Origin: an uncultured Planctomycetia bacterium
Lineage (GTDB): Bacteria; Omnitrophota; Gorgyraeia; Duberdicusellales; 4484-171
NCBI GenBank assembly: GCA_964629655.1
Contig: CAZVQU010000002.1
Span: 298,840 to 362,839 of the forward strand
Length of the DNA: 64,000 nt
Direction of reading: 5' to 3'
In this document: piece after piece, positions 1 through 64,000 of the stretch
Layout of the letters: every line of letters starts with the position of its first letter
Numbering within the stretch: position 1 is the stretch's first letter
Program-made: the position numbers and the translations under genes
Notes under the pieces: model-generated
Seen by the model: the letters and a program-made list of their open reading frames with translations, nothing else
What the model was told of the DNA's origin: nothing
Databases searched by the model: none

Positions 1-1539
1 CATGTTTACTACCTTACCCAACCTAATTGCTTCATGCATGATATGATCCTTGTAAGCAACTATCAACGCTAATGCTGTTAGGGCTGCTGAACCTATAGCA
101 AAACCCTTACCAGTAGCTGCTGTGGTATTACCTAAGGAATCAAGCTGATCAGTTCTTTTCCTTACTTCTGGTTCTAACTCAGACATTTCAGCTATGCCTC
201 CAGCATTATCAGCAATCGGACCATAAGCATCAGTGGCTAGAGTTATACCCAATGTGGAAAGCATTCCTACAGCTGAAATGCCCACACCATAAAGCCCCAT
301 ACCAAAACTGTTAAACCCTCCACTTATAGCAAAACTTGCTAAAATTGCACCACCAACCGTAAGCACTGCTCCAATTGGCGAAAGCATGCCTAGGGCGATA
401 CCCTCAATAACCATTATTGCCGTTCCGCTTTTAGAAGTTTCAGCTAGGTTTCTGGTCGGTTTGTATCCAGCAGAAGTAAAAAATTCTGTAAACTGACCTA
501 TTAATACACCAGCAATAAGCCCTATTACTACCGACCCAAAAACGCCTAGATATTCTTTACCTAATACATTCCAAACAACTATAAAAGAAAAAACAACAAC
601 TAACCCTGAAGCTGTCCAAACTCCTTTTCGCAAAGCCCTAAGTAATCCCTTTTGAGTAGCGCCTTCCTTGGTCCTAACAAAGAAATACCCAACTAAAGAT
701 GCTACAACTCCACATGCAGCCATAAGCATAGGAGTAATTACACCTTTCAGGCCTAAGCCAGCTGCAGCAGCTAAAGCCATTGTCGCTACAATAGCATCAA
801 CATAAGACTCATATAAATCTGCCCCCATTCCAGCAACATCACCAACATTATCGCCAACTAAATCAGCGATAGCTGCTGGGTTTCTAGGATCATCTTCGGG
901 CATCCCAGCTTCAACCTTACCAACCAAATCAGCACCAACATCAGCAGCCTTAGTGTAAATCCCTCCACCTAAGCGAGCAAAAAGAGCATAGCTAGATGCT
1001 CCCATCCCAAAGCAAAGCATTGTAGATGTTATAGCAGTTAATAAATCACTACCGACCGGTAAGGGATTAACAGTATAGTACCACTTTAGAATAACAAACC
1101 ACGTAGCCATCTCTAAAAGCCCCAGGCCTACAACCATAAGCCCCATGACTGTTCCACCGCTAAATGCGACTCGCAAGCCCTTATTCAAACTCTGCTTGGC
1201 AGCAAAAGCAGTGCGGGAATTTGACTTGGTAGCCACATACATTCCTATCCATCCGCAAAACCCGGAGAAAAGACCCCCGGTAATAAAAGCAAAAGGGACA
1301 AACATAACTAAAAATCCTTTAAAAGCCATGAGTAAAAGGATACAAAAAACAATTAAAAAGAATATTGAAACAACTTTGTACTGCTGCTTCAAATACCCCC
1401 TTGATCCTTCAAAAATATAGCGGGATACGGCCTGCATTTTCTCGCTGCCTTGGGGTTGTTTGAATATCCAACGGATTAAAAATCCACAAAAACTTAATGC
1501 CAGGAACGCTCCGGCAAAGACAAATATAACTGAATCCAT
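1..1539 (-). CDS. hppA: membrane-bound H+(/Na+)-translocating pyrophosphatase, partial (C-terminus beyond window start)
   Basis: By-eye translation of the reverse complement gives [15 protein letters not shown]... followed by multiple TM helices. The hallmark [14 protein letters not shown] motif is encoded at ~841-888. There is also a [18 protein letters not shown]-type motif near the window start. Start ATG at 1539..1537. The six-frame track only shows a spurious antisense ORF here. Confidence 0.8.
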
Positions 1540-1584
1540 AAATTTACTCCTTTGATGAACACTTCCCTTTAGGGATAGTGCAAA

Positions 1585-2868
<1,284 letters not shown>

Positions 2869-2893
2869 TTACTTTGACTCCTTAGACTTAGGC

Positions 2894-4117
2894 TTACACA
2901 GCAAAGATCTTCTTTGCAATATCGGGGTGCTGAGCTAGGAATTTTAACTCATCCTCAACTAATGGCTTTTGGTTATGAACATTAGCATAGCGAGCTAGCT
3001 CTAAAATTTTGCGGGCCTCTTTGTCGTCTTTGAATTTTATTGCCAAACGATCATAAACATTGCGAAAACCTTTTATCCCGGAATACTCGCCTATAGTAAT
3101 CTTTCTGCCAGTATCAACAACTTCGGGTTCACCGCGACCCAAGGCTTCATAGTTATATAACTCATAGTTTCTTCTATCCTTTAGGGCGCCGTCAGCATGG
3201 ATTCCTGACTCATGAGCAAAAGCATTTGCACCGACACCAGGGTGATTTATAGGTATAGGTATACCGAAAGCATAAGAAGCATATCTACCTATTCTCCAGG
3301 CTTTCTTCAAGTTTACCTTGGAATCAAGTTTATATTTCTGCATACCGCTGCCATACTTAATTGCCAAGATAACACTAACTAAATCAGCGTTCCCGGCACG
3401 TTCACCCACTCCATTCACACAGGTATTGATATAAGCATCGACCCCATTATCCACTGCTGCCCTCGCTCCGGCAATAGAATTAGCGACCACAAGACCTAAA
3501 TCATTATGACAGTGAATTTCTGCCGGTAATTTTACCTTTCTTAAAATAGTATCCAGCCGCTCGTAGATAGAAAAGGGAGTGTCAAAGCCTAAGGTATCGC
3601 AATATCTAAATCTATCCGCTCCGGCTTCCTTTGCCGCCTTGACAAATTCAATCAAATATTCGATACGGGAACGTGAAGCATCTTCAGCATTAACCCCTAT
3701 TGCCTTTGCGCCTAACTTCCTGGCTAGTTTTACCGCCTCGGTCATATTCTTTATAACTCCTTTGTGGTCGAGACGGCCTTGGAATTTATGCTCAATCATC
3801 TGATCAGAGGTTGAAATTGAAAGGTTCAAATACTTTATCCCGGGAATATTCTTAAAAGCACTCTCAACATCCCCTTTTATTGCCCGTATCCAACCGGAAA
3901 GCCGTAAGTCCTTTATCGTTCCTTTGCGGACTAATTCTAAATTGGCCTTGAGGTAGTTACTCTCATGGCCAGTCATCGGAAACCCATACTCGCTCTGAAA
4001 TATTCCCATCTGATCAAGATAGAGGTTAATCATTGTCTTCTGTAATTTTGACAAGCATATCCGGGATGTTTGCACACCATCGCGGTTAGTAACATCAACT
4101 ATATAAATCTTAGCCAT
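2894..4117 (-). CDS. HMGL-like 2-isopropylmalate / homocitrate / citramalate synthase family protein (short form, no LeuA-type regulatory domain)
   Basis: 407 aa. It has the VDVTNRDGVQ N-terminus, a HCHNDLGLVVANSIAGARAA metal-binding motif and a DxH...GxGERAGNA pattern of the DRE-TIM aldolase HMGL family. I cannot assign specificity from sequence alone. Confidence 0.7.
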   Translation of the reverse strand: MAKIYIVDVTNRDGVQTSRICLSKLQKTMINLYLDQMGIFQSEYGFPMTGHESNYLKANLELVRKGTIKDLRLSGWIRAIKGDVESAFKNIPGIKYLNLSISTSDQMIEHKFQGRLDHKGVIKNMTEAVKLARKLGAKAIGVNAEDASRSRIEYLIEFVKAAKEAGADRFRYCDTLGFDTPFSIYERLDTILRKVKLPAEIHCHNDLGLVVANSIAGARAAVDNGVDAYINTCVNGVGERAGNADLVSVILAIKYGSGMQKYKLDSKVNLKKAWRIGRYASYAFGIPIPINHPGVGANAFAHESGIHADGALKDRRNYELYNYEALGRGEPEVVDTGRKITIGEYSGIKGFRNVYDRLAIKFKDDKEARKILELARYANVHNQKPLVEDELKFLAQHPDIAKKIFAV

Positions 4118-5043
4118 TATCTTCCTCCTTTGAAAAAACTCCTTAATTCTTCTTTATCAATATTAACTACCGTAAATATACGATTATTCTTCACTAAAAT
4201 AGCATTTCCACTTCCGACCATTAGTTCCTCTGCCAGCTGCTTATTCCTGCTAGTTAGTTTATCCATCTCCGGAGATGTCATCAAGTCTCTTACTTTTTTA
4301 TAGCTCAAACCTTCCTTCTCGGCTGTATCTATCCAAGAACTGTTTTCTATGTCCTTTATGCGCCGGTAAAGATAATTATTGGATTCCTTTGGGTAAAGCT
4401 CCCTTATGGCTAAAGCCACCCGCACTTCTTCTTTAGGATAACCGATCTTTTTGTTCTGAGAAACAACAAAATGAAGATCAAAGTCGATTTCATCTTCTCT
4501 TGAGAAACTTATTAAAGCATCTAAGGTCTCGCTGGCGCCTTTTTCGTAAAAATCCAAAAATAAATCAAGTTTACCTTTAATCTCTTTTCTCTCAAGAAAC
4601 CGGTATATACCAGATACTTCTTTTCTTAACAGAATTTTTTTTGCTTTTTCTTCTTCAAAAAGAACGCTAAGTTTTTGAAAGTTTTTTTCTTCCTTAATCA
4701 ATGGGCTAATAAGAAAACATGGCAAGGTCCGGATCTTATGCCGGGCAATGAGTTTCTTTGCCTGCCTCTTCTTGTAATCAATAGTCTCAAACTTAATTCC
4801 CGGAAATTTACTCTTCAGAAATCCTTGCGGCATTTGGGTAGAACAAAAAGAACAATTCTTGTCTGTAATAATAAGTGCTTCTATCTCTTTGGCTTCCCCG
4901 GGAGCGTGATCAGCTTTACATCCTTTACAAGGAGAAACCGGCTCATCCGCGTAAGTAAAAGATAAGGAGAAAAGAAAGGCGAAAATAACTAAAGATAGCC
5001 CGGAAATCCCCCTCTTAGCTAAACTCTTAAAATACACTACCAC
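4117..5043 (-). CDS. hypothetical secreted protein with CxxC motifs (possible thioredoxin-like fold)
   Basis: 308 aa. Hydrophobic N-terminal signal (LSLVIFAFLFSLSFTYA). Motifs CKGCKADH and CSFCSTQ. No confident family match by eye. Confidence 0.4.
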   Translation of the reverse strand: MVVYFKSLAKRGISGLSLVIFAFLFSLSFTYADEPVSPCKGCKADHAPGEAKEIEALIITDKNCSFCSTQMPQGFLKSKFPGIKFETIDYKKRQAKKLIARHKIRTLPCFLISPLIKEEKNFQKLSVLFEEEKAKKILLRKEVSGIYRFLERKEIKGKLDLFLDFYEKGASETLDALISFSREDEIDFDLHFVVSQNKKIGYPKEEVRVALAIRELYPKESNNYLYRRIKDIENSSWIDTAEKEGLSYKKVRDLMTSPEMDKLTSRNKQLAEELMVGSGNAILVKNNRIFTVVNIDKEELRSFFKGGR

Positions 5044-5048
5044 ATCTC

Positions 5049-6629
5049 CTATAGCTTTACTACTTTCAAGGAAACTATATTTGGATTAGATTTAATCTGA
5101 TTTACTACCCTTTCATCTACAGGATTATCTAAGTTGAGAATGGTCAGAGCTTCTTTTTTGCGACTACGCTTACCCAAGCTCATACCGGCTATATTGATAT
5201 TGTTAGACCCTAAAGTTGTACCTAGAAAACCGATAACTCCTGGCTTGTCCTGATTACTTATGACTAGCATCCGCTCAGAAGGTGCAATTTCAATGTAAAC
5301 ATCATCCATTTTAACAAAGCGAGCTTCTTTGTTAGAGAAAAGCGTTCCCTCTAATAGACGCTCCTCCTTATCAGAAGTAACCTTTACTCTTATGCTATTA
5401 GTATACTCCTCTTCCTCACTTACCTTTACCTGCTCCACCTTAATACTTCTGGCCTTGGCAACCTCTAAAGCATTTATGTAATTAACATCTTCTTCTAACT
5501 GCTGAGAGAAAAATCCCCGGGTAAAAGCCGCACCAAGAACGTCTACCTTGTAAGTTGATATTTCACCTAGATAGGATATTTTGATCTCCTTTACCCCACC
5601 CCGAATAAGCTGAGAGATAAATTTACCCATTTTCTCAGCCAAATTAAAGTAGGGCTCAATAATCTTATAGGTCTCGGGGTCAAGCTGAGCATAATTGACA
5701 GCATTTTTAATAGCCTTGCCCAAAAGAGCATCTTTTATGCAATGGGCGACTTCTATGGCGACATTCACCTGAGCTTCTTCAGTAGAAGCTCCCAGATGGG
5801 GGGTAGTAATAAGATTTTCTAAATCTAGAAGCTTAGACTCAAGAGGTGGCTCTTTTGAGTAAACATCTAAAGCTGCTCCGGCTATTCTTTTATCTCTTAG
5901 AGCCTTATATAAAGCCTCTTCATCCACTATCCCACCACGAGCACAATTAATCACAAAAGTACTTGGTTTCATCTGAGAAAATTCTTTGTCAGAAATCAAA
6001 CCCTTAGTCTCTTCGGTAAGGGGAGTGTGGACAGTAATAAAATCTGCTTTCTTCCATATTTCTTTTAGGCTTGCTAGTTTTACTCCAGTCTTCCCGGCCA
6101 CGTCTTCGGAAATAAAAGGGTCGCATACTAAAACTTCCATGCCAAAAGCGATTGCCCGCTTAACCACTTCTTTACCGATGCGCCCTAAGCCAACAACACC
6201 TAATACCTTGGAATAGAGCTCAATCCCCTTAAACTTAGACCGCTCCCACTTCTTCCCCTTAAGCGATATGTGGGCAAAAGGAATATTTCTAGCAACAGCC
6301 AGCATAAGGGCAAAAGTCTGCTCACAGGTAGAGATAGTGTTGCCTCCGGGAGCATTCATAACAATTATTCCTTTTTTGGTCGCGGCTTCTATATCAACAT
6401 TGTCCAAACCAACTCCGGCTCGGCCAATAGCTTTTAAACTATCTCCCTTTTCAATAACATCACTGGTAAGTTTTGTGCCGCTCCTTATTACAATGCCCTG
6501 ATAATCACCAATGATCTCTTTGAGCTCATCGGGACTTAACTTATACTTACAATCTACCTTAAAGCCGGCATCCTCTAATATCTTTACGCCTTCTGGTGAT
6601 AATTTATCAGATACAATAATCTTATCCAT
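5049..6629 (-). CDS. serA: D-3-phosphoglycerate dehydrogenase (long form with C-terminal ACT domain)
   Basis: 526 aa. NAD-binding GxGxIG (GLGRIGKEV), 2-hydroxyacid dehydrogenase catalytic motifs, and a C-terminal ACT-like region. Adjacent to a class-V aminotransferase. Confidence 0.9.
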   Translation of the reverse strand: MDKIIVSDKLSPEGVKILEDAGFKVDCKYKLSPDELKEIIGDYQGIVIRSGTKLTSDVIEKGDSLKAIGRAGVGLDNVDIEAATKKGIIVMNAPGGNTISTCEQTFALMLAVARNIPFAHISLKGKKWERSKFKGIELYSKVLGVVGLGRIGKEVVKRAIAFGMEVLVCDPFISEDVAGKTGVKLASLKEIWKKADFITVHTPLTEETKGLISDKEFSQMKPSTFVINCARGGIVDEEALYKALRDKRIAGAALDVYSKEPPLESKLLDLENLITTPHLGASTEEAQVNVAIEVAHCIKDALLGKAIKNAVNYAQLDPETYKIIEPYFNLAEKMGKFISQLIRGGVKEIKISYLGEISTYKVDVLGAAFTRGFFSQQLEEDVNYINALEVAKARSIKVEQVKVSEEEEYTNSIRVKVTSDKEERLLEGTLFSNKEARFVKMDDVYIEIAPSERMLVISNQDKPGVIGFLGTTLGSNNINIAGMSLGKRSRKKEALTILNLDNPVDERVVNQIKSNPNIVSLKVVKL

Positions 6630-7755
6630 AAAGAACCTCCTCTAATCGTGATACTGAAGCTCCTTGCTTAAACTCATAGCCTAATTTTGCTAATGCCTTC
6701 TCAAGGAGTGAAAAACATTCAATTAAATCCTTTTCATTTATCCAACCCATATGGGCAATTCTAAAAATCTTATCTTTAAGGTCAGCTTGACCACCAGCTA
6801 TACTCAAACCATATTCGCCCCTTAAAGTCTTAACAATATCTGAAGATTTAATATTTTCAGGAGAAACAATAGCTGTAACTGAATCAGAGGGCCATTGAGA
6901 GAATAATTTTAGCCCTAAAGCTTTAGCCGCCTCTCTTGCTGCCACAGCCATCTTAGAAAACTTCTTCCACCTTATCTCTATACCCTCTTTATTGATTGCG
7001 TCAATTGCAGTCTTTAAGCCCACAATGAGAGATACGGCTGAAGTATAAGGTGTATCATCCTTAGCATGGCTCTTTAAGGCTTTGTTTAAATCGAAATAGT
7101 ATTTAGGTAGATTGGAAGTTTCCATCGCGCTTTGGGCTTTTTTGTTTAAACTTATAAAGCTTAAGCCCGGAGGGAGCATGAAACCCTTTTGTGAACCGCT
7201 AACAACCACGTCAACTCCCCACTGATCAGTAAGTAAAACATCCTGGCCTAAACCGCTAATAGCATCAACTACCAAGAGTATATCTTTCTCACTCGTAATC
7301 TTAGCAATTTTCTCAATATCAAAAACAGTAGCTGTAGAAGTTTCACAGAGAGTAGTGAGTACCCCTTTAATATTTTTATTCTCGTCTAAAATTTTAGTTA
7401 ACTCATCTGGACCTGGCGCGCTTCCCCATTCTACATTCATCTCGACCACATCTAGGGTAAGAGCTTTGGCTATTTCTGCCCACCTTTGGCCGAATTTTCC
7501 CCCACCAATAGCTAATACCTTATCCCCTTTGGAGAACAAGTTGCTTACAGCAGCCTCCATAGCGCCAGTTCCTGAAGAAGAAAGAATCAGCACTGGATTT
7601 TCAGTACAAAAAACACTCTTTAATCCAGCATGAGCCTCCTTTAGGATCTCTTTAAATTCACTGGTACGATGATGCATTATCTCCTGTGACAAGCTCTCTC
7701 TCACAAAAGAAGGAACTGGTGAGGGACCGGGGGTCATTAAAAATCTGCGTTTCAT
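6622..7755 (-). CDS. class V aminotransferase (phosphoserine aminotransferase / serine-pyruvate aminotransferase type)
   Basis: 377 aa. MTPGPSPVP N-terminus and GTGAMEAA PLP-family signatures. Overlaps serA by 8 nt (operon), consistent with serine biosynthesis. Confidence 0.75.
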   Translation of the reverse strand: MKRRFLMTPGPSPVPSFVRESLSQEIMHHRTSEFKEILKEAHAGLKSVFCTENPVLILSSSGTGAMEAAVSNLFSKGDKVLAIGGGKFGQRWAEIAKALTLDVVEMNVEWGSAPGPDELTKILDENKNIKGVLTTLCETSTATVFDIEKIAKITSEKDILLVVDAISGLGQDVLLTDQWGVDVVVSGSQKGFMLPPGLSFISLNKKAQSAMETSNLPKYYFDLNKALKSHAKDDTPYTSAVSLIVGLKTAIDAINKEGIEIRWKKFSKMAVAAREAAKALGLKLFSQWPSDSVTAIVSPENIKSSDIVKTLRGEYGLSIAGGQADLKDKIFRIAHMGWINEKDLIECFSLLEKALAKLGYEFKQGASVSRLEEVLYG

Positions 7756-7791
7756 TGCTCTACTCCTACTAAATGAATCTTAAGTTAATAA

Positions 7792-8403
7792 TTATTTTTT
7801 GTTATTCTTACGTTTAGCGTTAATGAGTACTTCGTCCAATATCCCATACTCTTTTGCTTCCGAAGCACTCATGAAAAAATCTCTATCAGTATCTTCCTTT
7901 ATCTTATTGAGGGACTTGCCAGTATGTGAAGAAAGAATTTCGTTTACTTTAGTCCGAAGCCTCAAGATCTCTTTTGTCTGTATCGAAATATCCTCTGCTG
8001 AGCCCTGGACTCCACCCCAAGGCTGATGAATCATAATCCGGGAATTTGGAAGAGCGAATCTCTTGCCTTTAGTACCGGCGCAAAGAAGTAAGGCTCCCAA
8101 AGAAGCAGCTTGGCCTACACAATAGGTTGCAACATCACACTTTATAAATTGCATCGTATCATATATCGCCAAACCAGCAGTAATAGCGCCTCCGGGGGTA
8201 TTTATATAAAGATTGATATCCTTGCTTACATCCTCCATCTGCAAAAATAACAGCTGAGCAATCACCACGTTAGCAATGTTATCATCTACTGGTGTGCCGA
8301 TAAAAATAATTCTATCTTTAAGCAGTCGTGAGTATATATCATAAGCCCGTTCTACTCTTCCAGTTTGCTCAATAACCATAGGAACATACATTTGGTTTTT
8401 CAT
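7792..8403 (-). CDS. clpP: ATP-dependent Clp protease proteolytic subunit
   Basis: 203 aa. The RIIFIG...[13 protein letters not shown]...INSPGG...[11 protein letters not shown]...HQP pattern gives the catalytic Ser/His context of ClpP. Confidence 0.9.
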
Positions 8404-8456
8404 CTCTTACCTCCTTTCCTTAGTTTATTTAGTTTGTCGATTTGCCTAGTTTACTT

Positions 8457-9344
8457 TTAACTGTATATTGCGTGGCTTAAAACAAACCCTATGATAACAT
8501 CACCTAGGTTATCGTTTACTTTTATCCCCTCATTCCTGGCAATTGCTTCTAAAATATAGAATAATTTCAGATCTTCCTCAGCCGCTGATTTCAGTTTCTC
8601 TCCTAAATCCTTCTTATACTTATCAATATCTTCCTGAGGAACGCCTCGACGCTGCAAATTATAAATTTCTTTATCTATTAGCTCCTGATGGTGCCGGGCG
8701 ACTTCATCCTTGGGCAAATCCACCTTAAATGCTTTAAGCAGATGAGTGCGGACTTGACTATCGACTTTACCTCGGCGCTCTCTTGATTTCTCGATAAAAA
8801 GCTGAGCTCTTATTGCCTCTTTTAAGGACTTAACGTCAGGATAAGAAGCCCATTTAGCCAAATCGCCATCAGCTAAGTCTTTATTAATTACTTTCTTAAT
8901 CCCTTCTTTCAAATTAGTTAACACTTTTTCGATTTCAATTTCCTTTACTTCGCAATTTTTATCCGTAATCTTTATGCCTTTGTAGGAATTCTCTTTTGCC
9001 TCTACTTCAGGCCTGGCTTCAAAATCCGCAGAAAAAGACAAAGCGTCAGAGGTAAGTTTAATATCATAAACATGAGGCATACCGGCCGGTAATATTTTTT
9101 TATCTTCCAGGGCCTTGCGATAAAAAACTGGCAAGGATTCCTTTAGTAACTCTTCCTTTAGAAACTTACTGTGGTGCCTCTCGAGGATATCTAAAGACGC
9201 GCTTCCAGGCCTAAATCCGGGAACCTTAAGGTCCTTAGATTTCTTGCTATAAACTTCATTCTTTTCCTTTAAAAACTCTTCTCCCTCAACCTCTACTTTA
9301 ATCGTTCGTTTTAACTTATCTAACTTTTTTACTTCTATTCGCAT
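8457..9344 (-). CDS. tig: trigger factor, short form lacking the central PPIase (FKBP) domain
   Basis: 295 aa. N-terminal ribosome-binding domain with the GFRPG signature (KVPGFRPGSAS). C-terminal region aligns to the trigger factor C-domain. The ~100 aa FKBP domain appears absent. Classic tig-clpP adjacency. Confidence 0.7.
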   Translation of the reverse strand: MRIEVKKLDKLKRTIKVEVEGEEFLKEKNEVYSKKSKDLKVPGFRPGSASLDILERHHSKFLKEELLKESLPVFYRKALEDKKILPAGMPHVYDIKLTSDALSFSADFEARPEVEAKENSYKGIKITDKNCEVKEIEIEKVLTNLKEGIKKVINKDLADGDLAKWASYPDVKSLKEAIRAQLFIEKSRERRGKVDSQVRTHLLKAFKVDLPKDEVARHHQELIDKEIYNLQRRGVPQEDIDKYKKDLGEKLKSAAEEDLKLFYILEAIARNEGIKVNDNLGDVIIGFVLSHAIYS

Positions 9345-9389
9345 CCTAATCGTTTCTCCTTTACTTAAATTCTAAACTTTGTTAAAAAT

Positions 9390-10112
9390 TCACATCTTGA
9401 AATCTTTCCCTAAATATATCTCCTTGGCTTCATTGTTATTAATTAACTCATCCGATGTTCCTGAAACCAAAATTTTTCCTTCAGAAATCAAATAAGCTCT
9501 ATCAGTTATCGAAAGGGTCTCTCGCACATTATGGTCAGTTACTAAAATACCCATCCCCTTATTACTCAAATCAGAAATTATCTCTTTGGCTTCGCCAACT
9601 ACTATAGGATCAATTCCCGAAAAAGGTTCATCCAAAAGAAGAAAAGAAGGGTTAGTCACTAAAGCTCGGGTAATCTCTAAGCGTCGGGTCTCCCCACCAC
9701 TTAAGGTGTAAGCCTTGCTCTTTCGCAAATGCGATATCTTCAACTCTTCTAGCAATCCATCAAGACGTCTTAGGCGTTCCACACGCTGCAAAGGTAAAGT
9801 CTCTAAAATTGCCATAATGTTCTCCTCTACGCTAAGTTTTCTAAAAACCGAGGGCTCCTGAGAAAGATAGCCAATACCGAACTTGGCACGTACGTGAATA
9901 GGCGTATAGGTAATATTACGATTATCAAACGATATTTGGCCATCATCGGGAGAAATAATTCCCACCACCATATAGAAAGTAGTGGTCTTGCCTGCTCCGT
10001 TAGGCCCAAGCAAACCTACAACCTCACCCCTCTTCACTGACAAAGACACACCCTTTACCACTGTCTTATTGCCATAGGATTTGGTTAAATTATTAACTTC
10101 TAAAAGCCGCAT
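9390..10112 (-). CDS. lptB: LPS export ABC transporter ATP-binding protein
   Basis: 240 aa. Walker A GPNGAGKTT, LSGGE signature (YTLSGGETRRLEI) and Walker B LLLDEP. Sits next to kds/lpt genes as in the kdsD-kdsC-lptC-lptA-lptB arrangement. Confidence 0.85.
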   Translation of the reverse strand: MRLLEVNNLTKSYGNKTVVKGVSLSVKRGEVVGLLGPNGAGKTTTFYMVVGIISPDDGQISFDNRNITYTPIHVRAKFGIGYLSQEPSVFRKLSVEENIMAILETLPLQRVERLRRLDGLLEELKISHLRKSKAYTLSGGETRRLEITRALVTNPSFLLLDEPFSGIDPIVVGEAKEIISDLSNKGMGILVTDHNVRETLSITDRAYLISEGKILVSGTSDELINNNEAKEIYLGKDFKM

Positions 10113-10924
10113 TACTTAAAAAGATCTAAATCTTCCTCACTATCAGGATAATAAACTATTCTTGGTCGGCCTTCAAGAACTATTCTTTGCTCTTTGTTTA
10201 AATAAGTTGCCTTTTGAGAAAAAGTAACGTTACTGCCGCGTACTATTCTAACATTACCTTCAGAAACAATTTTTATTATTTCTTTATTCTCGGTATCGAA
10301 AAATAAAGTGGCCTTATCTGAATATAGCTTACCTTGAGGATGGGTAACCACCACATTCTCATTAAAGATTGCTTTTCCCTCGTTGTACTCAATCTCTAAA
10401 GGACCGCTGCAAACTGCTGTGGTAGCTTCCTTACTCTCTTTATCGGGAAGTGTTACTTTCACATCCTTCTTAAAAGCAGCGGTTTTGAGTTGAGTATCAG
10501 CTGAAAATCCGGATGCCTCTATTTCCATTGAATCCCTGGTAGTCTTTACCCAATCATCGGTCTCGACCTGATTCGACTCTCTCTTCCAATTCAAAGAATC
10601 AGTCTCTAAGGTTGCTCCCTCTTCATTCTCTATATGGACGCTATCTTTAAGATATACATTCATATTCTCTTTATTCAATCTTGCTTCATCAGAAGTAACT
10701 AGAATAGTGTCATCCTTTGCGTAGTAATTTGCTTCCATATCGTCGATATCTACATAATTATCATGCATAATAGCGGACTCCCCCTTTACCTCCCAATCTC
10801 GGGTGCCATCATCTTTAAAGTTAGAAAGATAAAAATCCTTAATTCTCTCTTGCGGGTAAGCCCGAATATTTATAGATACAGACGACAAAAGAATGGTAAT
10901 TAAAGTTAGGCTTCTTAAAAACAT
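10112..10924 (-). CDS. LptA/LptC-family (OstA-like) periplasmic LPS transport protein, candidate
   Basis: 270 aa. N-terminal signal/anchor. Position between lptB and kdsC is where lptC/lptA sit in other genomes. A beta-rich sequence. The family call rests on context more than on motifs. Confidence 0.45.
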   Translation of the reverse strand: MFLRSLTLITILLSSVSINIRAYPQERIKDFYLSNFKDDGTRDWEVKGESAIMHDNYVDIDDMEANYYAKDDTILVTSDEARLNKENMNVYLKDSVHIENEEGATLETDSLNWKRESNQVETDDWVKTTRDSMEIEASGFSADTQLKTAAFKKDVKVTLPDKESKEATTAVCSGPLEIEYNEGKAIFNENVVVTHPQGKLYSDKATLFFDTENKEIIKIVSEGNVRIVRGSNVTFSQKATYLNKEQRIVLEGRPRIVYYPDSEEDLDLFK

Positions 10925-10959
10925 ACTAATATATCAAATTACACCTTAAAGTCAACTGC

Positions 10960-11493
10960 TTAACGAGGATTTCTAACAATTCCATAGATATTCTTCTCTA
11001 AATTTTGAGCTTTAAAAATTAGGTCTGCTACCTCTCTCACTGCTCCTTCTCCACCTTTTCTTTTAGTAATATACTTAGCTGCTCGCTTAACTGCTAAAGG
11101 TGCATCAGGTACTGCCACCGATACTCCGACCTTCTCAATTACGCCTAGATCTATCCAATCATCGCCAATAAAACAGATTTCACCTTCTTTAACCTTATAT
11201 TTTTTCTTAATCTTTCCCAGAACGCTCTCCTTGGGTAGAATTCCGCCGATTACCTCAACCACCCGCATATCCCGGGCTCTTCTTTTAAGCACCGGAGAAT
11301 TATGAGCTGAGAGCAAAATCGTCTTAATTCCCATCTTGCTAAGAAGATATACTCCCAATCCATCTTTAACGTTGAAAATCTTAAAATCCCTGCCCTGACT
11401 GTCGTAAATTATTTCCCCGCGGGTTAAGACGCCGTCAACATCTAAAATGAGCAGCTTTACCTTCTTAAATAGGTCTTTAATCTTTTTGTTCAT
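10960..11493 (-). CDS. kdsC: 3-deoxy-D-manno-octulosonate 8-phosphate phosphatase (HAD family)
   Basis: 177 aa. HAD motif I LILDVDGVLT. KdsC-like length and context (kdsD/kdsA/kdsB adjacent). Confidence 0.8.
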   Translation of the reverse strand: MNKKIKDLFKKVKLLILDVDGVLTRGEIIYDSQGRDFKIFNVKDGLGVYLLSKMGIKTILLSAHNSPVLKRRARDMRVVEVIGGILPKESVLGKIKKKYKVKEGEICFIGDDWIDLGVIEKVGVSVAVPDAPLAVKRAAKYITKRKGGEGAVREVADLIFKAQNLEKNIYGIVRNPR

Positions 11494-11528
11494 AATTCAG
11501 CTAACGAACTTTACAAGTTCGAGTTTCA

Positions 11529-12509
11529 TTATATTATTCCAGCAGCAATCAAATCCTGGATATCTAGCATCCCGGCAGGACGATAGTTCTTATCCACTAC
11601 TGGAACTTCATCAATCTTCTTTCTCTCCAAAATCTTTAAAGCCTCTGAAGCTAAGTCATCATCACAAACTACTATTGGACTCTTAGTCATGACCATCTTG
11701 ACTTTTTCCTTCAAAAGATGCGGATGTTTTTCTAAATTTCGGCGTAGATCTCCATCGGTAAATATCCCGGTCAATTTCTTACTCTTATTAACAACAGTTG
11801 CTGCTCCGGCATGAGCAGTTGTTATTTTTAAAATAACCTCTTTAACCAAGGCATTCTCGCTAACAATAGGATTAAATTTCCCCTTACGCATAATATCCTT
11901 AACCTTAAGCAGTAACCTCCGCCCTAAAGAACCCCGGGGATGGAAAAAAGCAAAATCCTTCTCTTTAAAACCCTTTATCTTCTGCAAAACTACTGATATC
12001 GCATCACATATTGCTAACATTGCCGTAGTAGAAGTAGTCGGAGCTAAACCTAGGGCACAGGCCTCCTTATCTACCTTAACGTTAACTACGCTGTCAGAAT
12101 AACAAGCAAGATTAGACTTGATGTTTCCGGTAATGGCAATTATTTTTGCTCCAATCTTCTTTATGAATGGAATCAAATTCTTTATCTCGTCAGTCTCCCC
12201 GCTATAAGAAAGAACTACCACTACATCGTCTTCACGTACACTACCTAAATCCCCATGGACTGCCTCAGCAGCATGAAGCCAAAACGATGAAGAACCGGTA
12301 GAAGAGAGAGTAGCTGAAAACTTCTGGCCGATGATTCCGGCCTTGCCCATGCCAGTTACCACAACTCTACCCTTACAACGAGAAATCGTATCAATTACCT
12401 TTAAAAAGCTCTTATTTAGATTACGGCCTAGATCATCAATGCCTTTTTTCTCTGTCTTAAGCACCTCTTTTGCCCATCTCACGATCTCTTTTTTGTTAAT
12501 CTTTTTCAT
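11529..12509 (-). CDS. kdsD: arabinose-5-phosphate isomerase (SIS + tandem CBS domains)
   Basis: 326 aa. SIS-domain motifs (VVVTGMGKAG, SYSGET) followed by CBS-pair-like C-terminus. Confidence 0.85.
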   Translation of the reverse strand: MKKINKKEIVRWAKEVLKTEKKGIDDLGRNLNKSFLKVIDTISRCKGRVVVTGMGKAGIIGQKFSATLSSTGSSSFWLHAAEAVHGDLGSVREDDVVVVLSYSGETDEIKNLIPFIKKIGAKIIAITGNIKSNLACYSDSVVNVKVDKEACALGLAPTTSTTAMLAICDAISVVLQKIKGFKEKDFAFFHPRGSLGRRLLLKVKDIMRKGKFNPIVSENALVKEVILKITTAHAGAATVVNKSKKLTGIFTDGDLRRNLEKHPHLLKEKVKMVMTKSPIVVCDDDLASEALKILERKKIDEVPVVDKNYRPAGMLDIQDLIAAGII

Positions 12510-13293
12510 TTACTGCCTCTCTTATCTTTAGAATACTCTTAACCAAACCTTTAAGCTTAGCCAAGGGTAAAGAAGTATAAGCATCTGATAAAGCCTGAGA
12601 AGGCTTCGGATGCACCTCCATAAACAAGCCATCTACACCGCAAGCTACTGCCGCTCTCGCTAAAGCTGGAGCAAACTCTCTATCTCCTCCTGAGACCCCT
12701 CCCTTTGCTGAAGGACTTTGCAGGGAATGAGTAACATCATAAATTACTGGGTATCCACATTTTTTCATAATTAAAAAAGAACGAAAGTCAACAACTAGAC
12801 TATTATAACCAAAGCAACTCCCTCTCTCGGTAATAATAATCTTTTTATTCCCTGTTGCCTCGACCTTATCAACTACATATTTAATATCGGCAGGAGAAAC
12901 AAATTGACCTTTCTTAATATTTATCATCTTCTTAGTCTTTGCCGCCTCCAAAATTAAATCGGTTTGACGACAGAGAAAAGCCGGTATTTGAATTATATCA
13001 AGAACATCCCTAACATCTTTTATCTGACTAACACAATGTATATCACTTAAAATCGGAATTCCTAGCTTGGACTTGACCTCTCCCAATATCTTAATTCCCT
13101 TAGCTAGACCTACTCCTCGAGGAGATTTAATTGAAGTGCGATTAGCCTTATCAAAACTAGCCTTAAAGATAAACCGTACAGGAAGAGTTGAAAATAAATC
13201 CTTCAAATAAGAAGCAATATCCATTGTTTGACTCTTATTCTCAATCACACAAGGACCAGCGATAAAAATCAACTCTTCTCCTGATTTAGGCAT
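12496..13293 (-). CDS. kdsA: 2-dehydro-3-deoxyphosphooctonate aldolase (Kdo-8-phosphate synthase)
   Basis: 265 aa. KdsA/DAHP-synthase-like TIM barrel motifs (IAGPCVIE, KASFDKANRTS). Overlaps kdsD by 14 nt. Confidence 0.9.
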   Translation of the reverse strand: MPKSGEELIFIAGPCVIENKSQTMDIASYLKDLFSTLPVRFIFKASFDKANRTSIKSPRGVGLAKGIKILGEVKSKLGIPILSDIHCVSQIKDVRDVLDIIQIPAFLCRQTDLILEAAKTKKMINIKKGQFVSPADIKYVVDKVEATGNKKIIITERGSCFGYNSLVVDFRSFLIMKKCGYPVIYDVTHSLQSPSAKGGVSGGDREFAPALARAAVACGVDGLFMEVHPKPSQALSDAYTSLPLAKLKGLVKSILKIREAVNEKD

Positions 13294-13310
13294 ATTAAAT
13301 CCTCACTCTT

Positions 13311-14063
13311 CTAAGTATTGTCTCTCTGAACTAAAAGCCTCTCAGCCTTATAGAAATCCTCTTCGGTATCAACACCACAAGAATCAAATTGGGTTTCAAA
13401 AACTTTTATCTTGTAACCAGCCTCTAAGGCCCTTAGTTGTTCTAATTTTTCTGATCCTTCTAATGAGGATTCGGGAAGATTCTTAAAAGTATAAAGAAAA
13501 TCCTTGGTATAGGCATAAATTCCTAAGTGCTTATAGTATAGGCGTGGGCTGCTTTCGTCTCGATGAAAGGGAATTGGAAAACGAGAAAAATAAAGCGCAT
13601 CATCTTCCCGGGTAGTTACAACCTTGACAACATTAGGATTATTTATCTCACTCTCTTCATCGATCCTCTTCTTAGCTGTAGCCATAACTAACTCCTCATT
13701 CGAGAGCATTTCCTGAGCCAACCTATCAATTACTGAATGATGGATAAGCGGCTCATCAGCCTGGATATTTATAACAACTTTAACATTAATGTCTCTTACG
13801 GCTTCAGCTATTCTATCTGTACCTGAAGAATGCTCAAGAGATGTTAAGATAACCTCAGCCCCGAACTTTTCGGCTTCCTTCTTTATTTCAAGGTGGTCAC
13901 AAGCAATAATTAGCCTGTCTAGACTATGAGTGGCAGATGCATTCTCCCAAGTCCATTGCAACAAGCTCTTGCCACGAATCGTACGCAGAAGCTTATGGCT
14001 GAGCCTAGTTGATTCATACCGTGCCGGTATTACACCAATTACATTAAACTTAGTTTCCATCAA
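13311..14063 (-). CDS. kdsB: 3-deoxy-manno-octulosonate cytidylyltransferase (CMP-Kdo synthetase)
   Basis: 250 aa. N-terminal VIGVIPARYESTRL nucleotidyltransferase motif and IQADEP motif typical of KdsB. Confidence 0.9.
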   Translation of the reverse strand: MMETKFNVIGVIPARYESTRLSHKLLRTIRGKSLLQWTWENASATHSLDRLIIACDHLEIKKEAEKFGAEVILTSLEHSSGTDRIAEAVRDINVKVVINIQADEPLIHHSVIDRLAQEMLSNEELVMATAKKRIDEESEINNPNVVKVVTTREDDALYFSRFPIPFHRDESSPRLYYKHLGIYAYTKDFLYTFKNLPESSLEGSEKLEQLRALEAGYKIKVFETQFDSCGVDTEEDFYKAERLLVQRDNT

Positions 14064-15024
14064 TTGCCTTATTGAGCTCTTTTCTATTTACAGTTGCTGC
14101 TCCTAACTTACCGACTACAATTCCAGCAGCAAAATTCGCAATCATTGCCGCTTCTCTATAAGAGGCTCCGGCAGTCAGAGCTAAAGTAAAAGCAGAAATT
14201 ACTGTATCTCCGGCTCCGCTGACATCAAAAACCTCCAAGGCTGCTGTGGGAATATGATAATGGTCATTGCCGGAAAACAACATCATTCCATCTTCACCTA
14301 AGGTGATTAAAAGCGCCTTAGGGTTCAACTTCTTCATGATTATCTTGCCTAAGAAAAATAGCTGTTTCTTATTTCGTATCTTGATTCCGGCTGTAGCCTG
14401 GGCTTCCTTCAAATTAGGGGTAAGAGCAGTTACATTTTCATAGTAATCAAAGTGTTCCTCTTTGGGGTCAACAGTAATTACCTTCTTCTTCTTACGGCAC
14501 AAGTTTACTAACTCCTCAAGCAATAGAGGATTTATTACCCCTTTACCGTAATCTTCGACAATTACAGCATCAAAATCATCGAGGTTCTTCTTAATTTTAT
14601 TAAGAACCAGCTTATTTGTATTTGCCGAAAGAAATTCTAATGATTCCCAATCAACTCTTACCACTTGTTGATGGTGAGCAATTATTCTAGTCTTTAAGGT
14701 AGTCGGTCTCTTATTATCTCTAACAATCAAATCGGTAGAGATACCGCACTTACCAATAAGAGAAAATAAAGTTTTACCGAAATGATCCCTGCCAGTAACT
14801 CCGCAAAGACTCACCTTTGCCCCCATAGCGCTAAGGTTAAGGCCTACATTAGCAGCCCCTCCGGGAACGAAATTCTCCCGATTAGCCCAGACTACTGGAA
14901 CTGGAGCCTCTGGAGAAACCCGGTCAACGCTTCCAAAAATATGATGATCAAGAATCAAGTCTCCAACTACAAGGATTTTCTTATTCTTAAAACGAGAAGC
15001 GATATTTTTTAGCTTCTTCTTCAC
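14050..15024 (-). CDS. rfaE: D-beta-D-heptose 7-phosphate kinase (RfaE/HldE domain I, PfkB family carbohydrate kinase)
   Basis: 324 aa. PfkB ribokinase-like motifs (GGAANV..., DVSGAGDT). Starts on GTG with a GGGAGA RBS. LPS-core context. Confidence 0.8.
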   Translation of the reverse strand: MKKKLKNIASRFKNKKILVVGDLILDHHIFGSVDRVSPEAPVPVVWANRENFVPGGAANVGLNLSAMGAKVSLCGVTGRDHFGKTLFSLIGKCGISTDLIVRDNKRPTTLKTRIIAHHQQVVRVDWESLEFLSANTNKLVLNKIKKNLDDFDAVIVEDYGKGVINPLLLEELVNLCRKKKKVITVDPKEEHFDYYENVTALTPNLKEAQATAGIKIRNKKQLFFLGKIIMKKLNPKALLITLGEDGMMLFSGNDHYHIPTAALEVFDVSGAGDTVISAFTLALTAGASYREAAMIANFAAGIVVGKLGAATVNRKELNKAIDGN

Positions 15025-15074
15025 TGCTTTCTCCCTTTAAAATCAAGCCCTAAAGCTGCCAATATAACCAAACA

Positions 15075-15083
15075 ATTATACCA
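15075..15083 (-). promoter_or_regulatory. candidate extended -10 promoter element (TGGTATAAT on minus strand) upstream of rfaE
   Basis: Minus-strand TGGTATAAT (TGn + TATAAT) lies ~50 nt upstream of the rfaE GTG start. No good -35. Sits in an AT-rich region 15025-15224. Confidence 0.35.
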
Positions 15084-15224
15084 TTCTAATAGAAAAAATC
15101 TACAATAAAACTATATATTACTATATATATAATATGTACTGGTTTTAAAGGCTAAAATCGGTTGGACCAAGCTTAACCGCTAAAAAATAGCAGCTACCGG
15201 AAATCTGATTGTCGACGGAAAATA

Positions 15225-15389
15225 GAGGAATCCTTTAAGTGTAAATTCAATACTCCTTATTTATCAACATACAATACCAAAAGCTTTTTATGCGCCATAA
15301 TTTTAGCTGTACATTTTTTAGATTTAGTGACACATGAATGAGAATGTTTTGGAATTGGGCGGACACAGTTTAAGCACACACTTTGCCAT
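15225..15389 (-). repeat. repeat unit copy 1: small ORF + spacer + conserved 46-nt block
   Basis: Block 15225-15270 (plus: gaggaatcctttaagtgtaaattcaatactccttatttatcaacat) is 43/46 identical to 17355-17400. The 21-codon ORF at 15324-15389 is paralogous to the one at 17455-17526. Confidence 0.8.
15324..15389 (-). CDS. small ORF, 21 aa: MAKCVLKLCPPNSKTFSFMCH (conserved-motif peptide, paralog 1)
   Basis: Hand-translated from the reverse complement. ATG at 15389..15387, TAA at 15326..15324. It begins 33 nt downstream of the methyltransferase stop on the same strand. It shares K-L-C-P-x-N-x-K-T and a C-terminal H with the 17455..17526 ORF, with synonymous differences in the conserved codons (TGT/TGC, CCG/CCA, AAT/AAC). 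The RBS is weak: GAGAGG abuts the ATG. Confidence 0.45.
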   Translation of the reverse strand: MAKCVLKLCPPNSKTFSFMCH

Positions 15390-15422
15390 CCTCTCTAAAA
15401 GGAAGTATTTTGTAATGTAAGT

Positions 15423-16022
15423 TTAGTGGTAAGCTATTGCTATTTTCTGATAATCAGATTTATGTATGCCGACCTCAAAACCCTTGATTGTGAGGTAAGC
15501 TACTGCGACACCTAGCTTATCTTTCGGAAACACATGCTCTCTTCCTTCACTTTTGTGAATTCTTTCGATAAGCTTAAAACCTTCTTCAGTGAAATCGCTT
15601 AAGACAATCTTACCATTTTCTGAAAGAACTCTTGTCATTTCGTCTACAATTTTTTCCAAGCAAGACAAATGATGTAACGTGTTAATAGAAAAAATTGTGT
15701 CGAAAGCACCATCTTTAAAGCTTAAGTTCTCGGCATTCTCTATTTTAAAATCGACAGAATTTTCAATATCCAGGTACTTTATGTTAGACATTGCATAATT
15801 CTGCTCCTCTTCTGAAATATCAATGCTTGTTAGGCGACAACCTTTTTTAGCAAGCTGAATAGTAAAATATCCCTTACCAGTCCCTACCTCCAGAATCCTT
15901 CCGTTAATCGGTTTTGCTTTGTTAAAAATAAACTCTCTCTCTTCCTCTATGTCATAGCCAAAGCTCTTGTACAGCTTGATTCTCTCTAGGTAGTACTCAT
16001 AGCTATCAGCCACCTTATTCAT
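15423..16022 (-). CDS. class I SAM-dependent methyltransferase (Methyltransf_11/UbiE-like)
   Basis: 199 aa. Motif I ILEVGTGKGYFT, with downstream acidic and DGAFD motifs of Rossmann-fold MTases. Confidence 0.8.
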   Translation of the reverse strand: MNKVADSYEYYLERIKLYKSFGYDIEEEREFIFNKAKPINGRILEVGTGKGYFTIQLAKKGCRLTSIDISEEEQNYAMSNIKYLDIENSVDFKIENAENLSFKDGAFDTIFSINTLHHLSCLEKIVDEMTRVLSENGKIVLSDFTEEGFKLIERIHKSEGREHVFPKDKLGVAVAYLTIKGFEVGIHKSDYQKIAIAYH

Positions 16023-16054
16023 AAATTACCATTAATAGCATTAGTTGTAGTCGT

Positions 16055-16378
16055 TTAGAATGTAACAACCTTGTCGCTTTCCTTTATAATATCATACATA
16101 TCATTCATCGTGGAAATAGGGCACATTTCAGACACTTCTTGCTCCCTGGACTTAATACATGTTCCACAAGCATAGATTTTACCACCCGATTGCATAAGCT
16201 CTTCTACCTGTTTAATCGTATCGAACTTCTTGGTGCCAATCTTTTGGTATTCTACCCCTTTGCCCATAAAGAAAACCTTAACTTCGTCGCCATATTTTAA
16301 ACAAAATCTGGCATAGCGTAAAGCATTCCAGCAAGTTTCTGGATCATCGGATGAAATAATGACCCCTATCTTTCCCAT
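16055..16378 (-). CDS. DsrE/DsrF-like family small protein
   Basis: 107 aa. Begins MGKIGVIISSDDPE and has the CGTC motif of a DsrE-like fold. Strong RBS AAGGAGG 6 nt upstream. The call is from memory of the family pattern. Confidence 0.55.
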   Translation of the reverse strand: MGKIGVIISSDDPETCWNALRYARFCLKYGDEVKVFFMGKGVEYQKIGTKKFDTIKQVEELMQSGGKIYACGTCIKSREQEVSEMCPISTMNDMYDIIKESDKVVTF

Positions 16379-16390
16379 AGAAACCTCCTT

Positions 16391-16756
16391 TTAATGGCAA
16401 CCATGATCTACGCAAGCGTTGTCCACGGTGATTTCTTCTAATTTGCCTTGTTCATAACTCTCAATTATCTCATGGCCAACCTTAGCGCTCACCCTATAGG
16501 CCCTGATTCCGCTTTCGTTGAGTTTTTGAACAGCTCGTGCCCCCATTCCTCTGCAAACAACAGCATTAATAGTTTGGTTCTCTAATACTTTCAAAGGGTG
16601 ACACATCCCGTGCATATGATTCTTATCGCTATTATCTATAATCTCAAAATTCTTAGCTTCAGTATCATAAATAAGAAAATGTGCTGCGCTGCCAAAATGA
16701 TCAAATACTTTTGATTTTAGACCTTCATTGGTTTCTATTGGCATGCATATTTTCAT
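16391..16756 (-). CDS. NifX/NifB-like dinitrogenase iron-molybdenum cofactor family protein (PF02579-like)
   Basis: Likely start at the MKICMPIET methionine: ATG 16756..16754 overlaps the upstream gene's stop (TGATG), implying translational coupling. The track's ORF 16391..16774 has 6 extra codons. Family-typical small protein motifs (HFG.A..F.I.D, CRGMGARA). Confidence 0.7.
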   Translation of the reverse strand: MKICMPIETNEGLKSKVFDHFGSAAHFLIYDTEAKNFEIIDNSDKNHMHGMCHPLKVLENQTINAVVCRGMGARAVQKLNESGIRAYRVSAKVGHEIIESYEQGKLEEITVDNACVDHGCH

Positions 16757-17229
16757 CAGACTATCCTCCCGCATATACCTCTGCCACGCCCCACACCTCT
16801 ACCTGCTCTTACCCAACCTTTACTTTCTGAGGCTCTATGGATATTTGTACTCTTACATTTTAGGCACCCATTAGGCCTACCCGAACCATATGGCAAACTC
16901 CACTCATTCTTGCAATCATAACAAACAAAATGTCTCTCCACCATTTTCACTACACCTCCTTCTATTTTTAATGCTTTGCCATTAACTAATGCATCTGCTA
17001 TTTTCTTATGTGCAGAAGAAATTATATTCCCAAAGGTCTGTCTTGAAACATTCATTTTTCTAGCACTATCCTCTTGATACTTATCTTCTAAATCAGCAAG
17101 GCGTACTGCCTCAAGTTCATCCATCGTAAGATTCACTTCCCTCAATGCGTCAGTCGGAATGCCTTTCGGCTTAAAATAATTAGAGTCAGGTCTACAACAC
17201 ACTTTTCTCGGCCTACACGGTCTTGGCAT
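16756..17229 (-). CDS. DUF134 (UPF0251) family predicted DNA-binding protein with extra C-terminal zinc ribbon and Gly/Arg-rich tail
   Basis: 157 aa. N-terminus MPRPCRPRKVCCRPDSNYFKPKGIP is the DUF134 hallmark. An HTH-like segment follows (QEDSARKMNVSRQTFGNIISSAHKK). The C-terminus adds CYDC...CLKC (a C-x2-C...C-x2-C ribbon) and ends GRGVGRGRGICGRIV. Confidence 0.75.
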   Translation of the reverse strand: MPRPCRPRKVCCRPDSNYFKPKGIPTDALREVNLTMDELEAVRLADLEDKYQEDSARKMNVSRQTFGNIISSAHKKIADALVNGKALKIEGGVVKMVERHFVCYDCKNEWSLPYGSGRPNGCLKCKSTNIHRASESKGWVRAGRGVGRGRGICGRIV

Positions 17230-17244
17230 ATGGCCCCCTTTGTA

Positions 17245-17264
17245 TTATTAGCATATGCTAATAA
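17245..17264. promoter_or_regulatory. perfect 20-bp palindrome TTATTAGCATATGCTAATAA (candidate operator) overlapping the -10/TSS of the DUF134-operon promoter
   Basis: Verified base by base: 17245-17264 equals its own reverse complement. It overlaps the predicted -10 (17261-17266) and lies ~20 nt upstream of the DUF134 start codon. Confidence 0.6.
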
Positions 17265-17289
17265 TAACATACTTCTATCTATATGTCAA
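17261..17289 (-). promoter_or_regulatory. sigma70-like promoter for the DUF134-NifX-DsrE-MTase operon (-35 TTGACA, 17-nt spacer, -10 TATTAT)
   Basis: On the minus strand the -35 TTGACA is at 17289..17284, followed by a 17-nt spacer and the -10 TATTAT at 17266..17261. The RBS AAAGGGGG precedes the ATG at 17229. Confidence 0.55.
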
Positions 17290-17354
17290 GATTTCAAAAA
17301 GATAAAACCCCCTGCTATAAAGTTCTATAATAGGGAAAATGGATGCGGAGGGGA

Positions 17355-17526
17355 GAGGATTCCTTTAGATGTAAATTCAATACTCCTTATTTATCAACAT
17401 ATTATCAAGAAAGCCCTTTATTAGCAAGAATTTTTACTGTGCGATTGTTTACATTTAGTGACGTTTGTATGCAGATGTTTTGATGTTGGATGGGCACAGT
17501 TTGGGCACAAACTGATATGCGCCCAT
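17355..17526 (-). repeat. repeat unit copy 2: small ORF + spacer + conserved 46-nt block
   Basis: Block 17355-17400 is 43/46 identical to 15225-15270. The spacer is ~60% identical. The ORF is paralogous to copy 1. The flanking GGAGGGGAGAGGATTC (17347-17362) recurs at 19082-19097. Confidence 0.8.
17455..17526 (-). CDS. small ORF, 23 aa: MGAYQFVPKLCPSNIKTSAYKRH (conserved-motif peptide, paralog 2)
   Basis: Hand-translated. ATG at 17526..17524, TAA at 17457..17455. RBS AAGGAG sits 11 nt upstream. It begins 36 nt downstream of the 92-aa membrane protein gene stop. An in-frame upstream TAA bounds the ORF. Confidence 0.45.
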   Translation of the reverse strand: MGAYQFVPKLCPSNIKTSAYKRH

Positions 17527-17562
17527 TATTTAAACTGCTCCTTTACGCTAGGGTGGGTGAAA
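17527..17562 (-). repeat. duplicated 5' leader segment (gtaaaggagcagtttaaata + GCTAGG-TG-G), copy A, upstream of small ORF 2
   Basis: 20/20 identical to 17849-17868, with partial similarity continuing ~15 nt. Carries the AAGGAG RBS. Confidence 0.7.
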
Positions 17563-17841
17563 CTACCCGACAATAAGAAGTATAAAACTAAGAATGAAGA
17601 TAGTTACTCCACCGTACTTCAAAAATTTACCTATTTTCACAGGTTTAAAGACTCGAATTGTTTTATCTGGTGATTCTTTATCAAGCTTTATGCCTAAATT
17701 AACAAAATAAATTCCAGCCATTAGCATAAAAATATTATTTATTTTCTCTGCAATCTTACCGCCCAATCTAAAATACCCTGCAATTACACCAATGATAGCA
17801 AGAATAATCATCAATCCAACCAACCTTTTCTTCTCCATCAT
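17563..17841 (-). CDS. small integral membrane protein (3 predicted TM helices), unknown function
   Basis: 92 aa. Hydrophobic segments LVGLMIILAIIGVIAGYF, IFMLMAGIYFVNLGI and GVTIFILSFILLIVG. Strong RBS AGGAGGAATG. Confidence 0.5.
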   Translation of the reverse strand: MMEKKRLVGLMIILAIIGVIAGYFRLGGKIAEKINNIFMLMAGIYFVNLGIKLDKESPDKTIRVFKPVKIGKFLKYGGVTIFILSFILLIVG

Positions 17842-17848
17842 TCCTCCT

Positions 17849-17895
17849 TATTTAAACTGCTCCTTTACTTTGAATCCGCTAGGTTGAGACTATTC
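17849..17895 (-). repeat. duplicated 5' leader segment, copy B, upstream of the 92-aa membrane protein gene
   Basis: Identical 20-mer tatttaaactgctcctttac (plus strand) plus similar flanking sequence, as in 17527-17562. Confidence 0.7.
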
Positions 17896-18345
17896 TACAG
17901 TCCTAAATAATATCTCCCTTATAATAAATATCTTCCCCTTGTCTAGCGGTTTACCTGGTTTAATCATTTCGACAGAAAATATACCTTGGCATATTTTATC
18001 TTTAATTTCAAACGATTTTAACCATACCTGACGAACCCTATTACTAAAATTAATCTTAGCTTCGTGTTCTATTATGAGACCCTGCTTAGACGAAGCAACT
18101 TTATACCTAATTCTACGAGGTAAATCTTTATTTAACAACTCTCCATCAATTTCAGCTTTAATAATATACTTACCTCTGGGAAGAGAAAATTCTATAGAAT
18201 CTTTATCTCCTGCAGCATTCGGTAGAATTAGCTCTGTTTTATGAAGTGATTGGTTATAATATGCTCTCCAGACACTTCTTGTGCCAAACAAAACTATAAT
18301 AATAGCTAATACAATAAAGATTCCTATATTTAGTTTCCGCATCAT
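17890..18345 (-). CDS. signal-anchored/secreted hypothetical protein
   Basis: The track ORF is 173 aa. The likely true start is MMRKLNIGIFIVLAIIIVLFG (ATGATG at 18345..18340) preceded by a G-rich RBS. The upstream 22 codons (MGHIKR...) fall in the duplicated 5' region. No family recognised. Confidence 0.5.
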   Translation of the reverse strand: MMRKLNIGIFIVLAIIIVLFGTRSVWRAYYNQSLHKTELILPNAAGDKDSIEFSLPRGKYIIKAEIDGELLNKDLPRRIRYKVASSKQGLIIEHEAKINFSNRVRQVWLKSFEIKDKICQGIFSVEMIKPGKPLDKGKIFIIREILFRTVE

Positions 18346-18436
18346 CCCCCCCCTATCTCTTCTTTCCCTTCCTATATTGTTTCCAACAATCATTCTTTTG
18401 ATATGACCCATATCATTTAAATTACTTCTTGCCCCT

Positions 18437-18907
18437 TTACTTCAGTTCTGCCAAACCTCTCTCACATCCTCTTTTCCAAGCCTCTGTAAATCTCAACGCA
18501 ATCGATTTTTCAAAATTCTCTCTTTCAAAACCATCGAAGGTCTCTATCGTAGCCTTGATTTCTTTGATTTGCTCGTTTAATATTAGGATTGCTTTTTTAA
18601 AATTTTCTTTTGCCTTATCTTTCATGCCCACTTCTTTATAAGCCCAACCTAGCCTAGCATAACTCATATAATAATTCTTATCTAACCCTACAGCTTTTTC
18701 GTAAGACTCAATGGCCTTATGCAAGTCTTTCGCTTCCATGTATGCCGTTCCCAAAAGGTCCCAAGACATAGGATTATCTGGCGCCCTTTCTATCCCTTTT
18801 TTAGCCCAATCCATAAGTGACCCTTCCTCTGCGTATAGGCTACAAGATAGCAGCACACTTAATCCTACGAAACATATTATTAAGAATAATATTTTCTTCT
18901 TCATCAT
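18437..18907 (-). CDS. TPR-repeat lipoprotein
   Basis: 156 aa. Signal peptide + lipobox-like LLSCSLYA. TPR-like repeats (AYMEAKDLHKAIESYEKAVGLD, ARLGWAYKEVGMKDKAKENFKKAI). Its 5' UTR/start (ATGATGAAG with AAGGAGGG RBS) is DNA-similar to that of 17890..18345. Confidence 0.55.
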   Translation of the reverse strand: MMKKKILFLIICFVGLSVLLSCSLYAEEGSLMDWAKKGIERAPDNPMSWDLLGTAYMEAKDLHKAIESYEKAVGLDKNYYMSYARLGWAYKEVGMKDKAKENFKKAILILNEQIKEIKATIETFDGFERENFEKSIALRFTEAWKRGCERGLAELK

Positions 18908-18974
18908 CCCTCCTTATCTTTTCTTCCCCTTCCTGTATTGTTTTAAACACTAAAAAACAGTATACCACCCGAAA

Positions 18975-19100
18975 GGCTACTTTGATAGGCACAAAATGGG
19001 CACAAGAAAGAATTATTTTTTTGATGAAGTTGTAACTGACTGTACAAGAAGATGTTGTGAAGGCAAAAAACAAAAACGGAGGGGAGAGGATTCTCCGCGA
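18975..19100 (-). repeat. degenerate third copy of the small-ORF repeat family (ORF remnant without start codon) plus GGAGGGGAGAGGATTC motif
   Basis: Plus-strand gataggcacaaaatgggcacaag (18984-19006) matches copy 2's gatgggcacagtttgggcacaa. On the minus strand it reads ...FFLVPILCLSK* with an in-frame TAA upstream and no ATG. Plus 19082-19097 is identical to 17347-17362. Confidence 0.55.
19063..19098 (-). terminator. candidate intrinsic terminator downstream of hemW
   Basis: Minus-strand RNA cggag-aatcctctccc-ctccg is followed by tttttgtttttt, 50-85 nt after the hemW stop. The stem is only 5 bp (GC-rich). Confidence 0.4.
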
Positions 19101-19148
19101 CTTGAACACGTGGACTATTAAAATAAGTAAGGGTAAACCTCAATCTTT

Positions 19149-20273
19149 TCAGAGAAAAGAGCTGGAAGCAGTATCTGAGAAACAAAAGCCCTTTTTGCTC
19201 AAATAAACCCCTACTATTCGGCCTTTTTCTCTTCGGTATTTAAGTAAACTATCCTTTGAAAGTCCCTCCAAAGCCTTACCCTCCAGCTTTAGGAAATCAT
19301 AACCGGTATGGTCCTTAAACCACTCAAAATTTACACCCTCTTTGGTCCGAATCTTTATTGCTGCCAGTTCCTTGGCCTGGTTCCTTTTGGACAATGTTTC
19401 ACTAAATGAAACCAGACTCTTTTGCTTTTTTATCTTATCAATATACTCAATAACGCTAGAGACATTTTTTTCTCTCTTGCCATTGATAAAAGATACTGCA
19501 GACGGGCCTAAACCTAGGTAGGAATTACCCAACCAATAGTTCCTGTTATGCTTAGACTCAAAACCTGGCTTTGAGAAGTTTGAGATCTCATAGTGTTTAA
19601 ATCCTCTCTCGGAGAGATAATCAATAGCCCCAATATACATTTTAGCCAGCACTTCATCGCCTAAAGGAATGACAAACTTCTTCTTAACCTGCAAAAACAA
19701 CGGGGTATTTTTCTCATAGGTTAAGCAATATGTTGATATATGTTTCAGACCTAAAGAAACTGCCTGTTTCAGCTCAAGCATCCATCCAGGTAAAGTCTCC
19801 CCGGCTAGGCCAAAGATTAAATCAATTCCTATATCCTTAAAGCCGACTCTCTTGGCCAATTGGACTGCCTCTATGGCTTTCTTTGAATTATGAACTCTTC
19901 CCAGCTTCCTTAGCTTCTTATCAGAAAAAGACTGCAGACCAATACTAAGACGATTAACCCCATTATCGTGGAATAACTCCAGTTTTCTCTTATCCAGGCT
20001 CTCAGGATTAACCTCAATAGTAAACTCCTCTACCTTAGTGCTTATCCTATTCAAAGCTTTTAGCAGTTTCTTCAGTAACGGCAAGCCTAGAACACTGGGA
20101 GTCCCACCGCCAATGTAAACTGTAGAGAAATCTTGGCCCAAAGCCTTTATTTGCCTACAAAGAACCTCTATATAGGCCCCAGCTAAAACCTGATCGTAAA
20201 AGCGGCTATAGAAATCACAGTAGGAACACTTCCTCCGGCAAAAAGGTATGTGGATATATAAGGATTTCTTCAT
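19149..20273 (-). CDS. hemW: radical SAM heme chaperone / oxygen-independent coproporphyrinogen-III oxidase-like protein
   Basis: 374 aa. CxxxCxxC (CRRKCSYCDF) near the N-terminus, GGGTPS motif and HemN-like C-terminal domain. Confidence 0.85.
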   Translation of the reverse strand: MKKSLYIHIPFCRRKCSYCDFYSRFYDQVLAGAYIEVLCRQIKALGQDFSTVYIGGGTPSVLGLPLLKKLLKALNRISTKVEEFTIEVNPESLDKRKLELFHDNGVNRLSIGLQSFSDKKLRKLGRVHNSKKAIEAVQLAKRVGFKDIGIDLIFGLAGETLPGWMLELKQAVSLGLKHISTYCLTYEKNTPLFLQVKKKFVIPLGDEVLAKMYIGAIDYLSERGFKHYEISNFSKPGFESKHNRNYWLGNSYLGLGPSAVSFINGKREKNVSSVIEYIDKIKKQKSLVSFSETLSKRNQAKELAAIKIRTKEGVNFEWFKDHTGYDFLKLEGKALEGLSKDSLLKYRREKGRIVGVYLSKKGFCFSDTASSSFL

Positions 20274-20294
20274 TTTGTGTTATAATTATACAAT

Positions 20295-21552
20295 AATGAA
20301 AGGATTAGTCTACCTAATTCAGGGTCCACCGAGCTGGTTGAAAACGCCCCCTCTTTCTCTAGTTTATCTTAAGAATTACCTAAAAAAGCAGGGGCAAAAA
20401 GCAGAAATCATTGACTTAAATGCTCTGCTCTTTAAGGCTTCGAAACTTACCCTCCCTGAGTGGTTAAGCTTAGATAAGGAGTTTGAAGAGAGCTTATTTC
20501 CTCTAGCTGAAAGGAAATTCCCCTTTATTTTAGAAGACCTCTATAAAACAATTAAAGATGCTGAAACAATCGGGTTTTCTCTAAGCCAAAGAAACACCCC
20601 ATTTTCGTTCTCTCTGGCTAAAAGGATATCGGACCGGTTTCCTGCAAAAAGAATAATTTTTGGAGGACCTCACACATTCTTTTTAGAAAAAAAAGGCAAG
20701 CTTGATAGTAGAAACTACTGGGTGATTGGCGAAGGAGAAATTCCTCTCTGTGAAATACTCTCTAACAATGAGACCAAAATATATCGCTTCCAAGAAATAG
20801 AGAATCTTGATACTCTCCCCTTTTATGATTTCTCAACCCTAGATATAAATCTATATTCACAGACTCTGCCGCTTCTTTCATCACGAGGCTGCCCTTTTAA
20901 ATGTACCTTTTGTTCCGAAAAGATGCTTTTTTCTAAATTCAGACATCACTCTCCCCAATATATTATCGATCAGATAAAACACCTTAAAAATAAATACAAA
21001 ACTAATAGCTTTGTATTCTGCGATTCACTGATAAACTACAAGAGAAAATGGCTTTCTGAATTCTGCTCACTAGTGATAAAAAATCAATTAAACATAAAAT
21101 GGGAAGCGCAGATTAGAATAGAAAATAACTTCCCTAATGAATTAGCAGACCTTATGAAAAGAAGTGGCTGCTATAACCTCTTCGTTGGTTTAGAGAGCGG
21201 TTCAGAGAAAATACTTAAGTTGATGGATAAAGGTTTTACGACTGTCTGGGCCTTAAGCTTCTTTGAAACATTAACCAAAGCTAAGCTACACTTTGAAGTG
21301 AGCCTTATCTTTGGATATCCCGAAGAAAATGAAACCGACTTTCAGGAAACCTTAAGCTTTATTCTAAAGAATAAGCGCATTATTCCTAAAATTGCCCAAG
21401 CTAACCCTTTCGTGGATTATCTCGAGGGTTACCCTCGATACAACTTCCCCAATTTTGCGGCTAGAGCAAAGGTTAACCTATTCTTAAAAGCCTTAAGCAA
21501 AGAAAGAATCAAATACACCCGGAGTTTTATTAATAACCTGATATACAGATAA
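20295..21552 (+). CDS. B12-binding domain radical SAM protein (class B rSAM)
   Basis: N-terminal cobalamin-binding-like Rossmann segment (LVYLIQGPPS...LVYLKNYLKKQGQKAEIIDLN). rSAM cluster motif SRGCPFKCTFC. Start ambiguous. The track ORF begins at 20248, overlapping hemW's start. The first Met of the B12-like domain (MKGLVYL) is at 20295, preceded by a TATAAT-like element. Only ~21 bp separate the divergent start codons. Confidence 0.7.
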
Positions 21553-22403
21553 TGGTTAAATTCATCGAAACTCAAAAAGTCCTCTCGCCTACTCAGATAG
21601 CTCTTGCTGACTACGTAATTAACCCTTACCGGGGTTGTAGTTTTGGCTGTATTTATTGCTATTCACAGGAAAATAAAAATATTAAATTATCTGGCCTAAA
21701 GGATGTTGGAGTAAAGATAAATGCTGCTGCCATCTTAGAAAAAGAATTAAACTACAAAACCCCCAAAAGAGTTCTCCTGGGCTCAACTACAGAGTGTTTC
21801 CAAAATTTAGAGTTAAAGTATAGGGTTAGCGGAAGAATCCTGGAAGTACTTAATAGCCGTAAGATCCCTTATACTATCCTGACCAAATCTGCCCTGATTA
21901 GAGACTATTTAGGCTTTATCTCTGAGAATAAGAAGAATAAAATATACTTTACGCTTAACTTTGCCTGCGATAAGATAATAAAAGTTTTCGAACCTAACTC
22001 ATCAAAAATAGCAGGAAGGCTGGAAACCATCAACCAAATCATTGACAAAGGAATAAATTTGCGGATACACATCGGGCCTTTTATCCCCTTAATATCCTCC
22101 CTGGAGGAAATCTTTAATCTTATCCCTGCCGAAGCAAGAGAAGTAGATATTGAACTCTACCACAATAAGCAAGGCAACTTTAAAAGAATATTGACCTTAA
22201 CCGAAAAACTCTTGGGGAAAGAAAAAAGGGAAGAATTAGAAAGAATATATGCCTCAGAAAGATGCTACTCAAACTTTGCCAAAAAACTAAAAAATAAAAT
22301 CAAAAACTTAAAAGACTTTAGCAAATTCAAAATATTCTACATTGTACCTGATTTTGATAAATTCTATAACTCTGGGCTTGATTATGAGAAAACCCTTCTT
22401 TAG
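21552..22403 (+). CDS. radical SAM protein, SPL/COG1533 ('DNA repair photolyase'-like) family, short form
   Basis: 283 aa. INPYRGCSFGCIYCY is the signature N-terminal CxxxCxxC context of the SplB-like family. TAATG overlap with the upstream gene. Confidence 0.7.
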   Translation: MVKFIETQKVLSPTQIALADYVINPYRGCSFGCIYCYSQENKNIKLSGLKDVGVKINAAAILEKELNYKTPKRVLLGSTTECFQNLELKYRVSGRILEVLNSRKIPYTILTKSALIRDYLGFISENKKNKIYFTLNFACDKIIKVFEPNSSKIAGRLETINQIIDKGINLRIHIGPFIPLISSLEEIFNLIPAEAREVDIELYHNKQGNFKRILTLTEKLLGKEKREELERIYASERCYSNFAKKLKNKIKNLKDFSKFKIFYIVPDFDKFYNSGLDYEKTLL

Positions 22404-23235
22404 CGTAATTATACCTACCTACAACCGTAAGGATTTCCTGCCGATAGCAGTGGAATCTGTGCTCGAGCAAACATTTTCTAACTACGAGCTCATAGTTGTG
22501 GACGACGGCTCAACTGATGACACCTCAGAACGGTTAAGATCAAATCTCAACCGGATGAAAGCTATAAAATACATATATCAGCCGAACAATGGAGTATCTT
22601 CTGCTCGCAACAAGGGGATAAAGAATGCGAAAGGAGAGTTTATTGCCTTCTTGGATTCTGATGATAGATTCTGCAAGCACAAGCTAGAGATAACATATGA
22701 ACATATACAAAGTAACCCTAGTTATAGGATCTTTCACACAAATGAAGCTTGGTACAGAAATGGCAAACTGATCTCCCAAAAAGGTTACCAAAGAAAACCA
22801 ACCGGTTTTATGTTTGAGCAAGCCTTAAAACTTTGTTGCATAAGTCTCTCAGCAACGGCCGTTAAGAAAGACCTTTTCAAAGACATAGGTCTTTTTGATA
22901 AAGATTTTCCTGTCTGTGAAGATTATGACCTTTGGTTAAGATCAACTTCCAAATATCCGGTATGTCTCATACCCCAGATATTAACCATAAAAGAAGGCGG
23001 CCATTCTGACCAATTATCAACAAAGTACCCAGCTATGGATAAATTCCGAATTTGTGCCTTAGAAAAAATATTAAGGAACCAGAACCTTTCTGAACTTAAT
23101 TACCAGTTAGCTTATAAAGAACTTAAACGCAAGTGTGATATCTATATTAAAGGTGCTTTGAAAAGAGGCAAAAAAACTGAAGTCTCCCGTTATAGCAACC
23201 TTTGCAAAGACCTAAAGAAAAAAAGCCATGCTTGA
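22384..23235 (+). CDS. family 2 glycosyltransferase
   Basis: FSVIIPTYNRKDFLPIAVESVLEQTF...ELIVVDDGSTDDT and a downstream DSDD motif give a classic GT-A/GT2 signature. Start taken at MRKPFF (22384). Overlaps the neighbours on both sides. Confidence 0.8.
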   Translation: MRKPFFSVIIPTYNRKDFLPIAVESVLEQTFSNYELIVVDDGSTDDTSERLRSNLNRMKAIKYIYQPNNGVSSARNKGIKNAKGEFIAFLDSDDRFCKHKLEITYEHIQSNPSYRIFHTNEAWYRNGKLISQKGYQRKPTGFMFEQALKLCCISLSATAVKKDLFKDIGLFDKDFPVCEDYDLWLRSTSKYPVCLIPQILTIKEGGHSDQLSTKYPAMDKFRICALEKILRNQNLSELNYQLAYKELKRKCDIYIKGALKRGKKTEVSRYSNLCKDLKKKSHA

Positions 23236-24601
23236 AGAACTAAAAAAAATAATTGAAGATACTTTTTCTTTTCATCCCAGTCAAAATCAGCTTCGGATCT
23301 TAAAACGGCTTATTTTTGAAATCATGCGCAAGGAACACAAATCTCTTTCGCAAGTAATCGGCTATCCAGAGAAGACCGCTATTTTAGGTAAACACAAAGG
23401 AAAAGATAGATTCATCGTCCTAAGAAATATCCTAATCAAACACCGCTTCCCCCAAACATCGCAGCGTCAGGTAATCAATCCTAAGAATGTCTTCTCAAGC
23501 GAGGTAAGGCAACCTTTGAGTGACAATTGGCAAGTAGGGCCTAATTTTAAACCCTTAAAGATATTTGTCGAGAAAGACGTTACCAAGAGCCAACTTTTAG
23601 CTAATTTTCAGAAAAAATTCCCGAATGTGGAAGTTCAAGAAATTGACTATTATAGCAGCTACTTGAGGAAGAATAAATTTACTGTCTCAGAATTGAAAAA
23701 ACCGCTTGTTTTTATCGTTAAGGAAAGGGGCGACTTTATAAAAAGATGCCCCTGCACTAGGAAACACTTGCCCTGTGGCTACTGGATATTTAACTTAGGT
23801 TTTGGCTGCCCCTTTGATTGCTCTTACTGCTTTCTCCAGCAATATAGCAACTTCCCGGGAATAATTCTACCGGCTAATATAGAAGACTTCTTTGCTCTTT
23901 TTGATAAGCTGGCGAATTCCTTTGAAAAACCGATAAGAATCGGGACTGGTGAATTCTGCGATTCCTTAGCGCTTGACCATATAACTGAGTACTCTAAAAC
24001 ACTAATCCCTTATTTTAAAGATAAAAAAGTCTTATTTGAACTTAAGACAAAGAGCAACAATATTGCCAACCTACTAACCTTAAGCCCTTCAGCGAATATT
24101 ATCATCTCATGGTCTCTTGGCCCATCTTCTATTATTAAAAGCCAGGAAAGAGCAACTGCTTCCTTAGACCAAAGAATAGAAGCAGCAGTAAAAGTTCAAA
24201 CTGCTGGATTTAGCGTTGGGTTTCACTTTGACCCGATTATTGATTTAGGAGAGTGGCGAAGTTTATATGGCGAGGTTATTGATAAATTATACTCGAACCT
24301 TAAGGGTCCTTTTGCTTGGATAAGCTTAGGTACCTTGCGATCAAACCGCCGGCTTAAGACAATTACCGAGCTGCGCTTTCCCGAAAGTAATATCTTCTAC
24401 GGAGAATTATTTTTAGGTACCGATAAAAAATTGCGTTACCCTGAATTTATAAAAGAAGAAATTTATAAAGAAATAATTGACAAGATAAGACAATATGACG
24501 AAAAGACGCCGATTTATCTCTGCATGGAAGATAAACAAACCTGGACGAACACAAAAGGGCTGGTTCCTTCAAATGATATTGAAACCTCACTTACTTCTTA
24601 G
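23228..24601 (+). CDS. spore-photoproduct-lyase (SplB)-like radical SAM enzyme with ~100-aa N-terminal extension
   Basis: 457 aa. GFGCPFDCSYCFLQ aligns to the SplB cluster motif C..C.YCYLQ. LDQRIEAAVKVQTAGFSVGFHFDPII is nearly identical to B. subtilis SplB LDKRIEAAVKVAKAGYPLGF. Overlaps the GT2 gene by 8 nt. Confidence 0.75.
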   Translation: MLEELKKIIEDTFSFHPSQNQLRILKRLIFEIMRKEHKSLSQVIGYPEKTAILGKHKGKDRFIVLRNILIKHRFPQTSQRQVINPKNVFSSEVRQPLSDNWQVGPNFKPLKIFVEKDVTKSQLLANFQKKFPNVEVQEIDYYSSYLRKNKFTVSELKKPLVFIVKERGDFIKRCPCTRKHLPCGYWIFNLGFGCPFDCSYCFLQQYSNFPGIILPANIEDFFALFDKLANSFEKPIRIGTGEFCDSLALDHITEYSKTLIPYFKDKKVLFELKTKSNNIANLLTLSPSANIIISWSLGPSSIIKSQERATASLDQRIEAAVKVQTAGFSVGFHFDPIIDLGEWRSLYGEVIDKLYSNLKGPFAWISLGTLRSNRRLKTITELRFPESNIFYGELFLGTDKKLRYPEFIKEEIYKEIIDKIRQYDEKTPIYLCMEDKQTWTNTKGLVPSNDIETSLTS

Positions 24602-24630
24602 CCCTTGCTCCAATACTAATCTGGAGTAGA

Positions 24631-26517
24631 TTAGTAAAGTTTTTTTATCTTGGTATTTGGAAAATAGTGTTCAATTATCTGGCGCCATCTGTAGCCGTCC
24701 TCAGCCATACCTACGGCCCCATCCTGACACATACCAGCTCCATGGCCAAATCCGGCTCCCCAGAAAAAAAGCATTGAAGGCTGGCCGTAAGCTGACATTT
24801 TCTTCTCTATCTTAAAAGCACTACTTCGCAGGTGGTCAAAATAATTCCTTATGGTTAGATCGCCTCTTAAGTTTTTCCTACCTCTTGGGGTAATAACTTC
24901 GATCTCCTTATAATGGAAACAATCACCCTTTTTCTTCAAGACAATATCCTTTAGATCTTCTAAGCGTTGGCCAAAAGCAATATAAAAATCCTCATCGTCG
25001 TAGACTCTCTGCCAACGAAGCTTACTCCCTTTATCCTTGAAACAAAAGACTGAAGGCAAATCCAAAAACCAATCCTCTTCTTTATAAGCAGAGTTAGGAA
25101 CATCTAAGCCGAAACTATCGGTTTTTTCTTCCAGATGATTACTCTCTCCAAAAACATCTGAAGCCAGGCATCCGCCACAATGAGCATGGAACAATGCCTC
25201 TATTGGCCTCTCTTCATGGACAATAACCTCACCCCTGGTATCTCTAACTGCAGCTATAGTAGCAGGAGTCTGGGCCGATACCCCCTGATAAACCTGGCAA
25301 TGCACTAAGAAGCAAAAATCAAATCCTTCTTGGCTGTGCCGGCCTAAGTTCCTAAAGACAAAAGTTCGGGCTGCTACTGCCTGAGCTCTAAGAGCTTGAA
25401 TATGCGCCTTAGAAGACATCTCGGCTGATAAAACACCGTAGAGATACTCTTCAACGCTTAAGATATTAACTAATGTTAGTGCCCCGGCTTGCGGGATTAC
25501 TTCTAAATCGCCGCGATAGGTTCGATCTCTTTCTCTATCCCAAAAATCACCTTTCCCAGAAGAAAGATCCAAAATATAAAAAGGAAATTTTCCCTTTTTA
25601 GATTCTACAGAAGTAATACTAATTGTTCCGGTGAAAGACTTATATTTTTTTTTATCCTGATAACCTCTTAAGACTGTTTTTCCCCCTTCAAAAACAAGAG
25701 TATAAAACTTATTAGCTAAAGCCGCATAAGAATCTTTACTATTACTGATTAAAAAGTTACCCGAGCAAGAAAAAGAAAACTTTCCAGCGCCCCTGATTAA
25801 GCCAACTCTAACCGTAGGAATATCTTCTTCCTGGACATAAGCAGTTAATTTAACCTTTTTCCGCTTCTGGTCCTTCTTTTCTTTTCGAATCTTGAAGAAA
25901 TCTTCGCCTAAACTTTGTTTAGCCGCCTTTAGCATCTTGCTAACTACCTTAGCCTTAGGGTAAAAATTTGATGCCTTGGCTAAAAACTTATAAGCCTCTT
26001 GGTAATTGTTATTTCGATAAAAACACTCACCCAAATAGTAGTAAGCTAACCTTACGCTGGGATCAAATTTAACAAGACTAGAGAAATACTTAGCGGCTTT
26101 CTTATAATCGCCCTTGTTTCGATAAATCTTTCCTAACCGAAAATAAGCAATGGTATTCTCTCGCAAACCTAGAGACCTTAAATAGCTTTCTATTGCTAAG
26201 GTTTCTTTGCTTAAGTCTTCATAAATTAAACCTAAATAAATAAGGCTCTGCCAATCCTTATCCTTTATGCTATTAAAAAAACCTAAGCCCTGACTACTCC
26301 GGCCAGAAAGAAACTCTAATCTTCCTCGGTATTTTAATAATTGGGGATTTTTACTAAAATCTTTGGCGGTTTCTAAAACATCTATTGCTCGGTCATACTC
26401 TCCGGACTCCTTAAAGAGAAAAGCTGCGCCTAAATAGTCATCTAAAGAGCTTTGAGCAAATAAGTGCACGGGGGAAAGCAGAAGAGAAAAAAAGAAGACT
26501 AGAGCCAGGAACCTCAT
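24631..26517 (-). CDS. TPR-repeat + SpoIID/LytB-domain protein (secreted)
   Basis: N-terminal signal (MRFLALVFFFSLLLSPVHLFA) and several TPR-like repeats. The C-terminal half carries the SpoIID/LytB signature (EEYLYGVLSAEMS...ALRAQAVAARTF). Start taken at Met18 of the track ORF. The upstream GTG has no RBS. It lies 2 nt after the lpxI stop. Confidence 0.6.
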   Translation of the reverse strand: MRFLALVFFFSLLLSPVHLFAQSSLDDYLGAAFLFKESGEYDRAIDVLETAKDFSKNPQLLKYRGRLEFLSGRSSQGLGFFNSIKDKDWQSLIYLGLIYEDLSKETLAIESYLRSLGLRENTIAYFRLGKIYRNKGDYKKAAKYFSSLVKFDPSVRLAYYYLGECFYRNNNYQEAYKFLAKASNFYPKAKVVSKMLKAAKQSLGEDFFKIRKEKKDQKRKKVKLTAYVQEEDIPTVRVGLIRGAGKFSFSCSGNFLISNSKDSYAALANKFYTLVFEGGKTVLRGYQDKKKYKSFTGTISITSVESKKGKFPFYILDLSSGKGDFWDRERDRTYRGDLEVIPQAGALTLVNILSVEEYLYGVLSAEMSSKAHIQALRAQAVAARTFVFRNLGRHSQEGFDFCFLVHCQVYQGVSAQTPATIAAVRDTRGEVIVHEERPIEALFHAHCGGCLASDVFGESNHLEEKTDSFGLDVPNSAYKEEDWFLDLPSVFCFKDKGSKLRWQRVYDDEDFYIAFGQRLEDLKDIVLKKKGDCFHYKEIEVITPRGRKNLRGDLTIRNYFDHLRSSAFKIEKKMSAYGQPSMLFFWGAGFGHGAGMCQDGAVGMAEDGYRWRQIIEHYFPNTKIKKLY

Positions 26518-26519
26518 AT

Positions 26520-27350
26520 TTAAAAAGGCAAATGCTTTTTCGCTCTCCCAATTACAGGAATTTTCCACTCCTGGGCCAAAGATAAAAACTCCTGCTTCTT
26601 TAGGATAATCACCTTCTCTTCCTCTAAAACTAAAGCTGCCGCCTTGACACGCTTAAGGAGTTTTAAGGTAGAAATGCCCACCACCGGAACATCAAATCGT
26701 AAATCTTGATTGGCCTTAGAAAACTTTAAAATAACACAGCCACCACCTGCCAATCGATAAGCACGCTTGATAGTCCGATCAGTTCCTTCTAGGGACTCTA
26801 GAGCCACGACGGCTTTTGACTTTACGCCTGCGGTCTGGCCTACATCTAACTCTACAAACTTTGATATTGCATCCAAGCCAAAATCAATATCTTTTGTTAC
26901 TGTCTGAGTCAAGGGTAAGTTATTCATGACTCCGGATTGCGCTAAATCGTTCTTCAAATATAGCGTCGAATCTAGAAACTCAACTCCTACCCTCTCGAAA
27001 TAAGAAATTATCTTATTAAATATATTGTGAGGCCGAAAATCTTCAATACCATCTATTAGAGAAGTTAATTCTTGATCCCAATGCTTTCTTCGAAAGATAT
27101 ATAAAGGATTGATCTGACCGGCCATAATACACTGGCTAAGGGCCTCCTCCTTTATTGATTTTCTCAAGTCTGAGAGCGAACCTACAGGAAACCAATGGCA
27201 TCTATCTACATACTTGCTAATATGCTTAGAGGTTTGACCCTTAAAGCAAAAAGCAACAACTTCGCAATCCTTATTCTTTTCTTTAATTCTCTGGGCAAGA
27301 ATGAAAGGTAGGAGACGGTTACCGGCAATAATTCCTAATCTGGAATTCAT
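26520..27350 (-). CDS. lpxI: UDP-2,3-diacylglucosamine hydrolase LpxI-family (DUF1009) protein, candidate
   Basis: 276 aa. LGIIAGNRLLP N-terminus and ~280 aa length. Placement directly downstream of lpxA in a lipid A cluster is typical of lpxI. The family call is from memory. Confidence 0.55.
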   Translation of the reverse strand: MNSRLGIIAGNRLLPFILAQRIKEKNKDCEVVAFCFKGQTSKHISKYVDRCHWFPVGSLSDLRKSIKEEALSQCIMAGQINPLYIFRRKHWDQELTSLIDGIEDFRPHNIFNKIISYFERVGVEFLDSTLYLKNDLAQSGVMNNLPLTQTVTKDIDFGLDAISKFVELDVGQTAGVKSKAVVALESLEGTDRTIKRAYRLAGGGCVILKFSKANQDLRFDVPVVGISTLKLLKRVKAAALVLEEEKVIILKKQEFLSLAQEWKIPVIGRAKKHLPF

Positions 27351-28123
27351 TTGCTCACGCCTCTTTTTGAGGATGAAATAAACTCAAAAAGATACTCTAA
27401 TTCTTTTAAAGGCGGTAAGTCTTTCTGAACTAACTCTCTACTCTGAGTTATTAGATGATTCTCAAAAAATATTATCTTAAAAGCTTTCTTCAATGTTCTT
27501 ATCGTAGAAGACGGGAACTTGGCTCTCTTTAATCCTACTAGATTAAGCCCGCAGATTGCGGCTGGGTGTCCATCGCACATTGAAAAGGGGGGAATATCCT
27601 GCACGACTTTAGAACAGCCACCAATTATCGAAAAATCTCCCAAACGACAAAACTGATGTATTGCTACCAACCCGCCGATCACTGTCCTGTTGCCTACCGT
27701 TACATATCCAGCTAAGGTAGCAGAGTTGGCAAAAACATTTCCGTCACCAATCTCACAATCATGGGCAATGTGAGAATAAGCCATTATAAGATTATCACTG
27801 CCAATGATTGTCTTAGTCTCCTTGTCGGTTCCGGGGTTAATAGTAACGAACTCTCTTATTCTATTGTTATTCCCAATGATTAGGAAACTCTTATCACCTT
27901 TATATTTCAAATCTTGGGGGATATTACCTACTACTGCATAAGGAAAGATATGACAACCCTTACCCAACTCAGTGTAACCTAAAATTTGGGCAAAGGAATC
28001 AACAACGCAATCGGGACCAATTTTAACATTTTCTCCGATCACTGCATAAGGTCCAATTTTTACGCTTTCGCCTAACTGCGCTTTTGGGCTCACCATAGCT
28101 TTGGGGTCAATTTCAACAGACAT
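27347..28123 (-). CDS. lpxA: acyl-ACP--UDP-N-acetylglucosamine O-acyltransferase
   Basis: 258 aa left-handed beta-helix hexapeptide repeats. IHPTA-like start (VSPKAQLGESVKIGPYAVIG) typical of LpxA. Confidence 0.9.
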   Translation of the reverse strand: MSVEIDPKAMVSPKAQLGESVKIGPYAVIGENVKIGPDCVVDSFAQILGYTELGKGCHIFPYAVVGNIPQDLKYKGDKSFLIIGNNNRIREFVTINPGTDKETKTIIGSDNLIMAYSHIAHDCEIGDGNVFANSATLAGYVTVGNRTVIGGLVAIHQFCRLGDFSIIGGCSKVVQDIPPFSMCDGHPAAICGLNLVGLKRAKFPSSTIRTLKKAFKIIFFENHLITQSRELVQKDLPPLKELEYLFEFISSSKRGVSK

Positions 28124-28128
28124 GAATT

Positions 28129-29442
28129 TTAAGCTTCGACTAGAGCAAACATAAGTTCAGCCTCAGCAACCACCTTATCATTCACAAAGGCCTTGGTGAT
28201 AACCGAACCAGTTTTGCTTCTTATCTTCCCAGAAACTACCTCTATAACTAGTTGATCTCCGGGTAGGACAGTTTTTCTAAATTTGATATTATTTGCAGCC
28301 ATAAAATAAGCTAATTTCCCCCTATGCTCTTCACAAGCTAGCATAAGCACTCCGCCAACCTGAGCCATTGCCTCAACAATAAGCACACCGGGCATAACAG
28401 GCTTACCAGGGAAATGACCCTGGAAAAAATGTTCATTCATGGTAACATTCTTGATGCCAACAGCCTTTTTGCCTTTCTCAAGATAAATTATCCTGTCTAC
28501 AAGCAGAAAAGGATATCGATGGGGTAATATTTTCATTATCTCCTCAATATTAAGTTCTTCCTTCTGAGGAATGTAAAAAGTCTGCGACCTCACCCCAGCG
28601 CTTCGAGATCTCTCTTTATACTTACGTAGTTTTTCTAATAATTTTATATTTAAAGAGTGGCCACCCCTAACACCAATAACATGCCCTTTAATCGGACCAG
28701 CCAAATACAAATCGCCAATTAAATCTAGGATTTTGTGCTTAACAAATTCATTATCAAGCCTTAACTTATTATCTAATATCTTTTTATCAGAAACAACCAA
28801 GGTATTCTTGTAGTTTGCTCCCTTTCCTAAGCCCATATCCAATAAAGACTTAACCTCGGCCTCTAAACAAAAAGTCCGAGCTTCATAAAGATCATCTTTC
28901 AAATCTCCGTTAAGTACTAGGTCAACATAACCGGAACCAACTACAGGATTATCATAACTTAAGATGTAGGATATCCGTAATCTAGGGTAAGGCAAGATTA
29001 CAATACTGGCTGAATCCTCTTCAACCCATAAAGGCTCCCTTACTATTAAACGATTACGTGAAAGCTCTTGCTCCTGCCAACCAACTTCTCTTATTCTTTC
29101 TACAAAATCTTTAGCGCTTCCGTCTAGCCCGGGAACTTCTTCTCCCCAAATATTTATTTGTATATTGTCAATACCTAAAAGATGTAGGGCGGCCATAAGA
29201 TGCTCAACCGTATGTACGTATACACCATTTGCACCCACAGAAGTACGTCGGGGAAATTCGTCAGGATTTAAAACAGAATAAGAATTAGCCTTAATTAAAG
29301 ACGGTGATTCGATGTCTTTTCTTAAAAAAGTTATTCCTGTGTCTGCCGACGCCGGCAAAAGCTCTAATTTAGTCTTCTTCCCGGTATGGAGACCTACGCC
29401 TTCCAATTCTATCTTACTATTGATTGTTCTTTGATTGTCCAT
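28129..29442 (-). CDS. lpxC-fabZ: bifunctional UDP-3-O-acyl-GlcNAc deacetylase / 3-hydroxyacyl-ACP dehydratase (LpxC-FabZ fusion)
   Basis: 437 aa. The N-terminal ~280 aa is LpxC-like (ELEGVGLHTGK, HTVEHLMAAL). The C-terminal ~150 aa is FabZ (LPHRYPFLLVDRI, HFFQGHFPGKPVMPGVLIVEAMAQ). Confidence 0.85.
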   Translation of the reverse strand: MDNQRTINSKIELEGVGLHTGKKTKLELLPASADTGITFLRKDIESPSLIKANSYSVLNPDEFPRRTSVGANGVYVHTVEHLMAALHLLGIDNIQINIWGEEVPGLDGSAKDFVERIREVGWQEQELSRNRLIVREPLWVEEDSASIVILPYPRLRISYILSYDNPVVGSGYVDLVLNGDLKDDLYEARTFCLEAEVKSLLDMGLGKGANYKNTLVVSDKKILDNKLRLDNEFVKHKILDLIGDLYLAGPIKGHVIGVRGGHSLNIKLLEKLRKYKERSRSAGVRSQTFYIPQKEELNIEEIMKILPHRYPFLLVDRIIYLEKGKKAVGIKNVTMNEHFFQGHFPGKPVMPGVLIVEAMAQVGGVLMLACEEHRGKLAYFMAANNIKFRKTVLPGDQLVIEVVSGKIRSKTGSVITKAFVNDKVVAEAELMFALVEA

Positions 29443-29444
29443 AT

Positions 29445-30479
29445 TTATCCTTTGCTTTCCTCTTCCAAACTTTTTACTTTCTCTTCAAGTTCTTTTATTT
29501 TCTTGTAAAGTTCCGGCAGGCGCTGCAAACAAGCATTAACCCTCAGCGCTGTCTCGTGAGGTTTTGCTGGATATCCGGAAACTTTAACGCCAGCAGGAAT
29601 AGATTTTGTTACTCCAGCCTGAGCAGCAACAATCGCCTTATCGCCAATGCGAATATGCCCCACTATTCCAGCTTGACCGGCTAAAATAACTCCTTTGCCT
29701 AAAGTAGTACTCCCTGATACTCCAGCCTGAGCGACAATAACACAATTCTCTCCAGTAACAACATTATGGGCAATTTGAACAAGATTATCTACCTTTGTTC
29801 CTTTGCCAATAACTGTCCTATCGAATCGGGCTCTGTCAATTGTAACGTTTGCTCCAATCTCAGCATCATCCTCTATTAAAACTGTTCCGATTTGAGGTAT
29901 CTTCTCTTGCACTCCCCCTACCATAGCAAACCCAAAACCATCACTGCCAATTACAGTTCCGGAATGAATAATTACCCTGTCACCAATCTCTGTTTGCTCT
30001 CTTATTGAAACATTGGGATAGACAAGACACTTCCTCCCGACTTTGGCACGGCATCCAAGATAACAACCACTATAAATAATTGAACCTTCTCCTATTTCAA
30101 CACCATCCTCAACAACTACACAAGCACCAATAGCTACATCCTTTGCAATTCGCGCATTTGAAGAAATTATTGCTGCGGGATGAATACCACTAGGATGTTT
30201 GATACCACTAGAAGCAACCAGGCTAACCACCTTAGTAAAAGCTATTGAAGGATTATCAGTCTTGATCAAAGACTTGGAAGTCTCAACCGGATCCCGCGAA
30301 GTAATTATTGCTGCAGCCTTAGTGGTTTCTACTAAAGAAGCATATTTAGAGTTAGCCAGAAAAGTTATATCACCTTCTTTGGCCTCTTTTATCCCTGAGA
30401 TACCAGTGATAGCGACAGAAGGATCACCAACCAACTCCCCATTAACTAAATGGGCAATTTCCTTAAGGGTAAACCTCAT
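29445..30479 (-). CDS. lpxD: UDP-3-O-acylglucosamine N-acyltransferase
   Basis: 344 aa. LpxD N-terminal domain (FTLKEIAHLVNGELVGD) + hexapeptide repeats. C-terminal coiled-coil tail. Confidence 0.85.
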   Translation of the reverse strand: MRFTLKEIAHLVNGELVGDPSVAITGISGIKEAKEGDITFLANSKYASLVETTKAAAIITSRDPVETSKSLIKTDNPSIAFTKVVSLVASSGIKHPSGIHPAAIISSNARIAKDVAIGACVVVEDGVEIGEGSIIYSGCYLGCRAKVGRKCLVYPNVSIREQTEIGDRVIIHSGTVIGSDGFGFAMVGGVQEKIPQIGTVLIEDDAEIGANVTIDRARFDRTVIGKGTKVDNLVQIAHNVVTGENCVIVAQAGVSGSTTLGKGVILAGQAGIVGHIRIGDKAIVAAQAGVTKSIPAGVKVSGYPAKPHETALRVNACLQRLPELYKKIKELEEKVKSLEEESKG

Positions 30480-30988
30480 TTCTCTTTCTTATACTTCTTG
30501 TTGGAAATTTTCAGAATCTCGTCAGTTACATCCATAGCCTTGGTGCCATAGAGAACAACATTAGAATTAACTATTAATTTGAAATGATTCTTCTTAGCAT
30601 AATCTTTCACTATCACATCAATGTCCTCAACTATATCTTTCATCTTGTCGTCTCTTTCTTTTTTTATATCAGTAAAAGCTTCCCTCTCTAAATCACGATA
30701 TTCTTTAAGTTCTTTATTGAGCTTCTCTTCTTCTTTTGCTCTTTCACCCTCTTTGAGCAAGTCTAACTTACCCTGAAGTTTCTCGATAGTCGCCTTCTTC
30801 TTTTCTAACTTTTTCTCGACACCTTTTTTCTTTGCCTCTAATTTCTCATCATATTCCTTGGTCTTCTCGTAATCATTAAAAACTTTGAATATGTCCACAT
30901 ACCCAATCTTTAAATCTTCGGAAAAACAAGTAGAAGAAAATGACATCATTACTGTTAATACTAATAAACATCCAATAATCCTCTTCAT
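30476..30988 (-). CDS. skp: periplasmic chaperone Skp/OmpH
   Basis: 170 aa. Signal peptide, then Lys/Glu-rich coiled-coil (KEYDEKLEAKKKGVEKKLEKKK). Sits between bamA and lpxD, as is typical. Confidence 0.75.
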   Translation of the reverse strand: MKRIIGCLLVLTVMMSFSSTCFSEDLKIGYVDIFKVFNDYEKTKEYDEKLEAKKKGVEKKLEKKKATIEKLQGKLDLLKEGERAKEEEKLNKELKEYRDLEREAFTDIKKERDDKMKDIVEDIDVIVKDYAKKNHFKLIVNSNVVLYGTKAMDVTDEILKISNKKYKKEK

Positions 30989-30999
30989 AACTGCACCTC

Positions 31000-33309
31000 C
31001 TAGAATGACCTGCTTACATTAAAGTGAAACCTTCCCTCTTTACCTTCCTCACCAGCCTCGGTATCTAAAGGCCAACCGTAATCAACGCTTACCGGGCCAA
31101 TAGGGGTATTTACCCTGAAGCCTAAACCAACACTGGACATAAAATTGCTCTCATCAACATTGCTACTACTTTCACCCCAAACTTTTCCTATATCAAAAAA
31201 GGTAGCAGCCTTAAGAAAATCGGCCAAAGGATAGGTATATTCAATATTTCCTATAAGCATCTTATCTCCACCAACCGGATCGTCAGTGTTTTTATCAATA
31301 GGGCCTACTTTTCTCTCTCTATAGCCACGGACAGTAGACGCTCCTCCGGCAAAAAACCTCGCATAAATAGGTATCTTGGAAGTATCACCAAAATCTTGGG
31401 CATAGCCTCCGCGAAGCCTTAACTCCACTACTGACTCATTAGGCGCCGGAGCATAAAAGCTTACCCGACCAAAGTATTTTATAAAGTCTCTATCTCCGCT
31501 CAAAGGCCCTCCAAAAACTTGGAAAATATTATTGATGTAAATACCTTTTGAAGTGGAAAAAACACTGTCCCGGCTATCATAAGAGAGCTGGGTTTCCACA
31601 CTACTTAAATCAGTACTTCCAATCTCATCAGTAAGTTCTGCGGTTGCATCACTGACAACATCGCTAATCTTAACATTTTCAAATCTATAAGCAAGCCCTC
31701 CCTTCCAGTAGTCATTGAACTCTCTGCCCAGACGCAATACTCCACCCTTTATATCCTCCTTGTAAGCATAGCCGACGTTGTCATCCTGATCATGGCCTTT
31801 TCTGTAGCCGTCGAAACCAAAAGAAACCGGCTTATCGAATATCCAAGGATTAGTAAAACTTAGCTGATAACGTTTAGTCAAAGTTCCCATGCTAAGCATT
31901 ACGCTCAAATCCTGACCGGCACCGGTAAAGGTAGAAAAATTTCTATAGTCAAAATTGCGCTGTCTTATCTCTACGAACCCCATAAACTCATCTATGGAGC
32001 TATAACCTCCTCCGAAACTAAAATGGCCTGTCTTTGCTTCTTTTACATCAACGACCAAATCAACACTGTTGGACTCAGAACCTGGCTCTGTGCCAAACCT
32101 TATCTCTTCAAAAAATCCCATGTTGTCTAACCTTTCCTTGCTTTTTTTTATCTTCTTACCATCAAACCTCTCGCCAGGATAAACCCTTAGCTCTCGACGA
32201 ACTACCTTATCCTTAGTTTTAAGATTTCCTTTGATATTTATATCCTCAATATAGGCAATATTATTCTCAACAATCTTATAAGCAATGTCTATTCTCCCTG
32301 TTTTCGGATTAAGAAGACTCAAGGGATCAATCTGAGAAAATATATACCCTTTATCTACATAAACCTCCCTTATCAGTGAAGAATCTACATAAACAGCTTG
32401 TTCACTATAAATACTCCCCTCTTTTAACTCCATTGCTGAAAATACAGCATGTCTAGGAATCTCTTCTATCCCCTCTACTGTTATCTTACCTACATAGTAA
32501 CGCTTCCCTTCGTTGACATTAACAGTAAGATAAACCCCCTTAGGCAGGTAGGCAATATCTATGTCCACTAAGGCATCGCTGAACCCCTCCAATTTATAAA
32601 AGTCAGCTATGCGCCTTGTGTCATCTTCAAGAACTTCCTTTTTGAAAATCCCTCGATTAAAAAGCCAGGCTTTTCTGGTCTTCATTAATTTTATAATTCT
32701 ACGTGCTGATATAATTTTATTCCCTAAAACCTTTACACTTCTAACTTTTAAAACCCCTTTTTCGTTAATGGTCAGTCTAACCCTAACCTCATTCTTGCCA
32801 ACTACAGGATTTATCTTGTAACTAACTTCGGCTTGAGAAAAACCCTTGATATTGTAAAGGTCTTTTATCTTTCTCACTGCCTCCCTTACCTTAAACTCAT
32901 CAACAAAAGAACCTTCTTTTATATCGATGGAATCTTTTATATTCTTCTTGCGGATAAAACGCATTCCCTCAATAGTTATCTTTTTAAGCAGAGGTTTCTC
33001 TTTAACTTTAAAGAGAATAACCACCCCTTCAGTAACATCTTTCTTCTCTGCTTCTACAGTCTCAAAAAATCCTGCAGCGTAAAGGTTTTTCACATCTTCA
33101 TTGATAACATTTTTATTGTAAGGCTGGCCGGCACGAATCTTGATTTTAGAAACAATGGTCGCATCGCTAACAATTGTATTCCCTTCAATGTCAATGCGGT
33201 ATATAGAGTCTTTGGGGTAGGCTGTTAGAGTAAAACAAAAAAGTAGTGAAAATAAAAGGACTTTTTGCACCATTTTAAATATTATAAAGGTATTATTTCT
33301 CAAAGTCAA
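31000..33309 (-). CDS. bamA: outer membrane protein assembly factor BamA (Omp85)
   Basis: 769 aa. Signal, then repeated POTRA-like segments and a C-terminal beta-barrel ending ...RFHFNVSRSF. Start may be an internal Met (MVQKVLLF). Confidence 0.85.
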   Translation of the reverse strand: MTLRNNTFIIFKMVQKVLLFSLLFCFTLTAYPKDSIYRIDIEGNTIVSDATIVSKIKIRAGQPYNKNVINEDVKNLYAAGFFETVEAEKKDVTEGVVILFKVKEKPLLKKITIEGMRFIRKKNIKDSIDIKEGSFVDEFKVREAVRKIKDLYNIKGFSQAEVSYKINPVVGKNEVRVRLTINEKGVLKVRSVKVLGNKIISARRIIKLMKTRKAWLFNRGIFKKEVLEDDTRRIADFYKLEGFSDALVDIDIAYLPKGVYLTVNVNEGKRYYVGKITVEGIEEIPRHAVFSAMELKEGSIYSEQAVYVDSSLIREVYVDKGYIFSQIDPLSLLNPKTGRIDIAYKIVENNIAYIEDINIKGNLKTKDKVVRRELRVYPGERFDGKKIKKSKERLDNMGFFEEIRFGTEPGSESNSVDLVVDVKEAKTGHFSFGGGYSSIDEFMGFVEIRQRNFDYRNFSTFTGAGQDLSVMLSMGTLTKRYQLSFTNPWIFDKPVSFGFDGYRKGHDQDDNVGYAYKEDIKGGVLRLGREFNDYWKGGLAYRFENVKISDVVSDATAELTDEIGSTDLSSVETQLSYDSRDSVFSTSKGIYINNIFQVFGGPLSGDRDFIKYFGRVSFYAPAPNESVVELRLRGGYAQDFGDTSKIPIYARFFAGGASTVRGYRERKVGPIDKNTDDPVGGDKMLIGNIEYTYPLADFLKAATFFDIGKVWGESSSNVDESNFMSSVGLGFRVNTPIGPVSVDYGWPLDTEAGEEGKEGRFHFNVSRSF

Positions 33310-34658
33310 TCCTCCTTTTCTCTAGCCATGTCGGTAAATTTGGTATACTCCTTTAAGAAAGTTAACTTAATCGTCCCTACTGGACCATTTCTTTGTTTAG
33401 CAATAATAACATCAGCTGTGCCTTGATTCTCGTCGGTAGGTTTGTAATACTCTTCTCTAAACAAAAGAACAACTACGTCTGAATCCTGCTCAATCGCCCC
33501 AGACTCTCTTAAATCTGATAATTTAGGACGGTGGCCCTCTCGTGATTCAACAGCCCTTGATAGCTGGCTTACAGCAATTACCGGAACGTTTAACTCTTTA
33601 GCCAAAGCTTTTAGGCTTTGGGAAATATCTGATATCTCCTGTTGTCGATTATCGCCTCGACGCATGCCTCTAATCAACTGTAAATAGTCTACAAGGATAA
33701 GTTGGATGTTGTGATGTGCCTTTAATCGCCTAGCCTTTGATCTTATTTCAAAAATATTCAAAGCTGGAGTATCATCAATGTAAATCGGGGCCTCAGATAA
33801 CTTCCCGGCAGCATTAGTTAAAATTGGCCACTCTGAAGGAGCAAGAAAACCAGTTCTAACCCGGTTAATTTCAACCTTAGCCTGCGCGCACAAAAAACGC
33901 TGCATAAGTTGCTCCTTCGACATTTCTAGACTAAAAATCGCTACCGGTATCTTCTCCTCTACAGCCACAAAACCAGCGATAGAAGTAACGAAAGCGCTTT
34001 TACCCATTGAAGGCCTACCAGCAGCGATTATTAAATCACTTTTTTGCAAACCAGCAGTTTTTAAGTCAAAATCCTTAAATCCAGTAGGTATTCCGGTTAC
34101 TCGCGACTTTTTATGGTAAAGAGACTCAATAAGCTCAATACCATCCTTAATTATATCCTTTATGTGGACGTAACTGCCTTCTACGCGGCGATCGCTTATT
34201 TCAAAAATAAGTTTTTCGGCTTTATCTAAGATACTGCTAACTTCTTCCTGCTCCTTATACACCGAAGCTGCGATTTCGTTAGCGCTCCCTATCAAAGAAC
34301 GCAGAATTTCTTTCTCTTTAACGATGCGTGCATAGTGGGAAGCATTAGCAGAGGTAGGAACAAAGTCAGCGAGGGTAGTCAAGTAAGCGCTCCCGCCAAC
34401 CTTCTCGAGTAATTTCTTTTTGTTTAAGGCTTCTGAAACTGTTAAGATGTCGATTTTTTTCCGAGCATCAAAAAGAGAAACAATGGTTTTGAAAATTACC
34501 TGGTGTTCTCCCTTGTAAAATGATGCCTCGTAAACAAACTCAAGGATTTCTGCTACGACCTTTTCATCAATCAGCATTGCTCCCAGAGTAGCCATCTCTG
34601 CTTCAATATTCTGGGGCGGAATTTTATCTAAGTGTTTGACAGGACTATCTACACTCAT
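33306..34658 (-). CDS. dnaB: replicative DNA helicase
   Basis: 450 aa. N-terminal PQNIEAEMATLGAMLID, Walker A GRPSMGKSAF, RecA-like C-terminal domain. Confidence 0.9.
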   Translation of the reverse strand: MSVDSPVKHLDKIPPQNIEAEMATLGAMLIDEKVVAEILEFVYEASFYKGEHQVIFKTIVSLFDARKKIDILTVSEALNKKKLLEKVGGSAYLTTLADFVPTSANASHYARIVKEKEILRSLIGSANEIAASVYKEQEEVSSILDKAEKLIFEISDRRVEGSYVHIKDIIKDGIELIESLYHKKSRVTGIPTGFKDFDLKTAGLQKSDLIIAAGRPSMGKSAFVTSIAGFVAVEEKIPVAIFSLEMSKEQLMQRFLCAQAKVEINRVRTGFLAPSEWPILTNAAGKLSEAPIYIDDTPALNIFEIRSKARRLKAHHNIQLILVDYLQLIRGMRRGDNRQQEISDISQSLKALAKELNVPVIAVSQLSRAVESREGHRPKLSDLRESGAIEQDSDVVVLLFREEYYKPTDENQGTADVIIAKQRNGPVGTIKLTFLKEYTKFTDMAREKED

Positions 34659-34667
34659 TAGGTATGA

Positions 34668-35111
34668 TTATTTTTTCACAACCCAAACACGTAAAGTTGC
34701 TTCTACTCCGGAGTATACTTTTACCTTTAAATTGTAAACTCCCAGTTTCCTTATTGGCTCATCTAAAACTAAAGAATCTTTTTCTAGCTCTATACCTTCA
34801 GGCTGCAGAAGCTTTAAAATTTGGGCTTCGTTAATAGCCCCGTAGAGCTCCTCGTCATCTTTAGCTTCAGCCGTAACAGTTAAAGAAATCTTTTCTATTT
34901 CTTCTTTTACCTTTGAAAAATCCTGCTTTTTCTTCTCTTCTATCTTAGCCTTAACTTTTTTGATCTCCTCAAGCCGCTTAAAACTTCCCTCTGTAGCAAC
35001 AAAAGCTAACCCTTGAGGAATAAGGTAATTACGGCCATAACCATCTTTAACCTCTACAGTATCCCCTTCCTTACCCAACTTTTTCGAATCTTTAAGCAGA
35101 ATTACCTTCAT
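34668..35111 (-). CDS. rplI: 50S ribosomal protein L9
   Basis: 147 aa. MKVILLKD...GDTVEVKDGYGRNYLIPQGLA. Confidence 0.9.
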   Translation of the reverse strand: MKVILLKDSKKLGKEGDTVEVKDGYGRNYLIPQGLAFVATEGSFKRLEEIKKVKAKIEEKKKQDFSKVKEEIEKISLTVTAEAKDDEELYGAINEAQILKLLQPEGIELEKDSLVLDEPIRKLGVYNLKVKVYSGVEATLRVWVVKK

Positions 35112-35128
35112 CTTGTAGTGCCCCCTTA

Positions 35129-35407
35129 TTAAGAAAAAACTCTTCCTGTGTATGGAACCAAATTAAGAAACCTTGCCCGCTTAATCTCTTTAGACACCTT
35201 CCTCTGATGCTTAGCGCAATTACCGCTGATACGTCGAGAGAGAATCTTTCCACGCGAGGATACATAGCGGGTAAGAAGTTCTAAATTCTTGTAGTCAATC
35301 TCTACTTCATTTTTACAGAAAACACAATCCTTCTGAATCCTAACACCCACTCCTTTTCTAGGAGCTCTTTTAGCTTTAGCATCTTTTGCCTTCTTTTTGT
35401 TAAACAT
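35129..35407 (-). CDS. rpsR: 30S ribosomal protein S18
   Basis: 92 aa. [14 protein letters not shown]...[26 protein letters not shown]. Confidence 0.9.
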
Positions 35408-35408
35408 T

Positions 35409-35834
35409 TTAAATCGCCTCTCCTAATTTGTCATCGTTTTTCTCTAAATTCAAAGCTTCTACTGGCTCTTCCCCTAAGTCTACTTCACTAGACTCCTGCC
35501 TTTGACCTTGAGGCATAAATTGGACTCTTGTAGCCACTATCTCTAAGACACTTCTGTTTTTACCTTCGTTATTTTGCCAAGAGCGAGACTGAATCCTTCC
35601 TTCCACAAAGACTCCTCTCCCCTTTTGCAAATATTGATTGCAAACTTCAGCCATCTGAGCCCAAACAACGACATTAACAAAACAAGTATCCTTATTAATC
35701 TGTCCATCTTTGCCTTTAAATGATCTATTGGCAGCTATTCTCAAGGTAGCTACGGCTGTTCCCTGAGGTGTATATCTTAACTCTGGGTCTTTAGTTAAAT
35801 TCCCAACTAAAAATACCTTGTTTAAACTAACCAT
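35409..35834 (-). CDS. ssb: single-stranded DNA-binding protein
   Basis: 141 aa. [24 protein letters not shown]-fold start. Acidic C-terminal tail. Confidence 0.9.
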
Positions 35835-35854
35835 TTTTACCTCCCTGGCTAAAC

Positions 35855-36193
35855 TTAACTGGTAAGTCCGGATTTAGCCTTGCCTTCTCGACTTATGATA
35901 AGATTCCTTAGAATCCTTTCTTCTAACCTTATCGTCTCTTTTAACTCGGGTAGCTTTTCTATATCTAGAGTAAAATTGATAAGCCAGTAACAACCTTTAT
36001 AATATTTCTTTTTCTCGGCACCTCTTGAGCGTAGAAAATAATAGAACTTTCTCTCCTTAATCCACACCTTAGAAGCTAAAACCTCCCCCTTTAAACCCTT
36101 AATTCGCTCGGAGAGCTTACCAAAGACCTCTTCTCTTCCTTGATCGTCCAAATCTGGCTTTAAAATAATCATGCTTTCGTACTCTCTGTCCAC
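35855..36193 (-). CDS. rpsF: 30S ribosomal protein S6
   Basis: 112 aa. YESMIILKPDLDD start. Conserved rpsF-ssb-rpsR-rplI order. Confidence 0.85.
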   Translation of the reverse strand: MDREYESMIILKPDLDDQGREEVFGKLSERIKGLKGEVLASKVWIKERKFYYFLRSRGAEKKKYYKGCYWLINFTLDIEKLPELKETIRLEERILRNLIISREGKAKSGLTS

Positions 36194-36195
36194 TA

Positions 36196-36765
36196 TTATC
36201 CTCCTCGTCTGTTATATTTTTGCATCGAAAAATTAATTCCTCTATTAACCCAATCCAAGGATGCTGATGCTGCTTCCTGGATAGCAGTATCTAAAATCTC
36301 CCTCTCTGCTTTGGAGAAATCAGAAAGAACATAGTCAGATAATTCTTGATTTTGCGAACTACCGATGCCTATTCTTAACCTGCTAAGGTCTTCACTCCCT
36401 AAAGCTGACACTATCGAAACCATACCTCGATGTCCAGCACAAGAACCTCCGACTCTAAACCTAATTTTACCTAGAGGCAAATCGGCATCATCGTAAATTA
36501 TCAAAACATCTGAAAGACTAACCTTATACTTATTTAAGACCTTCTTCACACACAACCCCGAGTTGTTCATGAAAGTGCGGGGTTTAACAAAAAAAAACCA
36601 ACCTTCAGGATCTTTCTTCTTGGCAATGTAAGAAGATGTTCTAAAACTTCTCTTGAACTCCAAGTTTTGATCGCTTACTAAGCTCTCAAGAACTTTATAG
36701 CCAACATTATGCCGATTATTCCTATATTGCTGGCCTGGGTTACCCAAACCAAAGATAATTTTCAC
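36196..36765 (-). CDS. pth: peptidyl-tRNA hydrolase
   Basis: 189 aa. MKIIFGLGNPG...NRHNVGY signature. Confidence 0.9.
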   Translation of the reverse strand: MKIIFGLGNPGQQYRNNRHNVGYKVLESLVSDQNLEFKRSFRTSSYIAKKKDPEGWFFFVKPRTFMNNSGLCVKKVLNKYKVSLSDVLIIYDDADLPLGKIRFRVGGSCAGHRGMVSIVSALGSEDLSRLRIGIGSSQNQELSDYVLSDFSKAEREILDTAIQEAASASLDWVNRGINFSMQKYNRRGG

Positions 36766-36791
36766 TTATCTTCCTAATTACCCTTGCTCTT

Positions 36792-37511
36792 CTATTCTTT
36801 CTTGTCTTTCTCTTCTTTCTTAACTTCTTCTTTCCGTGCTTCCTTTCCCTCGCCCTCGCTCGGGGCTTCCTCCGGTCGCTTTTCCTTAATAACCTCTGGC
36901 TCCGTAGGGGCCTCTTCTGTGGTTAGGACTTCTTCTTCAACTTCTTCTTCCTTGGCCAAGGCTGTAACTACAGTTGCCCCGGAATCAGTTACAATTACTA
37001 TATTAGCAGGGATAGTTAAATCAGAAACATGCAAAGAATGGCCAATTGTTAACTCTGAAATATCCACTTCGATTTTTTCGGGAATATCTAAAGGAAGACC
37101 TTCCACTTCTAGCTCTCTTAGGATCTGTTCTAGGGTTCCACTTTCTTCCTTAACCTGTTTTGACTCACCCTTAAGCACTATCGAAACATGAACCTTTATT
37201 TTCTCTTTCAAAGAAACCTTCAAAAAATCAACATGGATAACATCCTCAGTAAGAGGGTGAAATTGGACATCCTTAATAAGGACTGGGATAGATTTAGCCT
37301 TCTTCTCGTTGGCTATCTCCATGTCAATCACAGCACTCTCGGAAAAATGTATCGCCCGTAAAGCCTTAAGGCCAATAAAAGGAATTGACAACGTAATGTT
37401 GATATCGTCACTATATACTACCGCCGGGACACAGCCCTGTTTGCGTAATCTCTTTACCTTTTCTTTTCCTATTTCCTCTCTCTTCTCAACCTTGATTTTT
37501 ATCCTCTCCAT
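36792..37511 (-). CDS. rplY: 50S ribosomal protein L25 / general stress protein Ctc (with Lys/Glu-rich C-terminal extension)
   Basis: 239 aa. EKREEIGKEKVKRLRKQGCVPAVVY L25 N-terminus. Charged tail. Confidence 0.85.
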   Translation of the reverse strand: MERIKIKVEKREEIGKEKVKRLRKQGCVPAVVYSDDINITLSIPFIGLKALRAIHFSESAVIDMEIANEKKAKSIPVLIKDVQFHPLTEDVIHVDFLKVSLKEKIKVHVSIVLKGESKQVKEESGTLEQILRELEVEGLPLDIPEKIEVDISELTIGHSLHVSDLTIPANIVIVTDSGATVVTALAKEEEVEEEVLTTEEAPTEPEVIKEKRPEEAPSEGEGKEARKEEVKKEEKDKKE

Positions 37512-37523
37512 TGCATCATCTCC

Positions 37524-38462
37524 CTATTGATCAAAAAGTACGCTTATCGACTTCTCAAAGTGGATTCTCTTTATTGCTTCAGCAAAAAGGCTGTCTACCG
37601 AGACAACTTTTACCTTCTTAGACTTCTTATTCTTACCTAAAGGAATAGAGTCAGTAATTATCAAAGAATCAATACAAGACTTATCTATCTTACCAACAGC
37701 ATTGTTAGATAATATACCATGAGTAATCGCGGCAAATATCTTCTTTGCTCCGGCATTCTTCAAGGCTTTAGCTGCCTCAGTTAGAGAAGAACCAGTAGCA
37801 ACTATATCGTCAACCATAATAACATTCTTGCCCTTGACCTCACCTAATATATTCATGACCTCTGTAGACTCGGGGGTATTTCTTCTTTTGTCAACAATTG
37901 CTAATCCCGCTTTAAATCGCTTAGCATAGGCACGAGCCATCTTTATCCCGCCAACATCAGGAGAAACAATTACTAAGTTATTGGTCTTTGATTTCTTAAA
38001 ATAATCAACTATGGTATTAATCCCATAGAGATGATCCACCGGGATATCAAAGAAACCTTGAATCTGACCAGCGTGCAAATCTAAAGTTAAAACTCTATTT
38101 GCTCCCGCTCCATATAAAATATTAGCTACCAGTTTAGCAGTAATAGGGACCCTGGGTTGATCCTTGCGGTCCTGTCGGGCATAACCAAAGTAAGGAATTA
38201 CTGCGGTTATTCTAGAAGCCGAGGCTCTGCGTAAAGCATCAAGGATAATCAACAACTCTGTTAAATTCTCATTTACCGGCGGACAAGTAGGTTGAATAAT
38301 AAAAACATCTTTGCCTCTTACATTCTCGTGGACTTTTACTCCAATCTCTCCGTCACTAAAACGAGAGACAGTTAATTTTCCCAGTTCAACATTCAAGCTC
38401 TTAGAAATCTTCTTGGCTAATTCCCTATTGGCCGTCCCGCTAAAAACTATCATCTTATCCAT
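37524..38462 (-). CDS. prs: ribose-phosphate pyrophosphokinase
   Basis: 312 aa. PRPP-binding motif VIMVDDIVATGSSL. Prs N-terminal domain. Confidence 0.9.
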   Translation of the reverse strand: MDKMIVFSGTANRELAKKISKSLNVELGKLTVSRFSDGEIGVKVHENVRGKDVFIIQPTCPPVNENLTELLIILDALRRASASRITAVIPYFGYARQDRKDQPRVPITAKLVANILYGAGANRVLTLDLHAGQIQGFFDIPVDHLYGINTIVDYFKKSKTNNLVIVSPDVGGIKMARAYAKRFKAGLAIVDKRRNTPESTEVMNILGEVKGKNVIMVDDIVATGSSLTEAAKALKNAGAKKIFAAITHGILSNNAVGKIDKSCIDSLIITDSIPLGKNKKSKKVKVVSVDSLFAEAIKRIHFEKSISVLFDQ

Positions 38463-38466
38463 AGTA

Positions 38467-39747
38467 CTACCCTCTTTTTTTCTTTAACTTTCTTGCCGGA
38501 ATACCCACTACTACCGTATTGGGTTTAACGTTTTTTGTGACAACGCTCCCAGCACCAGTAACTGCACCTTTGCCTATTTTAAGTGGAGCCACCAAGACAG
38601 TATCTGACCCAATAAAAGCACCTTCGTTAATGTCGGTTTTCTGCTTAGACCTACCGTCGTAATTAGCGACTACGGTACCAGCACCGATATTAACCTTATC
38701 AGCTATTCGTGTATCTCCCAAATAGCCAAAGTGCTTTATTCTTACCTTCTTTCCTACTTGGGTACGGTTTATTTCCAGAAAGTTGCCCACCTGAGTATTA
38801 TCACCAACAGAGCTATTCCCACGTATATGTACAAAAGGACCCAGGGAACAATTGGTGCCAATTATAGCACCTTTCTCAATGAAGGTAAAGGGATAAATTA
38901 TGGTATTTTTCCCAATTCTGACCCCGGCGTCAACAAAGGTAACTTCCGGGTCAATAATCTTAACCCCTTTTGTTGCTAGCTCCTCTAATACCTTCTGGCG
39001 CATTAATTTATTGACTTTCCAAAGGTCTTTTTGGTTATTTATGCCCAAGATTTCCTCGGCTCTATCTAGAAAATGGGCCTCCATCTTTTCTCTTCTCCCA
39101 TAAAGAATTTCTACGATATCAGTAAGAAAATACTCTTTCTTCCTCTTATTCTTCTTTATTCTCGGAAGGTTTTCCCCTAAAATTTTCCTTTTAAAGCAAT
39201 ATATTCCGCTATTCACCTCTTCGTTAAAAGAGCCTCTCGTCCGGTTAGAACTACTAGTAACCTTTTCTCTGATTCCCTTTACCTTACCTTCTTTATCTCT
39301 TACAATGACGCCTAAAGAATTATCGACGCTTACATCAGCGGTAAGCACGGAACAAGAGAGCTTCTTCTTTAAAAAGGATCTGATAAAAGCCTTAAGCGTC
39401 TCGGCGCTTATTAAGGGAGTATCGGTGCAGAGAACTAAAACATTATTATGTTTTATCTTTTTGTAAGCTAGGGCTAAAGCGTTAGCGGTTCCTAACATTT
39501 TAGGTTGGTAAGCAAATTTTATCTTTGTTTTGCCCGAAAAAGATTTCTTTACCTCTTGCCGAACCTCTTTAGCCTTATACCCTACTACAACAATTATCTC
39601 CTTAAGGTATCTCTTTAGCTTCAACGCTTCCTCTAAAGGATAATGGATTAAAGCCCGGCCTAATAAGTCACAAAGGGCTTTAGGCAAAGCTGATTTCATT
39701 CTCTTGCCCTTGCCGCCGGCTAAAATTACCACTGTAAAATCATTCAT
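38467..39747 (-). CDS. glmU: bifunctional UDP-N-acetylglucosamine pyrophosphorylase / glucosamine-1-phosphate N-acetyltransferase
   Basis: 426 aa. N-terminal VVILAGGKGKRMKS nucleotidyltransferase + C-terminal hexapeptide-repeat acetyltransferase. Sits in the glmU-prs-ctc-pth order. Confidence 0.85.
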   Translation of the reverse strand: MNDFTVVILAGGKGKRMKSALPKALCDLLGRALIHYPLEEALKLKRYLKEIIVVVGYKAKEVRQEVKKSFSGKTKIKFAYQPKMLGTANALALAYKKIKHNNVLVLCTDTPLISAETLKAFIRSFLKKKLSCSVLTADVSVDNSLGVIVRDKEGKVKGIREKVTSSSNRTRGSFNEEVNSGIYCFKRKILGENLPRIKKNKRKKEYFLTDIVEILYGRREKMEAHFLDRAEEILGINNQKDLWKVNKLMRQKVLEELATKGVKIIDPEVTFVDAGVRIGKNTIIYPFTFIEKGAIIGTNCSLGPFVHIRGNSSVGDNTQVGNFLEINRTQVGKKVRIKHFGYLGDTRIADKVNIGAGTVVANYDGRSKQKTDINEGAFIGSDTVLVAPLKIGKGAVTGAGSVVTKNVKPNTVVVGIPARKLKKKRG

Positions 39748-39804
39748 TATTACCTACTTATTATCAACTTACTATTTCCGCCTTAAAACTTAAAGCTAAA
39801 TTTT

Positions 39805-39879
39805 TGGTTGCCCGGCCTGGACTCGAACCAGGAAACTCAGCTCCAAAAGCTGATGTGTTACCGATTACACTACCGGGCA
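39805..39879 (-). tRNA. tRNA-Gln (anticodon TTG)
   Basis: Reverse complement reads TGCCCGGTAGTGTAATCGGTAACACATCAGCTTTTGGAGCTGAG...CCTGGTTCGAGTCCAGGCCGGGCAACCA. It has the anticodon loop CT-TTG-GA, a T-arm GGTTCGAGTCC and an encoded CCA end. Confidence 0.85.
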
Positions 39880-39936
39880 GTCAGTTTTAGATTATAGACT
39901 ATGAGTTCTTAATGAATTTATCTCTGTGTATATTTC

Positions 39937-40362
39937 CTACTCTCTCTCGTTTCCTTCCCCTGCTGCAGCCTCTTCCTTGGCAGGCTTTTCCCTCGGCGAT
40001 GCCTTCTCATCATGGTAAGCATCTAAAACCTTACTTTGTAGGTAATCGCGAAATTCCTGGTTGATAGGATGTGCTAAATCTTGATGAGTGGTGTGCCGGC
40101 TGTCTTCTGACTCCCTAGGAGGAGGAGGTAATTGCACTCCGCAATGGTTACAGTACTGGCTGCCAACATCAACCTTCTTGCCGCAACGAGGACAAAATTG
40201 CTTCAACTTCCTTGCTGGCATCGCAACAAATAAACCATTGTTACCTTCAATAACCTTGATGTTTCTTACCACAAAGGAGTTATCAAAGGTGATTGTTGCA
40301 TAAGCCTTAAGTCTCTTGCCCTCACTTTCTCGAAGAGAAACTCTGACTTCCGTGATCTCCAT
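39937..40362 (-). CDS. spoVG: SpoVG-family protein with inserted zinc-ribbon and acidic/Pro-rich C-terminal extension
   Basis: 141 aa. MEITEVRVSL...GNNGLFVAMPARK and DLAHPINQEFRDYLQSKVLDAY match SpoVG. Between them, CPRCGKKVDVGSQYCNHCG (C-x2-C-x10-C-x2-C) is inserted where B. subtilis SpoVG has a short loop. Confidence 0.75.
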   Translation of the reverse strand: MEITEVRVSLRESEGKRLKAYATITFDNSFVVRNIKVIEGNNGLFVAMPARKLKQFCPRCGKKVDVGSQYCNHCGVQLPPPPRESEDSRHTTHQDLAHPINQEFRDYLQSKVLDAYHDEKASPREKPAKEEAAAGEGNERE

Positions 40363-40431
40363 AGAACTTACCTCCTTTTAATGAAACTGCAATTTTTCAA
40401 ACTAATGATGCAGAAAAATTGCCTAGCTGAA

Positions 40432-41331
40432 TTAAAAAGTATTAACTTCAAATACGGACCACTTTTTGGGTATCAATCTCTTCATCTTAGACAAAGAGAT
40501 ACTATTGCCAACTGTATAAAAAGCACTGCCTGAACCAGTTACTTTTGCAAAGATATCTCTTTTCTCCAAACAGATCTTCGCTCGCCGCATCTGGACATAA
40601 AGAGAAAGAGCCCTTTTCTCCAAAGCATTAAAAATGCTCTTTTTAATTAAAGGAATATCCCCTTTCTTCAAAGCGTACTGCATTATATTAACATTATTAA
40701 AAAATTTTGTCAATTTTACTCTCAGGCCGGTATAAACCCTTTTAGTAGATATAGATATGCCTGGGAAGATAATAAAATGGCTGAATTTCTTCCTTATCTT
40801 CAAAGGGGTTACCTTCTCGCCTCTACCGGTAAGAAGAGCAAATTTACTTTCAGAAAGAAAGAAGTTAACGTCGCTACCTAATTGTCTACCCAACGGATAA
40901 AACCCCTCGCTTTTTAGCCCTAAATCAAGAAGCTGATTTAATCCTAAAAGAGTAGAAGCGGCATTAGATGAACCTCCCCCTAAACCAGCACCTATAGGGA
41001 TTCTTTTCTTAAGGGAAATATCAAAACCGAAAGGAATTTTGAATCTCTTCTTTAGAAGCTGAGCGGCTTTAAATACAAGATTATCATCGGTTTCAAGACT
41101 TTTAAGGTTTGACGATAATTTTATTACTGGGGTTGACCTTAGCCTGATTGAAATCTGATCACATAAAGAGATACGCTCAACAATGCTCTCTATCCGGTGG
41201 AACCCACCGGGACCGGGATACTTTCCTTTTATATTAAGGTAAAGATTAACTTTGGCCGGGCTTAAAATTTTAATTTTACTACCGCAAAAACTCTTGTGCT
41301 TTTTCAGCGATACTATTAGCGGAGAGGCCAT
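40432..41331 (-). CDS. ispE: 4-diphosphocytidyl-2-C-methyl-D-erythritol kinase
   Basis: 299 aa GHMP kinase. KILSPAKVNLYL start region, PIGAGLGGGSSNAA motif. The annotated ATG overlaps the upstream transketolase-C gene by 53 nt, so the true start is uncertain. Confidence 0.8.
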   Translation of the reverse strand: MASPLIVSLKKHKSFCGSKIKILSPAKVNLYLNIKGKYPGPGGFHRIESIVERISLCDQISIRLRSTPVIKLSSNLKSLETDDNLVFKAAQLLKKRFKIPFGFDISLKKRIPIGAGLGGGSSNAASTLLGLNQLLDLGLKSEGFYPLGRQLGSDVNFFLSESKFALLTGRGEKVTPLKIRKKFSHFIIFPGISISTKRVYTGLRVKLTKFFNNVNIMQYALKKGDIPLIKKSIFNALEKRALSLYVQMRRAKICLEKRDIFAKVTGSGSAFYTVGNSISLSKMKRLIPKKWSVFEVNTF

Positions 41332-42205
41332 AAAAATCCATCAACTCCTGAGGTGAACCGGATTGGCCAAATTCATCCTCTACCCCTATGGGTTTTACTT
41401 GCGTCGGGCACTTGCGAATCAGAACCTCAGAGACAGCTGAAAAGAGACCGCCGGTAATCTGGTGTTCTTCGCAAACAAGAACCTTCTTATGCTTTTTGGC
41501 AATACTTACCAGTAAATCTTCGTCAATCGGTTTTATGGTATGAAAATTTGCCACTGTTGTTGAGATCCCCTTATCTTTTAGAATCTTACTTGCCATTAGC
41601 GACTCATTAACCATAATACCGCAGGTAATTATTGCTAAATCCTTGCCCTCTTCAATTATCTGCCCCTTTCCAAAGGCAAAATTGCTCTTCCTTTGAAAGG
41701 TAGGAACTTTTGAACGGCCTAAACGAATATAAAAAGGTCCGGGAATCCGATAAGCTGTAATAACTGCTTCTCTGGTTTGCCGAGCATCAGCAGGCACAAT
41801 TATCTTCATATTAGGAATTGCTCTAAAAAGATTAATATCCTCTAAAGCCTGGTGCGACGCTCCATCTTCGCCCACAGTTATTCCTCCATGTGTAGCCACA
41901 ATCTTAACATTAAAGTTATTGTAGCAAATTGTATTTCTCACCTGATCGAGTGCCCGGGCGGTAGCAAACATAGCAAAAGTAGAAGCAAAAACAACTTTAC
42001 CGCAACTAGCTAAACCAGCAGCAGTAGCCATCATATTCTGCTCAGCAACACCGAAGTTGAAAAACCTTTCGGGAAACTCTCGGGCAAAAAAAGCAGTACG
42101 GGTTGAGCCAGAAAGATCAGCATCTAAAACAACTATATCCTTATGCTTCTGGCCTAATTCCAGGAGTGTCTTTCCGTAAAAATCGCGGGCGTATAATTTT
42201 TCCAT
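41279..42205 (-). CDS. transketolase, C-terminal (pyrimidine-binding) subunit
   Basis: 308 aa. GKTLLELGQKHKDIVVLDADLSGST...EQNMM is typical of split transketolase TktB-type subunits. Confidence 0.85.
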   Translation of the reverse strand: MEKLYARDFYGKTLLELGQKHKDIVVLDADLSGSTRTAFFAREFPERFFNFGVAEQNMMATAAGLASCGKVVFASTFAMFATARALDQVRNTICYNNFNVKIVATHGGITVGEDGASHQALEDINLFRAIPNMKIIVPADARQTREAVITAYRIPGPFYIRLGRSKVPTFQRKSNFAFGKGQIIEEGKDLAIITCGIMVNESLMASKILKDKGISTTVANFHTIKPIDEDLLVSIAKKHKKVLVCEEHQITGGLFSAVSEVLIRKCPTQVKPIGVEDEFGQSGSPQELMDFYGLSANSIAEKAQEFLR

Positions 42206-42240
42206 TTTTGTTTAGTCCTATCTGTAAGGTACGATTTAAT

Positions 42241-43065
42241 CTAAGTGCCGTTTTTCTCTAACTCGCCTAAGGCAATAGTTTTTTCCTCTTGGGTAGGAGC
42301 TCTTCCGTGAAAATCAACTACGTGCTCCATAAAAAATACACCTTTTCCCTTAACTGTCTCGGCAATAATTACCGTCGGTTTTTGCTTAATCGTCTTTGCT
42401 TCAGAAAAAGCCCGGAGTAATTCCTCTATGCTATGTCCATCACACTGAATAGTATGCCAACCAAAAGATCTCCATTTATCGGCTATAGGCGTTAAATTCA
42501 TTACTTCTTCAGTTCGTCCATCAATCTGAAAGTGATTGCGGTCGACGATCCCACAAAGATTATCTAGTTTAAAATGAGCCGCTGACATTGCTGCTTCCCA
42601 CACATTTCCCTCTTGAAGCTCGCCATCACCCATAAGACAATAGACTCGAGTATCCCTTTTGTCCATCTTAGCAGCCATGCTCATGCCACACGCAACCGAT
42701 AACCCCTGGCCTAAAGATCCACTGGCTACTTCTATTCCCGGGGTCCCTCGATCAGGATGGCCCTGGAGAAGGCAGCCAATTTTTCTTAACTTCATCAACT
42801 CCTCAGCAGGAAAATATCCGCTCAAAGCTAAACCAGAATAAACAGCCGGACAACAATGCCCCTTGGAAAGATGAAACCTGTCCCTTTCTGGCCAATTAGG
42901 ATCTTGGGGATTATGCCGCATAACTTCAAAGTAAAGGCAAGCAACAATCTCTGTAGACGAAAGAGACCCTCCCGGATGCCCGCTCTTAGCCTCAGTCAAC
43001 ATCTCAATGATCAATTTTCGGATTGTATTAGCCTTATCCTTTAGGAAGGATATCTTCTTTTCCAT
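42241..43065 (-). CDS. transketolase, N-terminal (TPP-binding) subunit
   Basis: 274 aa. GHPGGSLS, GDGELQEG TPP-binding motifs. Confidence 0.85.
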   Translation of the reverse strand: MEKKISFLKDKANTIRKLIIEMLTEAKSGHPGGSLSSTEIVACLYFEVMRHNPQDPNWPERDRFHLSKGHCCPAVYSGLALSGYFPAEELMKLRKIGCLLQGHPDRGTPGIEVASGSLGQGLSVACGMSMAAKMDKRDTRVYCLMGDGELQEGNVWEAAMSAAHFKLDNLCGIVDRNHFQIDGRTEEVMNLTPIADKWRSFGWHTIQCDGHSIEELLRAFSEAKTIKQKPTVIIAETVKGKGVFFMEHVVDFHGRAPTQEEKTIALGELEKNGT

Positions 43066-44002
43066 ATTTTTTAAGTTTTAACTCCAAGCTCTTATCGTTG
43101 GGGAAACGCGAAAGCCCTTCTTGGTAATAACGAACCCCTTCCTCTTGATTGCCCAACCCAATATAAATATCTCCGAGGTGTTCGTACACATCAGGATCTT
43201 TGATCAAGCCTACAGCTTTAAGGGTGTACTCCTTGGCCTTTTCGAGATCCCCTTTTTTATAATAAACCCACCCTAAACTATCCAAATAGGCTCCGTTTTG
43301 CGGCTCTTCCTTCAAACTTTTTTTTACCATTTCTTCAGCTAGGTCAAGTTTAATTCCTTCCTGAGCATAGGTATAACCTAAACAATTTAAAATCGGAGCG
43401 AAAGAAGAATCAATAGCTGCTCCTCTCTCCCATGCTTCTAAAGCCTTGCTTCGTTGCCCGCAATCTTCATAGAGAGAGCCCAGCCAAAAAAGCGCTTCAA
43501 CATAATCAGGATTACTTTCTAAAATCTTCTCGTATACGTCAATTGCCTCTTGAGGTCTCTTCTTGTAAAAATAGAATTGCGCTAGATATTCGGATATACC
43601 TATGCTTTTAGGTTTCTTATCGTGGGCTTTCTTCAGGAAAGCCTCATATTCGATCTCTAGATCTTCATCCCTCTGACCATATGAGTAGACGAAGATTAGG
43701 GCTAAGGGAAGATCCAAATTATCAGGATCGATTTCTTTAGCTTCTTTTAACACTGCTTCAGCTTCGTCAAGACGATTCAAGCGAATCAAAACTGAAGCAA
43801 TTTTTAGACGGATATGAATAGATTGAGGGTCGCTAGCCTGAGCAAGCTCTAGCTCTTCTAAGCCTTTAAGGTGTTCTCCTTTTTCAGCATAAAGAAGTCC
43901 TTTTAAGTAACTACCGTAAAGCTTGGTAAGAGACCTTTGACTTTGGGAAAAAGATAAAGGTGCGATGAGACATAGAATAATGAAACTCAGAAAAAATCTC
44001 AT
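43034..44002 (-). CDS. TPR-repeat protein (secreted)
   Basis: 322 aa. Signal peptide. Multiple 34-aa TPR-like repeats (W-LG-Y, A-F-A-P patterns). Confidence 0.6.
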   Translation of the reverse strand: MRFFLSFIILCLIAPLSFSQSQRSLTKLYGSYLKGLLYAEKGEHLKGLEELELAQASDPQSIHIRLKIASVLIRLNRLDEAEAVLKEAKEIDPDNLDLPLALIFVYSYGQRDEDLEIEYEAFLKKAHDKKPKSIGISEYLAQFYFYKKRPQEAIDVYEKILESNPDYVEALFWLGSLYEDCGQRSKALEAWERGAAIDSSFAPILNCLGYTYAQEGIKLDLAEEMVKKSLKEEPQNGAYLDSLGWVYYKKGDLEKAKEYTLKAVGLIKDPDVYEHLGDIYIGLGNQEEGVRYYQEGLSRFPNDKSLELKLKKYGKEDILPKG

Positions 44003-44120
44003 TGATGATTATTTAGACTTATGCCTTTGTTGTTTTCTTCTTTTTTTAAACCAGTGTCTTTTTACTTTTTTTAGTTTTTTTTTCTTTCCGCAAGGCATAT
44101 TTACTCCCTTAGCCTATATA

Positions 44121-44996
44121 TCAATAGATGACCTTATTTAAAGGGTACTCAATTATTCCTTGAGCTCCATTTTCCTTTAATAAAGGTAAAATTTTACGTA
44201 CCTGGCTCTCTTCGACAATAACCTCACAAGCAACCCAGTTCTTTACGGTCAGGTGAGAAATTGTTGGCTTCTTTAATGCTGGAAGAATAGATAAAACCTT
44301 ATCTACATTCTCCTTCCTAACATTTAGCTTAAGGCCAACTTTAGCTCTAGCTTCCAAGGCCCCTTTTAGAAGCAGCAAAACCTGCTGCATTTTTTTCTTC
44401 TTCCACTTATTTTTATAAGAAGACTTATTGGCAATAAACTGAGTAGTGGAAGTACATACCGTATCAATTATCTTTAAGCCGTTGGCTCGCAGGCTTGCGC
44501 CAGTCTCGGTAAGCTCAACTATTGCATCAACTAGACCACTTTTTACCTTAACTTCAGTAGCACCCCAACTAAACTCTACGTCTAGGTCTATCTTTTTAGC
44601 TTTAAAAAATCTCTTAGTATACTTTAATAGCTCTGTGGCTACCCGTTTGCCTTTTAAATCCTTCAATTTCTTTATTCGGGAATCCTCTCTTACTGCAACT
44701 ACCCACCTTACCGGATTAAGCGTCTGCTTAGCGTAAGGCAGCTGAGACAATTTCAGAACACTTGAGCCATTCTCTAAAATCCAATCTTCACCGGTAATGC
44801 CGCAGTCTAAGACCCCTTCTTCAACGTAGCGAGACATCTCCTGAGCCCGGATAAGCACAACTTTAATCTCAACATCATCAATAGAAGGGAAATATGACCG
44901 TGAGCTTAGGTAAATATTGAAACCAGCCATACGGAAAAGTTCTAAGGTCTTCTCCTGCAGGCTCCCCTTGGGTATTCCTAATTTTAATGTCATCAT
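44121..44996 (-). CDS. hisG: ATP phosphoribosyltransferase (long form)
   Basis: 291 aa. [12 protein letters not shown]...[13 protein letters not shown]-terminal regulatory domain. No other his genes adjacent. Confidence 0.8.
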
Positions 44997-45283
44997 ATAT
45001 ACTCCTTAAAGAAACAAATTATACAATGCCCATATTGACTTGTAAAGGGAAATATTAAGCCAGTCATATAAATGAATTGAAAACGATTTCAGGAAATGGT
45101 TCACAACCCCTTGAAAGACAAGTAAAAAGGATGTTATGCTTTAATAAGGATTCCTTTCTAGGGATCAAATGCCACGGGCCCTCTCCCTTTTAGGGAGGGG
45201 GTTTCTTTTAAAATGAAAATAGCGCTTCCACCTTAGCAGATAAAAGCGCTATTATCTTTCTAGTACTTAAACTCTAAAATACC

Positions 45284-46732
45284 CTATTTTACCTCTTGAA
45301 CGGTTGAACAACACTCGCCCCCGCATCCTGATTCTTGCGGACATTGGCCGGTCCAACAATAGAGACAAAGCTCATTCTTAGGCAAACCAATAGCCTCAAC
45401 CATATCACCCACAGTTTGATATCTAAGGGTAGTAACTCCCAAGTCTTTAGCGATCCACTTTATCATCTTTTTATACTTTTCAGAGTTACAATCGGTGTAT
45501 TCAGAGACATCTTCTAAATCATGGCCCTCAATACTGCGGATAGCTTTTCTGGCAGCAAGTTCATCAATGCTGCGAGTAGACAGATTAAACCGGCAAGGAA
45601 ACATCAAGGGCGGACAAGCCGGCCTTACGTGGACTTCCTTAGCGCCAGAATCCCAAAGCTTCTTTACGGTAAAATTCTTAAGCTGGGTTCCCCTGACTAT
45701 CGAATCATCACAAACAATAATTTTATTGCCTTCGATTATCTCCTTTATAGGAATAAGTTTCATCTTGGCAACCAAATCACGTGTCTCTTGAGAAGGCGGA
45801 GTATAGCTTCTTCCATACCCCGGGGTATATTTTATTAGTGGTCGCCGATAAGGGCTACCGCTCTCCATAGCATACCCTATAGCATGAGCAGTCCCTGAAT
45901 CAGGAACCCCGGAAACTACATCTACACTAATATCTTTATCATGCTTAGCCAAGGCCCGTCCGCATCTCTCTCTTACCACCTCGGTATTGATTCCTTCATA
46001 GCTTGAGGCAGGAAAGCCTGTATAAATCCACAAGAAGGCACAAATTTGTTTTATGCCTCTACCGGGCTTTTTTTGATTCATGCCTTTTTCGTTTATTAGA
46101 ACTATTTCGCCGGGCTCTAAACACTTAACTACTTTAAAATCGCTATTAGGAAAAGCACAGGTTTCAGAAGTAACAGCCACGGCATCACTGCGTTTTCCGA
46201 CTATAAGAGGAGTGTAGCCAAGCCTATCCCTAGCAGCATAAACTCCATCTTTATGCAGCAATAGCAGCGAACAAGAACCCCTAATCTGATCAAACATTTT
46301 CTCAATACCATCTATTAAATCACTACCCTGGCTTATGAGCTTTGCTATAAGTTCTGCGTCGTTGACCTCGCCTTTGCTTACCTCAGCAAAAGATACTCCT
46401 TCTCTAAAAAGGCCTGCTATTAACTCTGACTTATTTTCAATAAATCCATTGGTAACTACACAAAAAGGACCAAACTTAGAGTTTAAATATATCGGTTGCT
46501 CTTCGGAGGCGCTGATAACACCAATACCTTTGTTACCTCTCATGTGCTGATAATCATCATAGAATTTTGACTTAAATTGACTCTGAGATATCTTGTGTAT
46601 CTGCCGTTTGAATCCATCACCAAGAACTGCCATGCCTCCATACTCAGTTCCTAGATGGGAGTGATAATCGGTACAATAAAACAGGGTATCTACGCAATCT
46701 TTCTTCGAAACTACACCAAAAATTCCGCTCAT
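45284..46732 (-). CDS. amidophosphoribosyltransferase-like protein (class II GATase + PRTase) with Ser replacing the N-terminal catalytic Cys and a Cys-rich C-terminal tail
   Basis: 482 aa. Starts MSGIFGV (RBS GGAGGT 7 nt upstream), where PurF has MCGI(V/F)G. GNKGIGVISASEEQPIYLNS aligns to PurF GNMGIGHVRY...SEAQPFYVNS. PRPP-binding loop IIVCDDSIVRGTQLK. The C-terminus CLYCWTGQCPQESGCGGECC is unlike canonical PurF. Confidence 0.7.
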   Translation of the reverse strand: MSGIFGVVSKKDCVDTLFYCTDYHSHLGTEYGGMAVLGDGFKRQIHKISQSQFKSKFYDDYQHMRGNKGIGVISASEEQPIYLNSKFGPFCVVTNGFIENKSELIAGLFREGVSFAEVSKGEVNDAELIAKLISQGSDLIDGIEKMFDQIRGSCSLLLLHKDGVYAARDRLGYTPLIVGKRSDAVAVTSETCAFPNSDFKVVKCLEPGEIVLINEKGMNQKKPGRGIKQICAFLWIYTGFPASSYEGINTEVVRERCGRALAKHDKDISVDVVSGVPDSGTAHAIGYAMESGSPYRRPLIKYTPGYGRSYTPPSQETRDLVAKMKLIPIKEIIEGNKIIVCDDSIVRGTQLKNFTVKKLWDSGAKEVHVRPACPPLMFPCRFNLSTRSIDELAARKAIRSIEGHDLEDVSEYTDCNSEKYKKMIKWIAKDLGVTTLRYQTVGDMVEAIGLPKNELCLYCWTGQCPQESGCGGECCSTVQEVK

Positions 46733-46804
46733 TTTATGACCTCCACTTTTTGGGAACGGTTCTCTAACCTAAATGCACCCTAGCAAGCAGGAAACTGTAT
46801 CCTA

Positions 46805-48328
46805 TTACGCTACAAAAAGACTCTTGGAAGAAAAGTTTGGTTCACTGGTAAGATTAACCCCTAGCTTACGCAACCCAGCTTCATCGCCCGGCGTAGGCAT
46901 ATGAGTTGCATGTACCTCACATCCTCCAAGTTCCTTAAGTTTCTCCATAGCCAATTGAGACGTTGGATTAGTAGTCGCACTAATGCTTAAGGCAATTAAA
47001 GCCTCTTCTAAATCTAAGCTTATTGTTTTAGTACCAGAAAGACCTTTCTTTAACTTTCCTATTGACTCTATTATTGTCGGCGATAAGAGATGGATCTTAT
47101 CCGGAATCTCTGCTAGCTCTTTTATAGCATTAAGAACCAGGCTAGCTGTTGCATGCATAAGATTGGAATTCTTCCCGGTAACTATCTTACCACTTTTAAG
47201 CTCGATAGCCACACCGCAAAAAACCCCACCATGCCCTTTCTTCTTATCTTGGGCCTCGCCAAGAGCATCATTTGCTGGTTTAACAACACAACGATCCTCA
47301 GGCTTAAGGTTTAGCTCTTCCATAAGTTCTTCTATCCGCTCAACTGTTCCCTTATCACTGAAACCCATTGCATATTCACATCTATATCTAAAAAATCTAC
47401 GAATGATCTCCTGTTTTGCTTCGCTCCTAACTGCAGCATCGTCCACAATTCCAAAACCGGCTCTATTTACCCCCATATCAGTAGGAGATTTATATATTGA
47501 TTCGGCTCCGGTAATCTTTTCTAAAATCCGCTCAACAAGAGGAAAAGCATCAACATCTCGATTATAGTTGATCGCTGTCTCCTTGTAAGTCTCTAAGTGA
47601 AAGGGGTCAACAAGGTTGAAATCTCGTAAATCTGCTGTTGCTGCCTCATAAGCTACATTAACCGGATGTTTAAGAGGAATATTCCAAATCGGAAAGGTCT
47701 CAAACTTCGCATAGCCTGCTTTTACTCCTCTTTTGTACTCATGATAGAGCTGACAAAGACAAGTGGCAAGTTTTCCGCTTCCCGGCCCAGGACCGGTAAC
47801 TACAACCAGAGGCTTGTCAGTCTCAATATAAGTATTCACACCATAGCCGGCATCACTTACGATTGAATCCACATCTGCAGGATAACCCTTGGTAAATGAA
47901 TGGGTATAAACCTTTATGTTCCTGCGTTCTAATTTATTTTTAAAGATTTTAGCTGAAGTTTGATTATCGAAACGAGTTATTACCACTGCTGCTATGTTAA
48001 TATCCCAACTTCTTAGGTCATCAATCAATTTTAAAGCATCAACATCATAGGTAATACCAAAATCAGCCCTAACTTTTCTTCTTTCAATATCGCCGGCATA
48101 TATGCAAAGAATAATGTCAGCTTTATCTTTAAGCTTCTGCAAAAGCCTCATCTTTACATTAGGGTCAAATCCTGGCAAGACTCTTGAAGCATGGTAATCA
48201 AAGACAATCTTACCACCGAATTCAAGGTAGAGCTTATTGTCAAACCTCTCGACTCGCTCTAATATGGCTTTGGTTTGCTCTTTGAGATATTTTTCATTAT
48301 CAAAGCCTAACCGCTTAGCCATTATCAC
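46805..48328 (-). CDS. UPF0371 / DUF1846 family protein
   Basis: 507 aa. [62 protein letters not shown] and SPTDMGVN closely match remembered UPF0371 proteins of Firmicutes. Confidence 0.75.
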
Positions 48329-51300
48329 CCTCCTTTATTTCTTTATGGTATTCCTGAAGAGATTTTGGTGAGATTTTCTTCCCCCTCAATGCTTCAATCC
48401 CTTCAAGGCTGGCTTGGGCGGCAGCCATAGATGTAATGTAAGGAATCTTCTGTTGAATAGCCATAATACGAATATAACTATCATCGTATTTACTATTACT
48501 ACCAATAGGTGTATTTATAATTAGATGGATATCTCCATTTTTAATCGCATCAGAAAGGTTAGGCCTCCCTTCATGGAGCTTCTTTACTTCGGTACTATCT
48601 ATGCTGTTTTCTTTAAGGAAGTTACTAGTTTTTTCGGTAGCGTAAATGTTAAAACCAAGCTTATCAAACCCCTTAGCTATACGGATTAACTCCGGCTTAT
48701 CCTTGTCGGTTACAGTAAGCAGAACATTTCCCTCTGTAGGAAGCTTTAAATTTGCAGCTAATTGAGCTTTATAAAAAGCAAGCCCAAAAGTATCAGCAAT
48801 GCCCATTACCTCTCCGGTGGCCCTCATTTCAGGACCTAGCAGAGGGTCTACCTCAGGAAACATATTAAAGGGAAAAACTGCTTCTTTAACCCCGATATAA
48901 GGAACTTTGTGAGACTTTTGGAGCTCGGGAAAATCTTTCAGCTTCTTACCGAGCATCAGTTGGGTTGCAATTCGAGCCATAGAAACTGCCATAATCTTTG
49001 AAACTAAAGGTACTGTTCGAGATGCTCTAGGATTAGCTTCTAAAATATATACCTTGTCATCGCAGATAGCATACTGAACATTTATCAACCCAACAACTTT
49101 AAGCTCCTTTGCAATTTTAACGGTATAATCATCAATGACCTTTAGGTGCTCTTCCTTGATAGTCCTGGTTGGAATTACACAGGCAGAATCACCAGAGTGA
49201 ACTCCGGCAAGCTCTATGTGCTCCATTACCGCGATAACACGAGCATTCTCTCCATCAGCAAGAGCATCAACTTCAGCTTCGATAGCATGTTCTAGGAATC
49301 TATCAATAAGCATAGGAAATTCCGGACTTACCTTGATAGCTTCCTCAGCATACTTTCGTAATACTATCTCATTGTAGATAATTTTCATACCCCGGCCGCC
49401 TAAGACAAAAGAAGGGCGAACCATAAGAGGATATCCTATTTTATTAGCAATTTTTACAGCCTCATCCAATGACCGAGCCGTACCGCTCTCAGGTTGAGGG
49501 ATACCAAGAGCAATCATCCTCTCTCTGAAGTATTCCCTATCTTCTGCCAAACGGATACTTTCTGGTGAAGTGCCCAAAATATTTACTCCGTTATCCTTTA
49601 GCTGTTGGGCAATGTTTAAAGGCGTTTGTCCGCCAAACTGAACGATAACTCCCTCGGGCTTCTCTTTCTCATAAATAGTCAATACATCTTCCACCGTCAA
49701 CGGCTCAAAGTAGAGCTTATTAGATGTATCATAGTCAGTAGATACTGTCTCAGGGTTACAATTTACCATAACTGACTCATAGCCTTCATCCCGCAAGGCA
49801 AAGGCTGCGTGAACGCAAGTATAATCAAACTCTATTCCCTGGCCAATCCGGTTAGGCCCGCCACCTAAGATTAATATCTTCTTATTCGGTGATACCGACA
49901 CCTTATCTTCTCCGATATATGTTGAGTAATAGTAAGCTGCGTTTTCTACTCCGCTAACCGGAACTACATCATAGCATTCGATCTTCCCAAGAGCTAATCT
50001 CTTTTCTCTTACTTGTTTTTCTTTTACCATAAAGATCTCAGCTAAATATTTATCTGAAAACCCTAATTCCTTTGCTTTAATTAACTTATCATCAGGTAAA
50101 TCTTCCCATTTATTCTTAATTATCTCCTCTTCAAAATCAACTAACTCCTTCATCTCGTTAAGAAACCAAGGATGAATATAAGTAACTTTGTAGAGCTCTT
50201 CGACTGAAATCCCTCTACGCAAAGCCTCATATATTAAAAATATACGCTCACTTGAAGGCGTACCTAATTTCCCTTTTAATTTTTCTATCGGAAGGGCTTT
50301 GAATTTCTCAACCCCTAATCCAGCCCGACCTATTTCTAAGGAGCGAATTGCCTTCTGAAAAGACTCTTTGAATGTTTTTCCTATGCTCATTACCTCACCA
50401 ACTGCCTTCATCTGAGTTCCTAAGATATCTTTTGCCTTAGGAAACTTCTCAAAGGCCCAGCGGGCAAACTTAATAACCACATAGTCGCCGCTAGGTGCAT
50501 ACTTCTCCAAAGTCCCTTCTTTCCAATAAGGAATCTCATCCATTGATAATCCGGCAGCTAACTTTGTTGAAATACGAGCGATTGGAAAACCGGTTGCCTT
50601 TGAAGCTAGAGCTGAGGAACGAGATGTCCTGGGATTAATCTCAATAACTACTATCCGGTCATCCTTAGGGTTATGGGCAAATTGAATATTAGTCCCGCCA
50701 ACAACACCAATTGCATCTACTATACGGTAAGAGTAAACTTGTAATTTATCTTGTATTTCTTTTTTTACGGTAAGCATTGGGGCGGAACAAAAGCTATCTC
50801 CGGTATGAATGCCCATCGCATCAATATTTTCGATAAAGCATACGGTAATCTTCGCATTTTTGTGATCGCGCACAACTTCCAACTCTAGTTCTTCCCAACC
50901 AATGACTGCTTCCTCAACTAAGACTTGATGAACAAGGCTTACTGATAATCCCCGAGTAACAATGACCCTTAGTTCTTCTACATTATAGGCGATTCCGCCA
51001 CCGGTTCCTCCCATTGTATAAGCTGGACGCAATACTACCGGATAGCCTATTCTTGCAGCTATCGCTTCAGCCTCTTCAACTGAATGGCTAATTTCAGATT
51101 CAGGAAGAGGGATATCTAACTTCTTCATTGTCTCTTTAAAAACAAGACGATCTTCTCCGCGTTCAATAGCATCAGCTTTAACACCAATAATCTTAACTCC
51201 ATACTTCTTCAAGATGCCAGAGCTATGGAGACTCGAAGACAAATTAAGACCAGTTTGACCTCCCAAGTTAGGAAGAAGAGCGTCAGGTCTTTCTTTCTCA

Positions 51301-51533
51301 ATAATCTTCTCCAAACTCTCAACATTAAGAGGCTCAATGTAAGTTTTATCAGCCATTCCAGGATCAGTCATAATAGTTGCCGGATTAGAGTTAACCAAAA
51401 CAACCTCATATCCCTCCTCTTTTAAAGCTTTACAGGCTTGGGTCCCAGAATAATCAAACTCACAGGCTTGCCCAATGATAATTGGCCCGGAACCAATGAT
51501 CAAAACTTTTTTAATGTCTTCGTACCTCGGCAT
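48315..51533 (-). CDS. carB: carbamoyl-phosphate synthase large subunit
   Basis: 1072 aa. Duplicated ATP-grasp halves. Begins [30 protein letters not shown]. Has a C-terminal MGS-like domain. Strong RBS GGAGGAGG. No carA immediately upstream. Confidence 0.9.
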
Positions 51534-51619
51534 AGTCCTCCTCCTTTGCTTGCTGCATATCAGCTAATTTAGTCGATAATAATTTTGGATCGATCCTTCC
51601 AGAAGTTTCTTAAAGCCCA

Positions 51620-51665
51620 AAAATAGAAAAAGCGTCCCTTCACTTCATTGTTAGCAAAGGGACGC
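51620..51665 (-). terminator. intrinsic-terminator-like hairpin in the carB 5' leader (candidate attenuator)
   Basis: On the minus strand GGCGTCCCTT-(17-nt loop)-AAGGGACGC forms a perfect 9-bp stem, followed by TTTTTCTATTTTT. It lies ~90-130 nt upstream of the carB ATG and just downstream of a TTGACT-17-GATAAT promoter-like element (~51702-51674). Confidence 0.5.
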
Positions 51666-51819
51666 CTTTATCCACATTGGAAATGATTATCCAACAAATT
51701 TGGCTAATAGTCAAGAAAAAAAATAATAAAAAATAGCCTTTTTTTATCTACAAAAACCCTTGAAAAGACTAGTATTTATAAGCATTTTTGCATAGTGTAA
51801 AAGAAACTAAAGAAAATGC

Positions 51820-51856
51820 TTGACAAATGTAAAGTAATAGTTTACACTTGTAATGT
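51820..51856 (+). promoter_or_regulatory. glnA promoter region with TGTAA/TTACA inverted-repeat operator-like elements
   Basis: TTGACA at 51820-51825. 17 nt downstream is TACACT (a weak -10) or TAATGT. Half-sites TGTAAA (51828-33), TTTACA (51841-46) and TGTAAT (51849-54) form overlapping inverted repeats that cover the -35/-10. Confidence 0.45.
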
Positions 51857-51910
51857 AAGGATATCTGGTTGGTTTACAAAACTGATGAAACTACCTAAAA
51901 AGGAGGAAAA

Positions 51911-53446
51911 ATGGAACAAGAATATTTCAGCCCAACCCAAGCCGCTAAAATTTTAGGGATATCTCGTCAAGCAGTCATTGAGCGTATAAAACATGGGGCT
52001 CTTTATGCTGAAAGGGTAGGGAAGAGATATATAATCCCTAGAAACCAACTTCCAGAGGAAGGAGCTCTCCCCGGTAAAAAGGAAACTAAAATAAGTATTT
52101 CTTCAAGCAGTAAGAAGAATCGCAAGGAGGCAATACGAAAAGTCTTAGAAACAGTACATAAGGAAAGTATAAGAACTATCCAGTTATGGTTTGTAGATAT
52201 CTTAGGAACCTTGAAATGCGTTTCTATTACACAAGGTGAGTTAAAGGGCGCCTTGGAACATGGTAAAGGGTTTGATGGTTCTTCTGTTACTGGTTTTGCC
52301 GAAGCTGAAGAAAGTGACATCCTTGCTCTACCTGATCCCAGTACATTCAAAGTATTACCTTGGACAGTTGAAACTGATCCTACTGCCAGAATGCTCTGTG
52401 ATATACTGAATCCGGATCACACTCCTTATGCAGGGGATACTCGTTATGTTCTAAAACGTGCATTGGCCCGAGCAAAGAGAAACGGTTTTACCTTTTATAT
52501 CGGTCCCGAGATAGAATACTTCTACTTTAAATCTGATCGCAAACCTGAAGTAATAGATGAGGGTTCCTACTTTGAACTAATACCTAATGATTTAGCTAAT
52601 ACTTTAAGAAACAAAACTATAAGAACTCTAGAAGAGATGGGTATACCTATGGAAGCAACACATCATGAGGTAGCGCCTTCACAGCATGAGATTGACCTCC
52701 AGTATAATGATGCCCTTACTATGGCTGATAGCGTAATAACCTGTAAATATGTAATTAAGGAAATCGCCCAGCAAAGTGGTGTATATGCAACCTTTATGCC
52801 TAAACCTCTATTTGGAGTAAATGGTTCAGGGATGCATGTTCACCAGTCTCTATTTAAAGGAAAACAAAACGCCTTCTTTGACAAGAAGGATAAACACCAT
52901 CTATCCTCTATCGCTAAAGGATTTATTGCCGGTGAGCTTAAACATGCCCGGGAGATATCCTCCCTGACTGCTCAGTGGGTAAACTCCTATAAGCGTCTGG
53001 TTACCGGATATGAAGCGCCAGTCTATGCTTCTTGGGCGAGTAAGAACCGTACAGCTCTGCTTCGGGTTCCGGTGTACCGAATAGGTAATGAAAAAGCAAC
53101 CCGGGTAGAATTGCGTTGTCCTGATCCGGCCTGCAACCCTTATCTAGCTTTTGCGGTAATGTTGGCAGCAGGCTTAGAGGGTATAGAGAAAAAATACCCG
53201 TTACCTGCGGTAGTTGAGCCTAATATCTATCGCATGGCTATGGAAGAGCGGGAAAGAAGGGGCTTGACCTCGCTTCCCGGAAATCTCTTTGAAGCTATTG
53301 TTGAAACAGAAAAGAGTGATTTTGTACGAGAAACTTTAGGAGACCATATCTTCAATAGATTTTTGTTTAATAAGAAAAAGGAATGGGAAGATTACCGAAT
53401 GCAGATTACCCAATATGAAATAAAAAAGTATCTTCCTATGCTCTAA
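51911..53446 (+). CDS. glnA: glutamine synthetase type I fused to an N-terminal excisionase/MerR-like HTH DNA-binding domain
   Basis: 511 aa. Residues ~5-50 (FSPTQAAKILGISRQAVIERIKHGALYAERVGKRYIIPRNQL) look like an HTH_17/excisionase-type domain. The remainder is GS-I (beta-grasp + catalytic domain, with the NPYLAFAVMLAAGLEGI motif). RBS AAGGAGG. Confidence 0.85.
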   Translation: MEQEYFSPTQAAKILGISRQAVIERIKHGALYAERVGKRYIIPRNQLPEEGALPGKKETKISISSSSKKNRKEAIRKVLETVHKESIRTIQLWFVDILGTLKCVSITQGELKGALEHGKGFDGSSVTGFAEAEESDILALPDPSTFKVLPWTVETDPTARMLCDILNPDHTPYAGDTRYVLKRALARAKRNGFTFYIGPEIEYFYFKSDRKPEVIDEGSYFELIPNDLANTLRNKTIRTLEEMGIPMEATHHEVAPSQHEIDLQYNDALTMADSVITCKYVIKEIAQQSGVYATFMPKPLFGVNGSGMHVHQSLFKGKQNAFFDKKDKHHLSSIAKGFIAGELKHAREISSLTAQWVNSYKRLVTGYEAPVYASWASKNRTALLRVPVYRIGNEKATRVELRCPDPACNPYLAFAVMLAAGLEGIEKKYPLPAVVEPNIYRMAMEERERRGLTSLPGNLFEAIVETEKSDFVRETLGDHIFNRFLFNKKKEWEDYRMQITQYEIKKYLPML

Positions 53447-53477
53447 GATCTAAAAGACAACAGAAAATTCAAAGCAT

Positions 53478-53512
53478 AAAAAAACGCCTCCGGAAACTTG
53501 GAGGCGTTTTTA
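53478..53512. terminator. bidirectional Rho-independent terminator between convergent glnA and gdhA
   Basis: AAAAAACGCCTCCGGAAACTTGGAGGCGTTTTT has a perfect 8-bp GC-rich stem (ACGCCTCC/GGAGGCGT), flanked by an A-run and a T-run. Confidence 0.85.
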
Positions 53513-53538
53513 ATTCTCTCTATTTGTCTAGTCTCTGA

Positions 53539-56323
<2,785 letters not shown>

Positions 56324-56327
<4 letters not shown>

Positions 56328-57154
56328 AGCTTGTAAAGGTTACAAATATGTTTCTCTTTATCCTCGTACACCTTGTTTCTCTTAATCAACTCATCCCAAT
56401 CGATTAAAGAAGCATCAAATTCCGGGCCGTCAATACAGGTAAATTTAGCCTTACCATCTACAGTAACCCGGCAACCACCACACATGCCAGTAGCATCAAT
56501 CATCAAAGAATTTAAAGAGACTAATGTCTTTACTCCTGAATCCTTAGTAACCAAAGACACATTCTTCATCATCGGGATAGGGCCAACAGCATAAATAAGG
56601 TCGTATTTTTCTCTCCCGATAAGCTCCTTTAATATGGTTGTAGTAAACCCTTTTTGGCCATAAGAACCATCATCAGTAGCAATGAACAGTTGATCAGATG
56701 CAGTTTTCAACTCCTCTTCCAAAATTAACAGGTCTCTTGTCCTTGCTCCTAATATCGTAGTTAGATGATTTCCCGCAGACTTCAACTCCCTTGCTGCCGG
56801 ATAAATCTCAGCAATGCCGACTCCTCCACCTACCAGGATTACTTTTCCGTATTTTTTTATCTCAGTATGATGCCCTAAGGGACCTACTATGGCATAAATA
56901 GATTTTCCCTTATCTAGCTTGCCGAGAAGCTTAGTGGTTAAACCTACCTCTTGGATAATTAAGGTAATAGTGCCGGCTCTAGTGTCCTTCTCAACTACAG
57001 TCAAAGGCACCCTCTCTCCCTCCTCAACCACCATTACAATCACGAATTGGCCCGGTTTTGCTTTCTTGGCAATCAAAGGAGCTATTACCTCTAATTGGGT
57101 AATTTTTACCCCTGAACCATCAACTAAAATCTTTTTCTCTACTATTTCTGCCAT
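56324..57154 (-). CDS. PyrK-like FAD/[2Fe-2S] electron-transfer subunit (NfnA/SudB-type partner of the GltD-like subunit)
   Basis: 276 aa. Ferredoxin-NADP-reductase-like fold motifs and C-terminal Cys cluster (CGGCRV...C). Overlaps the GltD-like gene by 4 nt. Confidence 0.7.
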
Positions 57155-57265
57155 TTTACCTTCCTAAAATAAAAAAGGCGCCTTTTCTTTGTTTCGTTAC
57201 TAAGAAAAGACGCCTTCGTCTTCCCTAATATAACAAGAGAAAACAAATTGTCAAGGGATTTCTTA

Positions 57266-57769
57266 TTATCCAGAAGTAAGCCACAATTGGACCACCCCAC
57301 TAACTATTAAACTTACTATTACACCAGCAATGGCAATCCCAAGCAGAATCGCCAGAAAGGCTCTTTTGACCTTAATCTCAAATAAAGTTGCAGCTGCTGT
57401 TCCGGTCCAAGCCCCGGTTATTGGCAAGGGTATAGCCACAAAAAGAACTAAACCCCAAAATCCCCATCGTTCTACGAGCTTTGATTTTTTCTCCACCCTT
57501 CTAAACCACCACCTAAAGAATTTGCCTATAAACTTTATATTCTCGAGGTGGTGGAAAAAATACTTAAAAAATAACAATAAGGGTAATACCGGTATTAGAT
57601 TTCCCAATAGGGCTAAAAGATAGAGACGAGATAAAGGTATGCCTAGAGAAAAACCCAAAGGAATTGCCCCCCTTAATTCAAAAATAGGCAGAGCGGCCAC
57701 CCCGGCTATTTTCAGCTCATCTGGCAAAGCCGCAATCCAACCAGGCAAATTAATTCCAACCATACTCAT
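57266..57769 (-). CDS. small polytopic membrane protein (possibly COG2426 / small multidrug-export-like family)
   Basis: 167 aa. 4-5 hydrophobic helices with an FFRWWFRRVEKK basic loop. The family call is low confidence. Confidence 0.4.
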   Translation of the reverse strand: MSMVGINLPGWIAALPDELKIAGVAALPIFELRGAIPLGFSLGIPLSRLYLLALLGNLIPVLPLLLFFKYFFHHLENIKFIGKFFRWWFRRVEKKSKLVERWGFWGLVLFVAIPLPITGAWTGTAAATLFEIKVKRAFLAILLGIAIAGVIVSLIVSGVVQLWLTSG

Positions 57770-57799
57770 TCTTCCCTAAAACATCAAAGGTATATTTGA

Positions 57800-58468
57800 T
57801 CATTTTTCCAATTGCAAAATAAACTTTATAAACCTTATTGTGTCTACAAAGGGATTAATCCTGCTATGTGGGCTCTTAAAATAGATACTCCTTATCGGTA
57901 TACTCTTTATCGGAAACCCTGAACGGGCCGCTTTTATAAGAATTTCGGATTCGATTTCGAAATTATTTGTCTTTATATTTATCTTCTCTAAAACCTCTCT
58001 TTTAATCAAGCGAAAACCGCACTGAGTATCCGGTATTGCCTGCCGGGCTATCCGAGAAATGAGACAAGACATAACCTTGTTAGTAATAATCCGTAGCTTC
58101 GGCATACCGATAGGATCAGACATCCGATTACCAACAATAAAATATGCTCCTCCTTCTTCTTTTGCCTTCTGTAAGAATTTATTTAAATCTGCAGGTGAAT
58201 GCTGTCCATCAGCATCCATAGTAACTACATAATCGAAGTCGACCTCTTTAAGAAGATAATCGATTCCTTTTTTCAAAGACATCCCTTTACCTAAGTTCTT
58301 ATCATTTCTAATAACAAAGTCAGCTTTTTTTTCAGCCACCTCATAAGTATTGTCTATTGAACCGTCATCTATCACTAGAATAGAAAAATTCTTACTCCTT
58401 AGCTCATCAAGGATGCCGGCTAAGCGAAATCTCTCGTTGTAAGCAGGAATTACAATCCAAACCCTCAT
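57800..58468 (-). CDS. family 2 glycosyltransferase (polyprenol-phosphate/Dpm1-like)
   Basis: 222 aa. IVIPAYNE...LVIDDGSIDNT...MDADGQH motifs. No membrane-spanning C-terminus. Confidence 0.75.
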   Translation of the reverse strand: MRVWIVIPAYNERFRLAGILDELRSKNFSILVIDDGSIDNTYEVAEKKADFVIRNDKNLGKGMSLKKGIDYLLKEVDFDYVVTMDADGQHSPADLNKFLQKAKEEGGAYFIVGNRMSDPIGMPKLRIITNKVMSCLISRIARQAIPDTQCGFRLIKREVLEKINIKTNNFEIESEILIKAARSGFPIKSIPIRSIYFKSPHSRINPFVDTIRFIKFILQLEK

Positions 58469-59319
58469 TAAGCTTTAGACTCCTCATCCACCCAGCGTCT
58501 TCGGAACATATACCACTGTTGAGGATATTTCTTTATGTATTTTTCCAATACTCGATTACACTGTCTGATTATCGAAACTTCATCTTGTTGTTCTTTATTG
58601 TAAATAATCGGTTTTTCACAGACCAAATGGTAAAACTTCTTATCTTTGCGAACTAAAAAAATAGGAATAATAGGTGCCCCGGTCTTTAAAGCGAAAAAAG
58701 CTATCCCTCGAGGAAAATAAGCCTGCCGAGAAAACATATCAAGCTTTACACCAGTGCCTGAAAAATCCCTATCCCCTAAAAGGGCAAGCATATCGCCGCT
58801 TCCTAGAGCAGAGAAGCAACTTCGGATAGTTGTTCCGGTAGGAATCACCTTCATTCCCACTCTTTGACGTTGACCGTCAAAGAATCTATTTATCCTCTTA
58901 TCCTTATGGGAAAGAGCAACTACTGAAAGCGGATAGCCTAGAAGAGATAAAATTGCTCCGGCTAGCTCATAATTTCCCAGATGAGCAGCAAGAACAATAA
59001 CCCCCTTACCTTCGGCTAAAGCTTTATCTAAATTCTCTAAGCCCTCTAGTTCTATATACTTTTTTATAAAATCTTGATTTAGTCTTGAATAGCGAAAAAA
59101 ATCTACCAAATAATAGGCAAAATTAATAAATACCTCTTGGGTATAACTCTTTAATTTACCCCTCTCTGTAATTACTGGAGAAAGATTATAATTTACAGTC
59201 TCGCGATCTTCTTTAGAAAGGTAATAATGTATTGTCGAGACAAATCGAGCAAACGAATAGCAAGTATTCCGGGGAAAAATTGAGGTTAACAGGCTCCCGA
59301 GAAGATAAAGATAATACAT
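58468..59319 (-). CDS. lipid A biosynthesis late acyltransferase (LpxL/HtrB/MsbB family)
   Basis: 283 aa. LABLAT-type acyltransferase. C-terminal KYPQQWYMFRRRW matches the HtrB hallmark P(E/Q)QW(L/Y)W.HRRWK. N-terminal TM segment. Confidence 0.7.
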   Translation of the reverse strand: MYYLYLLGSLLTSIFPRNTCYSFARFVSTIHYYLSKEDRETVNYNLSPVITERGKLKSYTQEVFINFAYYLVDFFRYSRLNQDFIKKYIELEGLENLDKALAEGKGVIVLAAHLGNYELAGAILSLLGYPLSVVALSHKDKRINRFFDGQRQRVGMKVIPTGTTIRSCFSALGSGDMLALLGDRDFSGTGVKLDMFSRQAYFPRGIAFFALKTGAPIIPIFLVRKDKKFYHLVCEKPIIYNKEQQDEVSIIRQCNRVLEKYIKKYPQQWYMFRRRWVDEESKA

Positions 59320-60434
59320 TAACTTACCAGTTCTAAAATTAAATCAACTATTCTTAAAGAGGAATCAATGAAAGAATTCTCTTTCGCCCTCTCTCTTAAA
59401 GAATACATTTCTTTCTTATTCTTAAGCAGCCTCCCGACAACCTGATCTATCTCGCTAACATAGTCAGCCTCTATCACTGCTTTCATCTTAGAAAGATACT
59501 GCACATTCCGCTCCTCCTGGCCAGGAATCGGGTGAGTGGTAATTATGCACAGCCCTTTGGCCAAAGCTTCGGAAATGGTTATTCCTCCACCCTTAGTAAC
59601 TATGATATCGACAAAATCCATAACTTTATGGATATCTTCGGTGTAGCCAAAGACAAATAGCGGCTTTTTAAATTTTGTTTCCCTCTTTAGAAACCAATTA
59701 TGGAGTTTCTTATTCCGGCCGCAAACTACTATAATCTGAAAATCATGCTTGAGAGAATCTAGCTTCTTGGCAATAACTTTTATTGGTCCAATGCCTAATC
59801 CACCGCCCATAATCAATACAGTATCTAAGCCACTCACAAATCCTAGCTCCTCGCTAATCTGGGTCTTAGGGTAAGTAGTTAGAAATTTCACCGATATAGG
59901 TATCCCCAGAATTTTTACTTTGTCCTCGCTGACCCCCTCGCCGATTAAAACATTTTTTGCTTCCTGGCAAGCAACAATATATCTATCAACAAGAGGATGA
60001 ACCCAAAAGCGGTTAGGATGATAATCGGTCACTATTGCAACTAGAGGAACATCTAAGCCCTCCTTGGCTTTAAAGTCAGCGATTAAACCACAGGGAAAAG
60101 CCTGAGTAGCTACAAAACAACTGGGCGGATGTTGGATGGTAAGCTTGTGCAGGCGCGAGAAAGCAAATTTATTTATTATTTTTCTATAAGGAGTAAGCGC
60201 TTTTACCACTTTACGACGATCATAGGCTCTTCCCCAAAGATGGGGAAAGTGTTTTATAACCGTGATATAAATAGAGTTGACTATCTTCTCACCTCGAGGG
60301 TAAAAATAGCCAAAACCATTTAGGCTTAGAACCTTTATTTGGGGATTCTTGTAAAGAAGAGCCTCTTTCAAATTCTGGGCAGCTTTATTGTGGCCACCAA
60401 ACTCAGATATATGAAAAATGTGTACTTTCTTCAT
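59319..60434 (-). CDS. GT28 diacylglycerol glycosyltransferase (MGDG synthase / UgtP-like)
   Basis: 371 aa. Motifs FGGHNKAA (cf. UgtP GNGHVQVA), VTKGGGITISEA (cf. ITKPGGITLTEA) and PIPGQEERN (cf. PVPGQEKEN). Confidence 0.7.
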   Translation of the reverse strand: MKKVHIFHISEFGGHNKAAQNLKEALLYKNPQIKVLSLNGFGYFYPRGEKIVNSIYITVIKHFPHLWGRAYDRRKVVKALTPYRKIINKFAFSRLHKLTIQHPPSCFVATQAFPCGLIADFKAKEGLDVPLVAIVTDYHPNRFWVHPLVDRYIVACQEAKNVLIGEGVSEDKVKILGIPISVKFLTTYPKTQISEELGFVSGLDTVLIMGGGLGIGPIKVIAKKLDSLKHDFQIIVVCGRNKKLHNWFLKRETKFKKPLFVFGYTEDIHKVMDFVDIIVTKGGGITISEALAKGLCIITTHPIPGQEERNVQYLSKMKAVIEADYVSEIDQVVGRLLKNKKEMYSLRERAKENSFIDSSLRIVDLILELVS

Positions 60435-60456
60435 CTCTTTATAAAATATCCTTCAC

Positions 60457-61794
60457 TTATATTAAATTAAGGTACCTTTGTCCCTCTCCCATAGGATTAA
60501 GCGATTGTTTTATCTTTATCTCTTTCTCGACTCCCAAATCTATGAGCTCTTTTGGACCACCGTCAACTATCTCTACTACTGGCGAGAATATATCCTCATC
60601 ATTCTCCTGTCTAACTATCCCTATCCTTCCATCTTGAAGACGGACAATAGTTCTTCGTGGCCAAACTCCCATGGCCTTAAAAAAAGTATCTAGCAGCTTG
60701 GGGTCAAATCTCTTACCCTTATCATTATTCATTACCTCATAGATTCTCTCCGAAGGATAATCCCTCTTGTAAGATCTTCTCTGAGTAAGAGCATCATAAA
60801 CATCACATATCGTGATAATCGAGGAAGCGATATGAAGCTTACGAGGAAAAGATACCTTAGGGTACCCCTTTAAATCATATTGCAAATGATGTTCAAAAGC
60901 AACCACCACAGGTAATATTGTTAAACTATCTATGTGCTTTAGGAGAATCTCTGCACCGAGAACGGTGTGGCTCTTTATCATATCAAACTCTTCCTCGTTG
61001 AGTTTACCGGTCTTTTGAATAATTTTTTTGGCAATGTAAAGCTTACCGATATCATGGAATAAGCCGGCCACACCAATGTCTAAACAATCCTCACGTGAAA
61101 AGCCTAACTTATGTGAAAAATAAATCGATAGAATACTCACATTCAAGAGGTGTATGAAGGTTGCCATATCATAATTTTTTGCCTGTTCAAGCTTAGAAAA
61201 AAATTGGTACCCAGCTCTTAAGTTCTCCATAATATCATTAGCAATGAATTTTAAATTCAAACTATCAACCGTATCATTATTCATTAACGCATCCAGAAGT
61301 ATAGACAGCCTTCTTAATAACTCCTGATAACGTATAAGTTCGCTTTCCTCTGTATCTATCTGAGGCGAAAAATCTTCAGAGGAAGCCTTAATCTTGCCTA
61401 CCTCAATATTCCTTATCCCGGCAGCAAGAACATATTCTTGAGGTGCATGCTTCAACTCTTCAGCAGGAGTGATAAGAAAAGAAATAAATTTAATTAATTC
61501 CTCTTTAGATATCCCTCTACGAAAAACAATTCTCTCGATATCTATCTTCTTGAGATGGGCAATCGACTGAATCACCTTCTTGCTTAATTCGAAGAATATA
61601 TTCTCTCCACTAGCTAATTCCTCTTCCAATATACCGATTACTAGCTCATCCCCACCACCCAGTGCCGATAGAAGACTAATATGGGTTTTCTCGATAGATT
61701 CTACGAATAGCCTATGTTTAAGGTCATATATCTTAGCTGTCTGCCAAGATGACATGAAATTCTTTAAAAAGAGTTTAATTTCCTCAAATCCCAT
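60457..61794 (-). CDS. HD-GYP-domain protein with degenerate GYP motif and an N-terminal domain shared with the next gene
   Basis: 445 aa. HD motif GLFHDIGK. Later HHLQYDLKGYP, where canonical HD-GYP has HHExxDGxGYP. N-terminal ~120 aa are homologous to the N-terminus of 61784..63712. Confidence 0.65.
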   Translation of the reverse strand: MGFEEIKLFLKNFMSSWQTAKIYDLKHRLFVESIEKTHISLLSALGGGDELVIGILEEELASGENIFFELSKKVIQSIAHLKKIDIERIVFRRGISKEELIKFISFLITPAEELKHAPQEYVLAAGIRNIEVGKIKASSEDFSPQIDTEESELIRYQELLRRLSILLDALMNNDTVDSLNLKFIANDIMENLRAGYQFFSKLEQAKNYDMATFIHLLNVSILSIYFSHKLGFSREDCLDIGVAGLFHDIGKLYIAKKIIQKTGKLNEEEFDMIKSHTVLGAEILLKHIDSLTILPVVVAFEHHLQYDLKGYPKVSFPRKLHIASSIITICDVYDALTQRRSYKRDYPSERIYEVMNNDKGKRFDPKLLDTFFKAMGVWPRRTIVRLQDGRIGIVRQENDEDIFSPVVEIVDGGPKELIDLGVEKEIKIKQSLNPMGEGQRYLNLI

Positions 61795-63712
61795 TTTTCT
61801 TTAAAATTTCATCAGCCTTTATCCGTATCTTTCGATTCCAAAAAAATCTGCGTTTACTCAAAGCAGTTAGACGATCTCTGGCTTCGGGGAAAGGAACTTC
61901 ATCTATAAGTCTTAAGTTCTCTTGAATAATCCTACCCCTTAATCCAAAAGGATTAGAAATATTCAAAAGTACTTGGGCAATCTTAGAACGCAAAGAAGGG
62001 CTCTTAACTAAAAGAGAAAGAACTTGTTTACGCTGCAGGAAACCTCCTTTGTCGATAATCGATAATAAGAATTCTTCATCATCTAAATTCAATTCCGCCA
62101 TTTTCTCTAAAACCTTTATTCTTACGAAGTCGTTAGCTGAAGAAAAAATATGCTTGAGGATCTCTGTGCTTAAAGACGGCTTAACAAAAGCTAAGCTCTT
62201 CATAATTTCTTCAACAAACCGAAAATCAGAGGTTTTTTTGTCCAACTCGGCACAGAAAAGAAACAGTTGATCTGCGAATAGGTCAAAAAAAATCTTTAAA
62301 ATGGCTGGGCTAACCTTTTCTTCTTTGAATATCTTATCTAGATAGAAGCTTACTTCCATAGTGCCAGGAACTATCTTGTCTATCAAAAATCCTAAATCCA
62401 AGGCGTAGTCTTCATCGAAAATAGCCTTTTTGACAAAAGCAAGTATTTCTTTATTGGCTCCGAAAAAAGTATATTCAGAATCAGTGATTTCTAACCTTTT
62501 GGCTAAAGCACTTTTAAAACTCTCTACGTACTTTAGATCCCTGGATTTCAAAGCCTTATCGAGTTCGCCCAAAAGAACGGCTGTAACTAACTCTAACCGT
62601 TGTGGACTCAATTCCAAAACAAAGAGATTGAGTAGGATAAACCGATAGTTTTCGGCAACTTGGCCACGATTAAAGTGTAGACCGTCTCCCAAGGTAATAT
62701 TCTCGATAATCGCGTTTAAATTATCATAATAAATCGTTGTTCCATGACTTGAGAAGTCCGGTGAGGAAATCAACTCCTTAATTCCAGAAATTACCTTCGG
62801 ATCATTCTTAAATTGATCCTCTTTCTTCAATTTTTCAGTTAGGAACATGGTAACACCTTCACGCTTATCTCTGTCCATGAGCTTAGAAAATAAACTTAGA
62901 CTTAAAGAATCGACCTTTCCTCCACCTTGAAGCTGCTCTAGCAAAACATTAGAAATATCCTTAGCAGCCATATCCTTCAACAAATTTTGAAGTTTATGAG
63001 CCTGGACATCATCCAGCCGCTCCCCACTTTTTAAAACTGACTTTGTTAATTCTTTAGAACACTGGGAGAACATATCGGTATCTTTATCTTTAAGATAGGC
63101 AAGAAGTTCACCAATGCTCTCTTTCACTCCTTCATTCCCCACCAAATCTTCCATCCGGAGTTTTTTCAGCACCTTTTTGAAATCATTGGCTAGGACGCCT
63201 ATTCTGTTGGAATCGCCTTGTTTAAGGCTCTTTCTTAATAGCAATAACCAAATATCACTATATTCTTCACCTTCGTCTTTTAAGAGCTGAGAATAGTCTA
63301 AGTCTTCAACTATAATATATTCAAGGCCTGCTTCTTTTAAAATGCTACTTAAACCGCCTTTAGATAAAATATCCTTAGGCGATAAATTCGCACTAACCAG
63401 AAAAGAGATCAACTCTTCATTGCTTACGCCTTCATTAAAAGCTACTGTTTTCACCTTACGCTGGTGCAAAAATTTAGCTATCTCCTCATGCAATCTTGCC
63501 TCTTTTAAGCAATCCTCACCAAATGATAACGAATCGGGAAGAATACCTATTGTCAAAGGGTTTATTGAAAGCAAGAGTGCATTAATATTTTCTCTTAGGC
63601 TATCTATCGATTTTACAAAAAGCGGGTGTTCTCTAAAGTAAACAGAGGTATTATTCAGAGCTATACGAAAACTCTTTAAGAAATCATCATAAACTTCATT
63701 TTTTTCAGCCAT
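61784..63712 (-). CDS. hypothetical protein: HD-GYP-associated N-terminal domain paralog + long alpha-helical C-terminal region (no HD motif)
   Basis: 642 aa. N-terminus FLKSFRIAL...HPLFVKSID...LTIGILPDSLSFGED...GVSNEELISFL aligns with the 445-aa neighbour (FLKNFMSSW...HRLFVESIE...LVIGILEEELASGEN...GISKEELIKFI). The remainder is helical with no recognised family. Confidence 0.45.
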   Translation of the reverse strand: MAEKNEVYDDFLKSFRIALNNTSVYFREHPLFVKSIDSLRENINALLLSINPLTIGILPDSLSFGEDCLKEARLHEEIAKFLHQRKVKTVAFNEGVSNEELISFLVSANLSPKDILSKGGLSSILKEAGLEYIIVEDLDYSQLLKDEGEEYSDIWLLLLRKSLKQGDSNRIGVLANDFKKVLKKLRMEDLVGNEGVKESIGELLAYLKDKDTDMFSQCSKELTKSVLKSGERLDDVQAHKLQNLLKDMAAKDISNVLLEQLQGGGKVDSLSLSLFSKLMDRDKREGVTMFLTEKLKKEDQFKNDPKVISGIKELISSPDFSSHGTTIYYDNLNAIIENITLGDGLHFNRGQVAENYRFILLNLFVLELSPQRLELVTAVLLGELDKALKSRDLKYVESFKSALAKRLEITDSEYTFFGANKEILAFVKKAIFDEDYALDLGFLIDKIVPGTMEVSFYLDKIFKEEKVSPAILKIFFDLFADQLFLFCAELDKKTSDFRFVEEIMKSLAFVKPSLSTEILKHIFSSANDFVRIKVLEKMAELNLDDEEFLLSIIDKGGFLQRKQVLSLLVKSPSLRSKIAQVLLNISNPFGLRGRIIQENLRLIDEVPFPEARDRLTALSKRRFFWNRKIRIKADEILKKNGI

Positions 63713-63732
63713 GGAATCTACCTGTTTTCCTC

Positions 63733-63990
63733 TTAAAAATACTCGCGATATATATCAGAAATACGCCGAAGCATTGATTCATTCTTCTTGTGATCTTTTT
63801 CTAGGAAACGTAACACCCCATAACGCAAGCACCCATAAGAAGAAGATACTGTTAATCTTTGGAGTGGAGCTTTTAAGGGATAAGGAACATAATCTTGCAA
63901 CGAGCCATAAAAACCTTCCTTGGCATTTAACCGACCAATGAATGAAATAGTAAAGTCATCTTTAGAAATATCCTCTCTTATTTCTTGCAA
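63733..63990 (-). CDS. hypothetical protein, C-terminal fragment (gene probably extends beyond window end)
   Basis: The ORF runs to within 10 nt of the window end, so the listed Met is probably not the true start. No family recognised. Confidence 0.3.
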   Translation of the reverse strand: MQEIREDISKDDFTISFIGRLNAKEGFYGSLQDYVPYPLKAPLQRLTVSSSYGCLRYGVLRFLEKDHKKNESMLRRISDIYREYF

Positions 63991-64000
63991 GATATAACAG

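Follow-up and report, generated by a model that had tools for sequence, protein, structure and literature searches.

The attachment sites of phage lambda (attP, attL and attR) are composed of a core together with arm-type Int sites and sites for Xis and IHF. P4-like and many island integrases use a tRNA 3' end as their core. In Dehalococcoides, tandem genomic islands are integrated at the tmRNA gene ssrA (PMC3146451). In Streptococcus thermophilus, the CIME class is represented by ICESt1-related elements that sit at the fda 3' end (review, PMC5704250). Here, we describe an island that probably consists of two tandem, integrase-less, CIME-like mini-elements (cassettes A and B) delimited by lambda-type attachment-site halves. 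In the features taken from the review, cassette B resembles CIMEs: it carries no integration or transfer genes, it has kept attL and attR with a direct-repeat core, and it stands in tandem with a more decayed second element at one insertion point (PMC5704250). Such tandem cassettes at one point are what one would expect if elements integrated one after another into a resident att site. The island differs from CIMEs in the size of its units (1.7 and 2.1 kb, 3-4 genes), in a site without an intact target gene end or tRNA, and in its host, an uncultured Omnitrophota lineage; derivation from an ICE or IME, like mobilization in cis, is hypothetical here. Like the ssrA islands (PMC3146451), it would be horizontally acquired, with a dedicated integrase that directs it to a stable-RNA gene at the 3' end. 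Unlike in those islands, no more than a relic of the RNA gene is left here, and the integrase is absent.

The island was analysed in a 64-kb window, i.e., the whole stretch of DNA under study. All seven of its genes are located on the minus strand, between an rfaE-like and a hemW-like gene (Table 1). This 4-kb stretch is an insertion. The island is missing from about a dozen related Omnitrophota loci (L009, L010, L012, L013, L015, L017, L018, L023, L025, L028, L034, L035), where hemW lies directly upstream of rfaE with a gap of ~100-150 nt, and a search within 10 kb of rfaE in 80 related loci found none of the seven island genes. An earlier note on this DNA had suspected an accessory island that splits an otherwise contiguous envelope cluster, and the synteny of the relatives bears this out. 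L009 (90% RfaE identity) contains the empty site, TCCTTTAAATTT. In the closest genome, L007 (92%), other cargo of 1.5 kb, composed of an HTH_17 excisionase-like gene and two ORFs, occupies exactly this junction, and its ends are homologous to those of the island. The left junction CTCTGAAAA and the right junction CCTTTAAAA form an imperfect direct repeat. Comparison with these two genomes indicates that the right flank is DNA carried in with the insert. The whole insertion (~4.0 kb, from 15117 or 15143 to 19148) was probably acquired horizontally, at the hemW stop codon and upstream of the native rfaE promoter, a probability that it shares with the attachment-site model as a whole. The base-composition check suggested in the earlier note did not set the island apart, as its GC content (0.32-0.42) and GC3 are like those of the flanks (window GC, 0.39).

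Table 1. Positions in the window of the island features and their neighbours; (-) denotes the minus strand.
Feature	Position	Strand	Remarks
rfaE-like gene	14050-15024		island neighbour on one side
native rfaE promoter and 5' UTR	begin at or below 15116
AT-rich stretch	15117-15142	(-)	beyond right junction repeat
right flank	15143-15212	(-)	present in L007, missing in L009; closes with CCTTTAAAA at 15143-15151
attR-like element, degenerate	15213-15377	(-)	nhmmer E=3.2e-18
core copy c GATTCCTCTATTTTCCG	15216-15232	(-)	degraded, 71% identical
degenerate motif GTGCTTAAACTGTGTCCGCC	15358-15377	(-)	in element 15213-15377
cassette A operon	15423-17229	(-)	four genes
class I SAM methyltransferase (Methyltransf_11)	15423-16022	(-)	cassette A
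DsrE-like	16055-16378	(-)	cassette A
Nitro_FeMo-Co/NifX-like	16391-16774	(-)	cassette A
DUF134	16756-17229	(-)	cassette A
perfect 24-nt palindrome TATTATTAGCATATGCTAATAATA	17243-17266	(-)	overlaps cassette A promoter
cassette A promoter	17243-17289	(-)	TTGACA 17284-17289, 17-nt spacer, TG-extended TATTAT 17261-17266
attR-like element, well-preserved	17343-17508	(-)	nhmmer E=3.5e-32
core copy b	17346-17362	(-)	exact 17-nt match to core a
promoter-like -10 TAATAT	17399-17404	(-)	inside element 17343-17508
promoter-like -35 TTGCTA	17422-17427	(-)	inside element 17343-17508
P-arm motif GTGCCCAAACTGTGCCCATC	17489-17508	(-)	followed by phased A-rich 11-nt repeats
p92, 92-aa membrane protein	17563-17841	(-)	cassette B gene 3; about three hydrophobic segments, read from sequence
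p173	17890-18348	(-)	cassette B gene 2; 151 aa from ATGATG start
TPR lipoprotein	18437-18907	(-)	cassette B gene 1; 156 aa, lipobox LLSC
42-nt 5' UTR/RBS repeat	18908-18949	(-)	83% identical to 18347-18388; the copies precede the TPR gene and p173
-10-like TATACT	18959-18964	(-)	upstream of TPR gene
P'-arm motif GTGCCCATTTTGTGCCTATC	18984-19003	(-)	73 nt past core a; two putative integrase arm-type boxes
spacer box TACAGTCAGTTAC	19032-19044	(-)	between core a and P'-arm motif
T-run	19060-19076	(-)	after core copy a
core copy a GAATCCTCTCCCCTCCG	19077-19093	(-)	exact 17-nt repeat of 17346-17362
decayed tRNA-Ser-like relic	19094-19148	(-)	weak alignment to tRNA-Ser genes
left junction CTCTGAAAA	19146-19154	(-)	overlaps hemW stop codon; L007 junction identical
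hemW-like gene	19149-20273		island neighbour on other side

The largest repeat of the island, ~165 nt long, is absent from the earlier note, as are a 17-nt direct repeat and a GTGCCCA-pair motif. Its two copies, the attR-like elements of Table 1, are 74-78% identical with a 31-nt exact core, and fragments of it are present at 18984-19093. The 17-nt direct repeat CGGAGGGGAGAGGATTC is exact in core copies a and b, and the motif GTGCCCA-N4-GTGCCYA occurs in both arms of cassette B and, as a degenerate copy, in the element beyond cassette A. A motif scan yielded at least 120 contig stretches; 44 among the matches listed cluster with the window copies. A profile search gave 51 near-full copies of the element in 43 metagenome contigs. 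The ~165-nt repeats belong to a widespread family. Each copy consists of two GTGCCCA boxes 11 nt apart, 11-nt repeats (two to four, lineage-specific), a promoter-like stretch, and a copy of a tRNA 3' end, a block that begins at a constant distance of ~127 nt past the motif. The encoded CCA is kept in several copies, and core copy a shares an identical 3' end and T-run with family member L166. Mosaic breakpoints of the related contigs coincide with the motif, and two arms around one core were seen only in L142 and L210. In these comparisons, the dominant repeats of the island, which are non-coding, read as remnants of sites for site-specific recombination; such sites are found in unrelated metagenome contigs too.

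The motif is associated with integrase and tRNA genes. In L101, L109, L126, and L175, the element is preceded at 1-4.5 kb by a full tRNA-Phe gene of the same strand, and in L160 likewise by a tRNA-Ser gene. In these five contigs, the 3' end of the upstream tRNA is copied in the element (in L109 together with its terminator), and the interval between the two holds one or two unrelated cargo genes and no integrase. At 18 loci, the GTGCCCA pair lies inside a tyrosine integrase gene, in the part that encodes the variable C-terminal tail. To the left of the motif, a tRNA was found in 27 cases, 49-333 nt away and mostly at 49-78 nt. In the viral contig L210, which has an integrase nearby, two copies of the motif flank a partial tRNA 3' end, the first 140 nt before it and the second 46 nt after it. 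On account of the copied tRNA ends, the motif in integrase tails, and the L210 layout, the element reads as a lambda-style attR. As judged by sequence, the core block is a tRNA 3' end, from T-loop to discriminator, within the family. Its position suggests that the GTGCCCA pair, with boxes 11 bp apart, represents putative arm-type sites of a tyrosine-integrase family; the 11-bp repeats and the AT-rich promoter-like stretch would lie where lambda attP has its Xis and IHF sites. As in lambda, the tandem direct-repeat boxes are about one helical turn apart and at unequal distances from the core (~140-150 nt vs ~46-78 nt), direct repeats and AT-rich DNA separate arm from core, the core of cassette B is identical in attL and attR, and the int gene adjoins the P' arm in integrase-bearing relatives. 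Unlike in lambda, the family core is a tRNA 3' end, and the putative arm boxes, recognised by position, lie within the int coding tail. No integrase of the motif-associated family was found within the window.

The same features could be explained by a regulatory module (TF site, bent DNA, promoter, and terminated leader or sRNA) copied in front of the operons of a shared regulon. The family consensus has a well-conserved TATAAT and a TTGACA-like -35 with 17-nt spacing, aimed at the downstream genes; the copies stop 15-220 nt ahead of the next ORF, with intrinsic terminators after some of them. In L166, the -35 of an acrB-like gene is overlapped by the motif alone, which in the island stands ahead of the TPR operon, and a significant hairpin is predicted in some members (z -1.8 to -3.4). 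However, the window copies are unfolded (z +1.2, -1.0, and -0.2), neither a consensus structure nor an Rfam match was obtained, and the downstream genes have no common functional theme. Moreover, the "RNA" part copies the 3' end of the upstream tRNA gene of the same contig, CCA and terminator included, and the motif is located in integrase genes beside tRNAs and flanks the tRNA-end core in L210. We regard a regulatory module as unlikely, and as partly compatible with the attachment-site model because an outward-facing promoter can be part of a P arm. The sigma-70-like promoter in the element is strongly conserved; it is not demanded by the attachment-site model and may point to a further role in regulation.

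Related contigs resemble integron arrays in being built of short co-oriented gene modules separated by a conserved repeat; modules of 1-5 genes alternate with co-oriented element copies in L105 (4 copies in 6.2 kb), L102, L136, L122, L142, and L170. Even so, it is extremely improbable that the island is an integron-like cassette array with the element as its attC site. The element has no internal inverted repeats, its single-stranded folding is worse than that of shuffles (z +0.6 to +2.3), and it terminates in a tRNA 3' end. Neither an IntI-type integrase nor attI was seen, and the modules are often multi-gene, with promoters of their own. Unlike integrons, the family appears to have a double-strand lambda-type site with a tRNA 3' end in place of the attC hairpin. 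The attC reading of the element was rejected, as it is contradicted on the defining hairpin feature.

The exact core repeat of 17 bp encloses cassette B, whose putative attL and attR halves match. Core copy a reads as the T-loop end, the T-stem 3' strand, the acceptor 3' strand, and the discriminator G of a tRNA. The P'-arm segment is collinear with the complete units of L142, and its geometry matches the tRNA-to-motif distance of the integrase loci (49-78 nt). When the attR half was joined with the attL half (19076-18950), the resulting site of 294 nt was collinear with the complete L142 units, which measure 298 nt. The P' half is 62% identical to L142, as compared with a mean of 42% and a maximum of 50% for 50 shuffles. 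We consider the collinearity of the cassette B ends with complete sites established at the level of sequence. Cassette B may still be excisable.

The 42-nt repeat, which covers the 5' UTR and first codons, places the true start of the gene previously read as 173 aa at ATGATG (18343-18348). A structure predicted for p173 (pLDDT 89) has an N-terminal TM helix and a jelly-roll beta-sandwich; structure comparison returned generic fold matches only. The p173 family is rare (19 representatives in 1.84 billion proteins), and neither p173 nor the 92-aa protein has a Pfam match. The gene of the latter is bracketed by a 21-nt exact repeat, TTATTTAAACTGCTCCTTTAC, at 17848-17868 and 17526-17546 (2 matches in the window vs a shuffle mean of 0.00). 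Both this leader and the 42-nt repeat had been recognised as duplications in the earlier note, which attributed the locus to local tandem duplication and divergence of small membrane proteins and lipoproteins in a variable surface locus. The two repeats were recovered, and the products of three island genes are exported or membrane-bound. The proteins are not paralogous, however, as all pairwise blastp E-values among them exceed 0.2, nor are they family-less, as five of the seven match Pfam (Methyltransf_11, DsrE, Nitro_FeMo-Co, DUF134, and TPR); four genes are of cytoplasmic type (DUF134, NifX-like, DsrE-like, and methyltransferase). Unrelated contigs contain homologues of the large repeats, which are non-coding. 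A ~35-nt piece containing the 21-nt repeat is also present in unrelated metagenome contigs, where it immediately precedes the motif or the RBS of a gene. Local duplication is a very unlikely origin of the island; only the 21-nt and 42-nt repeats look like its products.

In cassette A, the palindrome TATTATTAGCATATGCTAATAATA is likely the operator. The degenerate element beyond this cassette shares 77% identity with the copy at 17343-17508 and 77-79% with the L007 insert at its right end. No recognisable P' arm was found for cassette A, which is read as older and more decayed than cassette B. The missing P' arm and the degraded core count against the attachment-site model, as do the lack of a family integrase in the window and the restriction of two arms around one core to L142 and L210. 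Independent Logan contigs carry all four cassette A genes, with the repeat at their bounds. All such contigs halt at the repeat and none spans 17343-17508 or 15213-15377, as would be the case if the cassettes had been mis-joined in assembly at the 31-nt exact repeat. Such an artefact is highly doubtful. Assemblies with k=31 break at a 31-nt exact repeat, and the contig ends are exactly those predicted from the window arrangement. Outside the 31-mer, the repeat copies are 74-78% identical, so their flanks are distinguishable. Both cassettes occur at 100% identity in independent assemblies from at least six sequencing runs, SRR8146440 and SRR8146442 each contain both, and L007 independently has the same element beside rfaE.

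According to the attachment-site model, the minus-strand order would be hemW, relic, attL (core a and P' arm), cassette B, attR (P arm and core b), cassette A, degenerate attR (P arm and core c), imported flank, and rfaE. The cassettes would have come by Int-mediated recombination and accretion, with the integrase lost or supplied in trans. The relic has a D-arm-like CTGAAAAGATTGAGG and a T-loop-like GTTCAAGTC (19099-19107), and shares with L007 ~20 nt past the hemW stop and a GTTCAA.T.GCGGAGAAT segment. It was not called as a tRNA by ARAGORN and had no Rfam match, and an intact tRNA gene is absent from the hemW-rfaE locus in the window and in 80 of 80 relatives. Because of the weak relic and the lack of an intact tRNA, the first insertion does not fit textbook tRNA integration, and an extra relocation step is needed. 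The whole block may have moved to this non-tRNA site, where a junction microhomology of 8-9 bp is visible.

The host belongs to Candidatus Omnitrophota, and its RfaE is 84-92% identical to that of the five closest MAG loci (L007-L011). Synteny was examined by tblastn of the window proteins against 80 related loci. The gene order GT-rSAM-rSAM-hemW-rfaE-kdsB-kdsA-kdsD is conserved in this set, and none of the seven island genes, all of which lie on the minus strand between the rfaE-like and hemW-like genes, is present in any of the 80 loci. In about 12 lineages hemW and rfaE are only ~100-150 nt apart. These include L009 (90% RfaE identity) and L010, which represent the empty site. In L009 the hemW stop codon is directly followed by the rfaE promoter region, and the window has the same region at or below 15116. 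Conservation of all these genes, in order, in distant relatives was looked for and not seen, so the accessory status proposed in an earlier note on this DNA stands. Composition, named there as a check, does not set the island apart: its GC (0.32-0.42) and GC3 (0.26-0.42) overlap those of the flanking genes (window GC 0.39); atypical composition is not obligatory for the genomic-island class.

The closest relative, L007 (92% RfaE identity), also carries an insert at the hemW|rfaE junction, but a different one of 1.5 kb. The ends of this insert are homologous to those of the window insert, and both inserts are edged by an imperfect 8-9-bp repeat (left CTCTGAAA(A), right CCTTTAAAA; empty site CCTTTAAAT). 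The right insert boundary of the window (15106-15147) is a TA-rich, low-complexity palindromic stretch (TATATATTACTATATATATAATATGTA), longer than its L009 counterpart. The idea that hemW-rfaE is a general insertion hotspot was rejected, as the larger gaps in distant lineages mostly hold lineage-specific 306-aa and 167-aa ORFs and not the element described below. Both ORFs are conserved between hemW and rfaE in six distant Omnitrophota loci (L024, L026, L027, L032, L033, and L038); the gap in L037 contains a related longer ORF (373 aa) and other genes, and in the L036 spacer (2977-3180) a 12-nt tandem repeat makes an ORF reading (YGIA)n.

The features of the island are collected in the table, in the order in which they are read on the minus strand.

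Features of the hemW-rfaE island in minus-strand order, and of the L007 insert (last line, L007 coordinates)
Feature	Position	Strand	Remark
hemW-like radical-SAM gene	19149-20273		one flank; the reading starts at its stop codon
tRNA-like relic, ~55 nt			T-loop-like GTTCAAGTC; weak alignment to tRNA-Ser; parts common to L007
Core a	19077-19093		followed by T-run
Spacer with TACAGTCAGTTAC			after the T-run
P' motif	18984-19003		GTGCCCA-N4-GTGCCYA
TATACT box	18959-18964		
TPR lipoprotein gene	18437-18907	minus	cassette B
p173 ('173-aa' protein) gene	17890-18411	minus	cassette B
p92 (92-aa protein) gene	17563-17841	minus	cassette B; ~three hydrophobic segments (topology read by eye from sequence)
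P motif	17489-17508		followed by 11-nt repeats and -35/-10-like pair
Core b	17346-17362		
Strong independent predicted promoter and perfect 24-nt palindrome	17243-17289		
DUF134 protein gene	16756-17229	minus	cassette A
Nitro_FeMo-Co/NifX-like protein gene	16391-16774	minus	cassette A
DsrE-like protein gene	16055-16378	minus	cassette A
Class I SAM methyltransferase gene	15423-16022	minus	cassette A
Degenerate P motif	15358-15377		
Degenerate core c	15216-15232		
Imported flank, ~70 nt			
Junction repeat			followed by rfaE promoter
rfaE-like PfkB kinase gene	14050-15024		other flank
L007 insert	8533-9630		cargo at this position: 62-aa HTH_17 excisionase-like protein, 61-aa ORF, 231-aa protein without Pfam match; then attR-like element

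Each gene module is followed by a ~165-nt element (downstream of the 92-aa gene at 17343-17508 and of the methyltransferase gene at 15213-15377), a repeat absent from the earlier note. The two copies are 74-78% identical and share a 31-nt exact core; a full copy adjoins rfaE in L007. The spacer next to hemW contains two fragments of the element: the 17 nt CGGAGGGGAGAGGATTC, an exact copy that makes core a identical to core b, and the motif listed as P'. In Logan assemblies made independently from six or more runs, both gene modules recur at 100% identity. The Logan contigs end exactly at the 31-nt exact repeat (15240-15270/17370-17400), as expected for k=31 assembly, and public short-read contigs never cross the cassette junctions. 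A search for other junctions at strain level found no record of the exact RfaE protein or of the 150-aa p173 variant, and a DUF134 look-up gave repeat-bounded contigs only.

Several other identities of the element were considered. It matches no curated RNA family in an Rfam search, and a structured sRNA or riboswitch was rejected, as folding of the window copies does not surpass that of shuffles and no consensus structure came out of RNAalifold. The apparent hairpin in other members is accounted for by tRNA T-stem and acceptor remnants. An integron attC was rejected on the basis of the missing internal inverted repeats and of a single-stranded DNA fold z of +0.6 to +2.3. Within the repeats, the minus-strand micro-ORFs MAKCVLKLCPPNSKTFSFMCH and MGAYQFVPKLCPSNIKTSAYKRH and a plus-strand frame were also dismissed, because the frame is cut short in L007 (11 codons), a start codon is missing from one copy, and the RBS spacing is poor.

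To follow the element outside this genome, metagenomes were scanned for GTGCCCAWWNTGTGCCYATC, which returned at least 120 contig stretches. Among the matches listed, 44 loci cluster with the window copies, and a profile built from the clustered loci found 51 near-full copies in 43 loci. The layout of the family is fixed: the 20-nt motif is followed by lineage-specific 11-nt repeats (two to four, with many phased A-tracts), then by a stretch resembling TTGACA-17-TATAAT, and, from ~127 nt after the motif, by a pyrimidine-rich block. A literature search found neither the GTGCCCA motif nor the ~165-nt element described. Mosaic breakpoints between related contigs coincide with the motif (L102 versus L163, L107 versus L123). 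L105 (four copies in 6.2 kb), L102, L136, L122, L142, and L170 contain arrays in which co-oriented copies of the element stand between gene modules that are themselves co-oriented. The same 117-aa lipoprotein gene follows an element copy in L105 and L122, with different neighbours.

The origin of the terminal block was indicated by contigs with a complete tRNA gene. In L101, L109, L126, and L175, a complete tRNA-Phe(GAA) lies 1-4.5 kb upstream of the element on the same strand, and in L160 a tRNA-Ser(GGA) takes the same position. In all five, the terminal block duplicates the upstream tRNA from the T-loop to the 3' end, and one or two unrelated cargo genes, with no integrase, lie between tRNA and element. 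The duplication in L109 takes in the terminator too (~75 nt in total), and the encoded CCA is kept in several element copies. As read from these sequences, a tRNA followed by cargo and an element with the duplicated tRNA 3' end has the anatomy of attR. The cargo differs among the four tRNA-Phe contigs, which are mutually unrelated: a 1235-aa secreted protein, small secreted proteins, an unrelated module of two genes (for 208 and 135 aa), and a 338-aa protein. Differing cargo with no integrase marks the tRNA-Phe loci as a hotspot of cargo turnover. The core in the window reads GAAT/CCTCT/CCCCTCC/G, which is tRNA-Ser-like by inspection, and would derive from a tRNA-Ser or tRNA-Tyr ending ...TTCGAATCCTCTCCCCTCCG(CCA).

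The motif was also found in association with integrases. Among the matches listed, 18 loci have it on the opposite strand within a tyrosine integrase gene, in the part for the C-terminal tail, which is variable apart from the ..DGHxLGT.. that the motif encodes; a tRNA is located 49-333 nt left of the motif in 27 occurrences, most at 49-78 nt. The combination of tRNA, motif, and int gene would be attL, with the int gene adjoining the P' arm. In L210, the one viral-contig match, the motif is followed after 140 nt by a partial tRNA 3' end and after a further 46 nt by a second motif, with an integrase 1.5 kb away; L142 contains two complete units of motif-core-motif. Putative arm-type repeats lie on both sides of the core, in positions that fit such a role. 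The two GTGCCCA boxes of a pair, spaced by one helical turn, are candidate counterparts, by position, of arm-type Int sites. The 11-nt repeats occupy the place of the Xis sites in lambda attP; the likeness of boxes and repeats to lambda attP is one of position only. In L108 (3242-5232), the opening codons of an HTH_17 (xis-like) gene contain a GTGCCCA pair, and a reversed copy lies in the last codons of the integrase, so the xis-orf-int module is bracketed by inverted motif copies.

With these sites assigned, cassette B is a unit of 1731 bp. Its left end is attL-like (core and P' arm), its right end is attR-like (P arm and core), and the core is repeated exactly over 17 bp. When the two ends are joined, the resulting 294-nt site is collinear with the complete 298-nt units of L142. 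In its P' half, identity to the L142 units is 62%, versus a mean of 42% and a maximum of 50% in 50 shuffles. Cassette A is an older, more decayed unit. At 19077-19110 ARAGORN and Rfam call no tRNA, and the stretch was retained as a decayed relic only. Apart from this weak tRNA-Ser-like relic, neither the window nor any relative has a tRNA gene here that could be the intact attL target; thus, relic tRNA, cassettes, and flank would have reached the junction together, as a block, in a secondary event. The microhomology of 8-9 bp at the junction gives the only hint as to the course of this event. No integrase of the GTGCCCA-associated family and no HTH_17 protein was found by tblastn in the 64-kb window, and a Pfam scan of the seven island genes revealed no integrase, excisionase, or transfer gene.

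The island belongs with the known att-flanked, integrase-less tandem elements; its layout agrees with CIMEs and with tandem accretion as PMC5704250 defines them. The earlier note had been right about the repeats and the insertion. The mechanism it gave, local duplication of paralogues, was not borne out; the island is more probably debris of site-specific recombination. Recombination at lambda-type sites, with the integrase since lost from the locus, would have built it. Binding of the boxes by Int or Xis, transcription from the internal promoter, and excision at the present day are inferences. That the family works as an active cassette system, with the integrase supplied in trans, is less likely than recombination debris and more interesting. 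The family would then consist of small cassettes of 1-5 genes, each with a complete lambda-type attP (GTGCCCA arm sites, tRNA-end core, outward promoter), which GTGCCCA-type integrases acting in trans would capture and shuffle into integron-like arrays at tRNA-Phe/tRNA-Ser genes and, as here, secondary sites in Omnitrophota and other uncultured lineages. We consider this unlikely; if true, it would be a double-strand, tRNA-anchored analogue of the integron and a new gene-capture platform. As it stands, with recombination debris as the preferred reading, the locus is a well-documented case of known biology, decayed att-flanked elements in tandem. The ~165-nt boundary signature (GTGCCCA-N4-GTGCCCA, ~127 nt, tRNA 3' end) can be used to find integrase-less islets and arrays in metagenomes.

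The two duplications on which the note had built its proposal are real. The leader is an exact 21-nt repeat (17526-17546/17848-17868), for which shuffles gave zero matches (mean 0.00), and the 5' UTR repeat spans 42 nt with 83% identity (18347-18388/18908-18949). The leader is held in a ~35-nt, CACCCGCCCCAAAGTAAAGGAGCAGTTTAAGTAA-like non-coding piece, observed in the window (17526-17562 and 17848-17895) and in L135, L181, L136, L107, L125, and L174. This piece recurs in unrelated contigs directly before the motif or before the RBS of a small membrane-protein gene. A conserved C-terminal peptide (..KVKEQFK*) behind the leader was rejected: stop codons occur upstream in every instance, so the region is a conserved non-coding piece. 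Homology of the 92-aa protein to the small TM protein at the same position in L174 was not found.

The description of the island genes as family-less applies to two of the seven only, and the products of the seven are not paralogous, every pairwise E-value being above 0.2. The start of p173 is most likely ATGATG at 18343-18348 (151 aa), because the 42-nt repeat shows that the sequence upstream is a homologue of the 5' UTR/RBS of the TPR gene; p173 homologues are ~150 aa long, in line with this start. The p173 family is rare: a search of 1.84 billion proteins gave 19 representatives at E<1e-3. Its confidently predicted fold is a TM helix and a jelly-roll beta-sandwich (pLDDT 89), for which a structure search gave generic jelly-roll matches only (TM-score up to 0.53). 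Cassette B, which combines p173, the TPR lipoprotein, and the 92-aa membrane protein, is plausibly an envelope module. The island offers a concrete mechanism by which a conserved LPS/Kdo cluster of an uncultured small-genome phylum gains accessory genes for the envelope, together with a small operon related to metals or sulfur. Cassette A, an operon of a kind frequent in anaerobes, is probably self-regulated. Its near-consensus promoter (TTGACA-17-TATTAT, with a TG-extended -10) lies just upstream of the DUF134 gene, and the palindrome TATTATTAGCATATGCTAATAATA, which overlaps the extended -10, is likely to be an autoregulatory operator for the DUF134 DNA-binding protein.

Follow-up and report, generated by a model that had tools for sequence, protein, structure and literature searches.

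A candidate non-coding, modular intergenic repeat in Candidatus Omnitrophota genomes

The 64-kb stretch of DNA analysed here (the window) holds two co-oriented ~170-nt units on its minus strand, u1 at 15225-15389 and u2 at 17355-17526, each with a micro-ORF, a '55-nt spacer' and a '46-nt block', and they raise the question of whether a small peptide or the nucleotide sequence itself is conserved. Repeat search and alignment recovered both units as an initial annotation had described them. The search of the window gave a direct repeat of 96 nt with 78% identity, the alignment reaches ~170 nt with only one 1-nt indel, and 31 nt in a row are identical. The 64 kb contain exactly two matches to the 28-mer TTGATAAATAAGGAGTATTGAATTTACA, against 0.00 expected by chance. 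Read 5' to 3', u2 consists of an SD-like prefix (GTAAAGGAGCAGTTTAAATA), a direct repeat, a variable stretch, a promoter-like -35/-10 pair, an invariant core and a CU-rich tract; u1 is without the prefix and its -35 is degenerate (Table 1).

Copies of the unit and the segment that holds them

Two other Omnitrophota genomes yielded three further full copies (copies A and B of L009, and L023; copy A also lies on L007), giving a set of five full copies and one partial copy from three Candidatus Omnitrophota genomes. Conservation comes in islands and does not follow the ORF. The core is identical at 28/28, 28/28, 28/28, 27/28 and 26/28 positions in the five full copies, a comparison that is statistically weak at n=5 with three copies from closely related genomes. 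The full match in a different genome, together with 27/28 and 26/28 in two other copies, bears out the proposal that the block is under nucleotide-level constraint. The interval from direct repeat to core varies in content and length (~105-175 nt, counted between the starts of the two), and L009 copy B consists of promoter, core and CU tract only. All five full copies are oriented like both of their flanking genes, which are mutually unrelated. We favour, with modest confidence, the interpretation that the units represent a regulatory repeat that is intergenic, modular and non-coding, seen so far in three Candidatus Omnitrophota genomes.

In the source genome both units lie in a variable ~4-kb segment that contains the TPR, 173-aa and 92-aa genes, u2, the DUF134, NifX-like, DsrE and methyltransferase genes, and u1. 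In close relatives, whose RfaE is 84-91% identical, HemN and RfaE are only 180-485 nt apart, with no element. The segment contains all copies of the core, of the direct repeat and of a purine-rich leader described below (leader-2) that were found in the ~80 kb of source genome scanned. A partial third copy, missing from the initial annotation, is found at 19069-19124 on the minus strand. It consists of the CU-rich module and has no core; its predicted fold, ~50 nt past the stop of the HemN-like gene, is a 6-bp stem followed by a U-tail, and it probably acts as the terminator of that gene.

Table 1. Features of the two units and their surroundings (window positions unless another locus is named)
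Feature	Position	Strand	Basis or remark
Variable ~4-kb segment, HemN-like gene to RfaE promoter	15166..19148	(-)	relatives comparison, motif scan, Pfam
Unit u1, whole	15208..15380	(-)	alignments; nhmmer E 1e-63; CM R1 74 bits over 15208-15268
Unit u2, whole	17338..17550	(-)	alignments; nhmmer E 6e-68; CM R1 77 bits over 17338-17398
21-codon ORF of u1 (MAKCVLKLCPPNSKTFSFMCH)	15324..15389	(-)	incidental, judging by codon statistics
23-codon ORF of u2 (MGAYQFVPKLCPSNIKTSAYKRH)	17455..17526	(-)	incidental, judging by codon statistics and other copies
Direct repeat of u1, diverged to TGTGCT-TAAAC-TGTGTC	15362..15378	(-)	3 mismatches
Direct repeat of u2, TGTGCC-CAAAC-TGTGCC, 11-nt period	17493..17509	(-)	17/17 identical in u2, L009 copy A and L023
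Extended -10-like TGgTATTGT of u1	15271..15279	(-)	read from sequence
Promoter-like element in u2 spacer: TTGCTA, 15-17 nt, GATAAT or TAATAT	17399..17427	(-)	read from sequence
28-nt core, u1	15240..15267	(-)
Invariant 28-nt core TTGATAAATAAGGAGTATTGAATTTACA, u2; heart of the 46-nt block	17370..17397	(-)
Predicted small hairpin AGG-A-GUA / UUGAAUU / UAC-A-UCU	17367..17387	(-)	pairs SD-like AGGAG; u1 equivalent 15237-15257
CU-rich tract TTCCTCTATTTTCC, u1	15217-15232	(-)	alignment
CU-rich tract GAATCCTCTCCCCTCCGC, u2	17345..17362	(-)	alignment
Terminator-like hairpin CCCUAUUAUAG...UAUAGCAGGG then GGUUUUAUCUUUUU, downstream of u2	17296..17335	(-)	fold -10.9 kcal/mol
Second promoter downstream of u2, DUF134 operon: TTGACA-17-TATTAT	17289-17261	(-)	11/12, promoter scan
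Second promoter downstream of u1: conserved RfaE promoter	~15083-15075
Second promoter downstream of L009 copy	L009 2945-2916
'Type-2' promoter and leader of TPR gene	18908..19004	(-)	motif scan, sequence
Third partial copy GCGGAG-AATCCTCTCCC-CTCCG + U-run	19065..19098	(-)	CM R1 20.6 bits, E 0.1, over 19069-19124

The micro-ORFs and the peptide reading

Both ORFs are present with the translations first reported, starting 33 nt past the stop of the methyltransferase gene (15423-16022) and 36 nt past that of the 92-aa gene (17563-17841). Their DNA identity, put at ~60%, is in fact 72% (39/54) over the alignable 54 nt (GTG...TAA). They had been read as a conserved K-L-C-P-x-N-x-K-T...H micro-protein or RiPP-like precursor, under selection and co-transcribed with the upstream gene. 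Consistent with a peptide, both ORFs are bounded and share a stop inside the conserved GTCACTAAAT, the L009 copy A frame stays open through PKLCLPYSKT, a methyltransferase gene adjoins, and the peptide-frame dN/dS between u1 and u2 (0.39) is the lowest of the three frames (0.65 and 0.89 in the remaining two). However, that value is based on ~5.5 synonymous and ~9.5 non-synonymous changes and is not significant, since ~3.4 synonymous changes are expected by chance, and the 15 ORF differences fall 4/5/6 over the codon positions, which argues against selection on the peptide. All three reading frames are open over the stretch in u1 and in u2, so an ORF there is not special, and a second frame yields an equally 'conserved' MC(P/L)NC peptide. 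The N-terminal parts, both ATGs included, cannot be aligned between the units; the start codons are non-homologous and their ribosome-binding sites poor, with GAGAGG abutting the ATG in u1 (SD spacing 0 nt) and AAGGAG 11 nt from the ATG in u2.

By the initial annotation's own measure, which was the loss of the ORF from homologs that keep the block, the peptide reading is largely refuted at the level of sequence: none of the three copies outside the window has an intact ORF, and all three have an intact block. The ORF region is wholly absent from L009 copy B and is cut to 17 nt in L023, leaving PKLCP only; L009 copy A has no ATG, a 20-nt deletion, Pro to Leu and Asn to Tyr changes and a C-terminus unlike that of the others. 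In the proposed peptide, 'P-K-L-C-P' is the translation of the direct repeat, and the repeat, with a variant spacer, is also found at promoters in non-coding DNA. A Pfam search of the neighbouring genes found no RiPP core enzyme. With the ORF absent or altered in the other copies and no codon signature, we consider a micro-protein or RiPP-like family highly improbable; the 'conserved peptides' most likely arise secondarily from conserved DNA motifs, because such motifs translate alike in any copy. What stands of the initial interpretation is the constraint on the block and its alternative of a regulatory module, which comes closest to the non-coding repeat found here once the small ORF is taken as incidental. 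Co-transcription with the upstream gene is possible for u1 and u2 because no terminator lies between in either case; it is not general, since L009 copy B follows a strong 13-bp intrinsic terminator.

Predicted promoter, core and direct repeat

The '55-nt spacer' is predicted to be a sigma-70-type promoter, reading TTGACA-16-TATAAT in the best copy (L023, 12/12), TTGTAA-16-TATAAT in L009 copy B (10/12) and TTGTAT-17-TATAAT with a TG-extended -10 in L009 copy A. In the three copies outside the window and, more weakly, in u2, the -35/-10 pair lies at a constant 2-3 nt before the core; u1 keeps only the extended -10-like box, with the degenerate TGGCGC at the -35 position. Inspection of the alignment by eye indicated that the hexamers are conserved and most of the spacer between them is not. 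The u2 element aligns as a homolog of the L023 and L009 copy B promoters and was unlisted in the promoter scan because it scores only ~8/12. The window copies thus have the weakest hexamers (u2 ~8/12; u1 no -35) yet a perfect core, suggesting that the core may not depend on the core-adjacent promoter. In three of the five copies a second, stronger promoter follows nearer the downstream gene, so the element is not simply 'the' promoter of the next gene. We infer that the promoter fires and that transcription would start at the core, making the core the first transcribed bases.

The invariant core spans 23-28 nt and contains the Shine-Dalgarno-like UAAGGAG, followed by the CU-rich tract, which has matching tracts in L023 and at window 19077-19092. 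The predicted hairpin is the minimum-energy fold in four of the five copies (in u1 the outer stem is shifted), with energies of -2.2 to -4.8 kcal/mol and z-scores of -0.35 to -1.76 that are not significant versus shuffles. Alignment gave 29/30 paired cells, versus 23-60% when the partners were slid, and a shuffle control matched the observed pairing in 115/500 trials. Changes within the hairpin comprise one compensatory U-A to A-U exchange in L023, whose only two core substitutions are both partners of this pair, and two G-C to G-U changes. Positions opposite G vary as C or U only, which fits an RNA on the minus strand and suggests an RNA-level role for the core. The loop and 5' flank are also invariant, which a 6-bp hairpin cannot account for. 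The unit has no match in Rfam.

The direct repeat of L023 is 17/17 identical though its flanks are unrelated. In two other promoters, at window 19004 and L007 329, a variant with a CATTT spacer precedes TATACT or TATAAT by exactly 23 nt, with no ORF logic. In this 'type-2' order, TGTGCC-CATTT-TGTGCC (19004-18988) is followed by 23 nt, TATACT, an inverted repeat, the purine-rich GGAAGGGGAA leader (leader-2) and an ATG at 18907, and L007 329-427 has a near-identical arrangement. The direct repeat is most likely the recognition site of a DNA-binding protein, and with the sequence that follows it may represent a decayed copy of the direct-repeat-dependent promoters found elsewhere in these genomes.

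Proposed role, alternatives and related systems

We propose that the '46-nt block' represents the first ~55 transcribed bases, core and then CU-rich tract, the latter complementary to the purine block of the core (SD-like UAAGGAG). Transcription would yield either a 5' leader for the operon downstream or a short RNA (~55-130 nt), and the SD-like sequence and anti-SD-like tract could control RNA stability or ribosome access. Alternatively, the block may encode another micro-ORF, a leader peptide MN(L/I/F)H(L/Q)x(E/D/V)SS(P)(L/F)(R/H)... of 15-22 codons, starting at a UUG in the hairpin loop and gated by the SD-sequestering hairpin. This frame is open for 18, 21, 19, 22 and 15 codons in the five copies, its variable core-proximal positions are synonymous (CAC/CAT; TTA/CTA/CTG), the indel between L009 copy A and L023 is 3 nt and in frame, and a strong UAAGGAG lies immediately upstream. 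But only 2 nt separate the SD from the UUG, and openness is expected because much of the ORF is a C/U-only tract, where stop codons are impossible. Moreover, stop positions are not conserved, nucleotide conservation between L009 copy A and L023 runs unchanged beyond them, and the L023 compensatory pair (one base outside the ORF, one non-synonymous inside) fits structure better. We regard translation from the UUG as quite unlikely.

Rather doubtful, too, is a family of trans-acting small RNAs (~55-130 nt) that would use the CU-rich tract (UCCUCUCCCCUCC) to base-pair with mRNA targets at purine-rich ribosome-binding regions, for example with the co-occurring GGAAGGGGAA leader-2 mRNAs. A promoter precedes a conserved 5' part, u2 and L009 copy A are each followed by a terminator-like hairpin with a U-run (at 17335-17296, immediately ahead of the DUF134 operon promoter, and at 8219-8202, respectively), the L023 5' end pairs with CUCCGUUUUUAU in the predicted fold, and CU-rich elements and GA-rich leaders share genomes and segment. 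Nevertheless, predicted duplexes with three leader-2 sequences were no better than with shuffled leaders (z +0.8 to -1.9), a terminator-like structure follows only two or three of the copies (none follows L009 copy B or L023), the core and not the CU tract is most conserved, and Rfam again offers no support. We give a similarly small chance to a DNA-level element, with the core and/or direct repeat as sites at which a gene cassette or a small non-autonomous mobile element recombines or transposes, or the core as a repressor operator over the transcription start. A 2,130-bp four-gene cassette (DUF134 to methyltransferase) is flanked by direct copies that share an identical 31-nt core, all copies of the source genome lie in the segment missing from relatives, different genomes carry copies at unrelated loci, orientation is uniform, and the core holds the inverted repeat AGGnGTA-N7-TACnCCT. 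One protein encoded between the copies belongs to DUF134, listed in Pfam only as of unknown function and presumably, as generally predicted, DNA-binding. Against mobility, the copies have no terminal inverted repeats or recognisable target-site duplications, the gene list and Pfam gave no integrase or transposase gene between 15 and 19 kb of the window, and on inspection the core fits neither the dif 11-6-11 nor the attC R/L architecture. Variation between C and U opposite G disrupts the DNA palindrome but leaves RNA pairing intact. The 2,160-nt Logan contigs are no evidence for a circular form, since a k=31 assembly graph gives such contigs at any 31-nt repeat.

Taken as a non-coding regulatory repeat, the unit shares parts with several known systems. 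Pho-box and OmpR-PhoB-type operators consist of two 6-7-bp direct repeats with an 11-bp period beside a -10 box. The period of TGTGCC-N5-TGTGCC is likewise exactly 11 nt, and the two type-2 promoters place the repeat at a fixed 23 nt from the -10 with no recognisable -35; in the units, by contrast, 44-131 nt lie between the repeat and the -35 of the core-adjacent promoter, and no good -10 lies 23 nt past the repeat. In STAB-SD 5' mRNA stabilisers, an SD-like sequence near the 5' end binds 30S and blocks RNase J1 and does not initiate translation (PMC4113751). Similarly, the unit has a perfect UAAGGAG ~7-12 nt from the inferred 5' end, without a usable start codon at normal spacing, that can be ~115-290 nt from the start of the next gene. 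Unlike a STAB-SD, it is predicted to be partly paired and sits inside a 28-nt invariant sequence, far beyond SD needs. SD-sequestering hairpins in 5' UTRs include RNA thermometers (fourU, ROSE) and translational operators. The weak predicted hairpin of the unit (-2 to -5 kcal/mol) also pairs AGGAG with a pyrimidine-rich 3' strand, G-U pairs included, but there is no start codon 5-9 nt beyond the SD, and >100 nt separate the SD from the next gene, which often has its own promoter. Although its architecture is not kept in the other copies, u2 resembles small RNAs that are embedded in a 3' UTR and have a promoter of their own (DapZ / MicL type) in lying directly after a stop codon, with an internal promoter-like site and then a terminator-like hairpin that would serve both u2 and the upstream gene. 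Promoters or terminators can also be carried by dispersed modular intergenic repeats, such as the Correia elements of Neisseria, pneumococcal BOX elements and enterobacterial ERIC/REP. The unit differs from these in being without terminal inverted repeats or target-site duplication, in its very low copy number (5-6 in ~100 kb DNA of three genomes), in its uniform orientation relative to genes and in islands far more conserved than the rest. Like them, it is multi-copy and strictly intergenic, with modules in differing combinations (CU tract and U-run only at 19069-19124; direct repeat, unrelated DNA and promoter/core in L023), some of which supply a promoter or a terminator.

Reading frames and conservation in the two units

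Two co-oriented minus-strand units, here u1 and u2, had been described in the initial annotation as carrying 21- and 23-codon ORFs ahead of a conserved 46-nt block, and both units and both ORFs are present, the ORFs lying 33 nt (u1) and 36 nt (u2) after the stops of genes for a class I methyltransferase and a 92-aa membrane protein, respectively. The units align over ~170 nt with a single 1-nt indel; identity is ~70% in their 5' halves and increases towards the 3' part, where 31 consecutive nt are identical. Conservation is island-like: the 28-mer TTGATAAATAAGGAGTATTGAATTTACA, the invariant core of the block, occurs twice in 64 kb, once in each unit, with a chance expectation of 0.00. Short-read Logan contigs L001-L006 of the same genome end exactly at the 31-nt identical run, and two of them (L001, 2,160 nt; L002, 2,158 nt) are about as long as the 2,130-nt repeat spacing plus k-1; the repeat breaks assemblies at k=31.

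Selection on a K-L-C-P-x-N-x-K-T...H peptide, which had been read from synonymous changes between the two ORFs, is not borne out. The ATGs and N-terminal parts of the ORFs are non-homologous, all three frames are open through the ORF region in both units, and the 15 differences over the alignable 54 nt are split 4/5/6 over codon positions 1/2/3. The Nei-Gojobori dN/dS between u1 and u2 is 0.39, from few sites (~5.5 synonymous and 9.5 non-synonymous changes), and the remaining two frames give 0.65 and 0.89. As ~3.4 synonymous changes are expected by chance, this signal is not significant, and the three codons cited as synonymous are the number expected from 15 random changes. No ribosome-binding site was found at a functional spacing from the ORF start in either unit, with GAGAGG abutting the ATG in u1 (spacing 0) and AAGGAG 11 nt from it in u2. 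A second frame yields an MC(P/L)NC peptide as 'conserved' as the annotated one, as expected from conservation at the nucleotide level.

Further evidence comes from copies in two other Omnitrophota genomes, copies A and B on contig L009 and a single copy in L023. Copy A is without the ATG, has CTA (Leu) in place of Pro and TAT (Tyr) in place of Asn, and carries a 20-nt non-triplet deletion that creates a different C-terminus. In L023 the ORF is reduced to ...PKLCP... with unrelated sequence after it, and in copy B the entire 5' half, and with it the ORF, is missing. The block is intact in all three copies; homologous copies with the ORF lost and the block retained are the outcome that the initial annotation had itself named as refuting the peptide. 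Its suggestion of a RiPP-like or small-protein family fares no better, as start, frame and stop are not kept and no RiPP maturation enzymes are found among the genes next to the window units (DUF134, Nitro_FeMo-Co, DsrE, class I methyltransferase, TPR and unannotated membrane proteins); the neighbours of the copies in other genomes are unrelated. The micro-protein reading is not supported, and it is very improbable that the ORFs encode a small protein. The repeat itself is real and its block strongly constrained, and the proposed constraint at the nucleotide level stands. Comparison of only two copies of short conserved DNA motifs can mimic 'conserved micro-peptides'.

Coordinates and sequence features of the units, their copies and associated elements
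Feature	Record	Position	Strand	Sequence or remark
Unit u1	window	15225-15389	-	
Unit u2	window	17355-17526	-	
Copy A	L009	8445-8262		
Copy B	L009	3051-2972		
Single copy	L023	2367-2601		
Partial copy	window	19098-19065	-	GCGGAG-AATCCTCTCCC-CTCCG + U-run; CU-rich module without core
Partial copy, covariance model match	window	19069-19124		
Putative ORF products, read as non-coding				MAKCVLKLCPPNSKTFSFMCH, MGAYQFVPKLCPSNIKTSAYKRH, MNLHLKESSPLRIHFPYYRTL
Predicted promoter	L023			TTGACA-16-TATAAT (12/12)
Predicted promoter	L009, copy B			TTGTAA-16-TATAAT (10/12); after 13-bp terminator of upstream gene
Predicted promoter	L009, copy A			TTGTAT-17-TATAAT, TG extension
Predicted promoter	window, u2			TTGCTA...GATAAT, about 8/12
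Predicted promoter	window, u1			TGgTATTGT only, extended -10
Direct repeat, CATTT spacer	window	19004-18988		
Direct repeat, CATTT spacer	L007	329-345		
Type-2 site	window	18908-19004	-	
Type-2 site	window	18345-18400	-	
Type-2 site	L007	329-427	+	
Type-2 site	L009	9522-9612	-	
Shared stretch	L009	8262-8200	-	
Shared stretch	L023	2590-2640	+	
Shared stretch	L007	262-300	+	
Shared stretch	window	19076-19035	-	
Surplus segment	window	15166-19148		
RfaE promoter	window	15083-15075		TGGTATAAT; kept in relatives
DUF134 gene	window	16756-17229	-	
tRNA gene	window	39808-39879	-	66.5 bits
Different intergenic repeat	L012	9700-9850		
Different intergenic repeat	L020	4000-4100		
Viral 11-mer TGTGCCCAAAC	L032/L035/L039/L040	around 3060		
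Viral 11-mer TGTGCCCAAAC	L033	6979		
Viral 11-mer TGTGCCCAAAC	L037	158		
Viral 11-mer TGTGCCCAAAC	L041	35		

Distribution of the element and its genomic setting

RfaE homologs identify the source organism as a Candidatus Omnitrophota bacterium. An exact-word search with the core in genome and metagenome collections found one other organism, also Omnitrophota by its ABC-F homologs and represented by the MAG contig L007 and by L009, a longer metagenome contig with that sequence; three further exact matches in metagenomes are due to chance and are ordinary RBS-plus-ATG sites. Copies A and B were recovered by a profile search, the single copy lies in a genome (L023) that shares 92% ABC-F identity with L009, and a covariance model revealed a partial third copy in the window. 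No copies were detected in ~200 kb from nine other Omnitrophota loci or in the syntenic loci of relatives (L012-L022, L024, L025, L028-L030), one of which, L028, begins 44 nt upstream of the CvfB gene, near the expected position of copy A. The core was not found in viral contigs, nor did blastn yield a match among phages and plasmids. The sole match in the window at Rfam gathering thresholds is a tRNA gene, and nothing overlapped the units at E<=10 within 14900-17900. We read the element as an undescribed member of a familiar class, the dispersed modular intergenic regulatory repeats; its range, as far as known, is narrow.

In close relatives (RfaE 84-91% identical) the HemN-like gene and RfaE are only 180-485 nt apart; these relatives keep the RfaE promoter, which in the window lies downstream of u1. 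The window has a surplus of ~4 kb that holds the TPR, 173-aa and 92-aa genes, u2, the DUF134, NifX-like, DsrE and methyltransferase genes, and u1. All copies of the core, the direct repeat described below and leader-2 (the purine-rich leader of a second promoter family) in ~80 kb of this genome fall inside this segment. Its absence from relatives and the motifs it shares with a different Omnitrophota lineage (L009/L023) suggest an islet acquired by horizontal transfer, in which no integrase gene was seen. A look-up of the 92-aa protein for presence/absence polymorphism of the cassette returned no record, and the segment's 151-aa protein matched only itself in a homolog search. The four-gene cassette bracketed by u2 and u1 is headed by DUF134, followed by Nitro_FeMo-Co, DsrE and the methyltransferase. 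In the DUF134 protein, two CxxC pairs (CYDCKNEW...CLKCKS) lie in a C-terminal extension, probably a zinc ribbon. The HemN-RfaE intergenic region of relatives carries a different repeat (...GGGTGTACCTTT...AATAGGACG(T/C)CTGC...), which makes this region an apparent hotspot for small repeats throughout the clade.

The five copies have unrelated flanking genes and are all co-oriented with their neighbours. The upstream membrane proteins (92 aa versus 175 aa) show no homology, indicating that the element is not part of a conserved gene-plus-tail unit. A further, stronger promoter precedes the next gene in three of the five copies and two or three copies are followed by terminator-like hairpins, suggesting that the transcript may be a short RNA at some loci and a leader at others.

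Promoter consensus, predicted core hairpin and direct repeat

A -35/-10 pair is located near the core in the three copies outside the window; it is weaker in u2, and u1 has an extended -10-like element only. Copies of the L009 clade have hexamers close to consensus; those of the window copies are weak. Wherever a -10 is recognisable it sits at a fixed position, ending 2-3 nt upstream of the core. Qualitative inspection of the alignment indicates that the hexamers are kept more than the spacer, which is conserved only in ATAAAG by the -35, and we therefore read the 55-nt stretch before the block as a predicted promoter and the 46-nt block as the putative first transcribed bases; promoter activity and start site are both predictions from sequence. 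Two other promoter assignments were rejected, a sigma-28 reading (TAAA...TTGATAA) because the spacing is by inspection 17-18 nt and not 15, and a promoter within the core (TTGATA-18-TACACT) because its -10 is not conserved across the other copies.

Within the core is a perfect SD-like UAAGGAG that lacks a start codon at a usable distance (UUG 2 nt away, no AUG). Four of the five copies share one minimum-energy fold for their first 34 nt, a small 6-bp hairpin, AGG-A-GUA / 7-nt loop / UAC-A-YYU; in u1 the outer stem is shifted. Sequence changes are compatible with pairing: 29/30 hairpin cells are paired, compared with 23-60% when the 3' partners are slid, the core of L023 has exactly two substitutions, which are partners of one pair (U-A to A-U), and variable positions opposite a hairpin G are C or U only, giving one compensatory pair and two G-U changes. 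Support for the hairpin is thin: with five sequences, a shuffle control reaches the observed value in 115 of 500 trials, the hairpin energies of -2.2 to -4.8 kcal/mol are not significant (z -0.35 to -1.76), and the whole unit folds no better than shuffled sequence on either strand (z about 0). The hairpin cannot explain the invariance of its loop and 5' flank, which makes a sequence-specific protein or RNA partner likely. The hairpin is followed by a CU-rich tract (GAATCCTCTCCCCTCC) complementary to the purine block; this tract pairs with the 5' AUAAAUAAGGAG in the folds predicted for u1 and L023.

The K-L-C-P codons correspond to a direct repeat, TGTGCC-CAAAC-TGTGCC, with a period of 11 nt; u2, copy A and L023 agree at 17/17 positions. 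In L023 the sequence on either side is unrelated, indicating that the 17-mer itself is the conserved object. TGTGCC-N5-TGTGCC is found at six sites, all intergenic and all oriented as the downstream gene, and no further instances were detected in 313 kb searched. A variant with a CATTT spacer lies exactly 23 nt upstream of a -10 (TATACT or TATAAT) at both of its sites; this distance is fixed at these two type-2 promoters, members of the second promoter-leader family, and variable in the units. An 11-nt-phased direct repeat near promoters is the classical form of a winged-helix response-regulator site, and by analogy the repeat would be a transcription-factor site bound by a regulator. The 17-mer had 11 matches in viral contigs, all unrelated, which are either codons of CPNC zinc knuckles or, in GC-rich phage contigs, iteron-like tandem repeats of 11 nt. 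Several GC-rich viral contigs carry 2-3 tandem copies of the exact 11-mer TGTGCCCAAAC, in one group within a gene taken as replication-related on its sequence alone, and in L033 next to an integrase gene and an apparent tRNA gene. These repeats look iteron-type and are probably unrelated to the Omnitrophota motif.

Type-2 sites have the order repeat (TGTGCC-CATTT-TGTGCC), 23 nt, TATAAT/TATACT, an inverted repeat ATTGTTT...AAACAAT over the likely start, the purine stretch GGAAGGGGAA, a strong SD and ATG. The direct repeat is present only at window 19004 and L007 329; the sites at 18345-18400 and in L009 comprise the -10/leader part without a clear repeat. In the window the genes downstream are TPR and that of the 151/173-aa membrane protein; in L009 the downstream gene encodes a membrane protein with a zinc ribbon, and in L007 there is a hydrophobic ORF of 25 codons, MKRLFILIVISVILLRTVSDAHTKF. 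The partial copy resembles, relative to L023, a deletion between two AGAAT repeats. It folds into a 6-bp stem with a U-tail ~50 nt past the stop of the HemN-like gene and is therefore probably the terminator of that gene. Downstream of it is a stretch common to L009 copy A, L023 and L007 (...AGTTACAAC); next come the direct repeat and the type-2 promoter belonging to the TPR gene. Together these pieces make up a longer composite (repeat, promoter, core, CU tract, shared stretch, repeat, -10, leader-2), with different loci holding different subsets. The shared non-coding stretch, CCGTTTTTAT.TTTAGCATTTGCAAC...ATTCAATAAGTTACAAC, is found after the CU-rich tract in some copies and ahead of a type-2 promoter in others; in L009 copy A and L023 it includes ATTCAATA, a sequence complementary to the core loop UAUUGAAU.

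Candidate functions and likeness to known systems

The likeliest reading, which we hold with slightly more confidence than doubt, is a non-coding modular regulatory repeat. The promoter would launch an RNA whose conserved 5' end controls its fate, presenting an SD mimic within a weak hairpin together with an anti-SD-like tract, and the direct repeat would serve as a transcription-factor site. Possible modes are occlusion, attenuation and STAB-SD-like stabilisation (PMC4113751). We infer both the RNA-level role and protein binding at the element. A more detailed proposal, that core and CU tract are an undescribed Omnitrophota-specific riboregulator, is unlikely in full: in one form the SD mimic (UAAGGAG) and the anti-SD-like tract of a short RNA or leader would compete for each other or for ribosomes, and in the other a leader peptide of 15-22 codons (MNxHLxESSPLR) would be gated by the hairpin, either form being tied to a transcription factor that binds the direct repeat and spreading between genomes with small gene cassettes.

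Where the transcript may be a short RNA it might act in trans, an improbable alternative; targeting of the GA-rich leader-2 by the CU tract is unsupported, as the duplex energies are no better than those of shuffles. Even more doubtful is a leader peptide initiated at the UUG of the loop, a codon 2 nt from the SD-like motif. There is also a small chance that the element acts as DNA, either as an operator or as a recombination site; the ORFs at 13-20 kb include no integrase. The dif and attC readings were rejected on inspection: the two arms of the core match each other at only ~6/11 positions, and for attC, GTTGATA does not fit GTTRRRY and L009 has ATTGATA. A MITE or IS-derived element was rejected, with no inverted repeats within or around the units and no duplicated flank in the alignments, as was a type I toxin, whose defining features are absent.

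If the reading as a regulatory repeat is true, the units hold no new peptide family and would be among the first concrete cis-regulatory motifs of the uncultured Candidatus Omnitrophota; no papers on promoters or intergenic elements of this group were found in the literature searched. The motifs would be a sigma-70 promoter close to consensus, an invariant 28-nt leader containing an SD-like hairpin and an 11-nt-phased repeat marking a second promoter class, and could be used as search patterns for regulons and recently acquired segments. With respect to known systems, dif is a 28-bp site with partly palindromic arms (11-6-11), and attC has the form R''-L''...L'-R' with GTTRRRY. The OmpR/PhoB-type operator has two hexamer or heptamer direct repeats at a 10-11-bp period, an arrangement matched by TGTGCC-N5-TGTGCC.

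Follow-up and report, generated by a model that had tools for sequence, protein, structure and literature searches.

The window analyzed here, namely the whole 64-kb stretch of DNA from an uncultured member of the Omnitrophota, contains an operon of four genes on the minus strand that is headed by a gene of the DUF134 family (table 1). The linkage of these genes had been noted in a preliminary description of the DNA and is borne out by our analysis, in which each of the four open reading frames gives a significant family match; the range formerly assigned to the operon, 16055-17300, was too short and leaves out the gene of the methyltransferase (hereafter MTase). The TGATG overlap between the stop of DUF134 and the start of the NifX-like gene is present as described, and the other genes are separated by gaps of 12 nt (NifX-like to DsrE-like) and 32 nt (DsrE-like to MTase). 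Strong ribosome-binding sites do precede DUF134 and the DsrE-like gene, the latter with AAGGAGG ahead of its start, but the same claim does not hold for the MTase, whose ATG at 16022 has a weak site lacking a Shine-Dalgarno sequence.

Table 1. Coordinates of the DUF134 operon, its control elements and its flanks in the 64-kb window
Feature	Position	Strand	Size, family or basis
Direct repeat, upstream copy (formerly a 'micro-ORF'), outside the regulatory unit	17354..17530	minus	~170 nt
Terminator-like hairpin and T-run, just upstream of the promoter	17296..17335	minus	MFE fold
-35 hexamer TTGACA	17284..17289	minus	Promoter scan, 17-nt spacer
-10 hexamer TATTAT with TG extension, which makes up the palindrome's outer left arm	17261..17266	minus	
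Predicted DUF134 operator, perfect 24-bp palindrome TATTATTAGCATATGCTAATAATA	17243..17266		Inverted repeat
Shine-Dalgarno sequence of DUF134, AAGGGGG	17234..17240	minus	Read off the sequence
DUF134 / UPF0251 gene	16756-17229	minus	157 aa; PF02001
NifX/NifB-C-terminal-like ('Di-Nase', orange-protein-like) gene, putative cofactor binder	16391-16756	minus	121 aa; PF02579
DsrE/DsrF-like gene	16055-16378	minus	107 aa; A-C-G-T-C motif; PF02635
Class I SAM-dependent methyltransferase (MTase) gene	15423-16022	minus	199 aa
Direct repeat, downstream copy, right after the MTase stop	15224..15400	minus	~170 nt

The operon is framed by two copies of a direct repeat, the upstream one of which had been taken for a conserved micro-ORF. 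This interpretation has to be abandoned, for the element is part of the repeat and carries no coding signature: the differences between the copies fall 7/4/7, 4/7/7 and 7/7/4 over the codon positions of the three frames, and the ribosome-binding sites of the two copies favour different frames. Folding of the copies indicates no structured RNA (z-scores of -0.07 and -0.58), and Rfam returned nothing relevant for the whole window at gathering thresholds or for 15050-17650 at E-value thresholds. The idea of a repeat family was also rejected, with no further copies found in the window or in about 200 other loci, as was that of a circular or mobile cassette suggested by Logan contigs of 2160 nt, the length of which equals the repeat spacing of 2130 plus 30; a repeated k-mer gives such a length in a de Bruijn assembler, so that these contigs are uninformative. 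The hairpin between the upstream repeat and the promoter has a counterpart in another DUF134 locus (L005, 4897-4927; 90% identical). The consensus terminator scan made no call at this hairpin, so its assignment is tentative; it may shield the operon from the upstream gene.

Protein families and gene partners

Searches with Pfam HMMs upheld the family assignments previously made for the first three genes. The DUF134 protein matches PF02001 with an E-value of 8.9e-23 (81.1 bits, cut-off 27) over residues 2-95, corresponding to profile positions 2-96 of 98, while the NifX-like protein matches PF02579 (Nitro_FeMo-Co; E 7e-21, 74.8 bits, cut-off 26.3) and the DsrE-like protein PF02635 (E 3.7e-13, 50.1 bits, cut-off 22.7). 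The MTase lies above threshold for Methyltransf_11/25/31 (E about 1e-20) and shows the sequence EVGTGKG, a Rossmann-type SAM-binding GxGxG motif; it reached no equivalog cut-off in the NCBIfam search, and none that is substrate-specific.

The N-terminal part of the DUF134 protein is an arm rich in Cys and Arg (MPRPCRPRKVCCRP..YFKP) that fits the family pattern MPRP..R..YFKP.G.P and is followed by a helix-turn-helix (HTH) resembling region 4 of sigma-70, with the recognition helix SRQTFGN at residues 62-68. Residues P14, Y18, F19, K20 and P21 of the arm, as well as S62, R63, Q64 and T65 of the helix, are invariant in the alignment of homologues. At least one Cys precedes YFKP in 181 of 187 DUF134 proteins, most of which have four or more after IEGG. 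The C-terminal part contains two CxxC pairs (C103-x2-C106...C122-x2-C125) forming a zinc ribbon, then the Gly/Arg tail GRGVGRGRG and a Cys at the end of the protein. Ribbon and tail are therefore present as first described, but the ribbon is not an extra element of this protein, being a widespread subfamily trait found in 143 of 220 DUF134 gene matches. Many homologues carry a precomputed annotation as PF27353. Since the score against the NCBIfam equivalog PRK04217 is 50.7 bits with a cut-off of 115, the DUF134 protein studied here is, judging from its sequence, a member of a subfamily distinct from PRK04217 and endowed with a C-terminal zinc ribbon. Short DUF134 proteins without ribbon share the same operator (see below), so the ribbon appears to be dispensable for site recognition.

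The AlphaFold model of DUF134 is monomeric and of moderate quality (pLDDT 64), so that dimerisation is assumed in what follows. In structural comparisons, which consist of local superpositions, the modelled HTH superposes on SigE region 4 and on GerE (rmsd of 0.6-1.0 Å for sigma region 4 and about 3.5 Å for GerE) and the modelled ribbon, which the preliminary description had suggested examining, on an MCM zinc domain; the short length of the domains keeps the Foldseek E-values weak (0.026 at best). The PDB contains no significant sequence relatives of DUF134.

The gene partners of DUF134 were compared in 80 homologous genome loci that represent about 15 phyla (including Omnitrophota, Planctomycetota, Thermodesulfobacteriota, Spirochaetota, Elusimicrobia and Margulisiibacteriota), the DUF134 proteins of which are 55-80% identical, and in 120 metagenome contigs retrieved with the operator 20-mer alone. 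The constant partner is the NifX-like gene, which follows DUF134 in 63 of the 80 genome loci and is fused to it in five gut-type contigs, behind the same operator. The recurrent clustering of DUF134, NifX-like and DsrE-like genes that had been proposed thus stands for the first two, but the DsrE-like gene is only an occasional member (4/80 genome loci and 10/120 contigs), with homologues 68-78% identical in DUF134 operons L010, L016, L021, L100 and L104, as well as L114, L125, L136 and L158. The MTase is present as reported, but it is no special extension of the cluster: homologues recur in DUF134 operons of 7/70 genome loci and 22/120 contigs. Other genes found in these operons encode Mrp/NBP35 and MinD+Fer4 ATPases, CGGC, DUF5320, radical SAM and TrmO-like proteins and thioredoxin, and a locus of Peptoclostridium has the order DUF134-NifX-ATPase-ATPase-MrpORP. 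Cultured carriers include Peptoclostridium acidaminophilum and Acetoanaerobium, and the gene is also present in the complete genomes OY969425.1, CP070652.1, CP070689.1 and CP070697.1.

Among NCBIfam models, the NifX-like protein comes closest to that of the MrpORP C-terminal domain, with a score below the cut-off. In MrpORP, the Di-Nase domain carries an Fe-S cluster (PMC6345978). NifX-like proteins retain the His/Cys motifs HxHGxCHP and, at the C-terminus, CxxHxCH. With NifX, NafY and the C-terminal domain of NifB our NifX-like protein has PF02579 and a similar size in common, but it scores far under the equivalog cut-offs of NCBIfam (19.6 vs 112 for nifX, TIGR02663; 19.5 vs 344 for nifB) and, unlike the nitrogenase carriers, clusters with proteins of non-diazotrophs known from structural genomics (TM1290, MTH1175 and PH0822, which are its PDB relatives together with TM1816). 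The DsrE-like protein shares the PF02635 fold family with DsrEFH, TusBCD and YedF, and has weak similarity to the C-terminal, DsrE-like half of YedF. It differs from the DsrEFH and TusBCD systems in being encoded by a single gene rather than an E/F/H trio, in an operon without TusA or DsrC partner, and no relative in the PDB was found for it by sequence.

The predicted palindromic operator and its covariation with DUF134

The promoter scan confirmed the near-consensus promoter TTGACA-17-TATTAT (17289..17261) of the preliminary description, which scores 11/12 as a sigma-70 promoter and is the best match in the region. The palindrome reported over its -10 box is indeed perfect and does overlap this element, but it is 24 bp long instead of 20; the 20 bp at 17245-17264 correspond to the conserved operator core TTATTAGCATATGCTAATAA, itself a perfect palindrome. 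The predicted operator thus overlaps the core promoter of DUF134's own operon. The search for further copies that had been recommended was run on the 64-kb window and left the region 17243-17266 as the single site, with no second copy found when 3 mismatches were allowed. A match to the palindrome occurred in none of 100 shuffles, and the operator PWM gives the site the maximum score of 35.5 bits, the next best within 64 kb scoring -0.3.

The absence of the palindrome from orthologous loci had been set beforehand as a finding that would overturn the proposal. Yet a palindrome centred on GCATATGC lies within 130 nt upstream of DUF134 in 68 of the 80 homologous genome loci, although these are kin by descent and probably also by horizontal transfer, so that fewer independent events lie behind the large counts than the figures suggest. 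The distance to DUF134 is 24-129 nt in these 68 loci (24-51 nt in 66), and the DNA around the operator cannot be aligned among the genome loci. Among the 12 loci without a direct upstream site, 8 belong to a longer operon that the operator heads, and 3 have variants differing by one base. Scanning 614 kb of locus flanks with the PWM retrieved only 13 further sites, most of them operon-start operators; one is the variant operator of a DUF134 paralogue, and another, in locus L040, stands in front of an Mrp/NBP35 gene 2.4 kb away. In the reverse direction, retrieval with the 20-mer alone found the start of DUF134 within 120 nt of the site, typically at 16 nt, in 100 of the 120 metagenome contigs, and about half of the remaining 20 are truncated at contig ends. 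A few sites without adjacent DUF134 front TrpB-like, thioredoxin and Mrp/NBP35 genes. The motif is near-exclusively tied to DUF134 genes.

The position of the operator relative to the promoter falls into two classes. In 116 of 171 loci 34-37 nt separate its centre from the first base of the -35 hexamer, so that both the -10 box and the predicted start of transcription are covered, whereas in 18 of 171 the operator lies inside the 17-nt spacer between the two hexamers; both placements are repressor positions. Part of the conservation of the left arm could be explained by the -10 box itself.

The operator also covaries with the recognition helix. Asn at position 68 of the DUF134 protein corresponds to T at operator position -6 in 274/274 half-sites, whereas Arg at the same position, which occurs in proteins of about three clades, corresponds to G (32), A (18) or T (2), hence to G or A in 50/52. 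Consistent with this pattern, the operator core is TTATGAACATATGTTCATAA or a one-base variant of it in a paralogue subfamily with the helix SRPTFSR (4/4) and TTATGCACATATGTGCATAA in a subfamily with HRSTV[AS]R (2/2). Where two DUF134 paralogues occur on one contig (L005, L098, L122 and L131), their operators differ along with their helices. Residue 68 of DUF134 reading base -6 is thus the predicted specificity contact.

Predicted autorepression and alternative explanations

These results support the earlier suggestion that DUF134 regulates itself through a palindrome over a sigma-70 promoter, the conservation of the site, the reverse scan and the covariation with the helix all pointing to the same conclusion. 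We propose, with a probability of roughly three in four, that DUF134 is a dimeric HTH autorepressor which would hold its own four-gene operon shut through the palindrome until a signal arrives. Two recognition helices would read the half-sites TTATTAGCAT and ATGCTAATAA; because the palindrome spans both the -10 box of a strong sigma-70 promoter and its predicted transcription start, DUF134 sitting there would block RNA polymerase, and its release by the signal would open the operon for DUF134, the NifX-like and DsrE-like proteins and the MTase. Physical binding of DUF134 to the palindrome, the sign of its action (repression, not activation) and the position of the transcription start at the palindrome are all inferred.

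The layout recalls that of autoregulated HTH repressors of the ArsR/SmtB, Rrf2/IscR and antitoxin types, in which the regulator likewise comes first in its own operon, inverted-repeat half-sites one helical turn apart lie over the -10 box and the start, and a Cys-rich protein suggests metal or cluster sensing. DUF134 differs from these repressors in that its DNA-binding domain is an HTH of the sigma-70 region-4/GerE type, in a family without characterised member, and in its conserved arm rich in Arg and Cys, here combined with the C-terminal ribbon. A further difference from the classical repressors is that sensing would fall to a distinct NifX-like protein, which is fused to the regulator in some cases. 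Such a sensory role, suggested by adjacency and fusion, is somewhat less than an even bet: together with the cysteines of DUF134, the NifX-like protein might register the condition of a cofactor of the Fe-S or Mo/Cu-S type or the redox state, and the conserved cysteines in the N-terminal arm, in the zinc ribbon and at the C-terminus may join in sensing.

The closest known system is that of the orange protein (ORP) in Desulfovibrio vulgaris and D. gigas, which also has a stand-alone Di-Nase/NifX-like protein. The orp operons comprise ORP (NifX-like), MrpORP and MinD-like Fe-S ATPases, and related DUF134 operons similarly hold MrpORP, Mrp/NBP35 and MinD+Fer4 ATPases (L211, L044, L071, L040 and L178); both systems occur in anaerobes. 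The ORP system depends on sigma-54 and OrpR, a dedicated local regulator whose regulon consists of the orp operons alone (PMC8359166). By contrast, the operon studied here has a sigma-70 promoter and DUF134 in place of sigma-54, IHF and OrpR, an enhancer-binding protein with a [4Fe-4S] PAS domain, and it contains the DsrE-like protein and the MTase instead of ATPases or MrpORP. If the sensory role holds, the regulon of DUF134 would be an orange-protein-like system of metal-sulfur trafficking of the anaerobe type, in this genome pared down to a NifX-like carrier, the DsrE-like protein and the MTase. More tentatively still, DUF134 and the NifX-like protein might constitute an undescribed, widespread two-part cofactor or redox sensor-regulator of orange-protein-like genes in anaerobes, the first part binding DNA and the second a cofactor, that acts through a single, nearly universal operator, TTATTRGCATATGCYAATAA, and replaces sigma-54/OrpR outside Desulfovibrio.

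Alternatively, the palindrome might be the site of another regulator, such as a global metal or redox factor of the Fur/PerR, Rrf2 or Rex type, with the DUF134 operon as a mere target. Sites of the Fur/PerR type are typically AT-rich palindromes over -10 boxes, the binding of DUF134 is itself a prediction, and some sites precede the TrpB-like, thioredoxin and Mrp/NBP35 genes mentioned above with no DUF134 next to them. This explanation is nonetheless improbable, for the motif is nearly confined to the starts of DUF134 operons, shifts with the DUF134 helix even between paralogues on one contig and is constant across phyla without an obvious shared regulator nearby; moreover, its 10-0-10 palindromic layout around a GCATATGC core does not resemble the consensus of Fur, PerR or Rex. 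Marginally less improbable, though still unlikely, is the view that DUF134 does bind the palindrome, but as an activator or as a promoter-recognition subunit akin to sigma region 4, which its HTH resembles. The 18 of 171 loci with the site in the -35/-10 spacer, where activators of the MerR type bind, would fit this view, but their spacer is 17 nt long as opposed to 19-20 nt at MerR promoters. In addition, promoters as close to consensus as these (TTGACA-17-TATTAT/TATAAT) should need no activation, and two thirds of the loci have the site over the -10 box and predicted start, where it would exclude polymerase. That the palindrome arose by chance, or acts at the RNA level or as a structural element, for instance as a hairpin in the 5'-UTR, has the least probability of all. 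AT-rich genomes do yield short palindromes, and CATATG is self-complementary; however, no shuffle matched and hundreds of loci conserve the palindrome. In one class of loci it precedes the -10 box, out of reach of transcription; in the second class the predicted start is inside the palindrome, so an RNA would hold one arm only. The conservation data have effectively refuted this reading already.

Returning to autorepression, one may ask whether its object is metal-cofactor genes at all or a selfish mobile module of the addiction or toxin-antitoxin kind. Two small overlapping genes, the first encoding an HTH protein, behind a strong promoter with a palindromic operator would have this appearance, the identity of DUF134 is high across phyla, the operon sits within a 4-kb strain-specific insertion, and the DUF134/NifX-like pair is present in 188 plasmid records, among them conjugative IncF/IncHI plasmids on which it neighbours psiB or IS elements. 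We consider this possibility very unlikely, given that the NifX-like proteins have kept their His/Cys motifs, that the neighbours are Mrp/NBP35, MinD-Fer4, CGGC and radical SAM genes and that MrpORP binds Fe-S clusters through its homologous domain (PMC6345978). PADLOC also found no match for the DUF134, NifX-like and DsrE-like proteins; its match of the MTase to mad2 reflects only a generic SAM domain, and PHROGs and PADLOC together lend no support to a phage or defence function.

Significance for the DUF134 family

PF02001 is among the oldest 'domains of unknown function'. Our search of the literature on DUF134, UPF0251, COG1342, PF02001 and the motif found no publication on function and, for any DUF134 protein, neither a binding assay nor a mapped transcription start nor expression data. 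The orphan family now gains a predicted operator and a putative self-repressing circuit over metal-sulfur carrier genes, which connects it with the NifX-like and orange-protein genes, a poorly understood group typical of anaerobes. A precise predicted DNA target, a predicted specificity contact and a constant protein partner are all testable, and the motif already permits DUF134 regulons to be annotated across genomes and metagenome bins by the thousand. The same operator core lies ahead of DUF134-NifX pairs on plasmids of E. coli, Klebsiella and Citrobacter, the E. coli plasmid pair (WP_001137910.1 and WP_000626969.1) having two sites (L212, 3890-3940). A standard laboratory host would thus suffice to test the predicted circuit, with no need for uncultured Omnitrophota. 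Of these pairs, the one from a Citrobacter plasmid gave no megablast match in complete E. coli genomes; the plasmids of E. coli, found through PLSDB, carry a different allele of the DUF134/NifX pair.

Operon, promoter and palindrome

The minus-strand segment 15423-17289 contains a promoter, a palindrome and four tightly spaced genes, all of which are assigned by Pfam with scores well over threshold (see the table), in agreement with the four families named in the preliminary description. The TGATG sequence said to be common to the DUF134 and NifX-like genes is confirmed, and the remaining intergenic gaps measure 12 and 32 nt. The claim of strong ribosome-binding sites before the other genes fails for the class I SAM methyltransferase (MTase), the start codon of which has no Shine-Dalgarno sequence, and the interval 16055-17300 originally given for the four-gene operon leaves this gene outside. 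The palindrome, described as a 20-mer, is indeed perfect over that length and extends to a perfect 24-mer, so that the -10 hexamer itself makes up the left arm; its overlap with a near-consensus promoter was correctly recognized. No second match is present in the 64-kb window, even with three mismatches allowed, and the palindrome arose in 0 of 100 shuffles. The start-codon region at 17223-17232 (CCATATGCCAAGA, encoding Met-Pro-Arg) looks like an operator half-site (GCATATGCCAA) and shows 90% complementarity to a segment of the palindrome, a likeness that may be no more than a by-product of the conserved MPR codons.

Features of the operon, its surroundings and two plasmid relatives
Feature	Locus	Position	Strand	Remarks
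Promoter TTGACA-17-TATTAT	window	17289..17261	-	11/12 positions plus TG extension; top match in region
Palindrome, 24 bp	window	17243-17266		predicted operator
DUF134	window	16756-17229	-	PF02001, 81 bits vs cut-off 27
NifX-like, Nitro_FeMo-Co	window	16391-16756	-	PF02579, 75 bits vs 26
DsrE-like	window	16055-16378	-	PF02635, 50 bits vs 23
Class I SAM methyltransferase	window	15423-16022	-	methyltransferase domains, E ~1e-20
~170-nt direct repeat, upstream copy	window	17354-17530		flanks operon
~170-nt direct repeat, downstream copy	window	15224-15400		flanks operon
DUF134-NifB/NifX pair	L210	3380-4194		Citrobacter IncF plasmid, close to psiB
DUF134-NifB/NifX pair	L212	3890-4703		E. coli IncFIB/IncHI1A plasmid, adjoins Dps gene and IS elements

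Comparative tests of the predicted operator

For a forward test we used 80 genome loci containing relatives of the 157-aa DUF134 protein at 55-80% identity, which according to their record titles derive from Omnitrophota, Planctomycetota, Thermodesulfobacteriota, Spirochaetota, Elusimicrobia, Margulisiibacteriota, Aminicenantes, Calditrichaceae, KSB1, Nitrospira, Clostridia and others. The sequence GCATATGC, embedded in the longer motif TTATTRGCATATGCYAATAA, lies no more than 130 nt upstream of the DUF134 start codon in 68 of these loci; the distances range from 24 to 129 nt, with 66 loci at 24-51 nt. Among the 12 loci without a near site, eight have the operator farther upstream, leading a longer operon that places DsrE-like, TrmO-like, Mrp/NBP35 or ABC ATPase genes before DUF134; three are one-base core variants and one ends at a contig edge. 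Intergenic DNA is not alignable beyond promoter and operator, nucleotide similarity to the window ending at ~17335, and a symmetrised weight matrix run over 614 kb of flanking sequence found only 13 extra sites, mostly those at operon starts.

The reverse test, in which a metagenome collection was searched with the 20-mer alone and no protein input, returned at least 120 contigs. Among the matches listed, 100 of 120 contigs have the start of a DUF134 homologue no more than 120 nt from the site, the commonest distance being 16 nt as in the window. In about 10 of the other 20 the site lies ~100 nt or less from the contig end, and the few internal exceptions front a DsrE-like gene followed by DUF134, Mrp/NBP35 ATPases, NifX-like genes, thioredoxin or a TrpB-like gene. 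On a 5.5-kb contig (L108, 3749-5187) a gene for a TrpB-like PLP enzyme (453 aa) has the operator overlapping its -10 region, and no DUF134 gene is found anywhere on that contig. A Deltaproteobacteria genome (L040) carries a second promoter with a perfect operator copy (ATTATTGGCATATGCTAATAAT; 2505-2562), and the Mrp/NBP35-type ATPase gene behind it (2676-3521), which has DUF134 2.4 kb downstream of it, is a second member of the predicted DUF134 regulon.

For 172 DUF134 genes whose site could be recognised, we then set operator position -6 against the recognition-helix residue that follows SRxTFx (N68 in the window protein). Asn at this residue is accompanied by T in 274 of 274 half-sites, and Arg by G in 32, A in 18 and T in 2; the Arg-bearing proteins fall into about three clades and thus represent few independent events. 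Two short paralogue subfamilies share contigs with the main type, each having its own operator, namely TTATGAACATATGTTCATAA or a one-base variant for proteins with the SRPTFSR helix (L005, L118, L131, L158) and TTATGCACATATGTGCATAA for those with HRSTV[AS]R (L098, L122). Such covariation is the pattern that direct readout through the DUF134 recognition helix would predict. The SRPTFSR paralogue is 101-102 aa long with a C-terminal GGCCK; in L005 (231-3007) it is followed by genes for a membrane permease (318 aa), a thioredoxin-like protein with a CxxC motif (75 aa) and a CcdA-like membrane protein, names that were read from sequence rather than obtained via HMM search.

The presence of the palindrome near DUF134 in orthologous loci, its association with DUF134 among the metagenome matches listed and the covariation of helix and operator are independent comparative tests that agree, and support both the palindrome as predicted operator of the DUF134 protein and the autoregulation originally proposed. 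Measured from the first -35 base, the palindrome is centred 34-37 nt away in 116 of 171 loci, where the operator spans both the predicted start and the -10 box. In 18 of the 171 the centre is 18-19 nt away, with the site inside the 17-nt spacer (TTGACAAATTATGAGCATATGCTTATAAT). Both positions would exclude RNA polymerase, which, together with the near-consensus promoters, makes repression the likely mode of the predicted DUF134 action. The mechanism would be conventional, an autorepressor acting on a palindrome over its own promoter. Full-text literature searches found no study of the function or binding site of the DUF134 family, and the role, operator, specificity contact and NifX-like partnership predicted here appear to be new to the literature.

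Protein architecture, partner and associated genes

An alignment of 30 DUF134 homologues reveals an invariant N-terminal arm (MPRP..R.V.C.P...YFKP.GIP), a conserved HTH, a ribbon in which C103/C106/C122/C125 are invariant, with W110, P119 and H131-R132, and a conserved Gly/Arg tail, the last residue of which is a nearly invariant Cys. At least one Cys precedes the YFKP motif in 181 of 187 DUF134 proteins, most of which have four or more after IEGG; cysteines are a trait of the family. The zinc ribbon, earlier regarded as a special extra, is present in 143 of the 220 DUF134 gene hits counted, and since ribbon-less proteins of 97-98 aa use the same operator, it would not be needed for site choice. 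No sequence relative of solved structure was found for the DUF134 protein. Its AlphaFold model is moderate (pLDDT 64 overall, 74-83 across most of the HTH region, residues 31-80); the modelled HTH can be overlaid on sigma region-4 domains, that of SigE among them, at 0.6-1.0 Å across ~50 residues and on GerE at ~3.5 Å, and the ribbon on the MCM N-terminal zinc domain.

The gene neighbourhood is conserved in that a NifX-like gene follows DUF134 in 63 of the 80 genome loci. DUF134::NifX fusions (PF02001 plus PF02579; 223-245 aa) with a Cys-rich linker (LCDGSPCCENCCKS) and the same 20-bp operator in front occur in five gut-type metagenome contigs (L099, L162, L164, L180, L182), which by the Rosetta-stone argument points to a functional complex. 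Another locus (L168) has a frameshifted copy of the fusion. The NifX-like protein of the window does not qualify as a true NifX (19.6 bits against a 112-bit cut-off); its top NCBIfam match, below cut-off, is the C-terminal 'Di-Nase' domain of MrpORP, and its solved relatives are TM1290, MTH1175, TM1816 and PH0822.

The DsrE-like gene and the MTase are accessory members of DUF134 operons: the former is found in 4 of 80 genome loci and the latter in 7 of 70, with 10 and 22, respectively, of 120 metagenome contigs among the matches listed. All four gene types are present in L010, L100, L104, L114, L136 and L158, the gene order of the window being kept in L136. No substrate-specific NCBIfam model was reached by either protein. 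The C-terminal part of the MTase has a His-rich stretch (IHKSEGREH in the window, EEIHTQEGHHHE in the related locus L008). DUF134 operons repeatedly hold two unrelated types of SAM-dependent enzyme, class I MTase and TrmO-like, a recurrence that hints at methylation chemistry in the pathway.

Other genes of these operons encode Mrp/NBP35 carriers, MinD/CbiA ATPases with two Fer4 motifs, CGGC, DUF5320, FmdB-type ribbons, radical SAM, metallo-beta-lactamase fold and TrmO-like proteins, and Peptoclostridium shows the order DUF134-NifX-ATPase-ATPase-MrpORP. The same gene set forms the orange-protein system of Desulfovibrio, the Di-Nase domain of which binds an Fe-S cluster (PMC6345978) and the expression of which is under sigma-54 and OrpR, a [4Fe-4S] redox sensor with a regulon of two orp operons only (PMC8359166). 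We infer that DUF134 and its NifX-like partner may take the regulatory part that OrpR has in Desulfovibrio, in which case the signal sensed by the pair would be a cofactor or redox state. All functional statements on the DUF134 module remain computational.

Genomic setting and plasmid carriers

The names borne by the closest homologues place the source organism in Candidatus Omnitrophota. In relatives with an HldE 84-91% identical (L204-L209), hldE is immediately preceded by a hemW-like radical SAM gene. Compared with them the window has ~4 kb extra (15160-19148), containing three small ORFs (156, 173 and 92 aa), the two copies of the ~170-nt repeat and the DUF134 operon, with no integrase or transposase. 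The operon thus lies in a strain-specific insertion, which fits the wide, patchy spread of the module. The repeat copies, each immediately preceded by a stop codon, are 77-80% identical and share a 48-nt nearly identical core (ATGTTGATAAATAAGGAGTATTGAATTTACA...). They correspond to the conserved micro-ORF of the preliminary description, which we reject as a gene of the cluster for lack of a coding signature: there is no third-position bias in any reading frame. The repeat also has no Rfam match, no significant fold in either copy and no further copy among ~200 related loci, and we regard it as non-coding DNA. An exact 21-nt repeat (…GTAAAGGAGCAGTTTAAATAATG; 17526-17546 and 17848-17868) supplies the 92-aa membrane ORF with its ribosome-binding site and start, and recurs just past the stop codon of that ORF, heading the upstream 170-nt copy. 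Directly downstream of the operon is an LPS/Kdo-heptose gene run (9390-15024, minus strand), in which the HldE-kinase is confirmed by NCBIfam and the next genes, by synteny with L205-L209, are CTP_transf_3 (KdsB-type), DAHP_synth_1 (KdsA-type), SIS/CBS, phosphatase, LptC-like and ABC ATPase. The sole Rfam match in the window is one tRNA (39808-39879).

The window operon is an unexceptional example of a large conserved module, and the value of the finding lies in that module. The pair is not restricted to anaerobes: DUF134-NifX pairs are also present on 188 plasmid records (PLSDB), most of them conjugative plasmids from Klebsiella, Citrobacter, Enterobacter and E. coli, so that the DUF134-operator hypothesis is open to testing in E. 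coli. The Citrobacter and E. coli examples have two GCATATGC sites ahead of the pair, and the plasmid DUF134 helix, SRQTLAN, is accompanied by T at -6, in line with the covariation prediction.

Follow-up and report, generated by a model that had tools for sequence, protein, structure and literature searches.

The segment at positions 18975–19100 of the 64,000-nucleotide stretch of DNA analysed here (hereafter, the window), which a preliminary description had presented as a third, decayed copy of a repeat family fused to the hemW terminator, is, in our tentative opinion, a recombination joint at the hemW-proximal edge of an approximately 4-kb mosaic insertion, whose modules would have been stacked at short identities. 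Sequence comparison with relatives has shown that the insertion (15118–19152) is lineage-specific and that all three "copies" are situated inside it. As a whole, the feature looks like ordinary mosaic island-building by recombination and not like a spreading element or a dead small gene.

The segment lies between hemW (19149–20273, minus strand), the product of which is a radical-SAM protein with homologues named HemW by NCBI, and the gene of a TPR protein of 155/156 amino acids (18437–18907, minus strand). Judging from the source names of homologues, the lineage is Candidatus Omnitrophota. Relatives were recovered via HemW homologues and showed 83% (L087), 81% (L088–L091) and 78% (L092–L094) identity. 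In all three of these related lineages, the hemW stop codon is followed by about 95 nt and then by hldE, kdsB and kdsA; the spacer of about 95 nt is the conserved hldE promoter with a TGGTATAAT extended −10 element. Using blastn, window position 15117 was found to be joined directly to 19153 in every relative. Since the hemW–hldE site is empty in three lineages and its edges are joined in the blastn alignments, 15118–19152 is to be regarded as inserted DNA. The C-terminus of HemW (SSSFL*) is intact, and the stop codon alone differs (TGA vs TAA). Among the relatives recovered, only empty sites were met at this position and no alternative cassette. The insertion and its genes are as follows.

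15118–19152, minus strand: lineage-specific insertion of about 4.03 kb, from the hemW stop to the hldE promoter, delimited by blastn, gene maps, junction sequences and Pfam.
Seven island genes, minus strand: TPR155, p150, p92, DUF134, NifX-like, DsrE-like and SAM methyltransferase.

No clean target duplication was found at the island junctions, and the island, like the nearby window ORFs that were scanned, yielded neither an integrase nor a transposase. In Logan assemblies from eight SRA runs, both the left junction and the interior of the island down to 15242 are reproduced with 100% identity, and these assemblies stop precisely at the exact repeat core. For the right junction, from copy 1 to hldE, the window is the sole source. 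The nine contigs from SRA runs all match the window with 100% identity, and none of the sequences recovered from the same strain lacked the island or one of its modules. Four Logan unitigs of the same strain (L106, L107, L006 and L108, 100% identity, SRA runs of three accession series) match the window at 19194, 19181, 19003 and 18431, respectively. Two unitigs stop about 30–45 nt within hemW from the island junction (k = 31); such ends could be what a co-occurring island-free variant would give, or could be due to chance. Another lineage-specific block is situated on the other side of hemW, at 20305–23243, and comprises genes of a B12-binding radical-SAM protein, a second radical-SAM protein and a GT2 glycosyltransferase. 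It is absent in L088–L094, where SPL abuts hemW, and L087 has the GT2 part only. Variable sites are present on each side of hemW (n = 2).

Among the exact direct repeats in the 64-kb window, the three longest (32, 21 and 17 nt) all belong to the island. The remaining exact repeats are of 16 nt or shorter and at chance level, so that these three are exceptional for the window. They and the accompanying features can be listed as follows.

15216–15382, no strand assigned: copy 1 of a repeat of about 168 nt, with the exact core at 15240–15271.
17346–17513, no strand assigned: copy 2 of the same repeat, with the exact core at 17370–17401.
Copies 1 and 2 (168 nt, 32-nt exact core): bracket the DUF134 / NifX-like / DsrE / methyltransferase module at a spacing of 2130 nt.
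Pair of 17-mers: brackets TPR–p150–p92 and the body of copy 2 at a spacing of 1731 nt.
Pair of 21-mers: brackets p92 at a spacing of 322 nt.
17526–17546, no strand assigned: exact 21-mer TTATTTAAACTGCTCCTTTAC, with a second copy at 17848–17868.
Purine-rich leaders, 83% identical: bracket the TPR gene at a spacing of 561 nt.
18908–18949, minus strand: leader of the TPR gene, rich in purines and sharing 83% identity with that of the 150-aa gene (18347–18388).
17296–17335, minus strand: hairpin and U-tract between copy 2 and the DUF134 promoter, conserved in L008.

Copy 2 consists of the 17-mer, a 46-nt block holding the 32-nt exact core, the body and, at the end, a tandem half-site motif. Copies 1 and 2 are collinear and 76% identical over 168 columns, with one 1-nt indel in addition to the 32-nt exact core; an identical run of at least 31 nt inside flanks that are 76% identical has a probability of 0.006. 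The 21-mer belongs to a homologous spacer of about 45 nt after the p150 and p92 stop codons. The three genes at 17563–18907 (TPR155, p150 and p92) have a homologous leader and start, ...TAAGGAGGrATGATGrAGAAGAAAA, followed by unrelated bodies, and the start region is also common to the 92-aa gene. They code for small membrane or secreted proteins, the first codons of which give MM and then basic and hydrophobic residues. A search for p150 homologues among 5.8 billion cluster representatives returned only p150 itself, the TPR155 and p91 products are the sole members of their 90%-identity clusters, and a metagenome scan with the TPR protein gave one TPR match of 27%.

The DUF134–NifX pair is a widely shared module that occurs in varied contexts in other genomes, once beside a transposase of an rve-type IS. 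This closest module (79% amino acid identity; L099, 2–1081) is in a mobile-element-rich context in that relative. In L098, the module is near HTH_17, RadC and an N6-methyltransferase. Among L098–L101, the contigs of three other samples all break 199 nt upstream of the gene. The hairpin at 17296–17335 is kept in the Omnitrophota SAG AM-312-C06 (L008), which does not have the repeat, and therefore it marks the start of the conserved DUF134 module and the end of copy 2. Just upstream of DUF134, a perfect 24-bp palindrome, TATTATTAGCATATGCTAATAATA (17243–17266), overlaps the −10 of a strong sigma-70-like promoter (TTGACA-17-TATTAT, 17289..17261, minus strand). It is 96–100% conserved upstream of DUF134 genes at no fewer than 12 loci in several phyla and probably serves the uncharacterised DUF134/UPF0251 regulator as an autoregulatory operator.

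Copy 3 has a counterpart for only about 42 of the 168 nt of the repeat, namely for the 17-mer and for the motif region.

19077–19093, no strand assigned: exact 17-mer CGGAGGGGAGAGGATTC (first piece of copy 3), identical to 17346–17362, in an alignment that beats 300 shuffles.
18987–19004, minus strand: tandem half-site motif (second piece of copy 3), with the same motif at 17492–17509 and 15361–15378.

The 16-mer GGAGGGGAGAGGATTC, reported earlier as common to this segment and copy 2, is indeed exact and occurs twice in the 64-kb window; its instance in copy 3 is at 19078–19093 and not at 19082–19097, i.e., the previous position was 4 nt off. It grows to the exact 17-mer, to which copy 1 shows 12 of 17 identities at 15216–15232. 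As estimated from the base composition of the window, the expectation of a second random copy in 64 kb is about 1e-6. In local alignment, copy 3 against copy 2 scored 34, above all 300 shuffles (shuffle maximum 28), and copy 3 against copy 1 gave no significance. The alignment of the GGCACA stretch to copy 2, also noticed previously, was confirmed: GAT-AGGCACA-AAA-TGGGCACAA at 18981–19005 has 20 of 25 positions identical to 17486–17510. Read on the minus strand, the 18-nt motif is TGTGCCC-ATTT-TGTGCCT in copy 3, TGTGCCC-AAAC-TGTGCCC in copy 2 and TGTGCTT-AAAC-TGTGTCC in copy 1, that is, two 7-nt direct repeats with a periodicity of exactly 11 nt at all three sites. The pattern TGTGCYY-N4-TGTGYCC, built from copies 1 and 2 only and used with one mismatch allowed, was found in the window at three sites, one per "copy" and all on the minus strand, vs 0.02 in shuffles. 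Searches for the motif and a 13-mer over all fetched loci returned the same strain only.

On the plus strand, the motif of copy 3 is followed by 71 nt and then by the 17-mer, whereas the order in copy 2 is the opposite: 17-mer, 123 nt, motif. With MAFFT as with local alignment, the sequence between and around the two pieces of copy 3 found no match. A pair of short words, permuted in order and with nothing else aligned, does not make a collinear decayed copy, and the former designation of the segment as such has to be abandoned; this arrangement fits a recombination joint better. Three non-random occurrences of shared sequence in the same orientation within 4 kb are real, although the third of these "copies" amounts to two pieces.

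Proliferation of the repeat, suggested earlier, finds no support in the data: there are no more copies in the remaining 60 kb of the window, and exact scanning of three public collections (GTDB species representatives, JGI metagenomes and IMG/VR) with the 24-nt core gave 0 matches. Using blastn-short and tblastx, the three copies gave only chance-level matches against 80 DUF134 loci and the relatives, and nothing conserved was found at the repeat sites in the other genomes searched. A 13-nt match of the copies into DUF134 genes was judged to be due to chance. The opinion that the arrangement is not a simple tandem duplication has been upheld, and recombination, which was also proposed, is the best explanation of the shared sequence.

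According to the explanation tentatively preferred here, gene modules would have been stacked one after another by recombination at short identical stretches. The 32-nt core would be the crossover segment of a Campbell-type or homeologous event, and the 17-mer and 21-mer would represent joints of microhomology scale. The repeats would be scars or substrates of those crossovers, which do not require a recombinase encoded by an element, and the hemW-proximal joint would be represented by copy 3, which would then not be a degraded element. The identical run of 31 nt plus fits a crossover or minimal-identity segment, or else a constrained site, and gene conversion or functional constraint could explain the exact cores equally well. 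The permutation of motif and 17-mer in copy 3 is not accounted for by any single simple event, and no recombination event itself was observed. In a bolder version, to which we give very little weight, the 168-nt unit and the 17-/18-nt fragments would be crossover sites of recombinase-independent or trans-acting cassette stacking, by which small gene arrays would accumulate downstream of hemW in Omnitrophota, integron-like yet devoid of attC hairpins and of a linked integrase; the repeats might then derive from the gene of a phage-type resolvase or homing nuclease targeting the site.

The hemW-proximal part of the segment also contains the following putative transcription signals.

19065–19104, minus strand: terminator-like hairpin followed by TTTTTGTTTTTT, with the stem 19098–19093 / 19081–19076 and an 11-nt loop.
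18959–18967, minus strand: extended −10-like element TGGTATACT, putative, as read from the sequence.

The hairpin starts 44 nt past the hemW stop, and the 17-mer makes up its 3' arm and loop. The statement that the shared word is placed in a hairpin with a T-tract was correct with regard to the minus strand, but the structure is weak: it has a 6-bp stem and an energy of −8.9 kcal/mol, with z = −1.1 against shuffles. It was flagged by a terminator consensus scan, and its U-tract and position fit a terminator, whereas its stability is unremarkable. The name "hemW terminator" is not supported: the sequence is absent after hemW in the relatives and consequently belongs to the island DNA, not being ancestral to hemW. 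In the present context, the C/U-rich 17-mer with the T-run may serve as a weak terminator for hemW transcripts. The element TGGTATACT, which resembles TGGTATAAT of the hldE promoter, follows the motif at a distance of 22 nt and precedes the TPR ATG by 52 nt. With this distance of 22 nt, the motif would come to about −52 to −35, and it may be a candidate activator site, of the direct-repeat-binding kind, upstream of a TPR promoter.

These signals lead to a different view of all the shared pieces, namely that they are functional regulatory sites, recurring on account of their function, with the TGTGCCC half-sites as an operator for a regulator that binds direct repeats (OmpR/PhoB-like architecture), the 17-mer and T-run as a terminator or insulator, and copies 1 and 2 as paralogous regulatory regions or orphan leaders. 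It is consistent with the excess of the motif (three occurrences vs 0.02 expected, always on the gene strand), with the 11-nt periodicity of its 7-nt direct repeats at all three sites, with the location of the copy-3 motif, which precedes the TGGTATACT extended −10 by 22 nt and the TPR ATG by 96 nt, and with the exact conservation of the 17-mer between unrelated flanks. However, copies 1 and 2 do not have a comparable −10 after the motif, the window ORFs scanned included no response regulator, and no conservation was observed in the other genomes searched. Besides the weakness of the terminator in copy 3, the 17-mer of copy 2 is outside any hairpin, and a separate conserved terminator follows that copy. 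On balance, we consider a purely regulatory origin of the repeats rather unlikely.

Three further explanations ascribe a gene or an RNA to the repeats. It is improbable, in our estimate, that they are degenerate remnants of a plus-strand gene of a small phage-type nuclease, PD-(D/E)xK or Holliday-junction-resolvase-like, which would have been a free-standing passenger of each module, similar to a homing endonuclease, and would have decayed afterwards. The idea comes from IMG/VR, where the exact 17-mer was found in five contigs, four of them related and carrying it within a 125-aa ORF (...TGGERIPVSDRRTPLDVKHPYLGIECK...); these viral contigs (L109, L110, L112 and L113) match window positions 17346–17375, the ORF being of a marine phage type. 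The 17-mer with one further base and the adjoining 12 nt of copy 2, TTTAGATGTAAA, are both exact in the four contigs with a 21-nt in-frame gap between them, and the nearby CCTTATTTA matches the viral CCCTATCTA. The chance of the second block was put by us, without any tool, at about 1e-5 to 5e-4. Moreover, the viral ORF weakly matches phrog_2002, Holliday junction resolvase (E = 0.007), and the catalytic core of the viral protein has its equivalent in that part of copies 1 and 2 which is conserved best. On the other hand, five matches to the 17-mer in IMG/VR are close to the number expected by chance according to our rough figure. A profile HMM of 19 viral homologues gave E = 29 for copy 2 and E = 150 for copy 3 among the window frames, and nhmmer gave E > 1 and, with the 17-mer masked, nothing. 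The frames are broken, the catalytic residues are missing, the copy-3 motif falls outside the would-be gene, and scanning with back-translated GGERIPLDV led only to an unrelated protein. In all, the Pfam, PHROG and profile searches on this nuclease remained below significance, and the profiles lend no support to homology.

It is scarcely credible that the repeats represent a family of small minus-strand ORFs (MGAYQFVPKLCPSNIKTSAYKRH / MAKCVLKLCPPNSKTFSFMCH) on a locally proliferating element, with copy 3 as a pseudogene. The minus-strand frame of copy 3, ...KK*FFLVPILCLSK*, had been read correctly: a TAA stands in frame upstream, and the frame has GTG and TTG codons but no ATG. Copies 1 and 2 each have an ATG-to-TAA frame ending at the same conserved TAA and an in-frame 6-nt indel between them, and AAGGAG is situated 11 nt upstream of the ATG of copy 2. 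But the Shine–Dalgarno-like sequence abuts the ATG in copy 1, and the substitutions have no third-position bias: the 41 differences between the copies, distributed by codon position as 6/7/9 and 7/4/7, reveal no codon periodicity and come in runs of 2–4 nt, and the 1-nt indel breaks two frames. Every frame of copies 1 and 2 gives approximately half-identical peptides in our own alignment of the translations, as is expected of drifting non-coding DNA; in the case of the ORF peptides, the identity of roughly 50% (our alignment) is what 76% DNA identity would give. Six candidate peptides from either strand have no record among about 15 billion proteins, and the minus-strand ORFs of the copies were never called by gene callers. 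Inverted terminal repeats are absent, the window and the collections scanned gave no copies elsewhere, and only 11 codons are left in copy 3. Thus, the small ORF shows no sign of coding, and the term "pseudogenised", applied to it before, is without basis.

A small non-coding RNA is also quite improbable. Copy 2, and possibly copy 1, would code for this RNA, the C/U-rich 3' part of which (CCUCUCCCCUCC) would pair with purine-rich leaders and Shine–Dalgarno regions of the island genes, and in copy 3 this same anti-SD segment would act in cis, with the TPR leader as its target. In fact, the GGAAGGGGAAG...AAGGAGGG leaders are nearly complementary to the 17-mer, the 17-mer and U-run are paired with the TPR leader in the MFE fold of 19115–18880 as well as in its centroid fold, and copy 2 is followed by a conserved terminator. 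However, the base composition alone predicts such pyrimidine–purine pairing, and the fold energies are no better than those of shuffles, with z = +0.25 for the 17-mer with the leader and, when both strands of copies 1 and 2 were folded, z between −0.6 and +1.6 (−0.64, +0.63, −0.03 and +1.62). No conserved promoter was identified for this RNA, and an Rfam search of the whole window gave one tRNA only and nothing at the repeats.

Several known classes of repeats and signals were considered in addition. There is neither an inverted repeat across the unit ends nor a target-site duplication at the junctions, as would be looked for in a MITE or an IS-derived element. A TR/VR pair of a diversity-generating retroelement (DGR) was rejected, as only 20 of 40 differences are at an A of copy 1 and no RT was found among the ORFs scanned. 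The same applies to an integron attC site: with RYYYAAC...GTTRRRY as the complementary R''/R' boxes, ATCCAAC is present in copy 2 but has GTTGATA as a partner, and the expected R''/R' hairpin is absent from the predicted folds. On the plus strand, GGCAC-N5-GGGCA agrees with the sigma-54 consensus at 8 of 11 positions, with the right GG/GC spacing in copies 2 and 3; this variant was set aside because transcription from such a promoter would run antisense into convergent genes at their 3' ends and because the spacing in copy 1 is wrong.

The annotation is to be corrected: the "hemW terminator" together with the whole repeat family belongs to a 4-kb lineage-specific insertion and is to be taken neither for a decaying small gene nor for a mobile repeat. 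The island provides a small, clean example of accessory genes stacked within a conserved row of LPS and housekeeping genes in an uncultured phylum, with short exact repeats at the module boundaries. Its accessory content includes a widely shared DUF134 / NifX-like / DsrE / methyltransferase module and three membrane or secreted proteins that are restricted to the lineage. Should such joints turn up at other places in the genome, a specific recombination mechanism would be indicated.

Comparing these features with known systems, the repeats are short and intergenic like REP/BIME sequences, Correia elements and MITEs, and such elements can carry promoter or terminator functions. Unlike dispersed repeats and MITEs, they have no terminal inverted repeats, palindromic structure or target-site duplication and occupy three sites of one 4-kb island. 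The structure at 19065–19104 shares with intrinsic (Rho-independent) terminators a G+C-rich hairpin, a U-run directly after it and a location 44 nt past a stop codon, and differs from them in having a 6-bp stem, an 11-nt loop and the stability of shuffled sequence as well as in not being ancestral to hemW. The half-site motif resembles the Pho-box-type operators of OmpR/PhoB-family response regulators: it is composed of two 7-nt direct repeats with a 4-nt A/T-rich spacer and an 11-bp periodicity, and in copy 3 it is situated just upstream of a putative promoter having no −35 element. It differs from the Pho box in the half-site (TGTGCCC vs CTGTCAT) and in the distance from the −10 (22 nt vs about 10 nt); two of the three motif sites have no obvious promoter, and no cognate regulator was identified.

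As in attL/attR sites formed by Campbell-type integration and in the tandem accretion of islands, direct repeats flank a module and an identical 32-nt core is embedded in less similar arms, and, as in arrays of such sites, serial modules share junction sequences. In contrast to attL/attR, the island has no integrase, excisionase or tRNA target, and copy 3 consists of fragments only; a check for a site-specific integrative element, covering the island and the nearby window ORFs scanned, gave no recombinase gene. Unlike in attP/attB-type systems, the arms of the repeat are about 70% alike on both sides, i.e., homeologous. To our knowledge, exchange by transformation is not known in Omnitrophota.

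Minimal mobile elements (MME) of Neisseria are described in PMC3082526, citing Saunders & Snyder 2002 and Snyder et al. 2007, as whole-gene cassettes situated between two conserved genes and incorporated by homologous recombination. The island differs from them in that only empty sites and no alternative cassettes were seen at hemW–hldE, and it has module-bracketing internal direct repeats, a trait that the definition in PMC3082526 does not mention. Like the MME of that source, it is a cassette between conserved genes, hemW and hldE, is present in one lineage only, has no mobility genes of its own and would presumably have been acquired by homologous recombination. With its conserved flanks, variable content and lack of mobility genes, the island, as far as may be judged from its sequence, fits the definition of an MME given there.
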